NCBI RefSeq assembly: GCF_006345805.1 | Contig: NC_043010.1 | Location: 11,470,001-11,534,000, forward strand | From: Octopus sinensis | Taxonomy: Eukaryota | DNA: 64,000 nucleotides | Direction of reading: 5' to 3' | Notes under the pieces: model-generated | Seen by the model: the letters and a program-made list of their open reading frames with translations, nothing else | The model's database searches: none | Told to the model about the DNA's origin: nothing | Shown here: positions 1-64,000 of the stretch, piece after piece | Layout: each line of letters begins with the position of its first letter | Numbering within the stretch: position 1 is the first letter of the stretch | Position numbers and translations under genes: made by a program

Positions 1-264
1 CTATATTGACTTTGGGGGATATGTCAGCTTCTAATCTTCACAATCATTGAATGGAATAAACCCAGCCCTTTTACAATGCTTTATAATCACCTCCCCATCC
101 AACAAAACAACAACAAAAAAATTAATCAATAAATATAAATCTCAACTAAAAGGAAAGAATTAGCATATTTAAATGTAATATGTCTAAAATCCCTATAGAT
201 ATATATTTAAATTATCAAATCAGAAATTATGCTTGAAATTAAATTCTCTACATTGTGAAAATTT

Positions 265-2727
265 TCAAAAATGAAACCTCAAAATACTTAATATTAAAAT
301 ATGGTTAATTGATAAAAATAAGTTGTCAAAATTTACCTGTGCAGCTCTTGGCAAGCTTCTTGTTGCATTTAAATTATTCCATTCAACAGGCAACTCATCT
401 TCCTGGTAGAGCTGTGTTTTTGACATCATTGACGCATTTGTACTGTTTCTTGTCTCGTCAGAATTTAACGTCAGCGCCGTCAAATTATTAGCATGTGAAA
501 TAAGATGTCCTTTTTCACTCCTTGATTGGTTTGGTGAGCTTGTTTCAGTTATATGTTGAGTATTCCTCACATTGTGACATCGAACGATACAAATAATGAT
601 TGACACAACAACAGCCACTGACACAATCACAGCTGCCAGTGTTATGACTATAACTAAATTAAGATGTATCCTGTTGTCTGCTTGTGTATTCACTGCAGTG
701 AACATTTTGGACGTTTTATTACTAACCGTCAATGTCAAGGATAGTGCTGTAGACGTTGACAGAACTGGAGTACCGCTATCTTTGACAATCAACTGGAGGT
801 TGTATAACCCAGCATCATTTTGGTAAACTGTGCGAGAGAAAGACATGGCTCCAGTGTAAGGGTTGACTGTAAACAGTTGTCGGTCATTTCCCCCAAGTAT
901 TTCATATCGGAGGAAAGCGTTTTCTCGGCTGTCTCTATCTGAAGCTCTTAATGTTGTGATATCATTTTCACTTTGAGGGTGATAGTAGACATCCAAACTG
1001 AAGGGGTTAACACTAGGAAAAGTGAAATACGGAGCATTGTCATTCTCGTCCATAACTTCAACAATAACATTTGCTGTATTGTTTAACTGAGGATCTCCGT
1101 TGTCTTTTACTAGGACTTGGAATTTATAGTTGTTATTCTGTTCATAGTCCAAAGACTCAATGGTTGAAATAAAACCATAATTTGTAATCTGAAATGGAAT
1201 TTTATCTTTGTTTTCACTAACTAAATGATACGATAATTTACCCCCTGAATCTAAGTCAGGGTCAGTAGCATTGATGAAGCCGACGGGAAAATTTAGTTCT
1301 TCATTTTCATAAGTCAAAAATTTAAATGTTTTTTTGGTAAATTGTGGTTGCACATCATTTACATCCATTACTTGAATTGAGAATTGTCGCTGAGCTTTCA
1401 AAGGTGGTTGGCCCATATCTTCACATGTAATTTTTATATCATAATGATCCTCAGCCTCTCGATTAACAAGGCTTTTCAATATTACTTTGTATTCCTTCGA
1501 TGCTAGACTTCGAAGCTGAAATTTTTCATGGTGAAGATCACAAGAGACTTCTCCATTTTGTCCAAAGTCATTATCTATGATTTTCACGAATGCAATGAAA
1601 CTTCCAACTTTAATCTTTTCTGAAATTGTAGCAGTATTGTCTACTAATGCCGACACAAAATTTATATCTATCTCCGGTGCATTATTTTGTTGGTTGATCA
1701 CATTAACAAAAACCAAAGCAATGGCACTGAGAGGAGGTCGGCCTCCGTCCCTTGCTTCCACAAACAATTTGTAGTTTTTCTTTTGCCCGGCAGGCAACTT
1801 TTTCCACAAGTATATTCTACCATCATCTTTATTTAGTTGAAAATATAACCTGGCAACATCGCTTATTTTGGAACTAAAATAATAGGAAACTTTACTGTTT
1901 TTCCCAGAATCCAAATCTGTTGCTGACAAAGTTAGCACAGGAACATTCATTTGGTGTGTGTTTTTTATAGAAATGTTATAAATGCTTTGAGGAAAAACTG
2001 GCCGATTGTCATTTACGTCATTAACTGCTATGTGGACTTTCAAAATGCTTTTTCTTGAAGGGAAGCCTCCATCTTTAGCAACAACCTGCAGCATGTAAGA
2101 GTCTTTAGCTTCTCTATCAAGTCTTTCTTTTAAAACAATCTCAAGTGTTGCTGTGCCATCCACTCTTTTGGAAACGGATAAGGTAAAAGGCTCATCCAAA
2201 CTGTCTTCTAATTGATATGTTATCTGAGAATTAAAGAGTCCAACATCTTTGTCAATAGCGTTGGGAATCAAGCTTGAAGTTCCTTTTCCATCAGACTCAG
2301 AAAATTCTAGACTGATTTGTTCCTGAGGAAATTCTGGAGAATGATCGTTTATGTCTTCTACTAAAATCTTTACTTTGAGTATCTTTATAAATGTTTCCTC
2401 TTGTCTTACTGCAATGTCAACCATTTTAAAACATTCTGTATTATATGTACAAAGGTTTTCTGCATCCAATGACTGGGCTGTGTATAGCTTTCCGGTTTTG
2501 GTAACATTGAACAACTGCAGAGTCTTGAGAGACCCACCTTGCAGCTGACTAAAAGTCACTTGGTCTTGGACTTGAACTGGTATTCTATCTAACAAGTGAG
2601 AATCTTTGGCTATGTCTCCTAAATATGTTCTGGCATTCTTGCTTTCTTCTACTCTGTACATAAGATCCACACAAAAAGAGGAGGGCAAGACAAAAAACAA
2701 TATGAAAAATGAAAGCAGCATATCCAT
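265..2727 (-). CDS. Protocadherin (cephalopod expanded type): large exon encoding signal peptide, EC1-EC6, TM and proximal cytoplasmic tail. Probably spliced at 337 to exons left of the window; read-through gives 820 aa.
   Basis: 820-aa ORF with hydrophobic N-terminus and six cadherin repeats (DINDHSP, LDRE, DVNDNRP, DVNDVQP, LDYE, DENDNAP, DxD motifs). EC1 has C-X5-C (CTYNTEC). TM segment is LVIVITLAAVIVSVAVVVSIIICIV. No specific orthologue can be named. Confidence 0.97.
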   Translation of the reverse strand: MDMLLSFFILFFVLPSSFCVDLMYRVEESKNARTYLGDIAKDSHLLDRIPVQVQDQVTFSQLQGGSLKTLQLFNVTKTGKLYTAQSLDAENLCTYNTECFKMVDIAVRQEETFIKILKVKILVEDINDHSPEFPQEQISLEFSESDGKGTSSLIPNAIDKDVGLFNSQITYQLEDSLDEPFTLSVSKRVDGTATLEIVLKERLDREAKDSYMLQVVAKDGGFPSRKSILKVHIAVNDVNDNRPVFPQSIYNISIKNTHQMNVPVLTLSATDLDSGKNSKVSYYFSSKISDVARLYFQLNKDDGRIYLWKKLPAGQKKNYKLFVEARDGGRPPLSAIALVFVNVINQQNNAPEIDINFVSALVDNTATISEKIKVGSFIAFVKIIDNDFGQNGEVSCDLHHEKFQLRSLASKEYKVILKSLVNREAEDHYDIKITCEDMGQPPLKAQRQFSIQVMDVNDVQPQFTKKTFKFLTYENEELNFPVGFINATDPDLDSGGKLSYHLVSENKDKIPFQITNYGFISTIESLDYEQNNNYKFQVLVKDNGDPQLNNTANVIVEVMDENDNAPYFTFPSVNPFSLDVYYHPQSENDITTLRASDRDSRENAFLRYEILGGNDRQLFTVNPYTGAMSFSRTVYQNDAGLYNLQLIVKDSGTPVLSTSTALSLTLTVSNKTSKMFTAVNTQADNRIHLNLVIVITLAAVIVSVAVVVSIIICIVRCHNVRNTQHITETSSPNQSRSEKGHLISHANNLTALTLNSDETRNSTNASMMSKTQLYQEDELPVEWNNLNATRSLPRAAQVNFDNLFLSINHILILSILRFHF
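331..340 (-). other. 5' splice donor ending the large protocadherin exon (CAG|GTAAAT, exon ends at 337, phase 0 after Q797)
   Basis: Minus strand reads gcacag|gtaaattt. 2727-337+1 = 2391 nt = 797 whole codons. The remaining 23 ORF codons lie in AT-rich intron-like sequence. Confidence 0.8.
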
Positions 2728-2777
2728 GCTTCAGTGTATCACAACTGCATCTCATAATCCTCGGACAGGAAAGGAAT

Positions 2778-2830
2778 CTGAAAATATATATATAAAAAAC
2801 AAAATAAATAAATATAAATAAATAAAAAGT
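2778..2830 (-). other. 3' splice acceptor 50 nt upstream of the protocadherin ATG, implying an upstream 5' UTR exon
   Basis: Minus strand has a long T-rich tract ending ...atatattttcag|attcctttcc; the exon would begin at 2777. Confidence 0.65.
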
Positions 2831-2886
2831 GATTTCATGTTTTACAGTAAATTGAAATATCATCTTAGTCTTCTGTTATAATTCTA

Positions 2887-3290
2887 CTAGCAGTATTGCC
2901 CGGCGTTGCTCGGGTTTGTAAGGGAAATAACTATATAAGCATTTTTAGAGAGTTATAGCCAAAAAATAGCAAAAAAAATGCATTAAAAATGGAAAAAAAA
3001 AGAAATGATGGTAAATTTTTTTTAAATCGTTGACTCATCGCAGACATTTTTAGAGAGTTATTTCCCTTATATAATAGCGAAAAAAATGCATTAAAATGGA
3101 AAAAAATTATGGTAAATTTTTTTTAAAATCGTAGACTCATCGTAGACGCGCGCTAATACCCAGAAGGGCTCGAAATGAATCACGACTATAAGATACCCGG
3201 TTTTGGTTAAACTGCACCGCAAAATGTGGGAGTAGTTAGGAATCTAAATCGTAGGAGACAGACACACAACTTGTCTTTTATATATAAAGA
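2887..3290 (-). mobile_element. Non-autonomous Helitron (404 bp)
   Basis: On the minus strand: A|TC 5' end, GC hairpin CCCGAGC-AAC-GCCGGG near the 3' end, CTAG|T terminus, AT target site, no TSD. Contains two copies of an internal ~100-bp unit. Confidence 0.85.
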
Positions 3291-3867
3291 TTTACAACTG
3301 GTTTTCATTATATAAATTGATTTCAGTACTAAGTGGTATGTTATTTTATCAATTTTGGAAGAATGAAAGGCAAAGTTTGATGAAGAATAAATTAGAAGAT
3401 TAATCAAATCTTTAACATTTTTAAAGGAAGAGGTGTAGCCCTTGGTCGACCATGACTTGGCTGATTTGTGATCAAAGGCATTCTAGCTATGACTAGATGT
3501 CTTCTAACAGGCCGTGTATCGTGGACTTCATTATCCAATGTGCCTTCACTTCATTATTCTTTTTAAGCAATAGATGTCATCTGAAGGATATTCGATTGTC
3601 ATTACTAGCAGACAGAGCAACAATATAAAGCTTTATAATAGAATGATAATGGCGTTAGCTTAAATGGCAGCTTTTCTATAGACAGGATATTGTTCTTCAA
3701 CTCTGATTGAAGAGAATACCAATCAAAAGCATTCCAGCTTTGACCATCTCATCTTATATTCATGCATTGTGACTCGAGAACCAAATTGTTTTCTGGTCCG
3801 TTTTAAGATGATAATGTGTAATTTGAGGTAGATTTAGTGAGCTTGTGTGTGTGTGTGTAAGTCATCG

Positions 3868-4185
3868 TCGTCGTCATCGTCATCATCATCATCATCGTCA
3901 TCATTTAGTGTCTGTTTTCCATGCTGGCATGGGCAAGATGGTTTGACTGGTGCTTGTAAGTGCAAGAGCTGCACCAGGCTCCAGTCTCTTTTGGCTTGGA
4001 TTCTATGGCTGGATACCCTTCTGAATGCCAACCACTCTACAGAGTGTACTGGGTGCCTTTTACATATCATTGGCACGGGTGCTTTTTACAAGTCACTAGT
4101 ATTGGGTGCTTTTTATGTGTCACCAGTAGGGGTGCATTTTATGTATCACCAGCATGGGGGACTTTTACTTGTCAGCTGCACAATG
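3868..4185 (-). mobile_element. Retroposon family I (tail ...gcatggaaa...(GAT)n), diverged
   Basis: Reverse complement of the 10335 type. Confidence 0.75.
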
Positions 4186-4459
4186 CAATACATAAGTATA
4201 TAAATATATATATATATCATTATCATTATCGTTTTCATGTCCACTTTTCCACTCTTACATAGATTAGATGGAATTCGTTGAAGTAGGTTTTCTATGGCTG
4301 GATGCCTTTCCTGTTGCAAACCCATCTCTAGTTCAAGTAAGATAACATTTCCTCCATGACCAAACATGTTTTCACAAAAGACTAGAAATGATGGATACCA
4401 TTTACATGATGGTGGCATTCATTTACAATTATCACGCAAAGACAAGGCAAAGAGACAGT

Positions 4460-4464
4460 AACAT

Positions 4465-4495
<31 letters not shown>

Positions 4496-4552
4496 TACAT
4501 ACCTACATATTTACATACATACATATATATATATATATACATATATACATAC

Positions 4553-4611
<59 letters not shown>

Positions 4612-5288
4612 TTATGCTCATTCATGGGACCACATTATCCGATGCTAACTCGTATATAATATGTTTAACTAAAGAAACATACATGTAGTATCACTGTACT
4701 AAAAGATATAATAATCTGTTTAAATATAAACGCAGAATCTTTGGTCCGTACATCTCATATATTCAAACTGTCAGGTTTGCTCAGATCATCTCTCAACTAC
4801 TGAAGTTAGAAGGAACAAATCATTTGATGAAAATGCAAATAAGTATAAGTGAAATAAAATTATTTACATGGAGCTAGGCTGATGGCTAGCAAGTTCTTAA
4901 CAACGTGCCAACACAATGTTATTTAAATAAATTTGTATATGGAAATCACATATAATATAGAGATGCAACATATAATATTTTTAACAAACATATATTTCCT
5001 TTTACCGTGAAAATATAATCTGCGATTAAATCACAGGAATTTCAGTTGCTGAGATTATTAATAGATACAACATAAATGTCGGCTGATTCCTCACTATCAG
5101 CTACTGAAGAGACGGTGATTTAATTGCAGATTATATTTTTAAAATGGCACTAAACGTACATTTATTTAGTATACTATATGTAATTTCTATTTACTCTTTT
5201 ATGCATGTACACGCACACACATACATGTAATATAAACATAGTTATATATATATATACACACACACACATATATATATGTATGTATATA

Positions 5289-5352
<64 letters not shown>

Positions 5353-5720
5353 CATATATATATATACATATATATATATACATATATATATATACACACA
5401 TATATGTGTATGCGTGTGCATATGTATATGTGTGTACATATATATGTGTGTGCATATATATATATGTGTGTGTATGTATATGCATCTGTGTATATATATA
5501 TATATTTATGTATATGTATCTGTGTATATATATTTATGTATATTGACATATGTACATATATATGTGTTTATAAATATATATATACACACACACACATACA
5601 GACACATTTATACGTACTTATATACATACCCACACATAGACACACACACACAAACACATACACACACATATAAATATATATATATATACACACACAAACA
5701 CACGTGTGTGTTTGTGTGCT
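4460..5720. repeat. (CA)/(TA)/(GA)/(TG) compound microsatellites (4460-4610 and 5200-5720)
   Basis: Read directly from the sequence. Confidence 0.95.
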
Positions 5721-6460
5721 TATATATTTGTATGCAGCACTATAAATGTATTCTGAAAAAAACACTATTTGCAAAAAAAAAAAAAAGCAAGCAAGAATTA
5801 CATTTATAAATAAATTACCATTAAGAATGATGTTATAGTATCGAGTTTTCCCCTTAAAATAGAACGCCTAGAAAGCTTTCAACATTAACATTTCCTTCTT
5901 TCTTTTTTTTCTTTTTTTTTTTTGTTTACTTAACATGCAAAAACTAAGTTCTGCTAAATTAGAGACATGTCTTAGATATATATTGAATTAGATTTTTAAA
6001 TGTAAAAAATAATTGATTCGAAACTTTAACTTAGTTTAATATATAATTATTATTTATCTGATATTTTTTTCCTTCTAAAATATTATCTTATGTAATTTTA
6101 AATACTTGACTGTCTAAATATTTAAGTATTTAATCCCTTAATGTTTTTAATGAAAGAAATATGATTTTTATAAAAATTTGTTGAGAAAGATTGCTTCGCT
6201 TAATGAATGCCTACCTAACTTCAACATTAAGAAAACTAAACAATAAAAATAAAAATTTGCTGTAAGATTCTGTATGGTTTAAGTATACACTTATTCATTC
6301 AGTGTATACATACATTCTCCCTTCCACCCATACACATGCACAAGCACACAATCACACATACACATACACAAATGCACAAACAAACACACACACATGTACT
6401 CACATACACACACAAATGTGCACACATTTGCATGCACACACATTCACAGATACATATATA

Positions 6461-6695
6461 TGTTTCTTTATTACCCACAAGGGGCTAAACATAGAGGGGA
6501 CAAACAAGGACAGACAAACAGATTAAGACGATTACATCGACCCCAGTTCTTAACTGGTACTTAATTTATTGACCCCGAAAGGATGAAAGGCAAAGTCGAC
6601 CTCGGCGGAATTTGAACTCAGAACGTAACGGCAGACGAAATATGACTACGCATTTCATCCGGCATGCTAACGGTTCTTCCAGCTCGCTGCCGTAT
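6461..6695 (-). mobile_element. tRNA-derived SINE, family B
   Basis: Head ggcgagctgg..., B-box-like gagttcaaattcc. 14-bp TSD cagatacatatata at 6447-6460 and 6696-6709. Confidence 0.9.
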
Positions 6696-7253
6696 CAGAT
6701 ACATATATAAAACAATACTCTTCCCCACAATATATCTCTCACTCTCCTCTTACACTATGCCTGCTTCTCTCTTCTCCCACCCATCTCTACAACCTAACAA
6801 GCATTATCCATCTCTCATCCTTCTCCTGTCTACTGTTTCATCATTACTATTCTGCTGTTCAGCACATTTACTCATCTCCTACACACTCCTTCATAACTTT
6901 CTGGTTCCACTCTATCACTCCCATTCTCTTCAAATTGACGAGTAGTCATGTAGCTTCTCTACATCAAGAAATTTGTTCTGCTCTGGCCTCTCCTCTCCTA
7001 CTCCTACTCATCTTTTTGCCCCTTATCACCTAGCATAATGTTACCTAACTCCTGCTAGGGGCTTTGACTCTTACAAAATGTATGATGGACTTACTAGAGC
7101 TGGTGGCACAACCCCCCCCCCCCCAAAAAAAGTCAGCAAGTATATGCTGCAAAGTGGTTGGCGTTAGGAAGGGCACCAAACTGTAGAAACCATGTCACTC
7201 ACTTGGAAAATAGGAAAAACATCTATTTACCATCTTAACACCATATAACAACC

Positions 7254-7485
7254 TATTTCTTTACTACCCAGAAGGGGCTAAACACAGAGGGGACAAACAA
7301 GGGCAGACAAACAGATTAAGTCGATTACATCAACCCCAGTGCGTAACTGGTACTTAATTTATCGACCCCGAAAGGATGAAAGGTAAAGTCGACCTCGGCG
7401 GAATTTGAACTCAGGACGTAACGGCAGACGAAATACAGCTACGCATTTCGCCCGGCATGCTAACGTTTCTGCCAGCTCGTTTCTG
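7254..7485 (-). mobile_element. SINE family B
   Basis: Same body as 6461-6695. 13-bp TSD ccatataacaacc at 7241-7253 and 7486-7498. Confidence 0.9.
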
Positions 7486-7501
7486 CCATATAACAACCAC
7501 C

Positions 7502-7534
<33 letters not shown>

Positions 7535-7770
7535 GTTGTTGTTTTACATCCACTTCCCATTGTGGCAGGGCTAGGATAGGACAGCTCAGATCAGGTCATT
7601 TCATTCTGAGTCAAATTGTTATTCGCAGTTACTGCTCTCCGAAAAAAAGTCAGAGGACTGAATCTCACTCTCATGTTTCAGTTTTGACTAGGTTTCTATG
7701 TCAGCAAGTCTTTCTTAACACCATCTGTTTTACAGGAAGTACCAAGTGCCTTTTTTTTATATATTATGGA

Positions 7771-8134
7771 ACCAGCCCACATGGTTCTGGGTTCAGTCCC
7801 ACTGCGTGGCACCTTGGGCAAGTGTCTTCTACTATAGCTCCGGGCCGACCAAAGCCTTGTGAGTGGATTTGGTAGACGGAAACTGAAAAGAAGCCCGTCG
7901 TATATATGTATATATATATATGCGTGTGTGTGTTTGTGTGTCTGTGTTTGTCCCCCTAGCATTGCTTGACAACCGATGCTGGTGTGTTTATGTCCCCGTT
8001 ACTTAGCAGTTCGGCAAAAGAGACCGATAGAATAAGTACTGGGCTTACAAAAGAATAAGTCCCAGGGTCGAGTTGCTCGATTAAAGGCGGTGCTCCAGCA
8101 TGGCTGCAGTCAAATGACTGAAACAAGTAAAGAG
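7771..8134 (+). mobile_element. SINE family C (tRNA-like head, central (TA)/(TG) microsatellite, (TAAAAGAG)n tail), slightly 5'-truncated
   Basis: gggttcagtcccactgcgtggcaccttgggcaagtgtc... through ...gactgaaacaagtaa. The ccttgggcaag segment resembles the CORE-SINE core (inference). Confidence 0.9.
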
Positions 8135-10334
8135 CATTAGATAGGATGTCAGCTCTTCAACAGTATTAAAACTCTTGACCATAAGTTTATACTCACTTGC
8201 CTGATAATTTACACAAAGTCCTGAGTTGATTGATTTACAGTGGTCCCGACAGATTAAGGCATGGAGGTAATCTATTACAAAGCTATGTTATTAACTAAAT
8301 ACATGAAATATAAATCCAGGGGACTTTGTTTGGTATCAAAGAATTTTTTGCCGTGAACAGTGCAAGAAGCTTCTATTTTGAGCTATAAACATTCAGCAGA
8401 GTTGTAACCCCATAAGCTACAGCATTGACACATCACCTTTTTACCAAACAAACTTTTTGGCACCTGACAAATTCTCCTGGTTTTACCATTATTGTTGTTA
8501 CCAATGCCGATACTCATAAGATTCTGGATGTTACTCTTACATAAAATGTAGTGTGGAAACCTAGCTCCCTTATTGATTAATATCAAAATATTTTTCTCAT
8601 AATCTGGTATAATCAGAAGAAATTTGAAAGAGGATTTGATGTATTGATTGAAATATTATCTGTAATATTATCTTGGGAAGAAACATAAGTAAAATGGTGT
8701 CTTTCATCCCATAAACTTTTACCGTTTTCTTTAAGTTGTATATCTTTATCTATATCAATCTATTCCTTTATCCATATGTGTGTGTATGTGTATGTATATA
8801 TATATATACACACACATACACATACATTTATACATATGTGTTTGTGTGTGTGTGTGTGTATGTGTTTATATATCAGAACAGAATTAAACATAACAAAAGT
8901 AGGTTGTCATAATAAATTGAATATGACAGAAGAAATATAATAAATCTACCAAGATGAAAGAGCTTATCTTAAAATAGGGTTCTAAAGAAGATCTATCTCT
9001 AATTCTACTTCTTTTTTTTTTTTTTTTATCTCAATAGAGAAAATAAATCTAAATGTGACACACTATATATATATAATATGACTGTTGATCAACTGAAAAT
9101 TAATTCTCATTGCAGGGAAATTATGTTCTTAAAAGCAAGAAAGAAAGGAAAAAAAAAAAAATTGTTTTTACCTGAGGCTAAATCTAAAATGAATCACACA
9201 TCTAATAATCTTTCCTATTTGGGTGCATTTTCAAATGAAAAGATCTAATATGTTTTAAGTTGGTGCTATCTTGTCTCAGACTTAAGAAGCGACAGTAGTA
9301 TAACAGAAGGAGTTATTTTCCAATAAAATAGAGATATTACTGATATGGTTGTAGCAATGTGCAGCAGTAGAAGTTGCACGCTCCACCTATCTTTCACAGA
9401 ATCTTAGCATTTAATTTGCTCAAACATGATGGAGCCTTGCCCCTGTTACTCCCACTAGTAATATTGCCATGATACTTTTAACTGTATATCACAGAGGCAT
9501 AAATAAATGACAAGAGTTCTTGTAAAGGAAAATGGAAAATTCTATTTCCATCAATATGTTGCCAAGTATGCAACTTGAAACATAGGATAGAATGTTAACA
9601 TAATACAATAAATGACTATTTGCTAACCAAGCAAAATGTAGAACACCATCAAGAGAGTTAACACAGGGAATAAATGTAAAATTATAGACTGGTTTATCGT
9701 TATTAACAAATAAAACATTCAGAATGGGCTGATAGCAAAAAAGAAAAAAAAAAAAAAAAAAAAACTAAATAAATAAGAAGAGAAACAAAAGAGTGAAAGA
9801 AATAGAGTTTTATGGGGAAACCAAATAGAAATTGGCTGGCAATAAAAGAAAAGAAACTTAAACAATAATGGCCAAAGAGCTGAGTAATTCTTTATTGAAA
9901 ACCTAAAGCTTTAACAATCTTGCCAAAACAGAACGGTATCATTTAAAGAGAAATTTGCTTTTGTAGGAATTTTAGAAAGAACTATGCTAAGTAAAGTAGT
10001 AAAATGTCTTTACAACTTTGTGAAGCTGAAGATAGGATTATGTTCACTGCTTATTAGGAATTAATTTCTTAAGTTTACTATACTTCTCGACAAGAGCAAA
10101 TACACCTGAAGTTGTCTCAGGTGTTTGCTGAAATGATTAAAAGTATGCAAGTAATTGATGTAGTTGTGTCTTTTCTTTCCTGTATAATTATTTCAGATTG
10201 CTTTCTTGATGCTCATTACATTAAAAACATGTTAATTTTAACTTAACTATTGTACTTCATGCTGTAGTTCCTAGGTAATTAACTTCAGTGATTTCACTTT
10301 TTTAAATATGCTAATTTTTTTTATACCTCCATGT

Positions 10335-10738
10335 GTACACATGATCGTTACCAGTGTCGCCTTAAAGAGCACCATCCGAGCATGATCATTGCCAGAGTGG
10401 CTATCTGGCCTCTGTGCTGGTGGCATGTAAAAGACACCATTCGAGCGTGACCATTACCAGCATCGCCTTACCGGCACCTGTGCCGGTGGCATGTGTAAAA
10501 GATTCGAGCGAGGTCGTTGCCAGTGCTGCCTGACTGGCCCCATGCTGGTAGCACGTAAAAGCACCCACTACACTCTCGGAGTGGTTGGCTTTAGGAAGGG
10601 CATCCAGCTGCGGAAACTCTGCCAGATCAAGAGTGGAACCTGGTGCAGCCATCTGGTTCGCCAGTCCTCAGTCATTCGTCCAACCCATGCTAGCATGGAA
10701 AGCGGACGTTAAACGATGATGATGATGATGATGATGAT
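10335..10738 (+). mobile_element. Retroposon family I: internal short tandem subunits; 3' end ccaacccatgctagcatggaaagcggacgttaaac(gat)n
   Basis: The same 3' end recurs at least six times in the window with a (GAT)n tail. SINE or LINE 3' end (inference). Confidence 0.82.
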
Positions 10739-11312
10739 GTACACTATTTTACACTGACTTAATGATTCTCTTATTACTACTCTAGAGCAAGTATGCTGAA
10801 GTTTATCCTTTGCTGAAGAGATTTAATGAGACTAAAACATGACCAGTGTTGTTCGCCTCACTTAAAAAATAGCTTTTCCTTAATACATAAGTATTTCTAA
10901 TTAGATTTTTTATGTTTGATGCTTTCTATATTACAAGTTTTTAACTAATTTAGGTATCAGTTAAGTTTAGCTTGCTAAAATCCATATTGATGTAATAGCT
11001 GTCAAATTTTCAGAAACATTTTTTATAAATTATGCTCAGGAATTCTTTGGACAATGAGTTTTCCAAACAGTTTATCAAAGATTCTCTCTCCCTTTTGGTG
11101 TGTGTGTGTGTGTGTGTGAGTACATACAAACACACGATATGTTCATACAATCACACACACACACGTATATACATGTATATGTATGTGTGTATGCATATAT
11201 ATACACATATATAAGTACATACATATGATACATATATATATGTACATACATACACATATATGTGTGTGTGTGTTTGTGTGTGTTTGTGTGTGTTTGTGTG
11301 TGTGTGTGTGTG

Positions 11313-11790
11313 TGTAAAGCAGTGCTCCAGCATGGCTGCAGACAAATGAATGAAACAAATAAAAGAATAAAAGAATATATATATATATATATATGAATAT
11401 ATGTATGTAGTCATTGGACTATGGCCATGCTGGGACACTGCCTAAAGGGTTTTGTCAGACAAATCAACCCCACTACTTTCTTTTTAAGCCTGGTACTTAT
11501 TCTATTGGTCCCTTTTGGTGACCCATAGAGTTACAGGGATGTAAACAAACCAGCACCAATTATCAAGTGATGGTGGGGACAAACATACATGCACACACAC
11601 ACATACATGCGTATACACATACATACAGAGGGCATCTTTCAGTTTCTGACTACCACTCAAAAGGCTTTGGTTGGCCTGGGGCTATAGTAGCCCCAAAGCA
11701 AGCCCCACTTGCCCAAGGTGTCCTACACTGGGACTGAACCCAGAATCACATGGCTTGGAAGCAAACTTCTTACCACCAGGCATGCCTGCA
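11313..11790 (-). mobile_element. Diverged family-C SINE (minus strand) preceded by a short plus-strand family-C 3' fragment
   Basis: Family-C motifs in both orientations. Confidence 0.7.
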
Positions 11791-12204
11791 CCTATCATAT
11801 GTATATATTGTATGTATATACACATACATACACACACACACACATAAATTTATACATGAATATATATACACACAGACACTCACACACACACATATATATA
11901 TGTATATATATATATTTGTATATATATATATATATATTTTTCTATATTTTTCTGTATTTACCCCCAAACCTTCGTGAGCTGTCTGGAGTAAACATTATCT
12001 GAGAGAAATTTTCTTTAAGTAGTAGAAATGCTAAGAAAATTTTTTTTGGCTGCTATTTCTACTAAGTTCAGTATGTGGCAAAGTAATTTATTTTACTAAG
12101 CCCTAATTATATAATGTAATATTTTGAATTCGCCTTAAATGGTCCTTTTACATACTGAACACTTGGTGAAATTGATTAATTAATTAATTTTACCCTCAAT
12201 TGTT

Positions 12205-12242
<38 letters not shown>

Positions 12243-12954
12243 TATACACGTGTGTACACATATGTGTGTGAATGTATATATGCATATGTGAGCATATGTG
12301 AGCATATATATGTATAAAAACATGAGTGTTGGCACATGTCCTTACACAAATGTAAGTGTGTGCGTGTGTGTGTGAAAGAGGGTGTGTTTGTGTGTGTGTG
12401 TGTGTGTGAGAGAGAGAGTGTGTGTATAAGTGTGTGAGTGTGTGTGTGTTTGAGAGAGAGTGTGTGTATAAGTGTGTGAGTGTGTGTGTACCCTTCCAAA
12501 TATAAAAGACGAATCAGTCAAAAAGATTTAACTTCTTCATCCCATTACATCCAATAGTCCACCATTACTGGCACTATTCTGTCAGTAGAAATAATCCATA
12601 TTGATGTAACAGCCTGTCAACCTAAAAAAACATGTCATTCCAATTAGTTATTTTTGTCTTAATTTCGAATACTTAGCATTTATTATTGTATTTATTTATC
12701 CGTTTTTTTTTTAGATATATTTTTTAGATATTTTAGATATTTTTTTATGGTTAGTCCTGACCCTTTCCAAGACTTTTAAAGGTGGTGGGAAGGTAAAAGG
12801 AAAGTATTCTTAGACCAGAGATTGGTCAAATTCTTGCAACAAAGTGGACATTGCTAAAAGCTTCCAAGCACTAAATGGTGGTGTTACACAGGGTGTGGGG
12901 GTGAACGTGAACTGTTAGAGTATTTTTACAATTGAACACTACTGATTCAAGCGA

Positions 12955-13005
<51 letters not shown>

Positions 13006-14021
13006 CTAAATAAAATGAGATATAACCACGGATTAATAATGATATAAGCATGAAGCGATAATGATATTACGCATAAAGTGAAAGTGCCTCTTATTTGCAG
13101 AGTATTGTGAGATTCAGTATTTGCCTGTCACAAGAAGAGCAGAAGGTTATTGAGGCAACTATTAGAAGCTAAAATATAATGTGGCTTTGTGTAAAAGCCC
13201 ATCAGACTTATAATAAGAGAAATATATGAATTAAGAGGATTTTCTCTTCAACTGCTTTCTAATAAGTAAATAAGAAGAAAAAAAAATTAGAAAAAAAAAA
13301 TTAGAAATGATAAAAAAAAAAAAACTATTCATTTTATTTCAGAATGAAACAATTTGTTTTTTGTTTCCTTATTGAATACCACAAAAGACTTAGAGAGTTC
13401 TATAACCTTTTATTTGCCAGAACTACAGATGAAATTAGTGGAATTCGTATTGTTGAAGGAGCAGAAAAATCAATGTCGATATATAGAGAAATTTCTTATA
13501 TTTAGTATATTCTGAAAATAGCAAGGAATTCCTTTTAGATGTAAGACAAAGTGAGATGGTGTAAAGATAAGTAGATTTGCCAGTGTCTACCTTTAGGCTA
13601 TAAATTCTTCAGAACCATTCCTATTTTGCCATTTCTATCAAATAAAGAAAAAAGGGGAAAAGAAGTTGAGAATCTAATGTTCTTTTTACTTTCAGAAAGA
13701 ACTTACAGATTTCTTTTGTCAATCATTTTATGAACAAGTCCCTCTTCCTTTAAAGTTTCTGCCTTCATTTTGACCCTTTCTGTAACGACATCTGAACAGA
13801 GTAACATCCACTTGTTCAATCAACACTTATTGACATTCATTAATATAACTGAATTTTAGCTCCATGTTTTCAGCAATTAATTTCCTGCTCAATGCATTAG
13901 AGTATATTAGAGTATGTAGCATGTGTGTATATGTGTGTGTGTGTGTGTGTATATACATACAAATCTATACACACAAGTATTTAATACATATATATGTATC
14001 TACATACATAGTTATATATAC

Positions 14022-14095
<74 letters not shown>

Positions 14096-14114
14096 GTATA
14101 TATATATATTATAT

Positions 14115-14159
<45 letters not shown>

Positions 14160-14339
14160 TATATGTATATATATATATGTATATATATGATGGGCTTCTT
14201 TCTGTTTCTGTCTATCAAACCCACTTATAAGGGTTTGGTTGGCTTGATGCTATAGTATGTTCTATAAAAGGTGCTATGCAATGGGACGAAAGCATATAGT
14301 TAGGAAGCTAGCTTCTTACCACACAGACATGCCTGTGCT

Positions 14340-14680
14340 TATCATCATCATCATCATCATCATCATCATTGTTTAGTGTCCGCTTTCCATGCTGGCATGG
14401 GTTGGACGGTTCGACCGGGGATCTGGGAAGCCAGAAGGCTGCACCAGGCTCCAGTCTAATCTGGCAGTGTTTCTACGGCTGGATGCCCTTCCTAACGCCA
14501 ACCACTCCATGAGTGTAGTGGGTGCTTTTTACGTGCCACTGGCACAGGTGCCAGACGTGGCTGGCAAACGGCCATGATCAGATGGTGCATTTTACGTCCC
14601 ACCAGCACGGAGACCAGGCAAGGCTGGCAACGACCACGATCGGATGGTGCTTTTTACGTGCCACCGGCACAGAAGCCGGT
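14340..14680 (-). mobile_element. Retroposon family I
   Basis: (CAT)n followed by the reverse-complement family-I end. Confidence 0.82.
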
Positions 14681-14707
14681 CAGCTAATATGTATATATAT
14701 ATAATAT

Positions 14708-14785
<78 letters not shown>

Positions 14786-14869
14786 ATAATATATATATAC
14801 ACACACATATATATATATACACACACACACACACATATATATATATATGGGTATATATACATATAGGTT

Positions 14870-15098
14870 TTATGTTTTACTTGTTTCAATCATTAGACTG
14901 CAGCCATGCTGAGGCACCACCTAGAGGAGTTTTGGTCAAATGAGTCAACCCTACTACTTTTTGTTTTAAGCCTGCTACTTATAGCATCTGTCTGTTTTGC
15001 TGAACTGCTAAGTTATGGAGATGTAAACACACCAACACCAGTTGTGAAGTGGTGATGGGGCTCAAATGCAAAAACAAAAGCCCAGGCACTCACAGATA

Positions 15099-15181
<83 letters not shown>

Positions 15182-15186
15182 ATATC

Positions 15187-15238
<52 letters not shown>

Positions 15239-15495
15239 TATATGTTTATATTTATATATATATTATATATATATATATATATATGTCTTTGTGCCTGTGT
15301 TTGCCCTCCCCACCACCATGACTTGACAACTGATATTGGTGTGTTTATGTCCCTAAAACTTAGCAGTTCAGTTCACAAAAGAGACTGATAAAATAAGTAC
15401 TAGGCTTACAAAGAATAAATCCTGGGTTCAGTTTCTTCGACTAAAGGTGGTGCTCCAGCATGGCTGCAATCAAATGACTGAAATGTGTAAAAGAG
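14870..15495. mobile_element. Two family-C 3' halves in inverted orientation around (TATC)n and (TA)n
   Basis: ~14870-15090 on minus and ~15283-15495 on plus. Confidence 0.7.
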
Positions 15496-15667
15496 TATAT
15501 ATATCATCATCATCATCATCCTCGTTTAACATCCGCTTTCCATGCTAGCATGGGTTGGACAATTTGACTGAGGTCTGGCAAACCAGATGTACAAATATTA
15601 TTGCAATATAACATATATATGTATGTATATATACACGTATACGCACATGTATATTTATGTAAGTATA

Positions 15668-15717
<50 letters not shown>

Positions 15718-15889
15718 TGTGTGTGTTTGTCTTCATGTTCTTACATTGATACTACTCAGGCCACAAGTCAGTGGTTTGATGTGCTCAGACCATTGGAATA
15801 AAATACCTTCCTTGTAAACAAGGTTGACTTCAGAATATGCCAACATGGAAAAAACATACACGAAGTAATGATATAAATATATGTGTATA

Positions 15890-15954
<65 letters not shown>

Positions 15955-16047
15955 ATCAACTTGCCCGCATTATTCTTCATTCAGTTTCTCTCTAATCTTT
16001 ATATCTTTCATTCTCTCTCTGAAATTATATATATATATATATATATA

Positions 16048-16335
16048 TCATCATCATCATTTTACGTCTGATTTTCATGCTGGCATGGGTTGGATGGTTT
16101 GACTGAGGACTGGTGAACCAGAGGCTGCACCAGGCTCAATCTGGTCTGGCAAAGTTTCTACAGCTGGATGACCTTCCTAACGCCAACCACGCTGAGAGTG
16201 TAATGGGTGCTTTTACATTCCACCAGCACAAGGGCCAGTTAGGTGGTACTAGCAACGACCACACTCAAAAGGTGTTTTTATGTGCTACCTGCATGGGAGC
16301 CAAATCCGGCAGCACTGGTAATGACCACACTTGAA
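16048..16335 (-). mobile_element. Retroposon family I
   Basis: (CAT)n followed by the reverse-complement family-I end. Confidence 0.8.
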
Positions 16336-16339
16336 TGTT

Positions 16340-16385
16340 GTATGTATGTATATGTATGTATGTAGGTATATAGATAGACAGATAA

Positions 16386-16418
<33 letters not shown>

Positions 16419-16500
16419 CAGAATGAGAGAACACATGAGAAGAAGGACATAGAGAGAGGATAGTGATATTGATGAGTAGAACGATGATGATGATGATGAC

Positions 16501-16533
<33 letters not shown>

Positions 16534-16695
16534 GGTGGTGGTGGTGGTGGTGGTGGTGATTTTGGTGGTGGTGATTTTGGTGGTGGTGATTTTGGTGGTG
16601 GTGGTGGTGGTGGTGGTAGTGATGGTAGTGGTGGTGGTGGTGGTGGTGGTGGTGGTGGAGGTGGTGGTGGAGGTGGTGGTGGTGGCGGTGATGGC
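16340..16695. repeat. (GA)n, (GAT)n and (GGT)n compound microsatellite
   Basis: Read directly; source of the spurious poly-Pro and poly-His ORFs. Confidence 0.95.
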
Positions 16696-17295
16696 AGCTG
16701 TTTGAAAACTGGATCAAAACGGTCGACATGCATACTGTATTCTTTTGTAATATGTGAACGCAGGTTATTACTCTATTGCTTAAACCATAGTTATTGAAAC
16801 AGATTGGAAATTATATTCACACCAACGGTAAATAATAATTAGACATACATTAATAAAATATATTGGTCTTTAAATTCCTAATTATGTGTATTCAACGAGA
16901 GATCAAAAGCCAGGTAAATAGTGATTAAGTATTCAATTGATATTTATACAGGTATGCTAGACCAAGACAGACAAACATAAACAACTTCTTGAAAGCGATT
17001 TTAAGAAACTGGATCTGTTAACTAATGCTTCTCAACAGAGTGCATAGCTGAGTGATCCGGGAGTCTCCCAGGATGAGCTGCACTATTTCTGCATCGAGGA
17101 GTCAAACATTTGGTGCTATGGACTTCTGATCAGAACGTATAAGAATGGATTGCAAGATGGATTCTTCAAGTGAAACCAACTGGTGGAGGGGGGGGTGGGG
17201 AACATATGGCAGTTGCATCTAATAAGACCCTAGAGAGGAGGTGTCTGAGGACTCTACCCCCCACTATCCTGCAAGGAATAATGGGCAGAAAAAAA

Positions 17296-17530
17296 TGGAT
17301 GGATGGATGCATTTGATGAATCGATGGATGGATGGATGGATGAATGGATGGATGAATGGATGGATGGATAGATGAATGGATGGATGGATGGATGGATGGA
17401 TGGATGGAAGGATGGATGGATGGATGAATGGATGGATGAATGGATGGATGAATGGATGGATGGATAGATGAATGGATGGATGGATGGATGGATGGATGGA
17501 AGGATGGATGGATGAAAGGATGGATGGGAT
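17296..17530. repeat. (GGAT)n microsatellite
   Basis: Read directly from the sequence. Confidence 0.95.
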
Positions 17531-17699
17531 CAATTTAATTCTAGTTGGTGTTTGATTTTACACCCAGAAACGCATATCTGTAGTATTTCAATAATTAATC
17601 CATTGTTGATTGTCTTTAATCAGTCAAAAAACAACAAAGATGATGACGACGACAACAACAACAACAATGACAATAATGATGATAAAATAATGATAATAA

Positions 17700-18407
17700 T
17701 CCTTTCTACAAGGCCTGAAATTTGAGGGAGGGAGCTGGTCGATTACATTGAACCTCAGTACTTAACTGGTATTTATTTCATCAAGTCTGAAAGGATGAAA
17801 GACAAAGTCAACCTCAACAGAATTTGAACTCTGAATGTAAGGACATACTACTAAGCAGTTTACCTGGGTGTGCTAATGATCCTGCAAGCTTGCTGCCTTG
17901 ATTGTAATAATAATAATAATAATAATATAATAATAATAATAATTTTAATAATAATATAATAATAATAATAATAATTTTAATAATAATAAAATATAATATT
18001 ACTACCATGTATTTTAATTTAACTTTAAAAAAAAATGAACGAACTAGTGAGTTTAGTTTAATGGCCTACAAATATACTATGAGTTTCTTTGCCCTAGGGT
18101 GGGAAGACACTCGGCAAGAAATGAAGCAAATTTGAAGAGAAGAAAAAAAAAGATAATAATAATAATAATAATAATAATAATTTATTTCTTTATTGCCCAC
18201 AGGGGGCTAAACATAGAGGGGAGAAATAAGAACAGACAAATCGGATTAAGTCGATTATATCGACTCCAGTGCATAACTGGTACTTATTTAATCGACCCCG
18301 AAAGAATGAAAGGCAAAGTCGACCTTGGCGGAATTTGAACTCAGAACGTAGCGGCAGACGAAACACCACTAAGCATTTCGCACGGTGTGCTAACGTTTCT
18401 GCCAGCT
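17700..18407 (-). mobile_element. Two family-B SINE copies (~17700-17900 diverged; ~18183-18407) embedded in (TAA)n
   Basis: Shared core ...gaaaggcaaagtcgacc..ggaatttgaactc... Confidence 0.8.
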
Positions 18408-18889
18408 TAATAATAATAACTATAAATTGTTTGAATTTATGCTATTTCATCTAAGGATATTGTTGTTATTTTTATCAGTTAAATAGAGAAATATTTTACA
18501 AAATTATTACATAAATGTTTGTTTGGAGGCTCCGACAATAATGCGTAAGGTATTGTAGTGTATCATTTTTCATTTACCTACATATGAGCATCAATCTGTA
18601 TATATGTAGTTATATGCATTAAGACGGAGGGAGAGAGGGTGATGAGGTTGATGAGGTTGACAGAGGGAGGGAAACAGATAGATGGACAAAGATAAAAGAG
18701 ATGCTTCTGGATGCATAGATGCATGACTGGGAGAAAAAAAGTACAGTGTGCATGTTGTAGAATTAAAGTATTTATTCAAAGCTAAATCCTCATTCTGTCA
18801 TTACACAGAATTTCCTGAGTGACTTTGAAGTGCGTGCAGAGAACAGGAAACTCAGAGTATTGAGGAAATGAAGATTTAATTTTGTATAT

Positions 18890-19279
18890 ATCTATATATA
18901 TATATATCTACACACACACATACATATATATATATGTATGTATGTATGTATGAATGTATGTATGTATGTATGTATGTATGTATGTATGTATGTATGCATG
19001 TATGCATGTATCTATGTATGTATATATATATATTTACACACATACATATATATGTACATGCATATATATATGTGTATATATATGTATACATATTGTATGC
19101 ATATATGATTATAATTATATATATATATGTATATATACATACATATATATATATATGTATGTATATATTTATATATATGTATATATATATGTGTGTATAT
19201 ATGTATGTATATCTATCTATCTATCTATCTATATATATATACATATATCTATCTATCTATATATCTATATATCTATCTA

Positions 19280-19315
<36 letters not shown>

Positions 19316-19460
19316 TGTATATACATACATATATATGTGTATATATATTTTTATGTATGTATATATATATATATATATTGTATATGTATGGGGTGGTTAT
19401 ATATATGTATATGTATATAGGTGTGTGTGTATTGGGACATACACACACACACACACCTAT
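18890..19460. repeat. (TA)/(TATG)/(TATC) compound microsatellite
   Basis: Read directly from the sequence. Confidence 0.95.
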
Positions 19461-19934
19461 ATACATACGTGGCTGATTAGCCAATATGCACTCATCGCCA
19501 TGCACCAGCTCAGTGACCAACAGCTTTGACTCTTTTTTCCTCTTTTCTACCACAACTAGAAAGGCTTCTGTTCCTATGAAATATTTCACTCTCTATACCC
19601 CTTCTTTCAAATCCATTCATGTACAATTTTTTGTGTCACATCCTTTACATCATTCACTGTTCTTCATTATTCCTGTTCAGAACTGCAGCTCTCTACATCT
19701 TTTCCTATTCCCAATTTTCTTGCTAATGTTCTGATTTTGTAATTGTTGTTGTTGTTTTATTATTGCATTCAAATTGAGGGTGATTCATAAGACTATATTT
19801 CAATCCCAGTATTTTACTGGTATTGCATTTTATGAAACATCACAGAGGTGAAAGCCAAAGTTAGTCCTTTGTCTTCTGCCATAATTCTATTTACATTATG
19901 GTGCCTTTTTTTGGAATAATAAATTCATTTCCAA

Positions 19935-20215
19935 TGTTGTTGGCATCCTTTTTGTCTCAGGAGACAATGGAGTTGCGCATAAAATAGTCCAGTCCGGCTT
20001 TTACATTTCATGTCCTGATACATTTCCTGCTGTGGCTGTGTAGTCCTATCCTGGACAAACACTCCCTCTGGCAGGTGCCGCAAATGTAGTGAAGACTGTT
20101 CCTGGCTGGTTGTAGTGTCATAGTTTCTTGTTGACGTCTTTTCTTGTCTTTCCATTTCTCCTCTCTCTCTCTGTCACTCCTTTGTATTCCCTCTTTTACG
20201 GTACGTCGCCAATCT
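19935..20215 (-). mobile_element. RTE-clade LINE 3' fragment (ORF2 C-terminus plus 3' UTR)
   Basis: Stop-free frame 20211-20008: WRRTVKEG...YICGTCQRECLSRIGLHSHSRKCIRT*, matching the RTE C-terminal CxxC..SRIGLxSH motif. Tail is ggatgcc(aac)n. Confidence 0.85.
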
Positions 20216-20337
20216 CCACAGTAACTAACTGGTATTATATTTTATTGATAATTAGAAAGCAGAAAATGCAATACAGGGCCCACATTTTGTGTTAGTTTTC
20301 TCTTATAATTTCATCTAAACCTTGGAGGCTTTATAAG

Positions 20338-20437
20338 NNNNNNNNNNNNNNNNNNNNNNNNNNNNNNNNNNNNNNNNNNNNNNNNNNNNNNNNNNNNNNN
20401 NNNNNNNNNNNNNNNNNNNNNNNNNNNNNNNNNNNNN
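20338..20437. other. Assembly gap (100 N), true size unknown
   Basis: Run of exactly 100 N. Confidence 0.99.
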
Positions 20438-20660
20438 CTTCTTCCTTTCTGTTTTTCTCTCCCACCCTTTCCCTATTCTTCTCATTTATACTATTACTAT
20501 TTTCTCTCCTCTCCCTTCATTTATGCTACTCTTTCTCCTACTCCATCCTACTCCTACTCTGTGATTTTGAACAAAGATATCATCTTCGTTTAGCTTCCGC
20601 CTTCCATGCTAGCATGGGTTGGACAAAAAAAAATATATTTATATATATATATATACATGT

Positions 20661-20950
20661 GGAGGCGCAATGGTCCAGTTGTTAGGGCAGCGGACTCGCG
20701 GTTGGAGGATCGCAGTTTCGATTCCCAGACCGGGCGTTTGGGTGTGTTTATTGAGCGAAAACCCTAAAGCTCCATGAGGCTCCGGCAGGGGGTGGTGATC
20801 CCTGCTGTGGTCCGTTCACCACTCTTTCTTCTGTTGGCCTGCTTGCTTAGCAGCGGGGTGGCATCAGTCAAAGGCTAAAACAATGCGAACGCATTGTGAC
20901 CAGCGATGTGTAACACATCTGATGGTCTGGTCGGTCACGTGATCACGTGA
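20661..20950 (+). mobile_element. tRNA-derived SINE, family D
   Basis: ggaggcgcaatggtccagttgttagggcagcggactcgcgg...gtttcgattccc (A- and B-box-like); ends gtcacgtgatcacgtga in (TA)n. Confidence 0.9.
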
Positions 20951-21012
20951 TATATATACATACATACATACATATATATATAACATATATATGCATCTAT
21001 AATATATATAGT

Positions 21013-21044
<32 letters not shown>

Positions 21045-21052
<8 letters not shown>

Positions 21053-21314
21053 AGAGTGACCACTATGTGGTTCACTCTAGTGTTAAAAATAGCTCCGATA
21101 ATGGTATAGCCACTAAAAGTTGTTTCCAAGAAGAAATACCACTACATTTAACACAAGGCAAGTGAAACACGAGAAAAATATTTTCGTTGTGTTTCATTTG
21201 CCTGCATTAAATGTAGTGGGTATTTCTTCTTGGAAACAACTTTTAGTGGCTATACCATAAGCGGAGCTATTTTTAGCACTAGAGTGAACCACACAGTGGT
21301 CACTCTCTAATATT
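21045..21314. repeat. 270-bp near-perfect palindrome (foldback)
   Basis: Arm 21045-21180 is the reverse complement of 21181-21314, roughly 90% identical by manual alignment, with essentially no spacer. Confidence 0.93.
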
Positions 21315-21413
21315 TATGTATAATTTGTATTTTTCCCTTGGTTTTTATGTGCTTAGCCACTTGGTGTTAAATGATGGTATTATTAAATTAATATCAAATT
21401 TTTCACCCTCATT

Positions 21414-21465
<52 letters not shown>

Positions 21466-21484
21466 ATATATATAATATATATCT

Positions 21485-21518
<34 letters not shown>

Positions 21519-21578
21519 ATATTCTATATATATAATATATATAATATATATATATATATACTTATACATACACATACT

Positions 21579-21874
21579 GAGGCGCAATGGCCCAATGGTT
21601 AGGGCAGCAGACTCGCGGTTGTAGGATCATGGTTTCGCTTCCCAGCCCGGACATTGTGAGTGTTTATTGAGCGAAAACACCTAAAACTCCACGAGGTTCC
21701 GGCAGGGGGTGGTGGCGATCTCCGGTGTACTCTTTTACCACAACTTCCTCTCATTCTTTCTTCTGTTGGCGAGCGGTGTGGCGTCATTTGAAAGCTAAAA
21801 CAATGTGAAGCGCATTGTGACCAGCGATGTGTAGCAACATCTGATAGCCTGGTCGGTCACGGTGATCACAGTGA
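21579..21874 (+). mobile_element. SINE family D
   Basis: Same body as the 20661 copy. Confidence 0.9.
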
Positions 21875-22310
21875 TATACACACACACACACAAACATAAA
21901 AACACTATGCTCATTATTATATTAGGAGATTGCTTAACTAAATGAAGGGCAAAGGAAATAAATATCCTACTAATACCCTACTATATTTAAATATATTTGC
22001 TATATTAGATAATAGTCTTGGAAGGATTGTTTGAAAATAAGGTGGGATGGTTATAGTAAAAGAACTGGCTGCAAAATAACTTAATGGTCACTTAATTTGC
22101 TAGAAATAGTAGCCAAAGTTACACTCTACTCTCTTGTGTAATTATAGGAAATATTAGATGATGTGAATCATTCTAAATTCTTTCCAGCCCTTAAAAGTTT
22201 ATCAAATTTTCACCAGATGTTTTTCTGATTTTCAATTCTACTGAAATTTTATATGACAATGATGAAAATCAAATTTGCTTTTTTTTTTTTCGTCTTTTCT
22301 AGAAATGATC

Positions 22311-22559
22311 CAATAGTGTTGTCCTAAAATGACAGGGTGGTCACACCTGGAATGTCTGTGATCATGGGGTCTGCTTGACTAGAGTTGACCTCAACAGCAA
22401 CAAACAACAACAACAACAACATCAAGCAACAATAGTGTTGTCCTAAAATGACAGGGTGGCCATAAAATGACAGGGTGGTCACACCTGGAATGTCTGTGAT
22501 CATGGGTCTGCTTGACTAGAGTTGACCTCAACAGCAACAAACAACAACAACAACAACAC
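22311..22559 (+). repeat. Tandem duplication of a ~120-bp unit ending in (CAA)n
   Basis: caatagtgttgtcctaaaatgacagggtgg... occurs twice; the second unit has an extra internal ~19-bp duplication. Confidence 0.9.
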
Positions 22560-23409
22560 AGCAGCAGCAAGAATAACAGCCATAAATACAACAGAACAGC
22601 AAAAGATAGAAACTAGAATTATATGTGAAGCTCAATATTTGTTATTGCTTCGATAGCAATAACAACAATAATAATTACAATGACATCTCGTAAGACGAAA
22701 ACCACACACAGGCACAAAAAAGAAAGCAAGGAGAATATGAAAGAAACTTAAAGGAAACTATTTACTACAAAAGCATTTCTGCTATCATGATTTAGGGAGT
22801 TCATCATTCTTATAGTAAATCAATATTTAGCCAGTGAGAAACTGGAATTTCCTGCTTAATAGAATGTAACTAAATGATCTGACACCTTGTAAATCAATGC
22901 ACATTGATTGTGATATAAAACAAAACCATATTATATGCAGTACTTAGAATTGAGAGATTATGAAATGGCAGCAAATGCTAAATATCTCGATCAATGTTGT
23001 AGTTTTGGTAAATCCAATACTTAGAGTGAAGGAGACAAAACAATGCATTGTTAACAAGAAAGAGTTTATTGCTGCTATCAAACACGTTGTTATGAGAATA
23101 AGGTGAATAGAAATATATAGAATTTCTTCTTTAAATTGCACCTTATTTTCAGATATGACGAACCCGATATTATAGTGCCTTTTATGAGGCAAAAAAATCT
23201 GTTTAGCATCAGTTATTGACAGATATATATATTTCGAAATGATCAAAACATAATACAATATATATCAATGTGTGGTGTGTGTGTGTGTATGAGTGTGAGG
23301 GTGTGTCTGTGTGTGTGTGTGTGTGTGTGTGTATGGGTGTGTGTGTGTGGGTGTGTGGGTGTGTGGGTGTGGGTGTGTGTGTGGGGGTGGGTGTGTTTGT
23401 GGGAGAGAG

Positions 23410-23444
<35 letters not shown>

Positions 23445-24032
23445 ATGTGTGTATGTGAATGCTTAAAACTATGGAGAAAAAGGAAATGCAAAACAAATAT
23501 GAGTCATTCTAAGGAGTTAAAAGAAATGTTAGTTCCTTAGAAATGAGATATCTTTTGTTTACAGTGTGAAGCACTGGCTCCATCTTGAATTCAGTAGAGC
23601 CTTCTTTGCGAAACTGCAAAGTTCATAAAGTTGTTCTCATGTCCTCACTGTGGAAGCATCGAAATGATATGTTTTTCAACTGTTCTAAAATTTTGTGGGG
23701 AATTTTCATGGGTTTTAGAATATATATATATCTAAAAGAGTAATGTTTTTAAGATAATAAATGTGTGTGCATGCTTGTGTGTGTGTGTGTGTGGTTTGTG
23801 CATGCGCACGTGTGTGCATGAATGTATAAGAAAGACAAGCTAAAGCAAATAAGTGAGAGTAGCCACTGGCTGATTCTGCAAGACAGATGGGACATTCCTT
23901 GCATTTCAGGAAATTCCTGCTGGCATCCTGGAACCAGATGCCAACAAGGCCAAATACGGATAGTGGTCAAAGAGAGACAGTCCCCCTTTTTTTTTTTTTG
24001 ACATGGAATAATGAAGTCTTCTCCTCCATTTT

Positions 24033-24093
24033 CTAGAGAGGCCACTTGCTAGAGAGGTCACTTGCTAAAGAGGTCACTTGCTAGAGAGGTCAC
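24033..24093. repeat. 16-bp minisatellite (ctagagaggtcacttg) x ~3.8
   Basis: Read directly from the sequence. Confidence 0.9.
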
Positions 24094-24215
24094 AGGCCAA
24101 TGGGTTTAGGGTCTGAAGAAATGCTGTAAAGCTAAGTGCTTTATAGATGTGAAACCCACAGAAACCCCATAGACTAGCCATATCTATCTTACCTATCTAT
24201 CTATCTATCTATCTT

Positions 24216-24319
<104 letters not shown>

Positions 24320-24424
24320 TATATTAAATTAGAGACAAAACCACTATTATGCAAATCAAACAAAGAAAGACTTAAGCCAATACATAAATTAATTTATATT
24401 ATTTAGAAATGTAACAATTATTAG

Positions 24425-24730
24425 CTTACGATGGTGAGGTTGTGAGCTCGAATCCCGGACCGGGCTGCATGTTGTGTTCTTGAGCAAGACACTTTATTTC
24501 ATGTTGCTCCAGTTCACTCAGCTGTAGAAATGAGTTGCAACGTCACGGGTGCCAAGCTGTATCGGCCCCTTTGCCTTTCCCTTGGATAACATTGATGATG
24601 TGGAGAGGGGAGGCCAGTATGCATGGGCGACTGCTGGTCTTCCATAAACAACTTTGCCCAGACTTGTGACGAGGAGGGTAACTTTCTAGGTGCAATCCCA
24701 TGGTCAGTGTCATGACCGAAGGGGTCCCGG
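24425..24730 (+). mobile_element. SINE-like element, family L (single copy here)
   Basis: B-box-like gagctcgaatccc followed by gtgttcttgagcaagacacttta...cactcagctgtagaaatgag, a core typical of metazoan SINE superfamilies (recalled, unverified). Confidence 0.6.
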
Positions 24731-24739
24731 CACGAGATA

Positions 24740-24772
<33 letters not shown>

Positions 24773-24985
24773 CATTTGAAGCATTCTTGTAAGGTTGTAC
24801 CCAATCTAAAGTCAACCAGTAATTTTGAATTCATGGGAACTTATCTCATGCAAGAACCATAGAAATAGGACATTTTTTCTCTTTTTACCAGGTTTGAGAA
24901 ATGAATGCTTCTGCTTTTAAAATCAGTTTTGAACATTAGTTTAGTTGTCCCAATATATATTTTCTACATTGGCGCTGTATGTTAA

Positions 24986-25150
24986 CCCTTTCATTACCGT
25001 ATTTATTTTGAGATGCTCTGTGTTTCTTTCAATTATTTTAGATATAACAAAGAATTTAGAAAAATAACTTAGTTACCATTAAGCTAGTGTTAGTAATGTA
25101 AATTGTAACTAAAGTTTGGTGGAAAATTTTAATTCAAAACTTAAGAAAAC
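24986..25150. mobile_element. Truncated copy of the same piggyBac-like MITE (left end plus part of one unit)
   Basis: TTAA|ccctttcattac followed by sequence homologous to the 48218 element; no right TIR seen. Confidence 0.75.
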
Positions 25151-25429
25151 AACTGAGACATTCAGTAACAGTTCTTTAAAGTAAAGGCTATTTGCCAACA
25201 CAATGTCCTGGAAAGGACAAATGCTACTGTTGTTTAACCCCAGGAAACATCATTTCCAGCTGGCTATATGACACAATATCTGTGTCCTTATATTTTCAAA
25301 GAGGGAATCCAGTACTCCCATCCAACATAAGACAACATCTGTGGACTGATTTCTAGATTATTACTCTTTATCAACAGAGCAGCTGCTTGGCTAGGTGGCA
25401 CTGCTGAATTCCCCATTTGAAAATACGTA

Positions 25430-25855
25430 GGCGCAGGAGTGGCTGTGTGGTAAGTAGCTTGTTTACCAACCACATGGTTCTGAGTTCAGTCCCACTGCAT
25501 GGCACCTTGGGCAAGTGTCTTCTACTTTAGCCTCGGGCTGACCAAAGCCTTGTGAGTGGATTTGGTAGACGGAAACTGAAAAGAAGCCCGTCGTATATAT
25601 GTATATATATATATATATATATATGCGTGTGTGTGTTTGTGTGTCTGTGTTTGTCCCCCTAGCATTGTTTGACAACCGATGCTGGTGTGTTTATATCCCC
25701 ATTACTTAGCGGTTCGGCAAAAGAGACCAATAGAATAAGTACTGGGCTTACAAAAGAATAAGTCCCAGGGTCGAGTTGCTCGATTAAAGGCGGTGCTCCA
25801 GCATGGCTGCAGTCAAATGACTGAAACAAGTAAAAGAGTAAAAGAGTAAAGAGAG
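25430..25855 (+). mobile_element. SINE family C, full length
   Basis: ggcgcaggagtggctgtgtggtaag... through ...taaaagagtaaaagag. Confidence 0.92.
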
Positions 25856-26241
25856 TGTTCAAAGTGACACACAGTCACTGATCTAAATAGAAACATTATT
25901 ATTTCTAAATCTCTCAATAACAGTTCTTTAAAGTAAAGGCTATTTGCCATCATAATATGGCTGTCCTGGAAGGGACAAATGTTACAGATGTTTAAGGATT
26001 GAGATAACATCTTTATATTCTCTCATCAAACTTTTGTGGCAAATACAGAGTTCATTCAATGACCTAATGATAGAAGGAAGAAGAAACTGGAATGAAAGCC
26101 ATCTTCACATTTCTAAAAAGAACACAAAATCTGACATAAATTAGCTGGTCCCACTGAAGAAATTGATACTCTTCTTTGCAGTAATACTGCCCGACTTTAT
26201 ACTTGTAAACTTCTACATTATTTATAAGCAGCTTGGTGGAT

Positions 26242-26627
26242 GTGGAAGCACTCCGTCAGTTACGACGATGAGGGTTCCGGTTGATCCGATCAACGGAACA
26301 GCCTGCTCATGAAATTAACGTGTAAGTGGCTGAGCACTCCACATACACGTGCACCCTTAACGTAGTTCTCGGGGATATTCAGCGTGACACAGAGAGTGAC
26401 AAGGCCGGCCCTTTGAAATACAGGTACAACAGAAACAGGAAGTAAGAGTGAGAGAAAGTTGTGGTGAAAGAGTACAGCAGGGATCACCACCATCTCTGCC
26501 GGAGCCTCATGGAGCTTTTAGGTGTTTTCGCTCAATAAACACTCACAACGCCCGGTCTGGGAATCGAAACCGCGATCCTATGACCGCGAGTCCGCTGCCC
26601 TAACCACTGGGCCATTGCGCCTCCACA
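26242..26627 (-). mobile_element. SINE with a family-D head and an alternative 3' body
   Basis: 16-bp TSD aagcagcttggtggat at 26226-26241 and 26628-26643 brackets the whole unit. Confidence 0.88.
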
Positions 26628-27684
26628 AAGCAGCTTGGTGGATTCAGTTGATGAAAGATAAGAGATTTTGCAATGGATAAAATAAAGTGCCAAAGGTAGA
26701 ACACTGACAATTTCTTACTTGGTTTGTTCAAAATGAAAGATGGATGAAAATGGTACAGTTTGTGGAGAAGGGCTGCGCATGAAATTTATAAGCTATTTTA
26801 ATGGCAACCCACAAGAAATTCCTTCTAGTTCTATGTCACAAAATTCAGTTTTGAACTGTCCATATTTAAATTTAAGCATTCCATCATAATTTTATGTGAG
26901 AATTTCTTGGTAGCTCATGTTCTAAACACCCCGTGAATAATGGCAAATATAGTTATTTTCCCTACATCTCTCCCCAAATTGAAGAATATTCTGGAAATAA
27001 ATTGAAATAACATAGGCAGTCACGAACAGGTTAAGGTATGTGATAGGGTTGAACTGAACAGTGGTGACATGTGCAGGAAGAGGAGGAGAGGAGGAGAGGA
27101 GGATATATTAAGTAGGTATAGTTAGGGGAAGGCATGCAGTCAGCAATTTTATTGAGACAGATGCCATTAAGTTAGAAGATACAGAGGAAAGATAAAGTTG
27201 AATGATGTGCTTGTTATTTGCCTATAGATGGCTGCCTTTTGCAGAGGTGGGGGGACATCTTGATTGCCTACTTTTGAAGGATTTTCAGTGGGTAGGGGAA
27301 TATTTTGATTGTTTATTGCTTAAAGGAATTTGATGTCTCCTTTACAAATTTTTCTTTTATATCAAAATTTGGGAACAATACTTGCTTACAAGTTTCCCCT
27401 GTGAGCCTATAATTGAGCTACCACTGTATCTCTGTTGGTGACAGTGACAAGTGAGTGTCTACAGAATAAATATCTCAATGGATTTACTTATTAAAACTTC
27501 TTTTTATTTCTTTATTTCTTTATTTTATTTATTTAATTTTTTTTTGCTTTTTCTTTAAGTTCTTGAAATCATTATATCTGACAGCGAAATACAATAGTAA
27601 TAAACAAATACACATACACACAGACATTTATACAAATTTTAATTTTTAAATTTCCTTTCCCATCATGCATAGCCAGCCAGACAG

Positions 27685-27709
27685 ACATAGATAAATAGAT
27701 AGATAGATT

Positions 27710-27763
<54 letters not shown>

Positions 27764-27820
27764 AAGACAGACCGATAGATAGATAGAAAGATAGATAGGC
27801 AGACAGACAGATAGATAGAT

Positions 27821-27871
<51 letters not shown>

Positions 27872-27891
27872 AGATAGATAGATAGATAGAT

Positions 27892-27956
<65 letters not shown>

Positions 27957-27975
27957 TAGATAAATAGATAGATAT
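27685..27975. repeat. (AGAT)n/(AGAC)n microsatellite
   Basis: Read directly from the sequence. Confidence 0.95.
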
Positions 27976-30029
27976 GAAGGGTCTTCTGCACAATTTCTGA
28001 CTTAGCTATTTCCCCTTGCAAAGTATTGGTCAGCATGAAACTACAGACAGAGAAGACAGACAGATCGGCAGACCAGGTAGGCAGAAAGAAAAACAGACAG
28101 AATAGCGGTCAGTGTGAGACTACTGTTGTAGGGAACATGTGCGAACAACCCCCCACCCTCACCCACAAGTACATGTCTGCAAAGTAAATTTGCTAAGCAT
28201 ACAGTCATGTCTGATTCCATTACTTTAAGTATGAGTCATTTGTTCAGCAATGATATTCTTTAACCTCACACATTTTATAACAGACAAATCAATAAAGTTA
28301 GTTAGTTAATGTAAGCCAGGATTGAACTATATTTCTCATATTTCAGTCTGAATATTTGCTAAAGTATACTAGTCTTGACATTGCTCTAAAATCAATAAGT
28401 AATGATAAATAATAAAAAATAATAAAATATCATTAAAGTACAAAATTTATTCCATGCTAAAAGCCATAAACAACAATATACTGACCTGACTATTAATATT
28501 CCGATCGAGTAAAAGCCATAACATAGCGGAAATATAAAGTAAAAAAAAAAAAAATAATAAAATAATAAAAAAAAAATGAAATAATAAAAAAGACAGCAAA
28601 AGCAATATTTTTTCAATTATTGATGGAAATAATAAAATACAAGCAAAAACGAAATATCGGACATCATCAACAACTATAATGATTTTAAACACATTTAATA
28701 GAAAAAAAATATATATATAAATAAAACAAATGACCAAATGACAATAACAAAAATACAACAATAACAGAAATGAAAACATTCAACAATGCTACAAACATTG
28801 CAACAGGTGCTAAAATTAATTTAATCAAAATAAATGCAGACCAGTGTTTTTGATTATAGAAAATTAAAATAAAATTCTTTGTCAGTCAGCCTTCCTTTAT
28901 CAATAATAGTTTCCATGGGATTATTAAAAAAACATTTTCAATATAGAATAACTTTTGCTAATGAATTCTTAGAATATTTTGCATAGCTTATTTCTTCAGG
29001 AATCATTGTCGTATGCCACTTAGAATTACTAAAGTGTTTGATTTACATATCCGTATTGACTTTAAGAATATATGTAAATAGCTGGTGTTAAAATCAAATA
29101 TATTTAGCAAGAAAAATGCTATGCTATGTCTACAAACTATTAACAGCATATCAAGCATAAATGTAGCTGTAGTATTTGTGTTGCTGTTGAAGTTTATATA
29201 TGATAAAACATTTCTAAAGCTATCCTACAACTTCCTACTTGAGGTTATTATATACATTAATTCATATTGAATAAATTATCTTGCATTACTTTATGTCTAT
29301 CAGGATTCAACATCTAAGTTCTTTTGAAGCTAAAAGGCACTGAGTAACTGAACAAATATAATTCCACCCTATGTAGCAATCTTAAAAGTTGTTAAATTAG
29401 CATTAACATATTTAAAGTAATGAGCATCAAAAAACCTAATTTAAAATAGTTTCATGGTGAAGAAACGACAATATTAGCTCAATGACGCATATTATATAAA
29501 TGCTGTGGAGTACCATTGAATAAATCTATAGATTTTGGTCGAGACTGTGAGTAAGAAACAGATGTAACTCTGCATAACTTCTCTTTTCATAGACTGAAAA
29601 ATAAGAAATAGCTGGTCTAGTTTTATTCCTGTATTGGGATTTCACTAAAAACTGAGTACCATCTTTAACTGTACATGGAATCACTATTATAAATTCACTA
29701 TTTGAAAGTAAATCAATTTGCATATGTAATGTTATTTCACCAAATTCTGTTGAGAAGATACTAAGAATACAGTAGAAAACATTTGCTCAAAGTGTCATAC
29801 AGTGCAATTTAATGTGATTGCAATATGAACATCCAAACCATTTAGCCATGTCCACACTGATAGTGGGTCCACAATTCACTATGGTGGGTCAAAAAAAAAT
29901 CAACAAAAACTGGAATTTACAAGGGAATTTCTTTGTAAATATTTCACATGTTCAATATAGCATTCAAATGTCTTGCAACATTTTTTTTTTGCAACCTTAA
30001 ACCTGGGATTGCCTCAGTTTTATAATACA

Positions 30030-30333
30030 CTAGCAGTATCGCCCAGCGTTGCTCGGGTTTGTAAGGGAAATAACTATATAAGCATTTTTAGGGAGTTACT
30101 TCCCTTATATAATAGCCAAAAAATGCATTAAAAATGGAAAAATATGATGGTAAATTTTTTTTTAAATCGTAGACTCATCGTAGACGCACGCTAATACCCA
30201 GAAGGGTTCGATATGAATCACAACTATAAGATACCCACTTTTGGTTAAACTGCACCGCAAAATGTGGGAGTAGTTAGGAATCTAAATCATAGGAGACAGA
30301 CACCACACAACTTCACTTTTATATATATAAATA
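30030..30333 (-). mobile_element. Non-autonomous Helitron, shorter variant with one internal unit
   Basis: Same termini and body as 2887-3290; 304 bp. Confidence 0.85.
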
Positions 30334-31419
30334 TTTTGTTAAGTTTTGTACAAAGCAATGGTTTAATAGTGAAAAATGTCAATTATTTTACTAAATCCCT
30401 TCTAAAATTTTGATATTTTTGAAAATCATGCTGAAACACATGGCCAATGTATTTCATAAAGACATATGGCCATGGAAAGGTCACAATATAGAACATGAGT
30501 CTGTTCTAAGTATTAAGACAAAATGCCCCTAATAAAGATATTGTTTTCAGATGATCTTTGTGGAGCTAATGGCTTTTTAAGCAATGGGTTTTTGATTAAT
30601 GAGACACACAGAAGTGGGAAGATACAAGAATGTATATTGATCACTACAATTGTTTCAACCGATCTAGCATTGATTGCTTGTGGGTGAGAAACTGAACAAC
30701 TGGCTTAGGAGTATAAATCGATGCAGATGTGTCTTTTCAGGTGATTACAAGATGTATCTCATTAAAATAACGTCTGTTCCACAAGATTTCTTCTCAGTAT
30801 GTATATATAAATTTATACTGTAAAGTTTACAATGGCATGCACTCAAAGATTTTGCTGGCACTGCAATTGTAAATTCAGTACATTTAATAGAGACATAAGA
30901 TAGTCATAAACATCTGTCCTGTATATATATTCTTACGAAGAAGAGTAAACAAGAGACTGGAAGGATGACATTGTTTCAACTATTTTTATGCTTACATTAG
31001 ATCTCCTACATTTGATGGTCACCACAAACTATATCTGCAGTTACTACTTTTATACTCATCCCTAACTTAGGTGAACTGAATTCAACAATGATTTAAATCT
31101 TTGGATAGGAGCCCAAGGACTCAAAAGGCCAGAGGTTAACTGAGTTTCTATGGCATATAAGTGATTGAAATTACAACAGCTGCTACTGTATGGGATGTCA
31201 CTCTAACATAGGCTTAACTTCCCAGCAATAGCTGGAAAGCATTTACGGATGTATGACCCAGAGCAATATGATACAAAGGGTTTTGATAAAGGGCATAATG
31301 CACCACCCTCCATAAATTGAAACCACAACACTCTAATCACTTAGGTGTGTGTCTTCGCAATAAAAACAAATTCCTTTGTGTATACTCCATAGTATTTTAC
31401 AGTTTATCATAAGAGTGCA

Positions 31420-31655
31420 TGCATGTATGTATTGTATGTATGTATGTATCTATGTATGTATGTACGTATATATGTATGTACGTATGTATGCATGTATGCA
31501 TGTATGTATTGTATGTATTGTATGTATGTAATGTATGTATTGTATGTATGTATGTATGTATGTATGTATGTATGTATGTATGTATGTATGTATGTATGTA
31601 TGTATATATGTATGTATGTATGTATGCAAACAGACATTTATGCATACTTTCACAC

Positions 31656-31696
<41 letters not shown>

Positions 31697-31706
31697 ATAT
31701 ATATAT

Positions 31707-31739
<33 letters not shown>

Positions 31740-31762
31740 CATACATATATATATATATACAT

Positions 31763-31800
<38 letters not shown>
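31420..31800. repeat. (TATG)n and (TA)n microsatellite
   Basis: Read directly from the sequence. Confidence 0.95.
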
Positions 31801-31802
<2 letters not shown>

Positions 31803-32797
31803 GACTCTTGCATATTTGAAAGTTTTGCAACTCAACTAGGAGTTAAAAACCTTAAAAAACCAACCAGATCAATAGTATTGTTCTTGTATATTAATAGAAC
31901 ATCTATCTTTACAATCACCCTCTTGACATACATTCCATCTTCATAGGAATTAAACGAAAATCTCCTTTACCATTTCTGAATAACCTCCTCTATTGCACCT
32001 CCGCCTGCAATCCAACTCAGCCACCCCCGACCCACCCAGCTTATTATTATTATTATTATTGGAAGTCGAATGCCTTCATTTTGAAAACTACGCAGGCGGA
32101 TTAAGCAGCAGATTAATCCAAAATTCTCCACAGTCATATCAAGAAGTAAAATCTAATTTGTATCAAAAAATTAATTCACACTTCATTCAACCACAATGAT
32201 AAGTATATTAGATATGAGGTTGGGAAATATACTGACAGATATAGGTTATTGGCACTGCTTAGTCATCCCGAACAGTTGTGTATTGTTCATCATTTTTATT
32301 GTACTTATATACACAGGGTGAGCTAAAATTCACACACCAAAACATCTGATTTTTTTTTTGATTGTATTACATTATTATTATTATTATTGTTTTTTTCCCC
32401 TTCTTTCTTCAAATTTTCTTCCATTTCTCACCGAGTGCTTTCTGTACACCTAGGGCAGAGAAGCTCATTGTATGCATTCCCAGATTACACACTCAAATTC
32501 ACAGGTAAAATATTTATTTAAAAAAATTAATAAATAAATAAATTCATGAATGGATGTTATTTTTCACAGCGATAATGCTCTTCTCAGTACATGAGTGGTT
32601 CCAGTTAACATGATTTTTTGCACTTCCTATATATATATGCAAGAAGGCTTCTTTCAGTTTCCATCTATCAAATCTACTGACAAGGTATTGGTCGACCCAA
32701 TAGTAAAAAAAAACTTGCCCAGAGTGCTACAGAGTGCTTACGTCTGAGAAGCAAAGATCTTTACCACACAACCACAACTGATATACATATATGTACA

Positions 32798-33215
32798 CTT
32801 TACTCTTTTACTCTTTTACTTGTTTCAGTCATTTGACTGTAGCCATGCTGGAGCACCGCCTTTGGTCGAGCAACTCGACCCCAGGACTTATTCTTTTTGT
32901 AAGCCAAGTACTTATTCTATCAGTCTCTTTTTGCCGAACCACTAAGTGATGGGGACTTAAACACACCAGCATCGGTTGTCAAGCAATGCTAGGGGGACAA
33001 ACACAGACACACAAACACACAAACACACACACATACATATATATACATATATACAACAGGCTTCTTTCAGTTTCCGTCTACCAAATCCACTCACAAGGCA
33101 TTGGTCGACCGGGGCTATAGCAGAAGACACTTGCCCAAGATGCCACGCAGTGGGATTGAACCCGGAACCATGTGGTTGGTTAGCAAGCTACTTACCACAC
33201 AGCCACTCCTGCGCC
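32798..33215 (-). mobile_element. SINE family C, full length
   Basis: Reverse complement of the 25430 copy. Confidence 0.92.
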
Positions 33216-33449
33216 TAATGTATATAAAAACAAAATATCAAGGATAGTCATAGCTGGTATAGTGTTGAGCATGGATTTACTTAGTCAAGGCTAACCCATG
33301 GTTAAATAGAAACAACAAATAATATACCCTACTAAAATAATGCGACAGGGGTATGCTATGTAACATGGCTGTATATCATAACAAGTATGTGTAACACATA
33401 TGTAGAAATAAGTGATAGATGGATGCAACAGATGTTTAAGAAAGGATAC

Positions 33450-33865
33450 AGTTGGCTGTGTGGTAAGTAGCTTGCTTACCCACCACATGGTTCCGGGTTC
33501 AGTCCCACTGCGTGGCACCTTGGGCAAGTGTCTTCTACTATAGCCTTGGGCCGACCAGAGCCTTGTGAGTGGATTTGGTAGATGGAAACTGAAAGAAGCC
33601 CGTCGTATATATGTATGTATATATGTGTATGTATATGTGAGTGTATGTTTGTGTGTCTGTGTTTGTCCGACCAACATCGCTTAACAACCGATGCTGGTGT
33701 GTTTACGACCCAGTAACTTAGCGGTTCGGTAAAAGTGACCGATAGAATAAGTACTGGGCTTACAAAGAATAAGTGTTGGGGTCGATTTGATCGACTAAAG
33801 GTGGTGCTCCAGCATGGCCACAGTCAAATGACTGAAACAAGTAAACGAGTAAACGAGTAAACGAG
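33450..33865 (+). mobile_element. SINE family C
   Basis: Near full length; tail is (taaacgag)n. Confidence 0.9.
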
Positions 33866-34404
33866 ATATGATGTGATACACAAAATTGGTTGAACAAAAA
33901 TTAAGATTTTACTGAATTGATTCTTATTCATATATTTTAAAACTCAAACGGTGGGCATTAATATTGTATGATACACATTTCCAATAGCTACTCACTGGTT
34001 TAATTGCATTTATGACAACAAAAGAAACAACAGAGTCTGTTAACTATAGTAACTTCATTTAAAGAGCATTGGATTTTTACTAATATGATTTTTACTTCTT
34101 AGACGCAAGCACTCTGTAGCACTCTGGGCAAGTTTTCTTTTACTATAGCCTTGGGTCAACCAATACCTTGTCAGTGGATTTGGTAGATGGAAACTGAAAG
34201 AAGCCTTCTTGTATATATATATATATATATATATATTCTGGAGTTCATGGAAAGAGCCATGGAAAGGTCAATGCTTGGTATCTCGTACATAGTTTACTGA
34301 TAAACATAGGCAAATTATATGCATACATATATCCACACATGAATATATTATACACATACATATGCACATGTATGAATATTTATATTTATATATGTGTGTA
34401 TATA

Positions 34405-34449
<45 letters not shown>

Positions 34450-34574
34450 TATATATATATATATATGTCTGTATGTATTGGGATGCATATACATATACAT
34501 ACACACACACACACACACACACACATACATATGCATATCTCTCTCCTGATATTTATACTGTGACCAAGGCAGCA

Positions 34575-34787
34575 AGCTAGCAAAATCATTAGCATACCAG
34601 GTAAAATGCTTAGTAGCATTTCATCTGCCTTTACCTTCTGAGTTCAAATTCTGTCAAAGTCGACTCAGCCCTTAATCCTTTCTGGGTCAATAAAATAAAT
34701 ACTGGCTGAGCACTGAAGTCGATGAAATTGATTTACCCACTTACCCCAAAATTGCTGGCTTTGTGCCAATGTTTGAAACCAATATTT
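34575..34787 (+). mobile_element. SINE family B variant (3' end ...tttgaaaccaat)
   Basis: Matches the family-B head and core with a different 3' end. Confidence 0.75.
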
Positions 34788-34975
34788 GTACCGTGGCTGT
34801 ATAAATACCAGGAGCGAGATTTTTTCTTCATGTCTACATGTTATAAAATATATCTTAGCAGAAACAATGATTAAACCACTGGACACATCATAAAACATAC
34901 TAATGCTGCTTTAGGTCATTTTTTATATTCATACGACACTGGTTATATTAACTATGAAGTTCATTACTTCACCTT

Positions 34976-35012
<37 letters not shown>

Positions 35013-35492
35013 CTAAATGCATGTGTTCATTCAAACATTCACAGTTACATATATCTTATTTGGAACTGGTTTTCAAAACACATAACAGCATGTAACTATT
35101 GGATTTGAAAAACCTTTAGGATAGAAAAAGTTAAGACTGCCCATGGGATGAGAACCCACATCTCCTGTACACAAAGAGTTTTACTACATAATATTTAGAT
35201 GCTATCATTTATAGCATTTATCTATTTTGAGAATCAGTTCCAAAAAAGAAATATTTCACATTTTCTCCAAAGTTTATAAATTCTTATGTCATCAATAACA
35301 TATGTATGTATATATATAATGGACTCTCCCTTTGGCTTCGACATATGAGGATCTGACAACCTACTCTTTCTTTGTCAGTCATAATGCTCATGTTGAATGT
35401 GACATATAAGTCCCTCTAACGATTTACAAAAAAAGCCCACAGATCTTACAAGTATGAGGATTACAGGTCAGTGCTGGTGGTATATTTGCAGC

Positions 35493-35710
35493 GGCGAGCT
35501 GGCAGAAACGTTAGCACGCTGGGCGAAGTGCTTAGTGGTAATTCGTCTGTCTTTACGTTCTGAGTTCAAATTCTGCCAAGGTCAACTTCGCCTTTCATCC
35601 TTTCGGGGTCGATAAATTAAGTACCAGTTACGCACTGGGGTCGATGTAATCGACTTAATACCTATGTTTGTCCTCTCTATGTTTAGCCCCTTGTGAGTAA
35701 TAAAGAAATA
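35493..35710 (+). mobile_element. SINE family B
   Basis: Full length. 14-bp TSD ggtatatttgcagc at 35479-35492 and 35711-35724. Confidence 0.9.
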
Positions 35711-35859
35711 GGTATATTTGCAGCCACTTTTCTCCTTTGCCTTGCATACTGAAGCCTGTTAATGCTGATTGCAACAAAGTTTCTAATAATTTAGATAACA
35801 AAATATACAGTTGATATGAAAGTGCTATGTTACTGAATGTCTTTATTTTTTATCCTTTT

Positions 35860-36425
35860 GTCTTCAGCTTGTTTCAGTCATTAGACTGCAGCCATGCAGG
35901 GGGAGTTGGGGATACTACCTTGAAGGGTTTTAGTTTTTAAAAATTCAACCCCTGTACTTATTTTATATTTTGTTGAGCCTGGTATTTATTCTGTCAGCCT
36001 CTTTTGCTGAACTGCTAAGTTATAAGGGACATAACCAAACCAACACTAGTTGTCAAATGGTGGTGGTGACACACACACATACATACATTTATACATACAT
36101 ACATATATACATATACACACATACACTTACATACATAAATACATGTGTACATACATACATTCGTACATTTGTATCTACATACGTTCATACATATGTACAT
36201 ACATACATACATACACACATACCTACATACATAAATACATACATTCATACATACACGTATATGATGGGATTCTTTCAGTTTCCATCTTCCAAATCTGTTC
36301 ACAAAGTTTTGATTAGTCTGGGGTCAAAGTAGAAAACATTTGCCCAAGCTGCCTTGCAGTGGGACTGAACCTAGAACCATATGGTCGAGAAGCAACTTTC
36401 TTACCACACATACATGTCTGCATCT
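35860..36425 (-). mobile_element. Diverged SINE family C with expanded central microsatellite
   Basis: Head and tail motifs are recognisable on the minus strand. Confidence 0.7.
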
Positions 36426-37699
36426 ATATAAATACATATATTTCTTGTAAAAGCAACAAGAATCAGCTAACTTTGTTGCCGTTAATACTATGATATTTAT
36501 GATATAATTTGAAGTTAGACATAATGAGATGCGCTTAGCTAAGAAACATTCCTACAAAAATGGTAAAGAATTAATAATACAGAAAATGAAATACATACAG
36601 TGAGAAGACGAAGATGCAGATAGGCAGATGTTCTAAGGAGAAGCCTTTACAGTAGCTTAAAAAACTTCTCTCTGCATATTACATTCTTTTGAAGGCTGAA
36701 ATTATGAAAGATTTTACTAGAAAAATTGGAAATGTAACAACTAAGTTACTAAGAGCATCTGACAAATAGATATAAGACTAATTTGAAGCTGGCTTGGGAT
36801 TTATCACCCTACTATGTTGAGTATCCAAATATGAGGAGAAGGCAGCTTGTTCAGATTATTAACTCCAGTGTAATCTATGTAAAAGAGTTCACAATGGTCA
36901 TTTCTATACTACCGCTTATCAAAAGTGTTATTGATAATATGTAAGGAAAAGTGCAAAAGTGCGATGCATTCACCGTGATTTTTTAAAACTTAGAAATGGA
37001 TTTGGTTGCGTAAGACTTGTATTTAGTTTTAGTTGTAGCAGACCACTTGAAGACATTGTAGGAGATGAAAGGTAATGATTTCTTCAGCCGTCAAAAAGGA
37101 TGTTGCAATAAAGGGTAAGAAAGCAACATATTTATACTGTGACTGTATAAATACCAGGAGCGAGATTTTTTCTTCATGTCTACATGTTATAAAATATATC
37201 CTAGCAGAAATATGATGTGAAAAGGATTTTTTTTTTCTGGGTGATGGTCATGAAGTTTACATGACGCTCTGTATTTATCCACACAAAGCAAGTGATTTAA
37301 GACCTTGGTCGTAATGGGAACTACATCAAGAAGTATGTTGCTTCGGTTTAATAACATTGGCCATTATGAAAGCTAGATCAAGAAGTGTGTTGTTCTATTT
37401 TAATAACTAAGTCCATGGATTTTGAAATGAATAGCTGAAGTAGAACAAAATGGTTTGTCAAGTGTGATTTATTCTACTGAGAGTGAAGTTTAGGACAAGA
37501 CGGAGGGCTAATGTTGAGGCCTTGCAGTAGTTATGACAATAAGAATCATATTTTTTATTTATTTTAATTTTCATGGCTTAATCAGAGGAGAAATGGCATT
37601 GTTCTCAACCTTTTTGAGAACCTCCAAGACTATAAGAAGAAAAAATTAAGCTATCCTCAGACCAAAAGAAAAGATGATAGGTGAATGTTTGACAAATTG

Positions 37700-37913
37700 G
37701 TTTCAATTTTTGGCACAAGGCCAGCAATTTCAAGGGAAGAACTAAATTGATTACATCAACCCCAGTGCTCCACTCATACTTATTTTATCAACCTCAAAAG
37801 AATGAAAAGCAAAGTCGACCTTGGTGGAATTTGAACTCAGAACTGAAAGATGGACAAAATGCCATGAAGCATTTTGCCTGGTGTGCTAACAATTCTGCCA
37901 GCTCACCACCTTA
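37700..37913 (-). mobile_element. SINE family B variant
   Basis: Reverse-complement match to the 34575 variant. Confidence 0.75.
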
Positions 37914-38324
37914 AATGTTTGATAAATTATTAACAAGCAACGCAGAGCAGATGGTTACTTGCTATGCATAAGTGATTGGTGTAAATAATATGGCCTGACA
38001 TAGTAACATAGCAGCACATTTTGGTCAGCCAATTTGATTCGTTGTGCTTAAGTTGGGGGGTCATGTATAATAGACATACTAAGAGGATTATAACAATTGT
38101 AATTTCGTCATTTCTATAAGCAGATTTGCTGTCAATGATAATCGTCAAGATAGACTGGATGAAGTATCCAACAATTGACAGATATTCTTATAACTAAAGA
38201 CAGCTTTGTGGAGATGTATCTTCCAACATTTTGTTGTACTATTGTTGGAAGTGGTGACCTGAGTTGAGAAGAGGTCGAAACAGTGAAGTAGAGTTCAGAA
38301 AGAATAAGCTTGAGCTGGTTGGGA

Positions 38325-38374
<50 letters not shown>

Positions 38375-38525
38375 GGAGAGAGAGAGAGAGAGAGAGGGAG
38401 GGAGAGAGAAGGGGGTTAGCTTAGAGGAAGTCATGAAGTCCATTGCAAGAATTTATAGTTTTAACACTTTTGATACCAATTCATTTATGTCAGCCCCTAG
38501 TTCCATGATACTAACTTCCTGATTC

Positions 38526-38710
38526 ATCATCATCATCATCATCATCGTTTAATGTCTGCTTTCCATGCTAACATGGGTTGGACGAATGACTGAGGGCTGG
38601 CGAACCAGATGGCTGCACCAGGATTCAATCTTGATCTGGCAGAGTTTCTACAGCTGGATGCTCTTCCTAACGCCAACCACTCCGAGAGTGTAGCGGGTGC
38701 TTTGACGTGG
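38526..38710 (-). mobile_element. Retroposon family I, 5'-truncated
   Basis: (CAT)n followed by the reverse-complement family-I end. Confidence 0.82.
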
Positions 38711-39767
38711 TAAAAATTCTAAATTAAAACCTTACATGGAATTTCATAGTAATTCATATTTCAAATAACTGATTGATAATTACAAAGTTGTCTCATTAAA
38801 CTCTTCCTTATAGAAGCAAAGGTAATTGAAGCAAAAGCGATTTGTTTCAATAGAAAGAGATGACAAAAAGAAGCTAAGGTTATGTTTGAACTGATGTTAA
38901 CTTAAAAATTGAGTTTAATGTTAAATTTAGTCTTAAAGTCACAATTAGTTTGTTTAGTCTTGTATAATGCAATTGTTGTATGGAGGGTTTTACTTCTCTG
39001 GTTTCCAGTATTTCACTTTATATTTAAAACTGTAGTTAATTGGAGGTTATCAGGCATAATAAAATGAACAAAAAATGTTTCAATCAGTTAAAATTGCACC
39101 TATATTAGAGAGAAACATCATCGACTATATTAATAATTCTTGTAAAGAAAAACAAGGGAGATGACTTTGAAATGGAAACTGACCAAAAGTTGAATGAGGA
39201 CATGCAGTGATGAGGGTAGATGGGCTTGATTTTTAGCGAGTGCAGGGACAATTTCAGGCATGTTTCAATTTTATTACACCTTTTCAATGAAGTATAGACT
39301 TAATTGTGTTTATTTGATCTGAGAATGGCTATGGAAATATACAGATTTTAATGAGAAAAACTATAGAGATTTAAGGAATATATAGATTTTAGTGGCAGTA
39401 ATGACATGAGAAAATTTCTCGGTGATCTTTGCAGGAAGAACGTATAATTTAGTGAGTAGGTGGGGGATGGAAGCTTACAATTAGAGTTAAATATTCCTTA
39501 TGGACTCATATCACCCTTATTTTTATGCTATTTGTTTCTACTCTGTGTACTAACCTTGGCAATATCTAACTTCTCTTAGTGTTATTTCTAAATCTGGAGT
39601 TGTATGTATTGTCCTATGAAGTTAACATGCCTACATTTTCTACAATATATGTATAAGCATATTATTTACAATATCATTTATGAAATGTGGCCAAACACAG
39701 TATGGAATTCATAATGTATGTTTGACCACAGTTTCATATGTTTCAAGATAGCAACCAAAAGTCTTAC

Positions 39768-39921
39768 CTGGAATTTCTTCATAGAGTCCATTTTCCCCTT
39801 TAATCCAACCATGTCGATTGTTTTTATAGGAAGTTTCTAATCCACTATTTTGGTCGAGTGTCATAAATGTACCTTCTTCCACTCCACCTTTCCCCGATGT
39901 AAGGTTGCAGGCCTCATACAA
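39768..39921 (-). other. Putative protocadherin cytoplasmic-tail exon (51 codons + 1 nt) of a neighbouring gene; acceptor is non-canonical, possibly a pseudo-exon
   Basis: Stop-free frame LYEACNLTSGKGGVEEGTFMTLDQNSGLETSYKNNRHGWIKGENGLYEEIP ends at a strong donor CCAG|GTAAGA and follows a pyrimidine tract catcttctgtttttcg|. It resembles, from memory, the GHGW..G..GHYEELPG tail motif of octopus protocadherins (not verified). Confidence 0.65.
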
Positions 39922-40132
39922 CGAAAAACAGAAGATGCTATTTTATTTCAGTCGATTTGAAAATTATATGTTAAATAGGTAGTTGGGGTGGGGGAAGAAA
40001 TTACTTGAAGAGAAATTCAAGGAAATTTATTGTAAAAATGAATTTCTTCTCAAAAAATATATATCATTAAACATACTATACACCAATAATCATATTTAAA
40101 CAGTTTTTAATATTATTACTATTTATAAAGGT

Positions 40133-40530
40133 AGTGAGCTGGCAGAATCGTTAGCACACCGGACAAATTGCTTAACAGCATTTCATCCATCTTTATGTCC
40201 TGGATTCAAATCCGCCAATCATGAATTCGCCTTTCATCCTTTTGGGGTCAAGAAAATAAGTACCAGTTAAGCATTGGGGTTGGTGTAATTGACTAATCCC
40301 CTCACCCAAAATTGCTGGCCTTGTGCCAAACTTTGAAACAAATATTATCACTATTTATAAGGTAGCAAACTGGCAGAATTGGTACAACACTAGACAAAAG
40401 GCTTAGCGACATTTCTTCCTTCTGAGTTCAAATCCTGCCAGGATTGAATCCTTTTGGATTTGATAAAATAAGCACCAGTAGAGCACTGGGGTTGATATAA
40501 TTGACTTAACCCCCCTGTGAAATTGCTGGT
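40133..40530 (+). mobile_element. Two adjacent diverged family-B variant SINEs
   Basis: Two successive heads (gagctggcagaatcg..., aaactggcagaatt...), each followed by the family core. Confidence 0.7.
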
Positions 40531-40719
40531 CCATATTCAACTGGGTCAGTTAGAATTCATTAATCTGAGGCAGATTTTCTATGTCCAGATGCCTTTCCTG
40601 TTACCAACTTTCATTTGTTTCTAAATAAGATATTTCCTTATAACCAGACATATTTTTATGGAAGATAGGAAGCAATGGACACTGTTTTCATAGTGTAACA
40701 TGGGTCGCTTTGCTTTCCT

Positions 40720-41189
40720 AGAGGCCTTCTGATGAATTCCCACTTATTAGAAAGCAATACATGACACACGTTACTTGATGAAAACAGTGAATTTGGGGGT
40801 AAGAATCTGATGCTTTGGGGATACATAAAAAAGAATGGTTCAAGAAAGTTGGTTAAAATTGACAGTAACTTGAGTAGTGCCGAGTACATCCAGTTGCTAA
40901 AAGACAATTTGATACCAGATTGGATGAAGGTGAGAATTTTAAACATGACGGACCACCATGCCACAGATCATGAACAACACAACAGAGTCTGGCTGGTGAA
41001 GGTGTTGCTGTATTGAAAGATTGCCCATCTCAGAGCCCTGACTTAAATATTGCTAACCAACCACATGGTTCGGGTTCAGTCCCACTGCGTGGCATCTTGG
41101 GCATGTGTCTTCTGCTATACCTCAGGCCGACCAAAACCTTGTGAGTGGATTTGGTAGACGGAAACTGAAAGAAGCCTGTCGTATATATG

Positions 41190-41221
<32 letters not shown>

Positions 41222-41297
41222 ATATATATATATCCGTCCAACCCGTGCTAGCACGGAAAACGGACGTTAAACGATGATGATGATGATGATGATGATG

Positions 41298-41337
<40 letters not shown>

Positions 41338-42049
41338 GTGTATATGTTTGTGTGTCTGTGTTTGTCCCCCTAGCATTGTTTGACAACCGATGCTGGTGTG
41401 TTTACGTCCCTGTCACTGAGCGGTTCGGCAAAAGACACAGATAGAATAAGTACTAGGCTTACAAAGAATATGTCCCGGGGTCGATGTGCTCGACTAAAGG
41501 CGGTGCTCCAGCATGGCTGCAGTCAAATGACTGAAACAAGTAAAAGAGTAAAAGATAATTATAGACAAGAATTCTTTAGAAGAATCCATGCAATCGTGAA
41601 GAGTGGTGGGAGCTCAGTCACAGAGAATGGCATCTCGTACCTGTGAAGATGGTGAAGGATTTGTATGCATCTGCTCCCAGATGACTTGAAGCAATTATTA
41701 AAGCTAAGGGAAACTATACACAATATCAACAATGTACAGTAACTTCTTGAAATGAACATTATGTAATAAATTTTTGTTATAGGCTTTTTTTCTGTTTTAA
41801 AATACATTTTGATTGGTTTATGTGAAGTGGCCGAAAACCTTTGCACAGCCATTTTTGGTGGTTGTCTCACATCTTCCCCCTCTCATTCAGGACCCCTATT
41901 ACAAAATATAATTATTAGGTGTGGAAATGACTGCAACAGGGCCAATGTTTCATCTGTAAAAAAAAACGCAATGTGAAACATCCACTTATAAGTTGGTTAA
42001 TTAGTAGAATTTACAATAGTTTAAAGTGGCCAAAGACTTTTGCATGGAA

Positions 42050-42052
<3 letters not shown>
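40720..42052 (+). mobile_element. Decayed Tc1/mariner transposon: 3' half of the transposase plus right terminal repeat, interrupted by a SINE
   Basis: Translated remnants KTV.FGG..LMLWG, KHDGPPCH, PSQSPDLNI, EW..VP, PR*LEAIIKAKGNYTQY, with stops and frameshifts. Ends ...gacttttgcatggaactg|TA at 42052, with an inner repeat at 41825-41850. Confidence 0.9.
41053..41555 (+). mobile_element. SINE family C inserted in the Tc1 remnant, itself carrying a family-I tail insertion
   Basis: Family-C body interrupts the transposase frame just after ...SPDLNI. Confidence 0.9.
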
Positions 42053-42097
<45 letters not shown>

Positions 42098-42868
42098 TAT
42101 ATATATAATATATATATATTATATATATATATATATGTATGTATATATATATATATTTATATGTATATGCATATATGTACATATGTGTGTGTGTATATAT
42201 ATGTATATATATATATAAACATATATGCATGTATATATTTATGCACTTATATATATATATTCATACAAACTAGCTTCCCCATGATCCCCAGCTAATAGTT
42301 ATTGCTCTGAAGGCACTGGTCAACCTCTGGCTAAAGTAGAAGATACATGTCTAAGATATTATGCAATGGAATCAACCCCGAAGCACATGACTACATGGTT
42401 GTAAAGTTAACTTGTGAACCACACACAACTCTGCCTACTCTGTTATTATTCTTGTTAGAATCCATCTTCCATGTAGCTATTATACAACATTTATCAGAAG
42501 ATGTTTTTCTTTACTACATTTAACAATACCCCAAAGCAGAACCAGTTTCCAGCATCAGTTTTATGTCAGTCATTGATTTAAGAAAGAGATAGCATTAATA
42601 ATTTATGACACATAGTCCAAGTCCTGTCAAGGTTATCTTAATTCTATAACATTTAAGGTTTTGAACAGTAAATACTGCTGGGATTTATCTGCTGTGATAT
42701 CCACTCAAATTCAGGAAGATTAACACCGAAAACACCTCCTTGCTAGAAGTCGGAAGAAGACAGCTAGCATCTACAATTTTGATATAAATGTTTGGTGTGT
42801 GTGTGTTTGGTATATATATAATATATATATATATATATTATATATATATATATCTATATATATATATA

Positions 42869-42940
<72 letters not shown>

Positions 42941-42958
42941 AGATATATGTGTGTGTGT

Positions 42959-43272
42959 GGAGGTGCAATGGCCCAGTGGTTAGGGCAGCGGACTCGCAGT
43001 TGTAGGATCGCGGTTTCGATTCCCAGACCGGGCATTGTGAATGTTTATTGAGCGAAAACACCTAAAAGCTCCACGTTGCTCCGGCAGGGGGTGGTGGTGG
43101 CGATCCCTGCTGTACTCTTCCGCCACAACTTTCTCTCATTCTTTCTTCTGTTGGCCTGCTCGCTTACCCAGTGGGGTGGCATCATTTGAAGGCTAAAAAC
43201 AATGCGAAGCGCATTGTGACCAGCGATGTGTAGCAACATCTGATAACCTGGTCGGTCACGGTGATCACGGTG

Positions 43273-43274
<2 letters not shown>
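42959..43274 (+). mobile_element. SINE family D
   Basis: Full length, within dinucleotide repeats. Confidence 0.9.
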
Positions 43275-43304
<30 letters not shown>

Positions 43305-44150
43305 GTGTGTGTGTATGTGTGTGTGTGTGGTGCAACGAGCATTGAGTAATATATACACCTCATTGTGCACATACATAGGCTTATACACTGGTAAAAGTAT
43401 TAACTTTAATTATCATCTGTAACTGGAGATATATTATATATAGTTTCCTACATGATTTAATATGCTATTTGTTATAAGAGCACCCAATTGTAAAAATCTT
43501 TCTCCAATAATTTGCATACACCCACTATACATATATATATATATATATATATGAATAGCAATAGCGAAACCGGTCGATATATTAAAAATTATATTAAAAC
43601 TATGTAAGTGTGCATATTTTCCATTTTAATTTCTTATATATATATATGTGTGTGTGTGTGTCTGTGTTTGTGAGTGTGTGTATACATACACATACAGCAC
43701 ATAGTAACTTTTGAAGCAGTATCACTGTATCAAGCTAATTACAAATTAAATATCAGGTTGTGTATCATTTAACTGTAAGAGCCAAAGAGGGAAGAAATTC
43801 GAAAAAAAATAAAATCAGACTTTACAGCTAAAATATGATGTTTGCTTGAAGTCTTTATATCTTTAACTTCCATTGAAGGGGGAAATGGGCTCAAGCAAGT
43901 GTAGGTATTCTTAGAACCTTTTTTAATGAAGGGGAATGCTCAGTAGGAAGGGTGAACGATAATGCAGATTTATATAAAAGGTCATCGACTAAAAAAAAAT
44001 TTTATATTTTTGTTTTTTTGAGAACTGTATTGCTGTTAGGTAAACGTACAACTAATAAATAATGGGTGATATAATTTTTGAGATTCGTGGCTTCTTGGAT
44101 GAAAACTATAGCAAGACAGCTATGTGGGTAACTGTACCATGACTATTCTC

Positions 44151-44584
44151 GGATCTTTTCGGTTTGAATGGCAGTTTTTAAAAATAATTTCCATGTAACT
44201 AAAAAATTTTAAACTTCGTATACTGGTAGAATGTGTTTATAAAACATCTTTTTCTCTTGGCTTTATTGAGAAAATTCTATAGTTTGTAAGATATTTGTTG
44301 TTTTTTTTTCTTCAATTTCTGCAATTTCAAACAATCAGTGATGTCTATTGGATTAAAAAACATTCTGTGCCGTATGAATATGTCCCTCATCTAAGAAACA
44401 GAATGGGTTTATTTACATTTGTGAAGAATAAAAGATACCCTTCTCCCCACCTCTAACCCTAACCCTAACTAACCCTAATCCTAAAACAGATTGAAATGCA
44501 ATAGATCGATACTAGGGTCATAATTATGGGTGACAATTTCATATGACACTGCTAGAAAAACTGCTGTTCAAACCGAAAAGATCC
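44151..44584 (+). mobile_element. MITE family G (GGATC-terminal ~29-bp TIRs, 8-bp TSD, internal CCCTAA repeats)
   Basis: ggatcttttcggtttgaatggcagttttt ... aaaaactgctgttcaaaccgaaaagatcc; TSD ctattctc on both sides. Confidence 0.9.
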
Positions 44585-45217
44585 CTATTCTCTTTGGAAA
44601 ATCTCTTTACATTCCTCCCACAACCAAATGCCATTAGTCTTTAAACTCCATAAACTTACAAGTGTTTTACCATACAGCTGTGCTACAGCTAAATGTGTAA
44701 AGCGACTGTAATTCATGAGACTAGACACCCACCATTGCACCTGCCTCCAATATCATGACCAACAGCATTAAGTGAGAAGTTTTTACCTACTAATCTAATA
44801 ATACCTGTAAGATAGTTACCAGAAAATCAGAAAATCAAACAGAGTCCTTGTGCATCAACACAGTATACAAGTTCTTTTATATCACAAATAGCAGCAGAGC
44901 CTTCAGGTCCTTTACCGATGGAAATTTATGGAATTTTTCTGCCCTCAACCCCTTAGCCAAGATGACTCTGTCAACATATAACCGATACTTGCCGTAGCTG
45001 TATATTTTCTGCTTACCTAAGACATACGGAACAAAATCCTCCTGTGCTCTCCTTTACAAAGCTCAATCTTCCCCACACAAACACACAACTGACAGATACG
45101 AAAAGCTTTCAATCACCCCAGTTTAACAAGATGACCGATATTGATGGAATCTCTTTTATCACCTTATGATTCACTTCAAGGTTAACTTTTATTCATACTA
45201 AACTCTTCAATCACTCA

Positions 45218-45264
<47 letters not shown>

Positions 45265-45637
45265 GGCTCTTTATCTCTCTCTCTTTCTCTCTCCCTCTCC
45301 TCATTCTTACTCTCTCATTCTATCTCTCTCATTCTATTTCTCTGGGGTTTTCACGATATTTAGAAACAGTCTACAATGTGTTTTATCTCCTAACCTATCT
45401 CTGACCCTGCAAAATGCTGATCTACTGCTTTCACATCCATCATTTCAAGATAATGGAAATTAGTGTCGACAACTATGCTCCTTCATCTTTCTATTAATCC
45501 CTCATCAGCGACCAGAATTATGAATTCCACAGAGCTAGACCTAGCAGAGAATTACCTTTCTATATCACATATCCTTAACCATGAAAATTTCCATTGTGTC
45601 TGCATGAGAAATTCCTGGCTAAATTGCCTACCTAGAG

Positions 45638-45971
45638 CGGTGGTCCTCAATTTTTTGGGCTATGTTACACACTTGAGATAAAAAAAAAAAAAATTGATGA
45701 TATTTTCAAGTGAAAAGTTAAAAATTGTTGGTACCTTTTGCATGAAAATTTTTTTAAAAAATTAACTGTTTTAAATTAGAAAAAAAAATATATAAAAACT
45801 ATTGTTTTTTTTTTCAGTCATGCATGTGCTTTATAAAATTATGTAAAACATGCTTTTCAAGACACTGAAGTATTTATAAGCATTTGCTTAATGCTTTAAC
45901 AATATTTAAAAAAAAATCTATGGCACATCTTATTAACCACTGCACCTCAGTACATTATAAGAGAACCACTG
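45638..45971. mobile_element. Possible degraded hAT-like MITE
   Basis: Ends cggtggtcctcaa / gagaaccactg resemble the same TIR class; no TSD recovered. Confidence 0.45.
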
Positions 45972-48217
45972 AGTTATGATCTACATCTGTTTTTCGTTTC
46001 TTGGATTTTATAACCAAGCATTCTGTCAAATTATAGAATTGCAGCATGTGTAAATCAGGATTAATAGAATGTGGTAAGAAAGGGTAAACCAAATACTTAG
46101 TTCAGTAATGCCTTATTCAATATTCTTTCTGTATATCAATAACCTTATGCTCTGTTACATATAACAACAGATACAGCTGTGCTAATGGTACTCTGATTCA
46201 CTCCTCTTTAATCTTCTATGTGGAGGCATCACCCACATACAAGCTAAACATATCATACCAAATATATATCCATCCACCTCCTGAACAGAAAAATTTAGTC
46301 TGAATCTCTCTCGACATATACCAAAGAAAATCTTCAAAATTAATGATATCAGGAGTGACTTCGCTGCTCTTCACAATAATTTTGTAGCTGTTGGTGTTTG
46401 CACTATCACCCATCCTTAAAATGAAAATAGCTCAAGGAAGATTCATTTAGAATTCTGAACCATAATCTCTAGTGTGTAGAAGCTGGGGAGAGACAGCTAG
46501 TATCAATTAAATTACTTCATTACTGGAAGGATGTAAGGTAAAGTTGACCCCAGTGAAATTTGAACTCAACTCATGAAGGTTATTGACTAAATGCTGCAGG
46601 AAATATATGTTGGCCAATGCTCTACTGATTCTACCAATCTTCCATATTAATTCCAGCATCAAAGAAATTTCAGAACTTCATTTCTTCCAGCACTGTATAA
46701 TAGGCAAATGTCTATGGTAGAGTTTATTTTAAGTATTACCGTTAATGTTCTCCTTAAATGCTAGGTCTAGTTATCTCTTTCAGTATCAGTTTTAATGTTT
46801 CTTTTGAAGAGTACTTTAAATGATTCCTTAATGTGAATCTACGGTGTATCCCAACAAAAGATGTATTCAGACAGAAAAGGGTTATCAATTCTTACAAGGC
46901 AGCATTTATATTTGACGGAATGTCAATTGCAACAATGAACATCAATGAAACACAACATAACATTGGATAAGTTGGACAGGACATTATTTAGACTGGGCAA
47001 GAATTTAGTTAGACCGGACTGGACCAGACATAACAGAACAATAACATGAGTGGACAGGATATCAATAAGACTCATTGGTACATGAATTAGAATAGTTAAT
47101 TGATTGATTAAACTGGAAAAAGACTCAAATTAGTATGGTTAACATAACGAATAGATTTGGTTATGCATTAATCACATGCATCACCAATAGGACTGAACAG
47201 GAAATCAATTAAGTTGATCCTTAATTTAATTTTGTTAATCAACTTGTTAATCTAAGTTGTCAATACATCAATATAAAAAGATAATTTATCAATTCAACTA
47301 GAAAGCAAGTAATTATGTGGGTCGTTATGTCAATTAGACTGGTTTGCACATTAATAAAAGTGGTCACTACAGTAATTAGACTGGTCAATGTTAACAACAA
47401 AATGTTATTAAATATTCACATAATACATGAAATAAAGCAGCTGTGCATAAAAGGTTTAAGGCATGGTGTTGATAATAGTAAAAGAATTCCTCGGAAATTT
47501 GAAAGTGAAGAACAAAGATCCACCGAGTATTTCTGCAAATGAAAATCTCTAAAGGAGTACAAAGAGATGTCAGTTATTGTTGTCTGTCAGTGAAGTTCCT
47601 TTATCTTTAATTGTACTTTTTGTATAAATTCAAATTATTGGTTCTTAGAAGATGCTGAAAAACAAAACGTACAATCAAAGAAATATATAAATTTATAGGT
47701 GTAAAACGTTATGGTACTTCTAAACAAATAATAAAAAAGACCAATGACCGATCCTCTATGCAGATGTTCAACCTGTAAGAAATAACAGCAGTGAGAGTTG
47801 AGAGATGAGATTCCCCTCAAATCTCATCCTACCATCTCAAAAAAAAAAAAAGAAGAAAAGAAAGAAACAAGATGAAGAAAAATAGACATATTGGACAACA
47901 TAGTTTTTTATATACAAAATGACAAGATGGTCTGGTCATAAGTGGAATGTCTTTCAATACAATGTGCTCAATCAAGGCAGAACTTGGAACTGAACAACAG
48001 CATAGTAAATAAAATAAGTGAATATTGTTGAAACTCTTTGGACGGGATGATAATGAGGTTAATTGATATATCAATTAGAATATCATAGTTATTGATTAAA
48101 TTATTCTAGAATAGTCTTAGAAATGATGGCTAAAGCAGGCTAAAGAACGCTTTGAATTGTTTGATATGGTTCATATGATGGTGAATAAACAGATGTTTGG
48201 ATTTTGTAAGTCTTTAA

Positions 48218-48742
48218 CCCTTTCGTTACTGTATTTCTTTTGAGATGCTCTGTGTTTCATTCAATTAATTTTAAATATAACGAAGAATTTAGTGAAATAG
48301 CTTAGTTATCATTCAGCTCATGTTAAGAACATAAACTGTGACTAAGGTTTGGTGGAAGATTTTAATTCCAAACTTATGAAAACAAGACATTTGTATTTAG
48401 AGCCAGAGGCGGTTTCAGTATTTTAGATATAACGAAGAATTTAGTGAAATAGCTTAGTTATCATTCAGCTCATGTTAAGAACATAAACTGTGACTAAGGT
48501 TTGGGGGAAGATTTTAATTCAAAACTTATGAAAACAAGACATTTGTATTTAGAGCCAGAGGCGGTTTCAGTATTTTAGATATAACGAAGAATTTAGTGAA
48601 ATAGCTTAGTTATCATTCAGCTCATGTTAAGAACATAAACTGTGACTAAGGTTTGGGGGAAGATTTTAATTCAAAACTTATGAAAACAAGACATTTGTAC
48701 TCAGTGCCAGAGACGGTTTCGGCCGGGCTGGTAACAAAAGGG
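48218..48742. mobile_element. piggyBac-like MITE containing three tandem 152-bp units
   Basis: TTAA|ccctttcgttac ... gtaacaaaaggg|TTAA. Unit markers at 48281, 48433 and 48585. Confidence 0.9.
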
Positions 48743-48847
48743 TTAATCTGTCATCAGATTGAATGAGGAAGACATTCAAAAGCTATGGGTTTGTGCTCTT
48801 CACATCAGAATGGTACTGATGTTTGAGTGGGATAAGTTGATGTAAAT

Positions 48848-49138
48848 CAGTGGGTCTCAACTATTTTTTTTTACCTATGGACCCCCATAGCCATTTGATG
48901 TTTAAAAACTAGTGTTATAGACATTTCTTTCCAAATTCCTATTTTGTTAGTCATACATTAACTTACGTAGATTAAAACAATGTAAAATGTTAAAGAAAGA
49001 AACCTGTTTCTCACTGTAGACACATTTAAATCAATACTTTACGTTGCTACTTAAAACACTACTGTGGGACTCCGATTTACTATTTTGCTAGTGTAAACCC
49101 CCGAACAATGTTATATGGGCCCCAGCTGAGAACCACTG
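48848..49138. mobile_element. hAT-like MITE
   Basis: TIRs cagtgggtctcaac / gctgagaaccactg, with a perfect 8-bp TSD atgtaaat. Confidence 0.88.
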
Positions 49139-49290
49139 ATGTAAATGGTCAGTTATAATGAAGAGAAGATGATCAAATGAATAAGTGCCATCCCAAATAC
49201 CTCAGAGCAATAATCTAATATTAATCATACGTCAGCTTTGAATATGATCAATAAATGATCTCAGTGATATATATATATATATATATATAT

Positions 49291-49697
49291 ACTCTTTTAC
49301 TCTTTTACTTGTTTCAGTCATTTGACTGCGGCCATGCTGGAGCACCGCCTTTTAGTCGAGCAAATCGACCCCGGGACTTATTCTTTGTAAGCCTAGTACT
49401 TATTCTATCGGTCTCTTTTGCTGAACCGCTAAGTGAAGGGGACGTAAACACACCAGCATTGGTTGTCAAGCAATGCTAGGGAGACAAACACAGACACACA
49501 AACACACACACATACATATATGTATACATATATACGACAGGCTTCTTTCAGTTTCCATCTACCAAATCCACTCACAAGGCTTTGGTCGGCCCGAGGCTAT
49601 AGTAGAAGACACTTGCCCAAAGTGCCACGCAGTGGGACTGAACCCGGAACCATGTGGTTGGTAAGCAAGCTACTTACCACACAGCCACTCCTGCGCC
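49291..49697 (-). mobile_element. SINE family C, full length
   Basis: Reverse complement of the family consensus seen in this window. Confidence 0.92.
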
Positions 49698-50277
49698 TAT
49701 ATATTTATATTTATATTTTTTCTCTGTTAAGTCACACGTATTTGTCTCTTCTCTGCTGCAAACCTTACTGGTCAAAGAATCTTGTCATCTGTGTTTGCTC
49801 AAAGCAGCGCTTCTATCCATGAGACCTAGCTTCTTTTCTTCCTTCATTTGACAAAATGTGCATGTGCTGTTGTTGTTGTTGTTGTTGTCATCGTCATTGA
49901 TGATGTTGTTGTTACATTTGTTCATGTCATGCAAATGTACATTTTCAGCGATCAAAAAGCGAATGTCCTTGCTTCCAAGTTTTCGTGTTTGTTTCATTGA
50001 GTATTATAATTCTGCTTAGCAAGCATTCCAAAGAAAAATTCATTTGATAATGCTATAAATATGGTCTGGCTTCAGACCAAAATAAACACACGTGTGTACG
50101 TTTTGAGAACTGACAATGCTAACAACAACAGCATTGATGATGATGGTGGTGGTGGTGGTGGTGGTAATAATGATGATGATGATGATGATGATAGAGACCC
50201 TGTGAGACCTTTGACAACACAGGCTGCTGTCTGCTCTTACAGAATTAGCCAGAACAAGGTTGGAGAAGTAAAAATGG

Positions 50278-50324
50278 AAATAATAATAATAATAATAATA
50301 ATAATAATTATAATGATAATAATG

Positions 50325-50357
<33 letters not shown>

Positions 50358-50379
50358 TAATAATATAATGATAATAATG

Positions 50380-50415
<36 letters not shown>

Positions 50416-50452
50416 TAATAATTATAATGATAATAATGATAATAATATAATG

Positions 50453-50505
<53 letters not shown>

Positions 50506-50540
50506 TAATTATAATGATAATAATGATAATAATAATAATG

Positions 50541-50600
<60 letters not shown>
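50278..50600. repeat. Long (AAT)n array
   Basis: Read directly; the array continues at 51150-51260. Confidence 0.95.
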
Positions 50601-50603
<3 letters not shown>

Positions 50604-51149
50604 GCCCTGATGCAGTACCAAGCAGTGGCTCTCATGGCTTCTGATCTTAACTGATTGGAAGTGTTATCATGTACATTGTTTTGTCTTGGTATAAAAGATG
50701 GGCTGCAGCAAATATTCTGCTCAATACTACAGATTTGCTTGTCAGTTGTTTGACTTTAACCAGTTGGGCATGTCCCTTAGTGGCTGACAATCTCTGATCA
50801 TGAACTGAAGTAGTTGGGGAGCATCATAGCCATGTGTTGAGAGGGATTCTTTGGGGTTTGAATAATTCACCTTTGGAAAAATGGGTGTTTCGTTCAATAT
50901 TCTTAAACAACCCTTATTCAGGGACCTTTTGAGTGGGATGGGTTACTCAACCAGAAGAAAATTCTAACTGGGCCCCACCTGCAAGGTCATGTGCTGTTTA
51001 TCTTGATATGAGATCACCATGTCGTGCACATATGGTTGTGATGCATGTGTCTAGTGTATCTTTATCAGACGGGTAGTCATGATGAGTATACTGGGCTTCA
51101 TATATTTTACCCCAGTGTCACTTTGATGGCATGCACTACTCTCTCACTC
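50601..51149. mobile_element. About 550 bp of non-coding insertion inside a (TAA)n array; probable (TAA)n-targeting retroelement
   Basis: A higher-GC block cleanly bounded by long TAA repeats, with no convincing ORF. Confidence 0.55.
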
Positions 51150-51153
51150 AATA

Positions 51154-51564
<411 letters not shown>

Positions 51565-51589
51565 AATAATAATAATAATAATAGTAATG

Positions 51590-51810
51590 GTTTCAAAGTT
51601 TGGCACAAAGCCAGCAATTTCAGGCGGGGGGGGGGGTAAGTTGATTAAATCCACCCCAGTGCACAACTGGTACTTATTTCATGGAGTCCAAAAGGATGAA
51701 AAGCAAAGCCAACCTTGACAGAACTGGAACTCCGAACGTAAAGGCAGACAAACTACCACTAGGTATTTTATTTAGCACAGTAATGATTCAGCCATCTTGC
51801 TGCCTTAATA
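51590..51810 (-). mobile_element. SINE family B variant, diverged
   Basis: Reverse-complement core and head are recognisable. Confidence 0.7.
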
Positions 51811-52534
51811 ATCATAACAACAACAACAACAACAATAATAATAATTTCTTAGAATGCTGAGAAATTAAATAAAATGGTCATTGTATTCTATTGAGTGTAC
51901 ATAGCAAGAGTCTGTGAAGTTATTCCTTAATGAACATACATTGAAATAATTGACATAAATTAGGAAATTTCTACTTTTATAGATGAAAATAGATACGCAC
52001 TGACAGCAATATACATCCCATGTGAAATCACATATCATGCACGTATTTGATTGCAAGAAGTCACCTGAGAGTTCAGGTATTTCTAGAAAACTTTAACCAG
52101 CTACAGATTTCAGTAAATAAGCTACATTCATACCGAGATACCATCTCGAAGTATTTTAGTCAATCATATCATCCTTGCTGCTTATTTAAGTCTGGTATTT
52201 ATTTCATCTTGATATCAATTTATCAAATAGTTTAACTTTTAACTTTGTAGTATAAAGGAATTGAGTTTAACAAACTGTTAGTGTGTACTAGTATATACAA
52301 ACATAGACAGAGTTATGTACACATACACACACACGTGCACACACACTCACACACACAATGTACGTGCCAGCACATACATACATGCATATTATTATTATTA
52401 TATAAATGCACACACCTATACACATACCCATATACACATATATAATTTCCTTTAAACAGGTAATCTGGAATCTGGAACTCAACACATGACCAGAGAATAT
52501 ATATATATATATATATCAACATCATCATCATCGT

Positions 52535-52762
52535 CGTGACCGCCCAGGCTTTCAGATGTTGCTACACATCGCTGGTCACAATGCGCTTCACATTGTTTTA
52601 GCCTTCAAATTATGCCACCCCGCTGGCTAAGCGAGCAGGCCAACAGAAGAAAGAATGAGAGCCTCGTGGAGCTTTGTTTTCGCTCAATAAACACTCAGAA
52701 CGCCCGGTCTGAGAATTGAAACCGCGAGTCTGCTGCCCTAACCACTGGGCAATTGCGCCTCC
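52535..52762 (-). mobile_element. SINE family D with an internal deletion
   Basis: Reverse-complement head and tail; the central part is missing. Confidence 0.85.
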
Positions 52763-52794
52763 ACACACACACACACACATATATATATGATCTT

Positions 52795-52982
52795 ATGTGT
52801 ACCGTTGGCGATTTTTTCCTTTGTCTTCCCTTCTCTGGATCTTTCCTTCTCCTATGATTCCGACGAAGAGCTCCGCTCGAAACGTTAAACCCTCCTTGTT
52901 TCCTTCTTTCCTGACCGTCCAATAATTCTATTTGTTCCACATCCTCGCGTTGTTGTTTTTTTTTGTGTTTTCTAGTTTGGAT

Positions 52983-52990
<8 letters not shown>
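52795..52990 (+). mobile_element. About 190-bp element (family E) carrying a minimal hammerhead-like motif; Penelope-terminus or retrozyme-like
   Basis: Contains ccgacga-a-gagc-tcc-gctc-gaaac-gtt at 52860-52886; a second copy lies at ~55800. Confidence 0.55.
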
Positions 52991-53024
<34 letters not shown>

Positions 53025-53606
53025 GTATATATGTTTATGCATCTGTGTAAATAAATATAAATATTTATATTTATACGTACACCACACATCATTATTGGCA
53101 TCATCATTATTATTTAACGTCTGTCTTCCTTGATGACATTGTTTGTGCAGTTTGATAGGATCTGAATGCATTGAGCTTCAAGCTGCTTCCAGGGTCCACT
53201 TTGGCATGGGTTTTCTAAAACAGGATGCTAGACCCTTTTTTTTTTCATAGCCTTTGAGACTGAGGATATCCACAATCCTGTGATCTGGCCTGAATTCTTA
53301 CGACACAGTTCATTCTGCCAAATACATCCAATGATGGGATTAGCAGGTGGATGGGATTAGCAGGAACCCACAAATTTAGAATGTAAAAATGTTGGGTCAG
53401 AATCTTATTCAGCACTTTGATCATTCTACTAATTTATCCTCTTGGATTTCTACTTTATTTTATCAACCACCAAAGAATGAAATCCAAAGTAGACTTTGGT
53501 GGGATTGGAACTCGGAGAGCACAGAGCCAGAACTAATACAACAAAGCACTTTGTCCTATGTTCTAATGACTTTGCCAATGTTCCACATATTAATTTTATT
53601 CAATTA

Positions 53607-53987
53607 TTACTCTTTTACTTGCTTTTACTTGCCATGCTGGAGCACCGCCTTTAATCGAGCAACTTGACCTCGGGACTTACTCTTTTGTAAGCCCAGTACT
53701 TATTCTATCAGTCTCTTTTGCCGAACCGCTAAGTAACGGGGACATAAACACACCAGCATCAGTTGTCAAGCAATGCTAGGGGGACAGACAGATGCACAAA
53801 CACACACATATATATACATATATACGACAGGCTTCTTTCAGTTTCCGTCTACCAAATCCACTCACAAGGCTTTGGTTGGCCTGAGGCTACAGTAGAAGAC
53901 ACTTGCCCAAGGTGTCACACAATGGGACTGAACCCGGAACCATGTGATTAGTAAACAAGCTACTTACCACACAACCACTCCCGCGCC
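53607..53987 (-). mobile_element. SINE family C with a small 3' deletion
   Basis: Reverse-complement match to family C. Confidence 0.88.
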
Positions 53988-54320
53988 TATAGAAAATGAT
54001 TTTTTTAATGTTGATATTAACTAAAAAGGGAGGTTATGGTTTATTGATTTTTACCAAATGGATAATAATGGTCATAAAGTTGAGACCTGTTTATCTATTC
54101 AGACCATGAGTATAGTTTAATGTCTGTCCCTACTAATTCTACCAATTATGCTTTTAGTATCTTTGTCACTAAGTGGGGTGTTCACCAGAGTCAATGTGGT
54201 TACAGTGTAAGATTATTATGGATTAGACTAGGTTGAGTGTATTGTAACCAGGAACAAAACTTATGAAGATTTCATAATATATTTATTTAAAGAAAGGCTG
54301 TACACACATCTTCAGCTTTC

Positions 54321-54733
54321 GGCGGCGAGCTGGCAGAATTGTTAGGATGCCAGGTGAAATGCTTTGCGGTATTTCGTCCACCGCTGCGTTCTGAGTTCAA
54401 ATTCCGCCGAGGTCGACTTTGCCTTTCATCCTTTCGGTGTCGATAAATTAAGTACCAGTTATGCACTGGGGTCGATGTAATCGCCTTAATACCTATGCCT
54501 GTCCTTGTTTGTCCCCTCTGTGTTTAGCCCCTTATGGGTAGTAAAGAAATAGGTATTTCGTCCGCCGCTGCATTCTGAGTTCAAATTCTGCTGAGGTCGA
54601 CTTTGCCTTTCATCCTTTCGGTGTCGATAAATTAAGTACCAGTTACGCACTGGGGTCGGTGTAATCGATTTAATCCCTTTGTCTGTCCTTGTTTGTCCTC
54701 TCTATGTTTAGCCCCTTGTGGGTAGTAAAGAAA
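54321..54733 (+). mobile_element. SINE family B with a tandem repeat of its 3' ~185 bp
   Basis: Full copy to ~54550, then ggtatttcgtcc... restarts and runs to a second taaagaaata end. Confidence 0.85.
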
Positions 54734-54761
54734 TAAGTTTAAAGTTACAGATGGCTAATGG

Positions 54762-55290
54762 TATGTCCATCCATGCTCAGAGTTTGCACCACTAGTCCGG
54801 AACCCTTATCTTGCTCTGTGTATCAATCTCCTGGAAACTGTTCAGAAACTTGCCACCAGACAAATACTCAGTGTCAGGTATCTATCATGCTGTGAATGTT
54901 TTGCTTCGCTGAATATGGACACGTTAAAGCTCCAACGTCTAGCAACTGTTTTGATAGACATCCACGGGATTATCTGCCATCTTTCCAACAATAACTTTCG
55001 GCCCCTTTTTAAATTCCCTAAATCTAACATTCATGGAAATGCTTAACAACGCAGCACCCATAGCATTTGGAAATACTTCTCATATTCAGAACTAATGAAA
55101 CATGGAACAAACTGCCCACATCAGTTGTTAGCTGTTGGGACTCTACATCCTTCAAAACTTCCACGCTTCCTGGAATTCACGAACAGTACACCTGATGACC
55201 CCCACCTGATGTAGTGTCCCAGTACATGGAATATACACAGAAAGGGAGCAGTGAATAAGTTGTTAAATATAAATAAATACAATGAATAAA
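54762..55290 (+). mobile_element. CR1/L2-type LINE 3' fragment (ORF2 C-terminus and probable 3' UTR)
   Basis: Translations YVHP..EFA..VRNPYL..INLLETVQKLATR and TWNKLPTSVV..SFKT match CR1-type ORF2 ends. The latter frame stops at about 55195. Confidence 0.8.
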
Positions 55291-55569
55291 TAGGTGTAGG
55301 AGTGGCTGTGTGGTAAGTAGCTTGCTTACAAACCACATGGTTCCGGGTTCAGTCCCACTGCATGGCACCTTGGGCGAGTGTCTTCTACTACAGCCTCGGG
55401 CCGACCAAAGCCTTGTGAGAGGATTTGGTAAACGGAAACTGAAAGAAGCCCGTCGTATATGACTCCCATCTCATTGTATTTATTTATTTTTAACAACTTG
55501 TTCACTGTTCACTTTCTGTGTATATTCTATGTACTGGGACACTACATCAGGTGGGGTGTCATCAGGTGT
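55188..55569. repeat. Inverted repeat with ~98-bp arms (55188-55285 and 55471-55569) around a SINE half
   Basis: Manual alignment of the arms shows about six differences. Confidence 0.9.
55293..55460 (+). mobile_element. SINE family C, 5' half only
   Basis: Runs from the head to gaagcccgtcgtatat, then stops. Confidence 0.85.
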
Positions 55570-55756
55570 TCTTCGTCAAAGATGAAGGCAGATTCGCAGG
55601 ATGATCAGAGAAAGCCTATCAAAAATGTGTGTGCAAATTATACGTTAAAGTCTATTTGCTTTTGCAAGATTAGAGAGTCGTATTATTAATTTACCAAATA
55701 TATCCTGAAATACCTCCCACACATTCTTTCTGTCTCTCTCACTCTCTCCCTGTATA

Positions 55757-55799
<43 letters not shown>

Positions 55800-55802
<3 letters not shown>

Positions 55803-55985
55803 ACCTCGTGAGTACCGCTGGCGATTTTTTTTCTCGGGATCTTTCCTTCTCCTATGTGTTCCGACGAAGAGCTCTGCTCGAAACGTTAAAACCCCTTCTT
55901 CCCTTCTTTCCTGAGCGTCCAATAATACTTTTTGTTCCACGTCCCCGCATTGTTGTGTTTTTTTTGTGGTTTCTTGTTGGATGAA

Positions 55986-55990
<5 letters not shown>
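55800..55990 (+). mobile_element. Second family-E element with the hammerhead-like motif
   Basis: ccgacga-a-gagc-tct-gctc-gaaac-gtt at 55861-55887; the body aligns with 52795-52990. Confidence 0.55.
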
Positions 55991-56017
<27 letters not shown>

Positions 56018-56029
56018 GATATATATATA

Positions 56030-56181
56030 TAATACTATATATATACACACACACACACAGATATATTATATAATATCAATATACATATATATGATGAATA
56101 TGTAGATATATGTAAATATATAGATATGCGTGGGTATGTATGTATCATATGTATATATGTATATGTTTGGATTAACTTATA

Positions 56182-56236
<55 letters not shown>

Positions 56237-56700
56237 GATCTATATATAAATATCAATAACATATATATAGATGAATATGTAGATATATGTAAATATATAG
56301 ATATGTGTGTGTATGTATGTATCATATGTATATATGTATATGTTTGGATAACTTTATATTATATATATATATATTATATATTATATATATTATACACACA
56401 CACAACACACAGATATATATATAAATATCAATATATATATATAGATGAATATGTAGATATATGTAAATATATAGATAGCGTGTGTATGTATGTATCATAT
56501 GTATATATGTATATGTTTGGATTAACTTTATATATAATTATGATATAATATCTTATATATAATATATATATAACACACACACACAGATAATATATAAATA
56601 TCAATATACTATATATAGATGAATATGTAGATATATGTAAATATATAGATATGTGTGTGTATGTGTGTATCATATGTATATATGTATATGTATGTATATA
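56030..56700. repeat. Higher-order tandem repeat: about four units of ~175 bp built from microsatellite blocks
   Basis: Marker gatgaatatgtagatatatgtaaatatatagat at 56093, 56270, 56444 and 56618. Confidence 0.9.
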
Positions 56701-56780
56701 TGTATATGTATGTATATATGTATGCATGCAGGTATGTACATATAGCTACATACAGATACAGATACATATAAATACATATG

Positions 56781-57081
56781 TCACGTCATGTGACCAACCA
56801 GCCCATCAGATGTAGTTACACATCGCTGGTCACAATGCGTTCGCATTGTTTTAGCCTTCGAATGACGCCACCCCGCTGGCTAAGCGAGCAGACCAACAGA
56901 AGAAAGAGTGAGAGAAAGTTGTGGTGAAAGAGTACAGCAGGGATCACCACCCCCTGCCGGAGCCTCATGGAGCTTTTAGGTGTTTTCGCTCAATAAACAC
57001 TCACAACGCCCGGTCTGGGAATTGAAACGCGATCCTACGGCCGCGAGTCCGTTGCCTTAACCACTGGGCCATTGCGCCTCC
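56781..57081 (-). mobile_element. SINE family D
   Basis: Reverse-complement, full length. Confidence 0.9.
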
Positions 57082-57112
57082 AAATACATATGTACACACA
57101 CTAATATATGTA

Positions 57113-57153
<41 letters not shown>

Positions 57154-57504
57154 ATGTGTGTGTGTGTTCTGAAATGTCTATTACTTTCAGACTTGAAATC
57201 CTACAAAGAACAATTGCCCTACCATTCATCTGTGGGTTGGTAAAATGAATACCAGTCACCTACTTGGGTCCATTTAATGTTCTTGTAATTCGTTTTAGAT
57301 GTGAATGGAAGGAATTATAACTGAAAACTAATATTGTGTATACCTCGCTTCTAAGTAGGTGCACCATGGTACTTCGTATCATAAGGGGTGACGGGCAGGG
57401 CTATTGACAAGAAAGGTGTCCAGCCAAACAGTGCTACCCCAAAACTGGACCTACCAACCCATACCAAGAAGAAGAATGGACAGATGATAAAGGGTGAGGT
57501 TGAA

Positions 57505-58680
57505 AAAGGAGGAGGAGGTGACGAGGAGGAGGAGGTGACGAGGAGGAGGAGGTGACGAGGAGGAGGTGACGAGGAGGAGGAGGTGACGAGGAGGAGGAGG
57601 TGGCGAGGAGGAGGAGGTGACGAGGAGGATGAGGATGAGGAGGAAGGTGACGAGGAGGATGGGGGGAGGGTGATGATGATGAGGAGGAGGCAGAGGAGAT
57701 GGAGGAGGGGGAGGAGGAGGAGGAAGGTGATGATGATGATGATGAGGAGGAGGAAGGTGACGAGGAGGAGGAGAGGAAGGTGATGACGAGGAGGAGAGGG
57801 AAGGTGACGATGATGAGGAGGAGGAGGAAGGTGACGAGGAGGAGGAGGATAAATGACATGACAGTATGAGATCTATCTAACCCATACCAGCATGAAAAAA
57901 TTAAAATGGATATAAGACGTTGATGATGATGACGATGATGGTGATGATGAATATGATGATGACGATGTCCAATGTCAACAATGAGGATGATGGACGATGA
58001 TGATGCATATGACAGTGACAATGACGATGATGTCAACAATGATGATGATGAGAGTGATGATAGTGACAATGATGAAAATGATGACAATATTGACTATGAT
58101 GGTGATGATAACGATGACAGTGACAATGATGATGATAATGATGATGATGATGATAACGATGACGACGGCAAGGAGGAGGAGGAGGAGCAGGAGGAAGAGG
58201 TGGAGGGAGAGTTTGGCACCACCTACGCCAATGATAATAATGATGATGATGATGATGATGATGATGAAGTTTGAGCATCTGGCTGTGTTAAATTAACCTA
58301 GTTCAGGTAGTAATAAAATATAATTAATGATGTAGTAAATTAAAAACAAACAAAAAAAATCAATAAGAAGTGTAATATTTTACTGCCCCCCCCCCACCAA
58401 CTGCCCCTTTCCATATATTAACCCCTTTCAAACCAACACACATAAAACATAAAACTGTGCAGCCTTTAAAATAATCAAATTTAAATTCAAATCTTGTTCT
58501 GAAATTTCATCATCATCATCACCATCATCATCACCATAACCATCACCATCCTCCTCCTCATCATCACCACCACCACCACCATCATCATCATCATTTTCAT
58601 CACTGCCACCATCACCACCACCAACACAACCAGTAACATCATCATCACCACCATCATCGTCATCATTATCATCAAATACC
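57505..58680. repeat. (GAG)/(GAC)/(GAT) trinucleotide tracts and an opposite-strand (CAT)/(CAC) tract
   Basis: Read directly; includes repeats of ggaggaggtgacga. Confidence 0.93.
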
Positions 58681-59334
58681 AGTTTATTGTATTGATAAGC
58701 AACAAAATTCGTTATTTCAATTAATCTCTCATAATTATTGACTGCGTTTGGAAACTAAAACATATGGCTGTGTATATTCTTGTCGGAAATATGAAAATAT
58801 GATCAGCAAAGCATTTTGGTTAAATGTTACCAAATTGAGTAATAATTATAATAACAGGAAGTGAAAGAGAACCAGTGTGTGTTTATTATTGGTAGAATGA
58901 CCCTCCCAAGATTCAACAAAATAAGTGTTGAAACATTCACAAGAATAAAAATTTCATTTTAAACACATGGATCCCAGTAAGACTGTATAGGTAAGAAGTT
59001 TCCTTTGCAGCTATGTGGTCTTGGGCCCTAACTTTCTAAGTGACAGCTGGGGAAAGTACTTTTTAGCATGTCCTAAGGTCATCCAAAAGCTTTGTAAGTG
59101 AAATTTCGTAGACAGAAACTATTCAGCAGGTTGAGGGAGGAGACCACACTCTTGTTTCTTGGGGTGGGGACAGAGCTAGATTAAGACCCATAGAGGTCCT
59201 AAGCATTTTAAAGATTTTGGTGTCCCCCCCATATATATGTAATTCAAAATATAAACAATAATAAACCTGAAAATAATTTTTTCTTTTTTGTTTTCTTAAA
59301 TGAAACGAATCTAATAGCAAGATGGAAAATAATG

Positions 59335-59735
59335 ACGGGCTTCTTTCAGTTTCCGTCTACCAAATCCACTCACAAGGTTTTGGTCGGCCCGAGGCTATAG
59401 TAGAAGAAACTTGCTCAAGGTGCCATGCAGTGGGACTGAACCCGGAACCATGTGGTTGGTAGATAAGCTACTTACCACACAGCCACTCCTGCGCCTAAAA
59501 TAGTGACGTCTTTTAATCATCTACTAAAAAGATTGTACTTTGTTTGACGAACAGTGTTGGTGTGTTTACGGCCCTGCAACTTAGCGGTTCGGTAAAAGAG
59601 ACCAATAAAATAAGCACTAGACTGTTTAAAAAAATCCTGGGGTCGATTTGTTCAACTAAAACCCTTCAAGGTAACGTTCCAGCATGGCCAGAGTCAAATG
59701 ACTGAAGCACGTAAAAGGATGCAAGAATAAAGAAT
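59335..59735. mobile_element. Family-C 5' half (minus, ~59335-59497) and diverged 3' half (plus, ~59550-59735)
   Basis: Recognisable family-C motifs. Confidence 0.75.
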
Positions 59736-60154
59736 AAGGACTATCATATGTCTATGATGATAGTTATGGTGACGAAGATGATACAATGATAAGGATCCTC
59801 ATCATCATTATCACCAACATCATTATCATCATCATCATTAACGTCGTCTCCGAGGCCGCCGCCGCCATCTTCGTCGTCACTACCTTGAAATTCTTTTCCC
59901 TATTTTCGCCTTAGAATTATACAATCAACTCGAAGATATTTAGAAATTCTCTCTCTCTCCCTCTGCTACCATTCTTGTCACCAAAACATCCTGCTATTTT
60001 CCATCCACGAACCAACAAGGGTCTTTCCGATTGCTTGTCCAATTTGCTAGAAATAGCAGTCAAATCTTCTTCAACGCACATTAAATACTGAGGTTATATA
60101 CAGCCTTTAAAAAAACACAGGGTGGTTACAGTTTGGATGTCTTTTATCCTTAAA

Positions 60155-60551
60155 CTAGCAGTAACGCCCGGCGTTGCTCGGGTTTGTAAGGGAAATAACT
60201 ATATAAGCATTTTTAGAGAGTTATAGCCAAAAAATAGCAAAAAAATGCATTAAAAATGGAAAAAAAATGATGGTAAATTTTTTTACGTTGACTCATCGTA
60301 GACATTTTTAGAGAGTTACTTCCCTTATATAATGGAGAAAAAATGCATTAAAATGGAAAAAAATGATGGTAACTTTTTTTTTAAAATCGTAGACTCATCG
60401 TAGACGCGCGCTAATACCCAGAAGGGCTCGATATGAATCACGACTATAAGATACCCGCTTTTGGTTAAACTGCACCGCAAAATGTGGGAGTAGTTAGGAA
60501 TCTAAATCGTAGGAGACAGACTGCACACAACCTCACTTTTATATATAAAGA
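60155..60551 (-). mobile_element. Non-autonomous Helitron (two internal units)
   Basis: Near-identical to 2887-3290; directly abuts the next copy. Confidence 0.85.
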
Positions 60552-61056
60552 CTAGCAGTATCGCCCGGCGTTGCTCGGGTTTGTAAGGGAAATAACTATA
60601 TAAGCATTTTTAGAGAGTTACTTCCCTTATAAATTCGGGCTTTCTTAGCCATTTTTATTTTGGTGTCTTCAAGCCATGAAGTCGTTGTTCTAAAAGAACG
60701 CTGGTTTCCTTCACAACGCATTACGACGTTGATTTCTTTACACTCCCTTCCCCACAGCTTCACGAGGGAGGGAAGGGGAGAAGCAAACAGGTGCAGCTGT
60801 GAGCGTGGACGCCAACTCCGCCGCCATCGACACACGATGCATTTTATGCATTAAAATGGAATAAAAAATGATGTTAAATTATTTTTAAAATCGTAGACTC
60901 ATCGTTGACGCGCGCTAATAGTCAGACGGGCTCGATATGAATCACGACTATAAGATACCCGAATTTGGTTAAACTGCACCGCAAAATGTGGGAGGAGTTA
61001 GGAATCTAAATCGAAGGGGACAGACACTCACACAACTAGAGTTTTATATATATAGA
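60552..61056 (-). mobile_element. Non-autonomous Helitron variant with about 210 bp of extra internal sequence
   Basis: Same CTAG, hairpin and TC termini. The segment ~60631-60840 is absent from the other three copies. Confidence 0.8.
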
Positions 61057-61316
61057 TAACACGTCCTTTTATGATTATTTTACTCAAACGTCTTATTCAT
61101 GTATAATTCTAATCAGTCGCTTCTTCTGCATCTATTATAATCCCTACCATTTCATAAAACTCCAGTACTCTCCCTTGCACCATTTCTTGTTATGCTGAAT
61201 GGAATTTTTGTGTTACTGTTCTATATTCATATCGCACTCAGCTACTATTAATGCATCTAAAATGTTTTAATTGGGAACAGGAGGGAAAAAGAGCCACTCG
61301 ACCTGCAAGAAATAGC

Positions 61317-61610
61317 GGATCTTTTCGGTTTGAACGGCAGTTTTTTAACATAATTTCCACGTAACTAAACACTTTTAAACTTCGTATACTGGTAGAATGT
61401 GTTTATAAAACATCTTTTTCTCTTGGCTTTATTGAGAAAATTCTATAGTTTGTAAGATATTTGTTTTGTTGTTGTTTTTTCTTCAATTTCTGCAATTTCA
61501 ACCAATCAATGACGTCTATTGAGGTAAAAAAAACATTCTGTGCCGTATGAATATGTCCCTCGTTTAAGAAACAGATTGGGTTTATTTACATTTCTGAAGA
61601 AAAAAAAGAT
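61317..61610 (+). mobile_element. MITE family G, left ~295 bp only, followed by a diverged minus-strand family-C SINE (~61615-61865)
   Basis: Left TIR and body match the 44151 copy; the right end is absent. Confidence 0.82.
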
Positions 61611-61686
61611 ATGGGGACGCAAACAAACCAATCCCAGTTGTCAAATGGTGTAGGGGACAAGCATAACACAAGCACAATGACACATG

Positions 61687-61717
<31 letters not shown>

Positions 61718-61914
61718 ACGCACACACACACACACACACATATATATACGATGAGCTTATCAATTTTCGTCTACGAAATCCACTCACAAGGCTTTAGTCC
61801 ACCTCGGACTATTGGAGAAGACACTTGGCCAAGGTGCTTCGCAGTGGAACACAAGACCACATGGGTTTTTTTTCCCTCAAACATGTACTTCTTTCAGCGT
61901 AATTTCGGTATAAG

Positions 61915-61949
<35 letters not shown>

Positions 61950-62521
61950 GGGTTAGGGTTAGGGTTTGTGTTAGGGTTAGGGGTGGGAGAAAAGGGTTTC
62001 TGTTATCTTCAGAAATGTGAACAAAGTCACGCGTGTACTTATACCGAAGGATCGCCCTTCTTTCAGATTACCTCAGCATTTGGACGACAAAACCCCTAAT
62101 ATGCATAAAAAGACGACATGGTCACGGCTGGAACGCCTTTGACCATAATAAGCCTACTCCATCAAGTCTAACAGCTACGATAACTTTCCTGGAATAAACT
62201 TGAAGTTCCTGATACAACGAACTGAGGCGATTTACGCAGTTACTTCCCTTGAACCAGCTAAATCGAATTTTTTTTTTTTTGTTGCTAATTTTCCCTAAAT
62301 AGAAGTTCGATGTTGCAATTCGAGACGAACAAGATTGGTTTGATTTAAAATTTGGAATTTCTGGGGCAAAGATCGGTTCTCAGGATAGTGTATGGGACAA
62401 GTTTGATAGAGCTATTAGCATTCCTTTCAGTATATATTTCCACTTGTCTGAGGATTGTGCAAACAGTAATTTCCCCTCTTCTAAAGAATTTTGTCTTAGT
62501 TATACTGACAACACTCAATGT

Positions 62522-62943
62522 GGATCTTTTCGGTTTGAACGGCAGTTTTTTCTAGCGGTGTCATATGAAATTGTCACTCATAATTATAACCCTAGTATCG
62601 ATCTATTGCATTTAAATCTGTTTTAGGGTTAGGGTTAGAGGTAGCGGGAAGGGTATCTTTTTTTCTTCACAAATGTAAATAAACCCAATCTGTTTCTTAA
62701 ACGAGGGACATATTCATACGGGACAGAATGTTTTCACCTCAAATAGACGTCATTGATTGGTTGAAATTGCAGAAATTGAAGAAAAAAATAGAAAAACAAA
62801 TATCTAACAAACTATAGAATTTTCTCAATGAAGCCAAGAGAAAAAGATGTTTTATAAACACATTCTACCAATATACGAAGTTTAAAAGTGTTTAGTTACG
62901 TGGAAATCATTTTTAAAAACTGCCGGACAAACCGAAAAGATCC
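62522..62943 (-). mobile_element. MITE family G, full length, inverted
   Basis: Both TIRs present; TSD ctcaatgt / ttcaatgt (7 of 8 match). Confidence 0.9.
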
Positions 62944-63029
62944 TTCAATGTTTCCCAAACCACTTGGGTGCTTGAATTATTTCAGAAATAATAGAAGGAT
63001 TTAATAGATACTAAATTTTTCTTAATCTA

Positions 63030-63200
63030 GGCGCAGGAGTGGCTGTGTGGTAAGTAGCTTGCTTACCAACCACATGGTTCCGGGTTCAGTCTCACTGCAT
63101 GGCATCTTGGGAAAGTGTCTTCTGCTATAGCCTCGGGCCGACCAATGCCTTGTGAGTGGATTTGGTAGACGGAAACTGAAAGAAACCTGTCGTATATAGG

Positions 63201-63256
<56 letters not shown>

Positions 63257-63465
63257 TTGTGTGTCTGTGTTCGTCTCCCTAGCATTGCTTGACAACCGAT
63301 GCTGGTGTGTTTACGTCCCCGTTACTTAGTGGTTCGGCAAAAAAGACCAATAAAATAAGTACTGGGCTTACAAAGAATAAGTCCCGGGGTTGATTTGCTC
63401 GATTAAAGGCGGTGCTCCAGCATGGCCACAGTCAAATGACTGAAACAAGTAAAAGAGAAAGAGAG
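63030..63465 (+). mobile_element. SINE family C, full length
   Basis: Matches family C from head to tail. Confidence 0.92.
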
Positions 63466-63750
63466 AAATGTTGAAAATGATATTTTCCTCACTCTGCCAT
63501 AAGGCTGATGGCTATTATTTTATTTTTTCCTTGGTAGTGTCAGGGGAGATAATGAAACTGTTTAGATTATATAAATAATAGTACGTTATTTTTAACTATT
63601 TATTTATTGAAGATTTTAAGATTACCATTGATTGAGGTTGATTATCAATCTGTACCGGAAAAGTTTCTCTTCAGGGTACCGAACTGGAAAAGCATTTATA
63701 TTTTTCTTTGCTGTTTTTTCCTTTGTTTTTTTTTTTCTTCAGTATTTTGT

Positions 63751-63969
63751 TTACTCTTTTACTCTTTTACTTGTTTCAGTCATTTGACTACGGCCATGCT
63801 GGAGCATCGCCTTTAGTCGAGCAACTCGACCCCGGGACTTATTCTTTTGTAAGCCTAGTACTTATTCTATCGGTCTCTTTTGCCGAACCGCTAAGTGACG
63901 GGGATGTAAACACACCAGCATCGGTTGTCAAGCAATGCTAGGGGGACAAACACAGACACACAAACACAT

Positions 63970-64000
<31 letters not shown>
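63751..64000 (-). mobile_element. SINE family C, 3' part (runs off the window)
   Basis: Reverse-complement tail and 3' body. Confidence 0.9.

What the first reader, a model, noticed from the sequence alone, without database searches (positions are those of the whole stretch)
39768..39940. Orphan protocadherin tail exon with a broken acceptor and an in-frame rescue site
Seen: a 154-nt stop-free minus-strand segment ending ...HGWIKGENGLYEEIP at a strong donor CAG|GTAAGA (phase 1). It is preceded by a pyrimidine tract that ends in CG rather than AG (39923-39922). Starting there gives phase 0, matching the phase-0 donor type seen at the end of the large exon (337). The next AG (GAG|GCC, 39913-39914) lies exactly 9 nt downstream and would keep the frame, losing only LYE. 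Recalled, unverified: octopus protocadherin tails carry a similar GHGW..G..GHYEELPG exon. Established: YEEI is the optimal Src SH2-binding phosphomotif. Inference: this exon lies upstream of the 2727 gene, so it belongs to the preceding cluster member (ectodomain exon beyond 64000, or lost). One base may therefore switch that gene between tailed, tail-skipped and LYE-deleted isoforms.
Basis: partly seen in the sequence, partly recalled or inferred. Interest (0 to 1): 0.75.

Follow-up and report, generated by a model that had tools for sequence, protein, structure and literature searches.

The report
Annotated octopus protocadherin tail exon
This is an ordinary, intact and already annotated small exon that encodes the cytoplasmic tail of an Octopus sinensis protocadherin; the "broken" splice site is just part of the pyrimidine tract in front of the real, conserved splice site.

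Summary

The window is Octopus sinensis CM016872.1, about 11,470,001-11,534,000. The segment is the penultimate coding exon of the RefSeq gene "protocadherin beta-2" (XP_029645234.1 and XP_036364519.1). That gene's 2.4-kb ectodomain exon lies 72.5 kb upstream, about 48 kb beyond the right end of the window.

- It is used by the O. sinensis X2 and O. vulgaris models.
- It is identical in O. bimaculoides and in a third Octopus species.
- It sits at the homologous base in Argonauta hians.

The "broken" CG (39923-39922) is TG in all three other species. It is a T>C change inside the polypyrimidine tract and shows no sign of ever having been AG.

The exon is 145 nt (39912-39768) and enters in phase 0 and leaves in phase 1. 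It is single copy and under purifying selection (dN/dS about 0.18 against Argonauta).

It belongs to a cephalopod-restricted tail module (VTSG...PD...GHGW...G.YE[ET][IL]P). About half of the sampled octopod protocadherins carry this module.

One oddity remains. Isoform X1 adds "YE", which implies a non-canonical TG acceptor 6 nt upstream. I could not obtain any RNA evidence for it.

The parts
39768..39912 (-). Tail exon, 145 nt, entering in phase 0 and leaving in phase 1. It encodes ACNLTSGKGGVEEGTFMTLDQNSGLETSYKNNRHGWIKGENGLYEEIP plus the first base of the next codon. It is the penultimate coding exon of O. sinensis 'protocadherin beta-2' isoform X2.
   Evidence: XP_029645234.1 (P0124) reads ...LPSSQ|ACNL...YEEIP|AFKRM, and O. 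vulgaris CAI9732493.1 has the same junction. tblastn maps the exon here. The encoded peptide is identical in O. bimaculoides and 36/48 identical in Argonauta, with dN/dS 0.18. Nucleotide identity to O. bimaculoides is 99.3% in the exon and 67-97% in the flanking 250-nt bins.
39913..39914 (-). Canonical AG of the 3' splice site (TATGAG|GCC). The G at position -3 makes it a weak-looking acceptor.
   Evidence: The AG is identical in O. bimaculoides and in the Logan species. In Argonauta hians it is AAAAG|CCG at the homologous column, and the Argonauta model starts its exon exactly there.
39913..39918 (-). The six bases TATGAG, included only in isoform X1 (adds Tyr-Glu). This implies a non-canonical TG acceptor at 39920-39919.
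   Evidence: XP_036364519.1 (P0027) reads ...LPSSQ|YEACNL. The big exon ends CAG|GTAAGT in phase 0, so the intron must end ...CGTTG. No RNA evidence could be obtained.
39920..39937 (-). Polypyrimidine tract CATCTTCTGTTTTTCGTT.
   Evidence: The orthologous sequence is TTTTTTGTT in O. bimaculoides, in the Logan species and in Argonauta. C39923 is therefore a lineage-specific T>C pyrimidine change.
39761..39767 (-). 5' splice site GTAAGAC following CAG.
   Evidence: Read directly. CCAG|GTAAG is conserved in all four species. The exon is joined to the AFKRM exon in the RefSeq models.
36679..36695 (-). Last coding exon of the same gene: (G)CC TTC AAA AGA ATG TAA, giving A-F-K-R-M-stop, behind the acceptor TTTCAG. 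The preceding intron is 3,072 nt.
   Evidence: The annotated gene end at L005 88131 corresponds to window 36679. The sequence is identical in O. bimaculoides.
337..2727 (-). Context only. This is the large first coding exon (signal peptide, six cadherin repeats, transmembrane segment, proximal cytoplasmic part) of the next cluster member. Its own tail exons lie left of the window.
   Evidence: Pfam Cadherin E=5.9e-68. It is 98.6% identical to O. bimaculoides XP_014784415.1. The donor is CAG|GTAAAT at 337.

Best explanation
The segment is a functional, conserved and already annotated coding exon. It is the penultimate exon of an Octopus sinensis clustered protocadherin gene (RefSeq 'protocadherin beta-2').

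Transcription starts about 75 kb upstream, outside the window, at a 2,433-nt exon. That exon encodes the whole ectodomain, the transmembrane helix and the proximal cytoplasmic region, and it ends CAG|GT in phase 0. A 72.5-kb intron is then removed using the AG at 39914-39913.

The 145-nt exon adds 48 residues of a cephalopod-specific tail module ending in G-L-Y-E-E-I-P. It is then joined in phase 1 to a tiny last exon (AFKRM-stop) 3 kb downstream.

The acceptor looks weak (G at -3) and the exon length is 3n+1. Inclusion therefore appears to be regulated:
- Skipping shifts the frame of the last exon and gives a different C-terminus.
- An alternative terminal exon in the long intron gives a third ending.

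What the tail does is inferred, not shown. The invariant Tyr-Glu-x-Ile/Leu most likely acts as a tyrosine-based signal. It could be a phosphotyrosine docking site for a Src-family SH2 domain, or a YxxPhi sorting signal.
For: Shown:
- Window 26679-64000 is 100% identical to GCA_006345805.1 CM016872.1 within the locus of XP_036364519.1.
- The RefSeq O. sinensis X1 and X2 models and an O. vulgaris model all contain the exon. X2 and the O. vulgaris model start it at the AG.
- The big exon ends CAG|GTAAGT in phase 0.
- The acceptor AG, the donor and the 3n+1 length are conserved in O. bimaculoides, in a third Octopus species and in Argonauta hians (145, 145, 145 and 166 nt). All indels are multiples of three.
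- dN 0.12, dS 0.66. Conservation peaks on the exon.
- It is single copy in the window and in the 98-kb locus.
- Homologous tails occur in 66 of 135 sampled octopod protocadherins, with Tyr and the following Glu invariant.
- A profile search of 1.84 billion representative proteins returned 33 hits, and every named one is cephalopod.
- Tail-skipped, frame-shifted isoforms are annotated for this gene in O. bimaculoides and for the neighbouring gene.

From the literature:
- pYEEIP is the core of the standard Fyn SH2 ligand peptide (10.1101/2020.10.30.361790).
Against: - No transcript or junction reads could be inspected. Exon use rests on gene models and on conservation.
- The O. bimaculoides RefSeq isoforms found here (P0127, P0123) do not include the exon although it is intact there. 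Inclusion may therefore be low or tissue-restricted.
- GAG|G is an unusual acceptor.
- Isoform X1 needs a non-AG acceptor. That may be a modelling artefact.
- Nothing here tests phosphorylation, SH2 binding or sorting.
Confidence: 0.92

Rival explanations
1. The exon originally began at 39921 behind an AG that has mutated to CG. The exon is now orphaned or dependent on a downstream rescue AG, and a single base decides between tailed, skipped and LYE-deleted forms.
For: - The CG does sit at the end of a T-run.
- L-Y-E loosely resembles the x-Y-I start of some paralogous tail exons.
Against: - The position is TG in O. bimaculoides, in the Logan species and in Argonauta, so there is no sign of an ancestral AG.
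- The Argonauta model and two Octopus models start the exon at the AG homologous to 39914-39913.
- Argonauta keeps the paralogue-like length after that AG, while Octopus has a 12-nt in-frame deletion. This explains why the exon start looks short.
- Some paralogues also begin with A-C right after the junction, as this exon does.
- No annotated protein contains L-Y-E-A-C.
Confidence: 0.02
2. The Tyr-Glu insertion of isoform X1 reflects real use of a non-canonical TG 3' splice site (TTG|TATGAG) in tandem with the weak AG 6 nt downstream. This would be like the TG-AG tandem acceptors described in human genes.
For: - XP_036364519.1 can only be derived from this genome with an intron ending in TG.
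- In human genes, TG acceptors occur only as alternatives to a nearby AG acceptor that scores lower than usual, within 28 nt (PMC2374985). This site fits that pattern.
- The TTG and the intron flank are identical in three Octopus species.
- The neighbouring gene has a tandem acceptor at the same junction, giving one Gln more or less.
Against: - There is no RNA evidence, only one computed gene model.
- According to that paper only about 0.01% of candidate TG motifs are used (PMC2374985).
- In Argonauta the six bases read TAAAAG, which would insert a stop codon, so the variant is not ancient.
- The O. vulgaris model uses the AG only.
Confidence: 0.35
3. The exon is a decaying or rarely used pseudo-exon that gene predictors include only because it resembles paralogous tails.
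For: - The O. bimaculoides RefSeq isoforms for the orthologous gene skip it.
- The acceptor looks weak (GAG|G).
Against: - The frame, both splice sites and the 3n+1 length have been kept between Octopus and Argonauta, with dN/dS 0.18.
- The exon is the local conservation peak.
- It is included in three independent annotations: O. sinensis RefSeq, the O. vulgaris annotation and the A. hians annotation.
Confidence: 0.04
4. The segment is part of a transposon or other repeat.
For: The window is rich in repeats.
Against: - The exon has a single copy in the window and in the 98-kb locus. The next-best matches are 11-22 nt chance hits.
- It is syntenic in three other cephalopod genomes.
Confidence: 0.01

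Closest known systems
RefSeq models XP_029645234.1 (X2) and XP_036364519.1 (X1), Octopus sinensis 'protocadherin beta-2'; O. vulgaris CAI9732493.1
   Same: These are the same exon on the same genome sequence. The encoded 48 (X2) or 50 (X1) residues are 100% identical.
   Different: Nothing differs. The finding is this annotated exon.
Tail exons of paralogous octopod clustered protocadherins, for example the neighbouring gene (O. bimaculoides XP_014784415.1: ...MYIPQAAVTSGGRGFEENTFMSPD...GHCWTERDFGQYEEIP)
   Same: - The position in the gene is the same, directly after the phase-0 donor of the big exon.
- It leaves in phase 1 into a short last exon.
- The motif order is the same: TSG, E-rich patch, PD, H-x-W, G-x-YEE-I/L-P.
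- It is 38-44% identical to the closest paralogous tails listed.
   Different: - This orthologue group in Octopus has a 12-nt deletion near the exon start.
- It has QNSG in place of the usual PD...S stretch.
Constant-region exons of vertebrate clustered protocadherins (alpha and gamma)
   Same: A large 'variable' exon encodes the ectodomain, the transmembrane segment and the proximal tail. Small downstream exons complete the cytoplasmic domain. A link between the protocadherin-alpha tail and the Src-family kinase Fyn is reported (cited in PMC6339937).
   Different: - In the loci read here each octopus gene has its own tail exons, and the sequences differ between neighbouring genes.
- There is no sequence similarity to vertebrate tails. 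Published searches found no vertebrate cytoplasmic motifs in octopus protocadherins (PMC6339937).
- The 51-residue peptide matches no Pfam family.
TG-AG tandem 3' splice sites (Szafranski et al. 2007, PMC2374985) and NAGNAG tandem acceptors
   Same: There is an in-frame alternative acceptor a few bases from a weak AG. It produces a 2-residue insertion or deletion in the protein.
   Different: Here it is supported only by a computed gene model. It is not conserved in Argonauta.
Src-family SH2 ligand motif pYEEI(P), and YxxPhi sorting signals
   Same: The exon ends in YEEIP. Paralogues keep Y-E-[ET]-[IL]. pYEEIP is the core of the standard Fyn SH2 ligand peptide. Both YEEI and YETL fit Y-x-x-hydrophobic (established knowledge).
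   Different: There is no evidence of phosphorylation or binding. A cuttlefish homologue has HREEMS at this place, so the tyrosine is not conserved in all cephalopods.

Membership tests
Cephalopod clustered-protocadherin cytoplasmic tail exon | Sequence homology to the tails of annotated protocadherins | tested here: met
   It is 100% identical over 50 residues to XP_036364519.1. It is 33-44% identical to the paralogous tails that align over about 45 residues. It aligns over its whole length in A2. The A2 profile retrieves cephalopod proteins only.
Cephalopod clustered-protocadherin cytoplasmic tail exon | Lies downstream of, and on the same strand as, a large cadherin-repeat exon that ends in a phase-0 donor | tested here: met
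   The big exon is at L005 10001-12433 and ends CAG|GTAAGT. The tail exon is 72.5 kb downstream on the same strand, and no other gene is called in between.
Cephalopod clustered-protocadherin cytoplasmic tail exon | Conserved C-terminal G-x-Y-E-[ET]-[IL]-[PAS] motif, followed by a phase-1 donor | tested here: met
   The exon ends GLYEEIP, then CAG|GTAAGA. Tyr and Glu are invariant in 33 aligned tails.
Functional spliced coding exon (U2-type, GT-AG) | AG acceptor behind a pyrimidine tract and a GT donor, both conserved in orthologues | tested here: met
   Four-species alignment.
Functional spliced coding exon (U2-type, GT-AG) | Reading frame kept and purifying selection | tested here: met
   Lengths are 145, 145, 145 and 166 nt (all 3n+1). 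dN/dS is 0.18.
Functional spliced coding exon (U2-type, GT-AG) | Spliced reads across both junctions | not testable with these tools
   The only related contigs found (L001-L004) are unspliced genomic sequence. A search with a junction-spanning peptide found nothing.
Exon with a mutated (AG>CG) ancestral acceptor | AG at the homologous position in related species or paralogues | tested here: not met
   The position is TG in O. bimaculoides, the Logan species and A. hians.
TG-AG tandem acceptor | A TG used as an alternative 3' splice site within 28 nt of an AG acceptor that scores lower than usual | tested here: inconclusive
   The geometry fits: the TG is 6 nt upstream of GAG|G. Isoform X1 requires it. 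No transcript evidence was available.
Src-family SH2 docking site | Tyr-Glu-Glu-Ile sequence | tested here: met
   YEEIP is read directly.
Src-family SH2 docking site | Tyrosine phosphorylated in vivo and bound by an SH2 domain | not testable with these tools
   This needs biochemistry.
Transposon fragment | Multiple dispersed copies | tested here: not met
   It is single copy in 64 kb plus 98 kb.

The most novel reading that the evidence does not exclude
The most novel reading the evidence still allows has two parts.

First, octopod protocadherin genes may carry a cephalopod-specific tyrosine-signalling tail exon (G-x-YEE-I/L-P) that is apparently undescribed. Its inclusion would be tuned by a deliberately weak acceptor. 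Because its length is 3n+1, skipping swaps the whole C-terminus by frameshift.

Second, at this particular gene the spliceosome may also use a non-canonical TG acceptor 6 nt upstream. That would be a TG-AG tandem in a mollusc.
Probability: 0.25. Interest if true: 0.4.

Novelty: already known. Interest (0 to 1): 0.12.

Why it matters
As a finding it changes little. The exon, its parent gene and its alternative forms are already in public annotation, and the proposed one-base splice switch does not exist.

Two points are useful to people working on cephalopod protocadherins:
- About half of the sampled family members share a conserved tail exon ending in a YEE-I/L-P motif. That motif is absent from the motif table of the one paper on these genes whose supplement I could read, and from every paper in the searchable library.
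- Inclusion, skipping with a frameshift, and tandem acceptors at this exon recur in neighbouring genes.

Together these give a concrete and testable handle on how these adhesion receptors might signal. It remains a lead, not a result.

Tried and rejected
- Word-index protein search with the 51-residue peptide. It found only an unspliced genomic ORF from another Octopus species. It missed the exact RefSeq match, which surfaced only through the search with the neighbouring 820-residue protein.
- A third word-index search with a 138-residue junction-spanning tail, meant to find transcript-derived fragments. It returned nothing, so no RNA evidence was obtained.
- Pfam scan of the peptide: no family.
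- Fetching the O. vulgaris locus and the neighbouring O. sinensis gene locus. These failed because the genes span more than 100 kb or because the exact isoform is not on record.
- Looking for the distal last exon (xWQHxAQ-stop) in the window: absent.
- Identifying the species behind the Logan runs SRR11869384, SRR11869390, SRR11869391 and SRR11869394 through the literature: no paper.
- tRNA and Rfam scans of the window: nothing.
- Transposon origin: rejected, because the exon is single copy.
- An ancestral acceptor at the CG: rejected by the ortholog alignment.
- Albertin et al. 2015 could not be read in the library.

Full report
**1. The observation**

Reading the minus strand confirms every sequence statement in the finding.
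- 39921-39768 is 154 nt and stop-free. It encodes LYEACNLTSGKGGVEEGTFMTLDQNSGLETSYKNNRHGWIKGENGLYEEIP.
- It ends at CAG|GTAAGA, with one base left over.
- The T-rich run before it ends in CG (39923-39922).
- GAG|GCC lies 9 nt further in (AG at 39914-39913).
- The neighbouring large ORF (2727-265) carries six cadherin repeats (Pfam Cadherin E=5.9e-68). It has a CAG|GTAAAT donor at 337.

An open stretch of this size is common in 64 kb of AT-rich DNA. The case rests on homology, not on the open frame.

**2. Where the window comes from, and whose exon this is**

The 820-residue ORF is 98.6% identical to O. bimaculoides XP_014784415.1.

A local BLASTP of the peptide against the 121 proteins retrieved so far gave a 100% match over 50 residues. 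The match is to the C-terminus of O. sinensis XP_036364519.1, "protocadherin beta-2 isoform X1" (P0027).

Fetching that gene's locus (L005, GCA_006345805.1 CM016872.1) showed that window 26679-64000 is 100% identical to it. The mapping is L005 = 124810 - window.

The gene has this structure:
- A first coding exon at L005 10001-12433, which is window-equivalent 112377-114809, about 48-51 kb beyond the right end of the window. It ends ...CCA TCT TCA CAG|GTAAGT in phase 0.
- The tail exon, 72.5 kb downstream.
- A last exon at window 36695-36679, reading TTTCAG|CC TTC AAA AGA ATG TAA.

No other gene is called in the 98-kb locus.

So the exon is not an orphan.

**3. The acceptor**

The cluster members give three endings for this gene.
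- X2 (XP_029645234.1) and O. vulgaris CAI9732493.1 read ...LPSSQ|ACNLTSG.... The exon starts at 39912, behind the AG at 39914-39913.
- X1 (XP_036364519.1) reads ...LPSSQ|YEACNL.... The exon starts at 39918.
- X3 reads ...LPSSQ|YGFKNQQYNHPAIVCERA. It comes from an alternative terminal exon in the long intron, at L005 40344 onwards, outside the window.

No model starts at 39921.

The ortholog alignment settles the question:

| Species | Sequence at the acceptor |
|---|---|
| O. sinensis | TTTTTCGTTGTATGAG\|GCC |
| O. bimaculoides (L006 70758-70902) | TTTTTTGTTGTATGAG\|GCC |
| Third Octopus species (Logan contigs L001-L004) | TTTTTTGTTGTATGAG\|GCC |
| Argonauta hians (L007 31141-31306) | TTTTTTGTTATAAAAG\|CCG |

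- The AG is at the same column in all four species, and the Argonauta model begins its exon exactly there.
It is therefore a pyrimidine-to-pyrimidine change inside the polypyrimidine tract, on the O. sinensis lineage.
- No species examined has AG at that position.

The resemblance of L-Y-E to the x-Y-I start of some paralogous exons is coincidental. After the shared AG, Argonauta keeps the paralogue-like length (P-C-S-F-P-P-P-P before SSG). Octopus has a 12-nt in-frame deletion there. Several paralogues also start A-C, as this exon does.

**4. Is the exon functional?**

- Its length is 145 nt in the three Octopus species and 166 nt in Argonauta. All are 3n+1, and every indel is a multiple of three.
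- 36 of 48 alignable residues are identical. dN is 0.12 and dS is 0.66, a ratio of 0.18.
- Between O. sinensis and O. bimaculoides the exon is 99.3% identical. The adjacent 250 nt on each side are 96.8% identical, and bins further out are 67-95%.
- The donor CCAG|GTAAG is conserved in all four species.
- The exon is single copy.

These are the marks of a coding exon under purifying selection.

**5. The family**

Of 135 full-length octopod protocadherins collected here, 66 end with a homologous module.

Aligned (A2), the consensus is xxxxxVTSG....(E-rich)...PD......T..S..D..H.W.E..T..YEELP. The Tyr and the following Glu are invariant, and the position two further on is always Ile or Leu.

A profile search over 1.84 billion representative proteins found only 33 hits at E<=0.001. 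Every hit that carries a name is from Octopus, Argonauta or the cuttlefish Acanthosepion pharaonis. The cuttlefish sequence has HREEMS in place of YEEIP.

The module matches no Pfam family. It does not appear in the motif table of the paper on O. vulgaris protocadherins, which lists ectodomain, transmembrane and PP1 motifs only (PMC6339937 supplement). No paper in the searchable library mentions YEEIP, YETLP or YEELP in this context.

**6. Alternative forms**

The neighbouring gene shows the same repertoire.
- Isoforms X1 and X2 differ by one Gln exactly at the junction between the big exon and the tail exon. This indicates a tandem acceptor.
- Isoform X3 ends ...AAQ|HIKELRPEHYQHQERDRTEHL. That is the last exon (AHKRTKTRTLSTSGKGQN) read one base out of frame, so the tail exon has been skipped.

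For the gene studied here, O. bimaculoides X1 (P0127) likewise joins the big exon directly to a distal last exon. It reads that exon as FGSILHNKSH.... With the tail exon included, the same exon would read VWQHPAQ-stop.

Skipping a 3n+1 exon therefore replaces the whole C-terminus. This is ordinary alternative splicing and recurs across genes. It is not a one-base switch.

The acceptor has G at -3 in Octopus and A in Argonauta. By the general YAG rule (established knowledge) that is weak, which fits regulated inclusion. This last step is inference.

**7. The one oddity**

Isoform X1's extra Tyr-Glu can only come from this genome if the intron ends ...CGTTG. That means a TG acceptor 6 nt upstream of the AG.

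In human genes, TG acceptors exist only as alternatives to a nearby AG acceptor that scores lower than usual, within 28 nt (PMC2374985). The geometry here fits.

However:
- Support is a single computed model.
- The O. vulgaris model uses only the AG.
- In Argonauta the six bases contain a stop codon.
- I could not obtain transcript evidence.

I give it about one chance in three.

**8. How it most likely works**

Shown: this is a conserved coding exon with canonical signals, in an annotated gene, belonging to a cephalopod-restricted tail module.

Inferred:
- Inclusion is regulated through a weak acceptor.
- Skipping changes the C-terminus by frameshift.
- The terminal Y-E-E-I-P is a tyrosine-based signal. 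It matches the core of the standard Fyn/Src SH2 phosphopeptide ligand, and a link between a vertebrate protocadherin tail and Fyn is on record (cited in PMC6339937).
- Both YEEI and the paralogues' YETL also fit the Y-x-x-hydrophobic endocytic signal. I cannot choose between these two readings here.

**9. Verdict**

The feature is already known in annotation. Interest is low. The only residual curiosities are the possible TG acceptor and the tail motif, which I found described in none of the papers I could search.

Noticed in passing
Window 337 (donor of the neighbouring gene); its tail exons lie left of the window: The neighbouring protocadherin has annotated isoforms that differ by one Gln at the junction between the big exon and the tail exon (AAQ|QMYIP versus AAQ|MYIP, a tandem acceptor). 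It also has a tail-skipped isoform whose last exon is read out of frame (HIKELRPEHYQHQERDRTEHL). Both are conserved between O. sinensis and O. bimaculoides.
   Followed up: partly
L006 100996 (O. bimaculoides); L007 61127 (A. hians); not found in the window: A distal alternative last exon (V/A-W-Q-H-P/R-A-Q-stop) lies about 30 kb downstream of the tail exon in both species, and an O. vulgaris model uses its counterpart (VRQHPAQ). No match to it is found anywhere in the window (0 hits with up to 3 mismatches). O. sinensis RefSeq instead uses the proximal AFKRM exon, which is also intact in O. bimaculoides.
   Followed up: partly
L006 70758-70902 (O. bimaculoides): The tail exon is intact in O. 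bimaculoides, with the same peptide, acceptor and donor. Neither O. bimaculoides RefSeq isoform of the orthologous gene found here includes it.
   Followed up: partly
Window 39938-39939 (minus strand, TAG|CATC): Another AG lies 25 nt upstream of the used acceptor, between a possible branch site (CTGAAAT, 39951-39945) and the pyrimidine tract. Using it with the phase-0 donor would run into a stop (HLLFFVV-stop). A TAG is also present just upstream of the pyrimidine tract in all three other species.
   Followed up: no
Window 7770-8134 and 25416-25850: These are copies of an interspersed repeat of about 360-430 bp. It has more than 15 copies, 87-96% identical, in the 98-kb O. sinensis locus.
   Followed up: no
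Window 33291-33677 (-) and 49463-49822 (+): Two ORFs on opposite strands share a nearly identical peptide of about 55 residues (ASFSFHLPNPLTRLWSA.GYSRRHLPKVPRSGTEPGTMW.VSKLLTTQP). They are probably inverted copies of a repeat element.
   Followed up: no
P0159 (Acanthosepion pharaonis); P0148, P0156 and P0160 (source unknown): Some homologous tails have His-Arg-Glu-Glu-Met, Ile-Asp-Glu-Met or Ala-Glu-Glu-Ile in place of Tyr-Glu-Glu-Ile. The signalling tyrosine may therefore be an octopod feature rather than a cephalopod-wide one.
   Followed up: no
Tool behaviour: The word-indexed protein search did not return RefSeq proteins that contain the query exactly. This happened for the 51-residue query and the 138-residue query. 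For short queries, 'no hit' from that tool is weak evidence of absence.
   Followed up: yes
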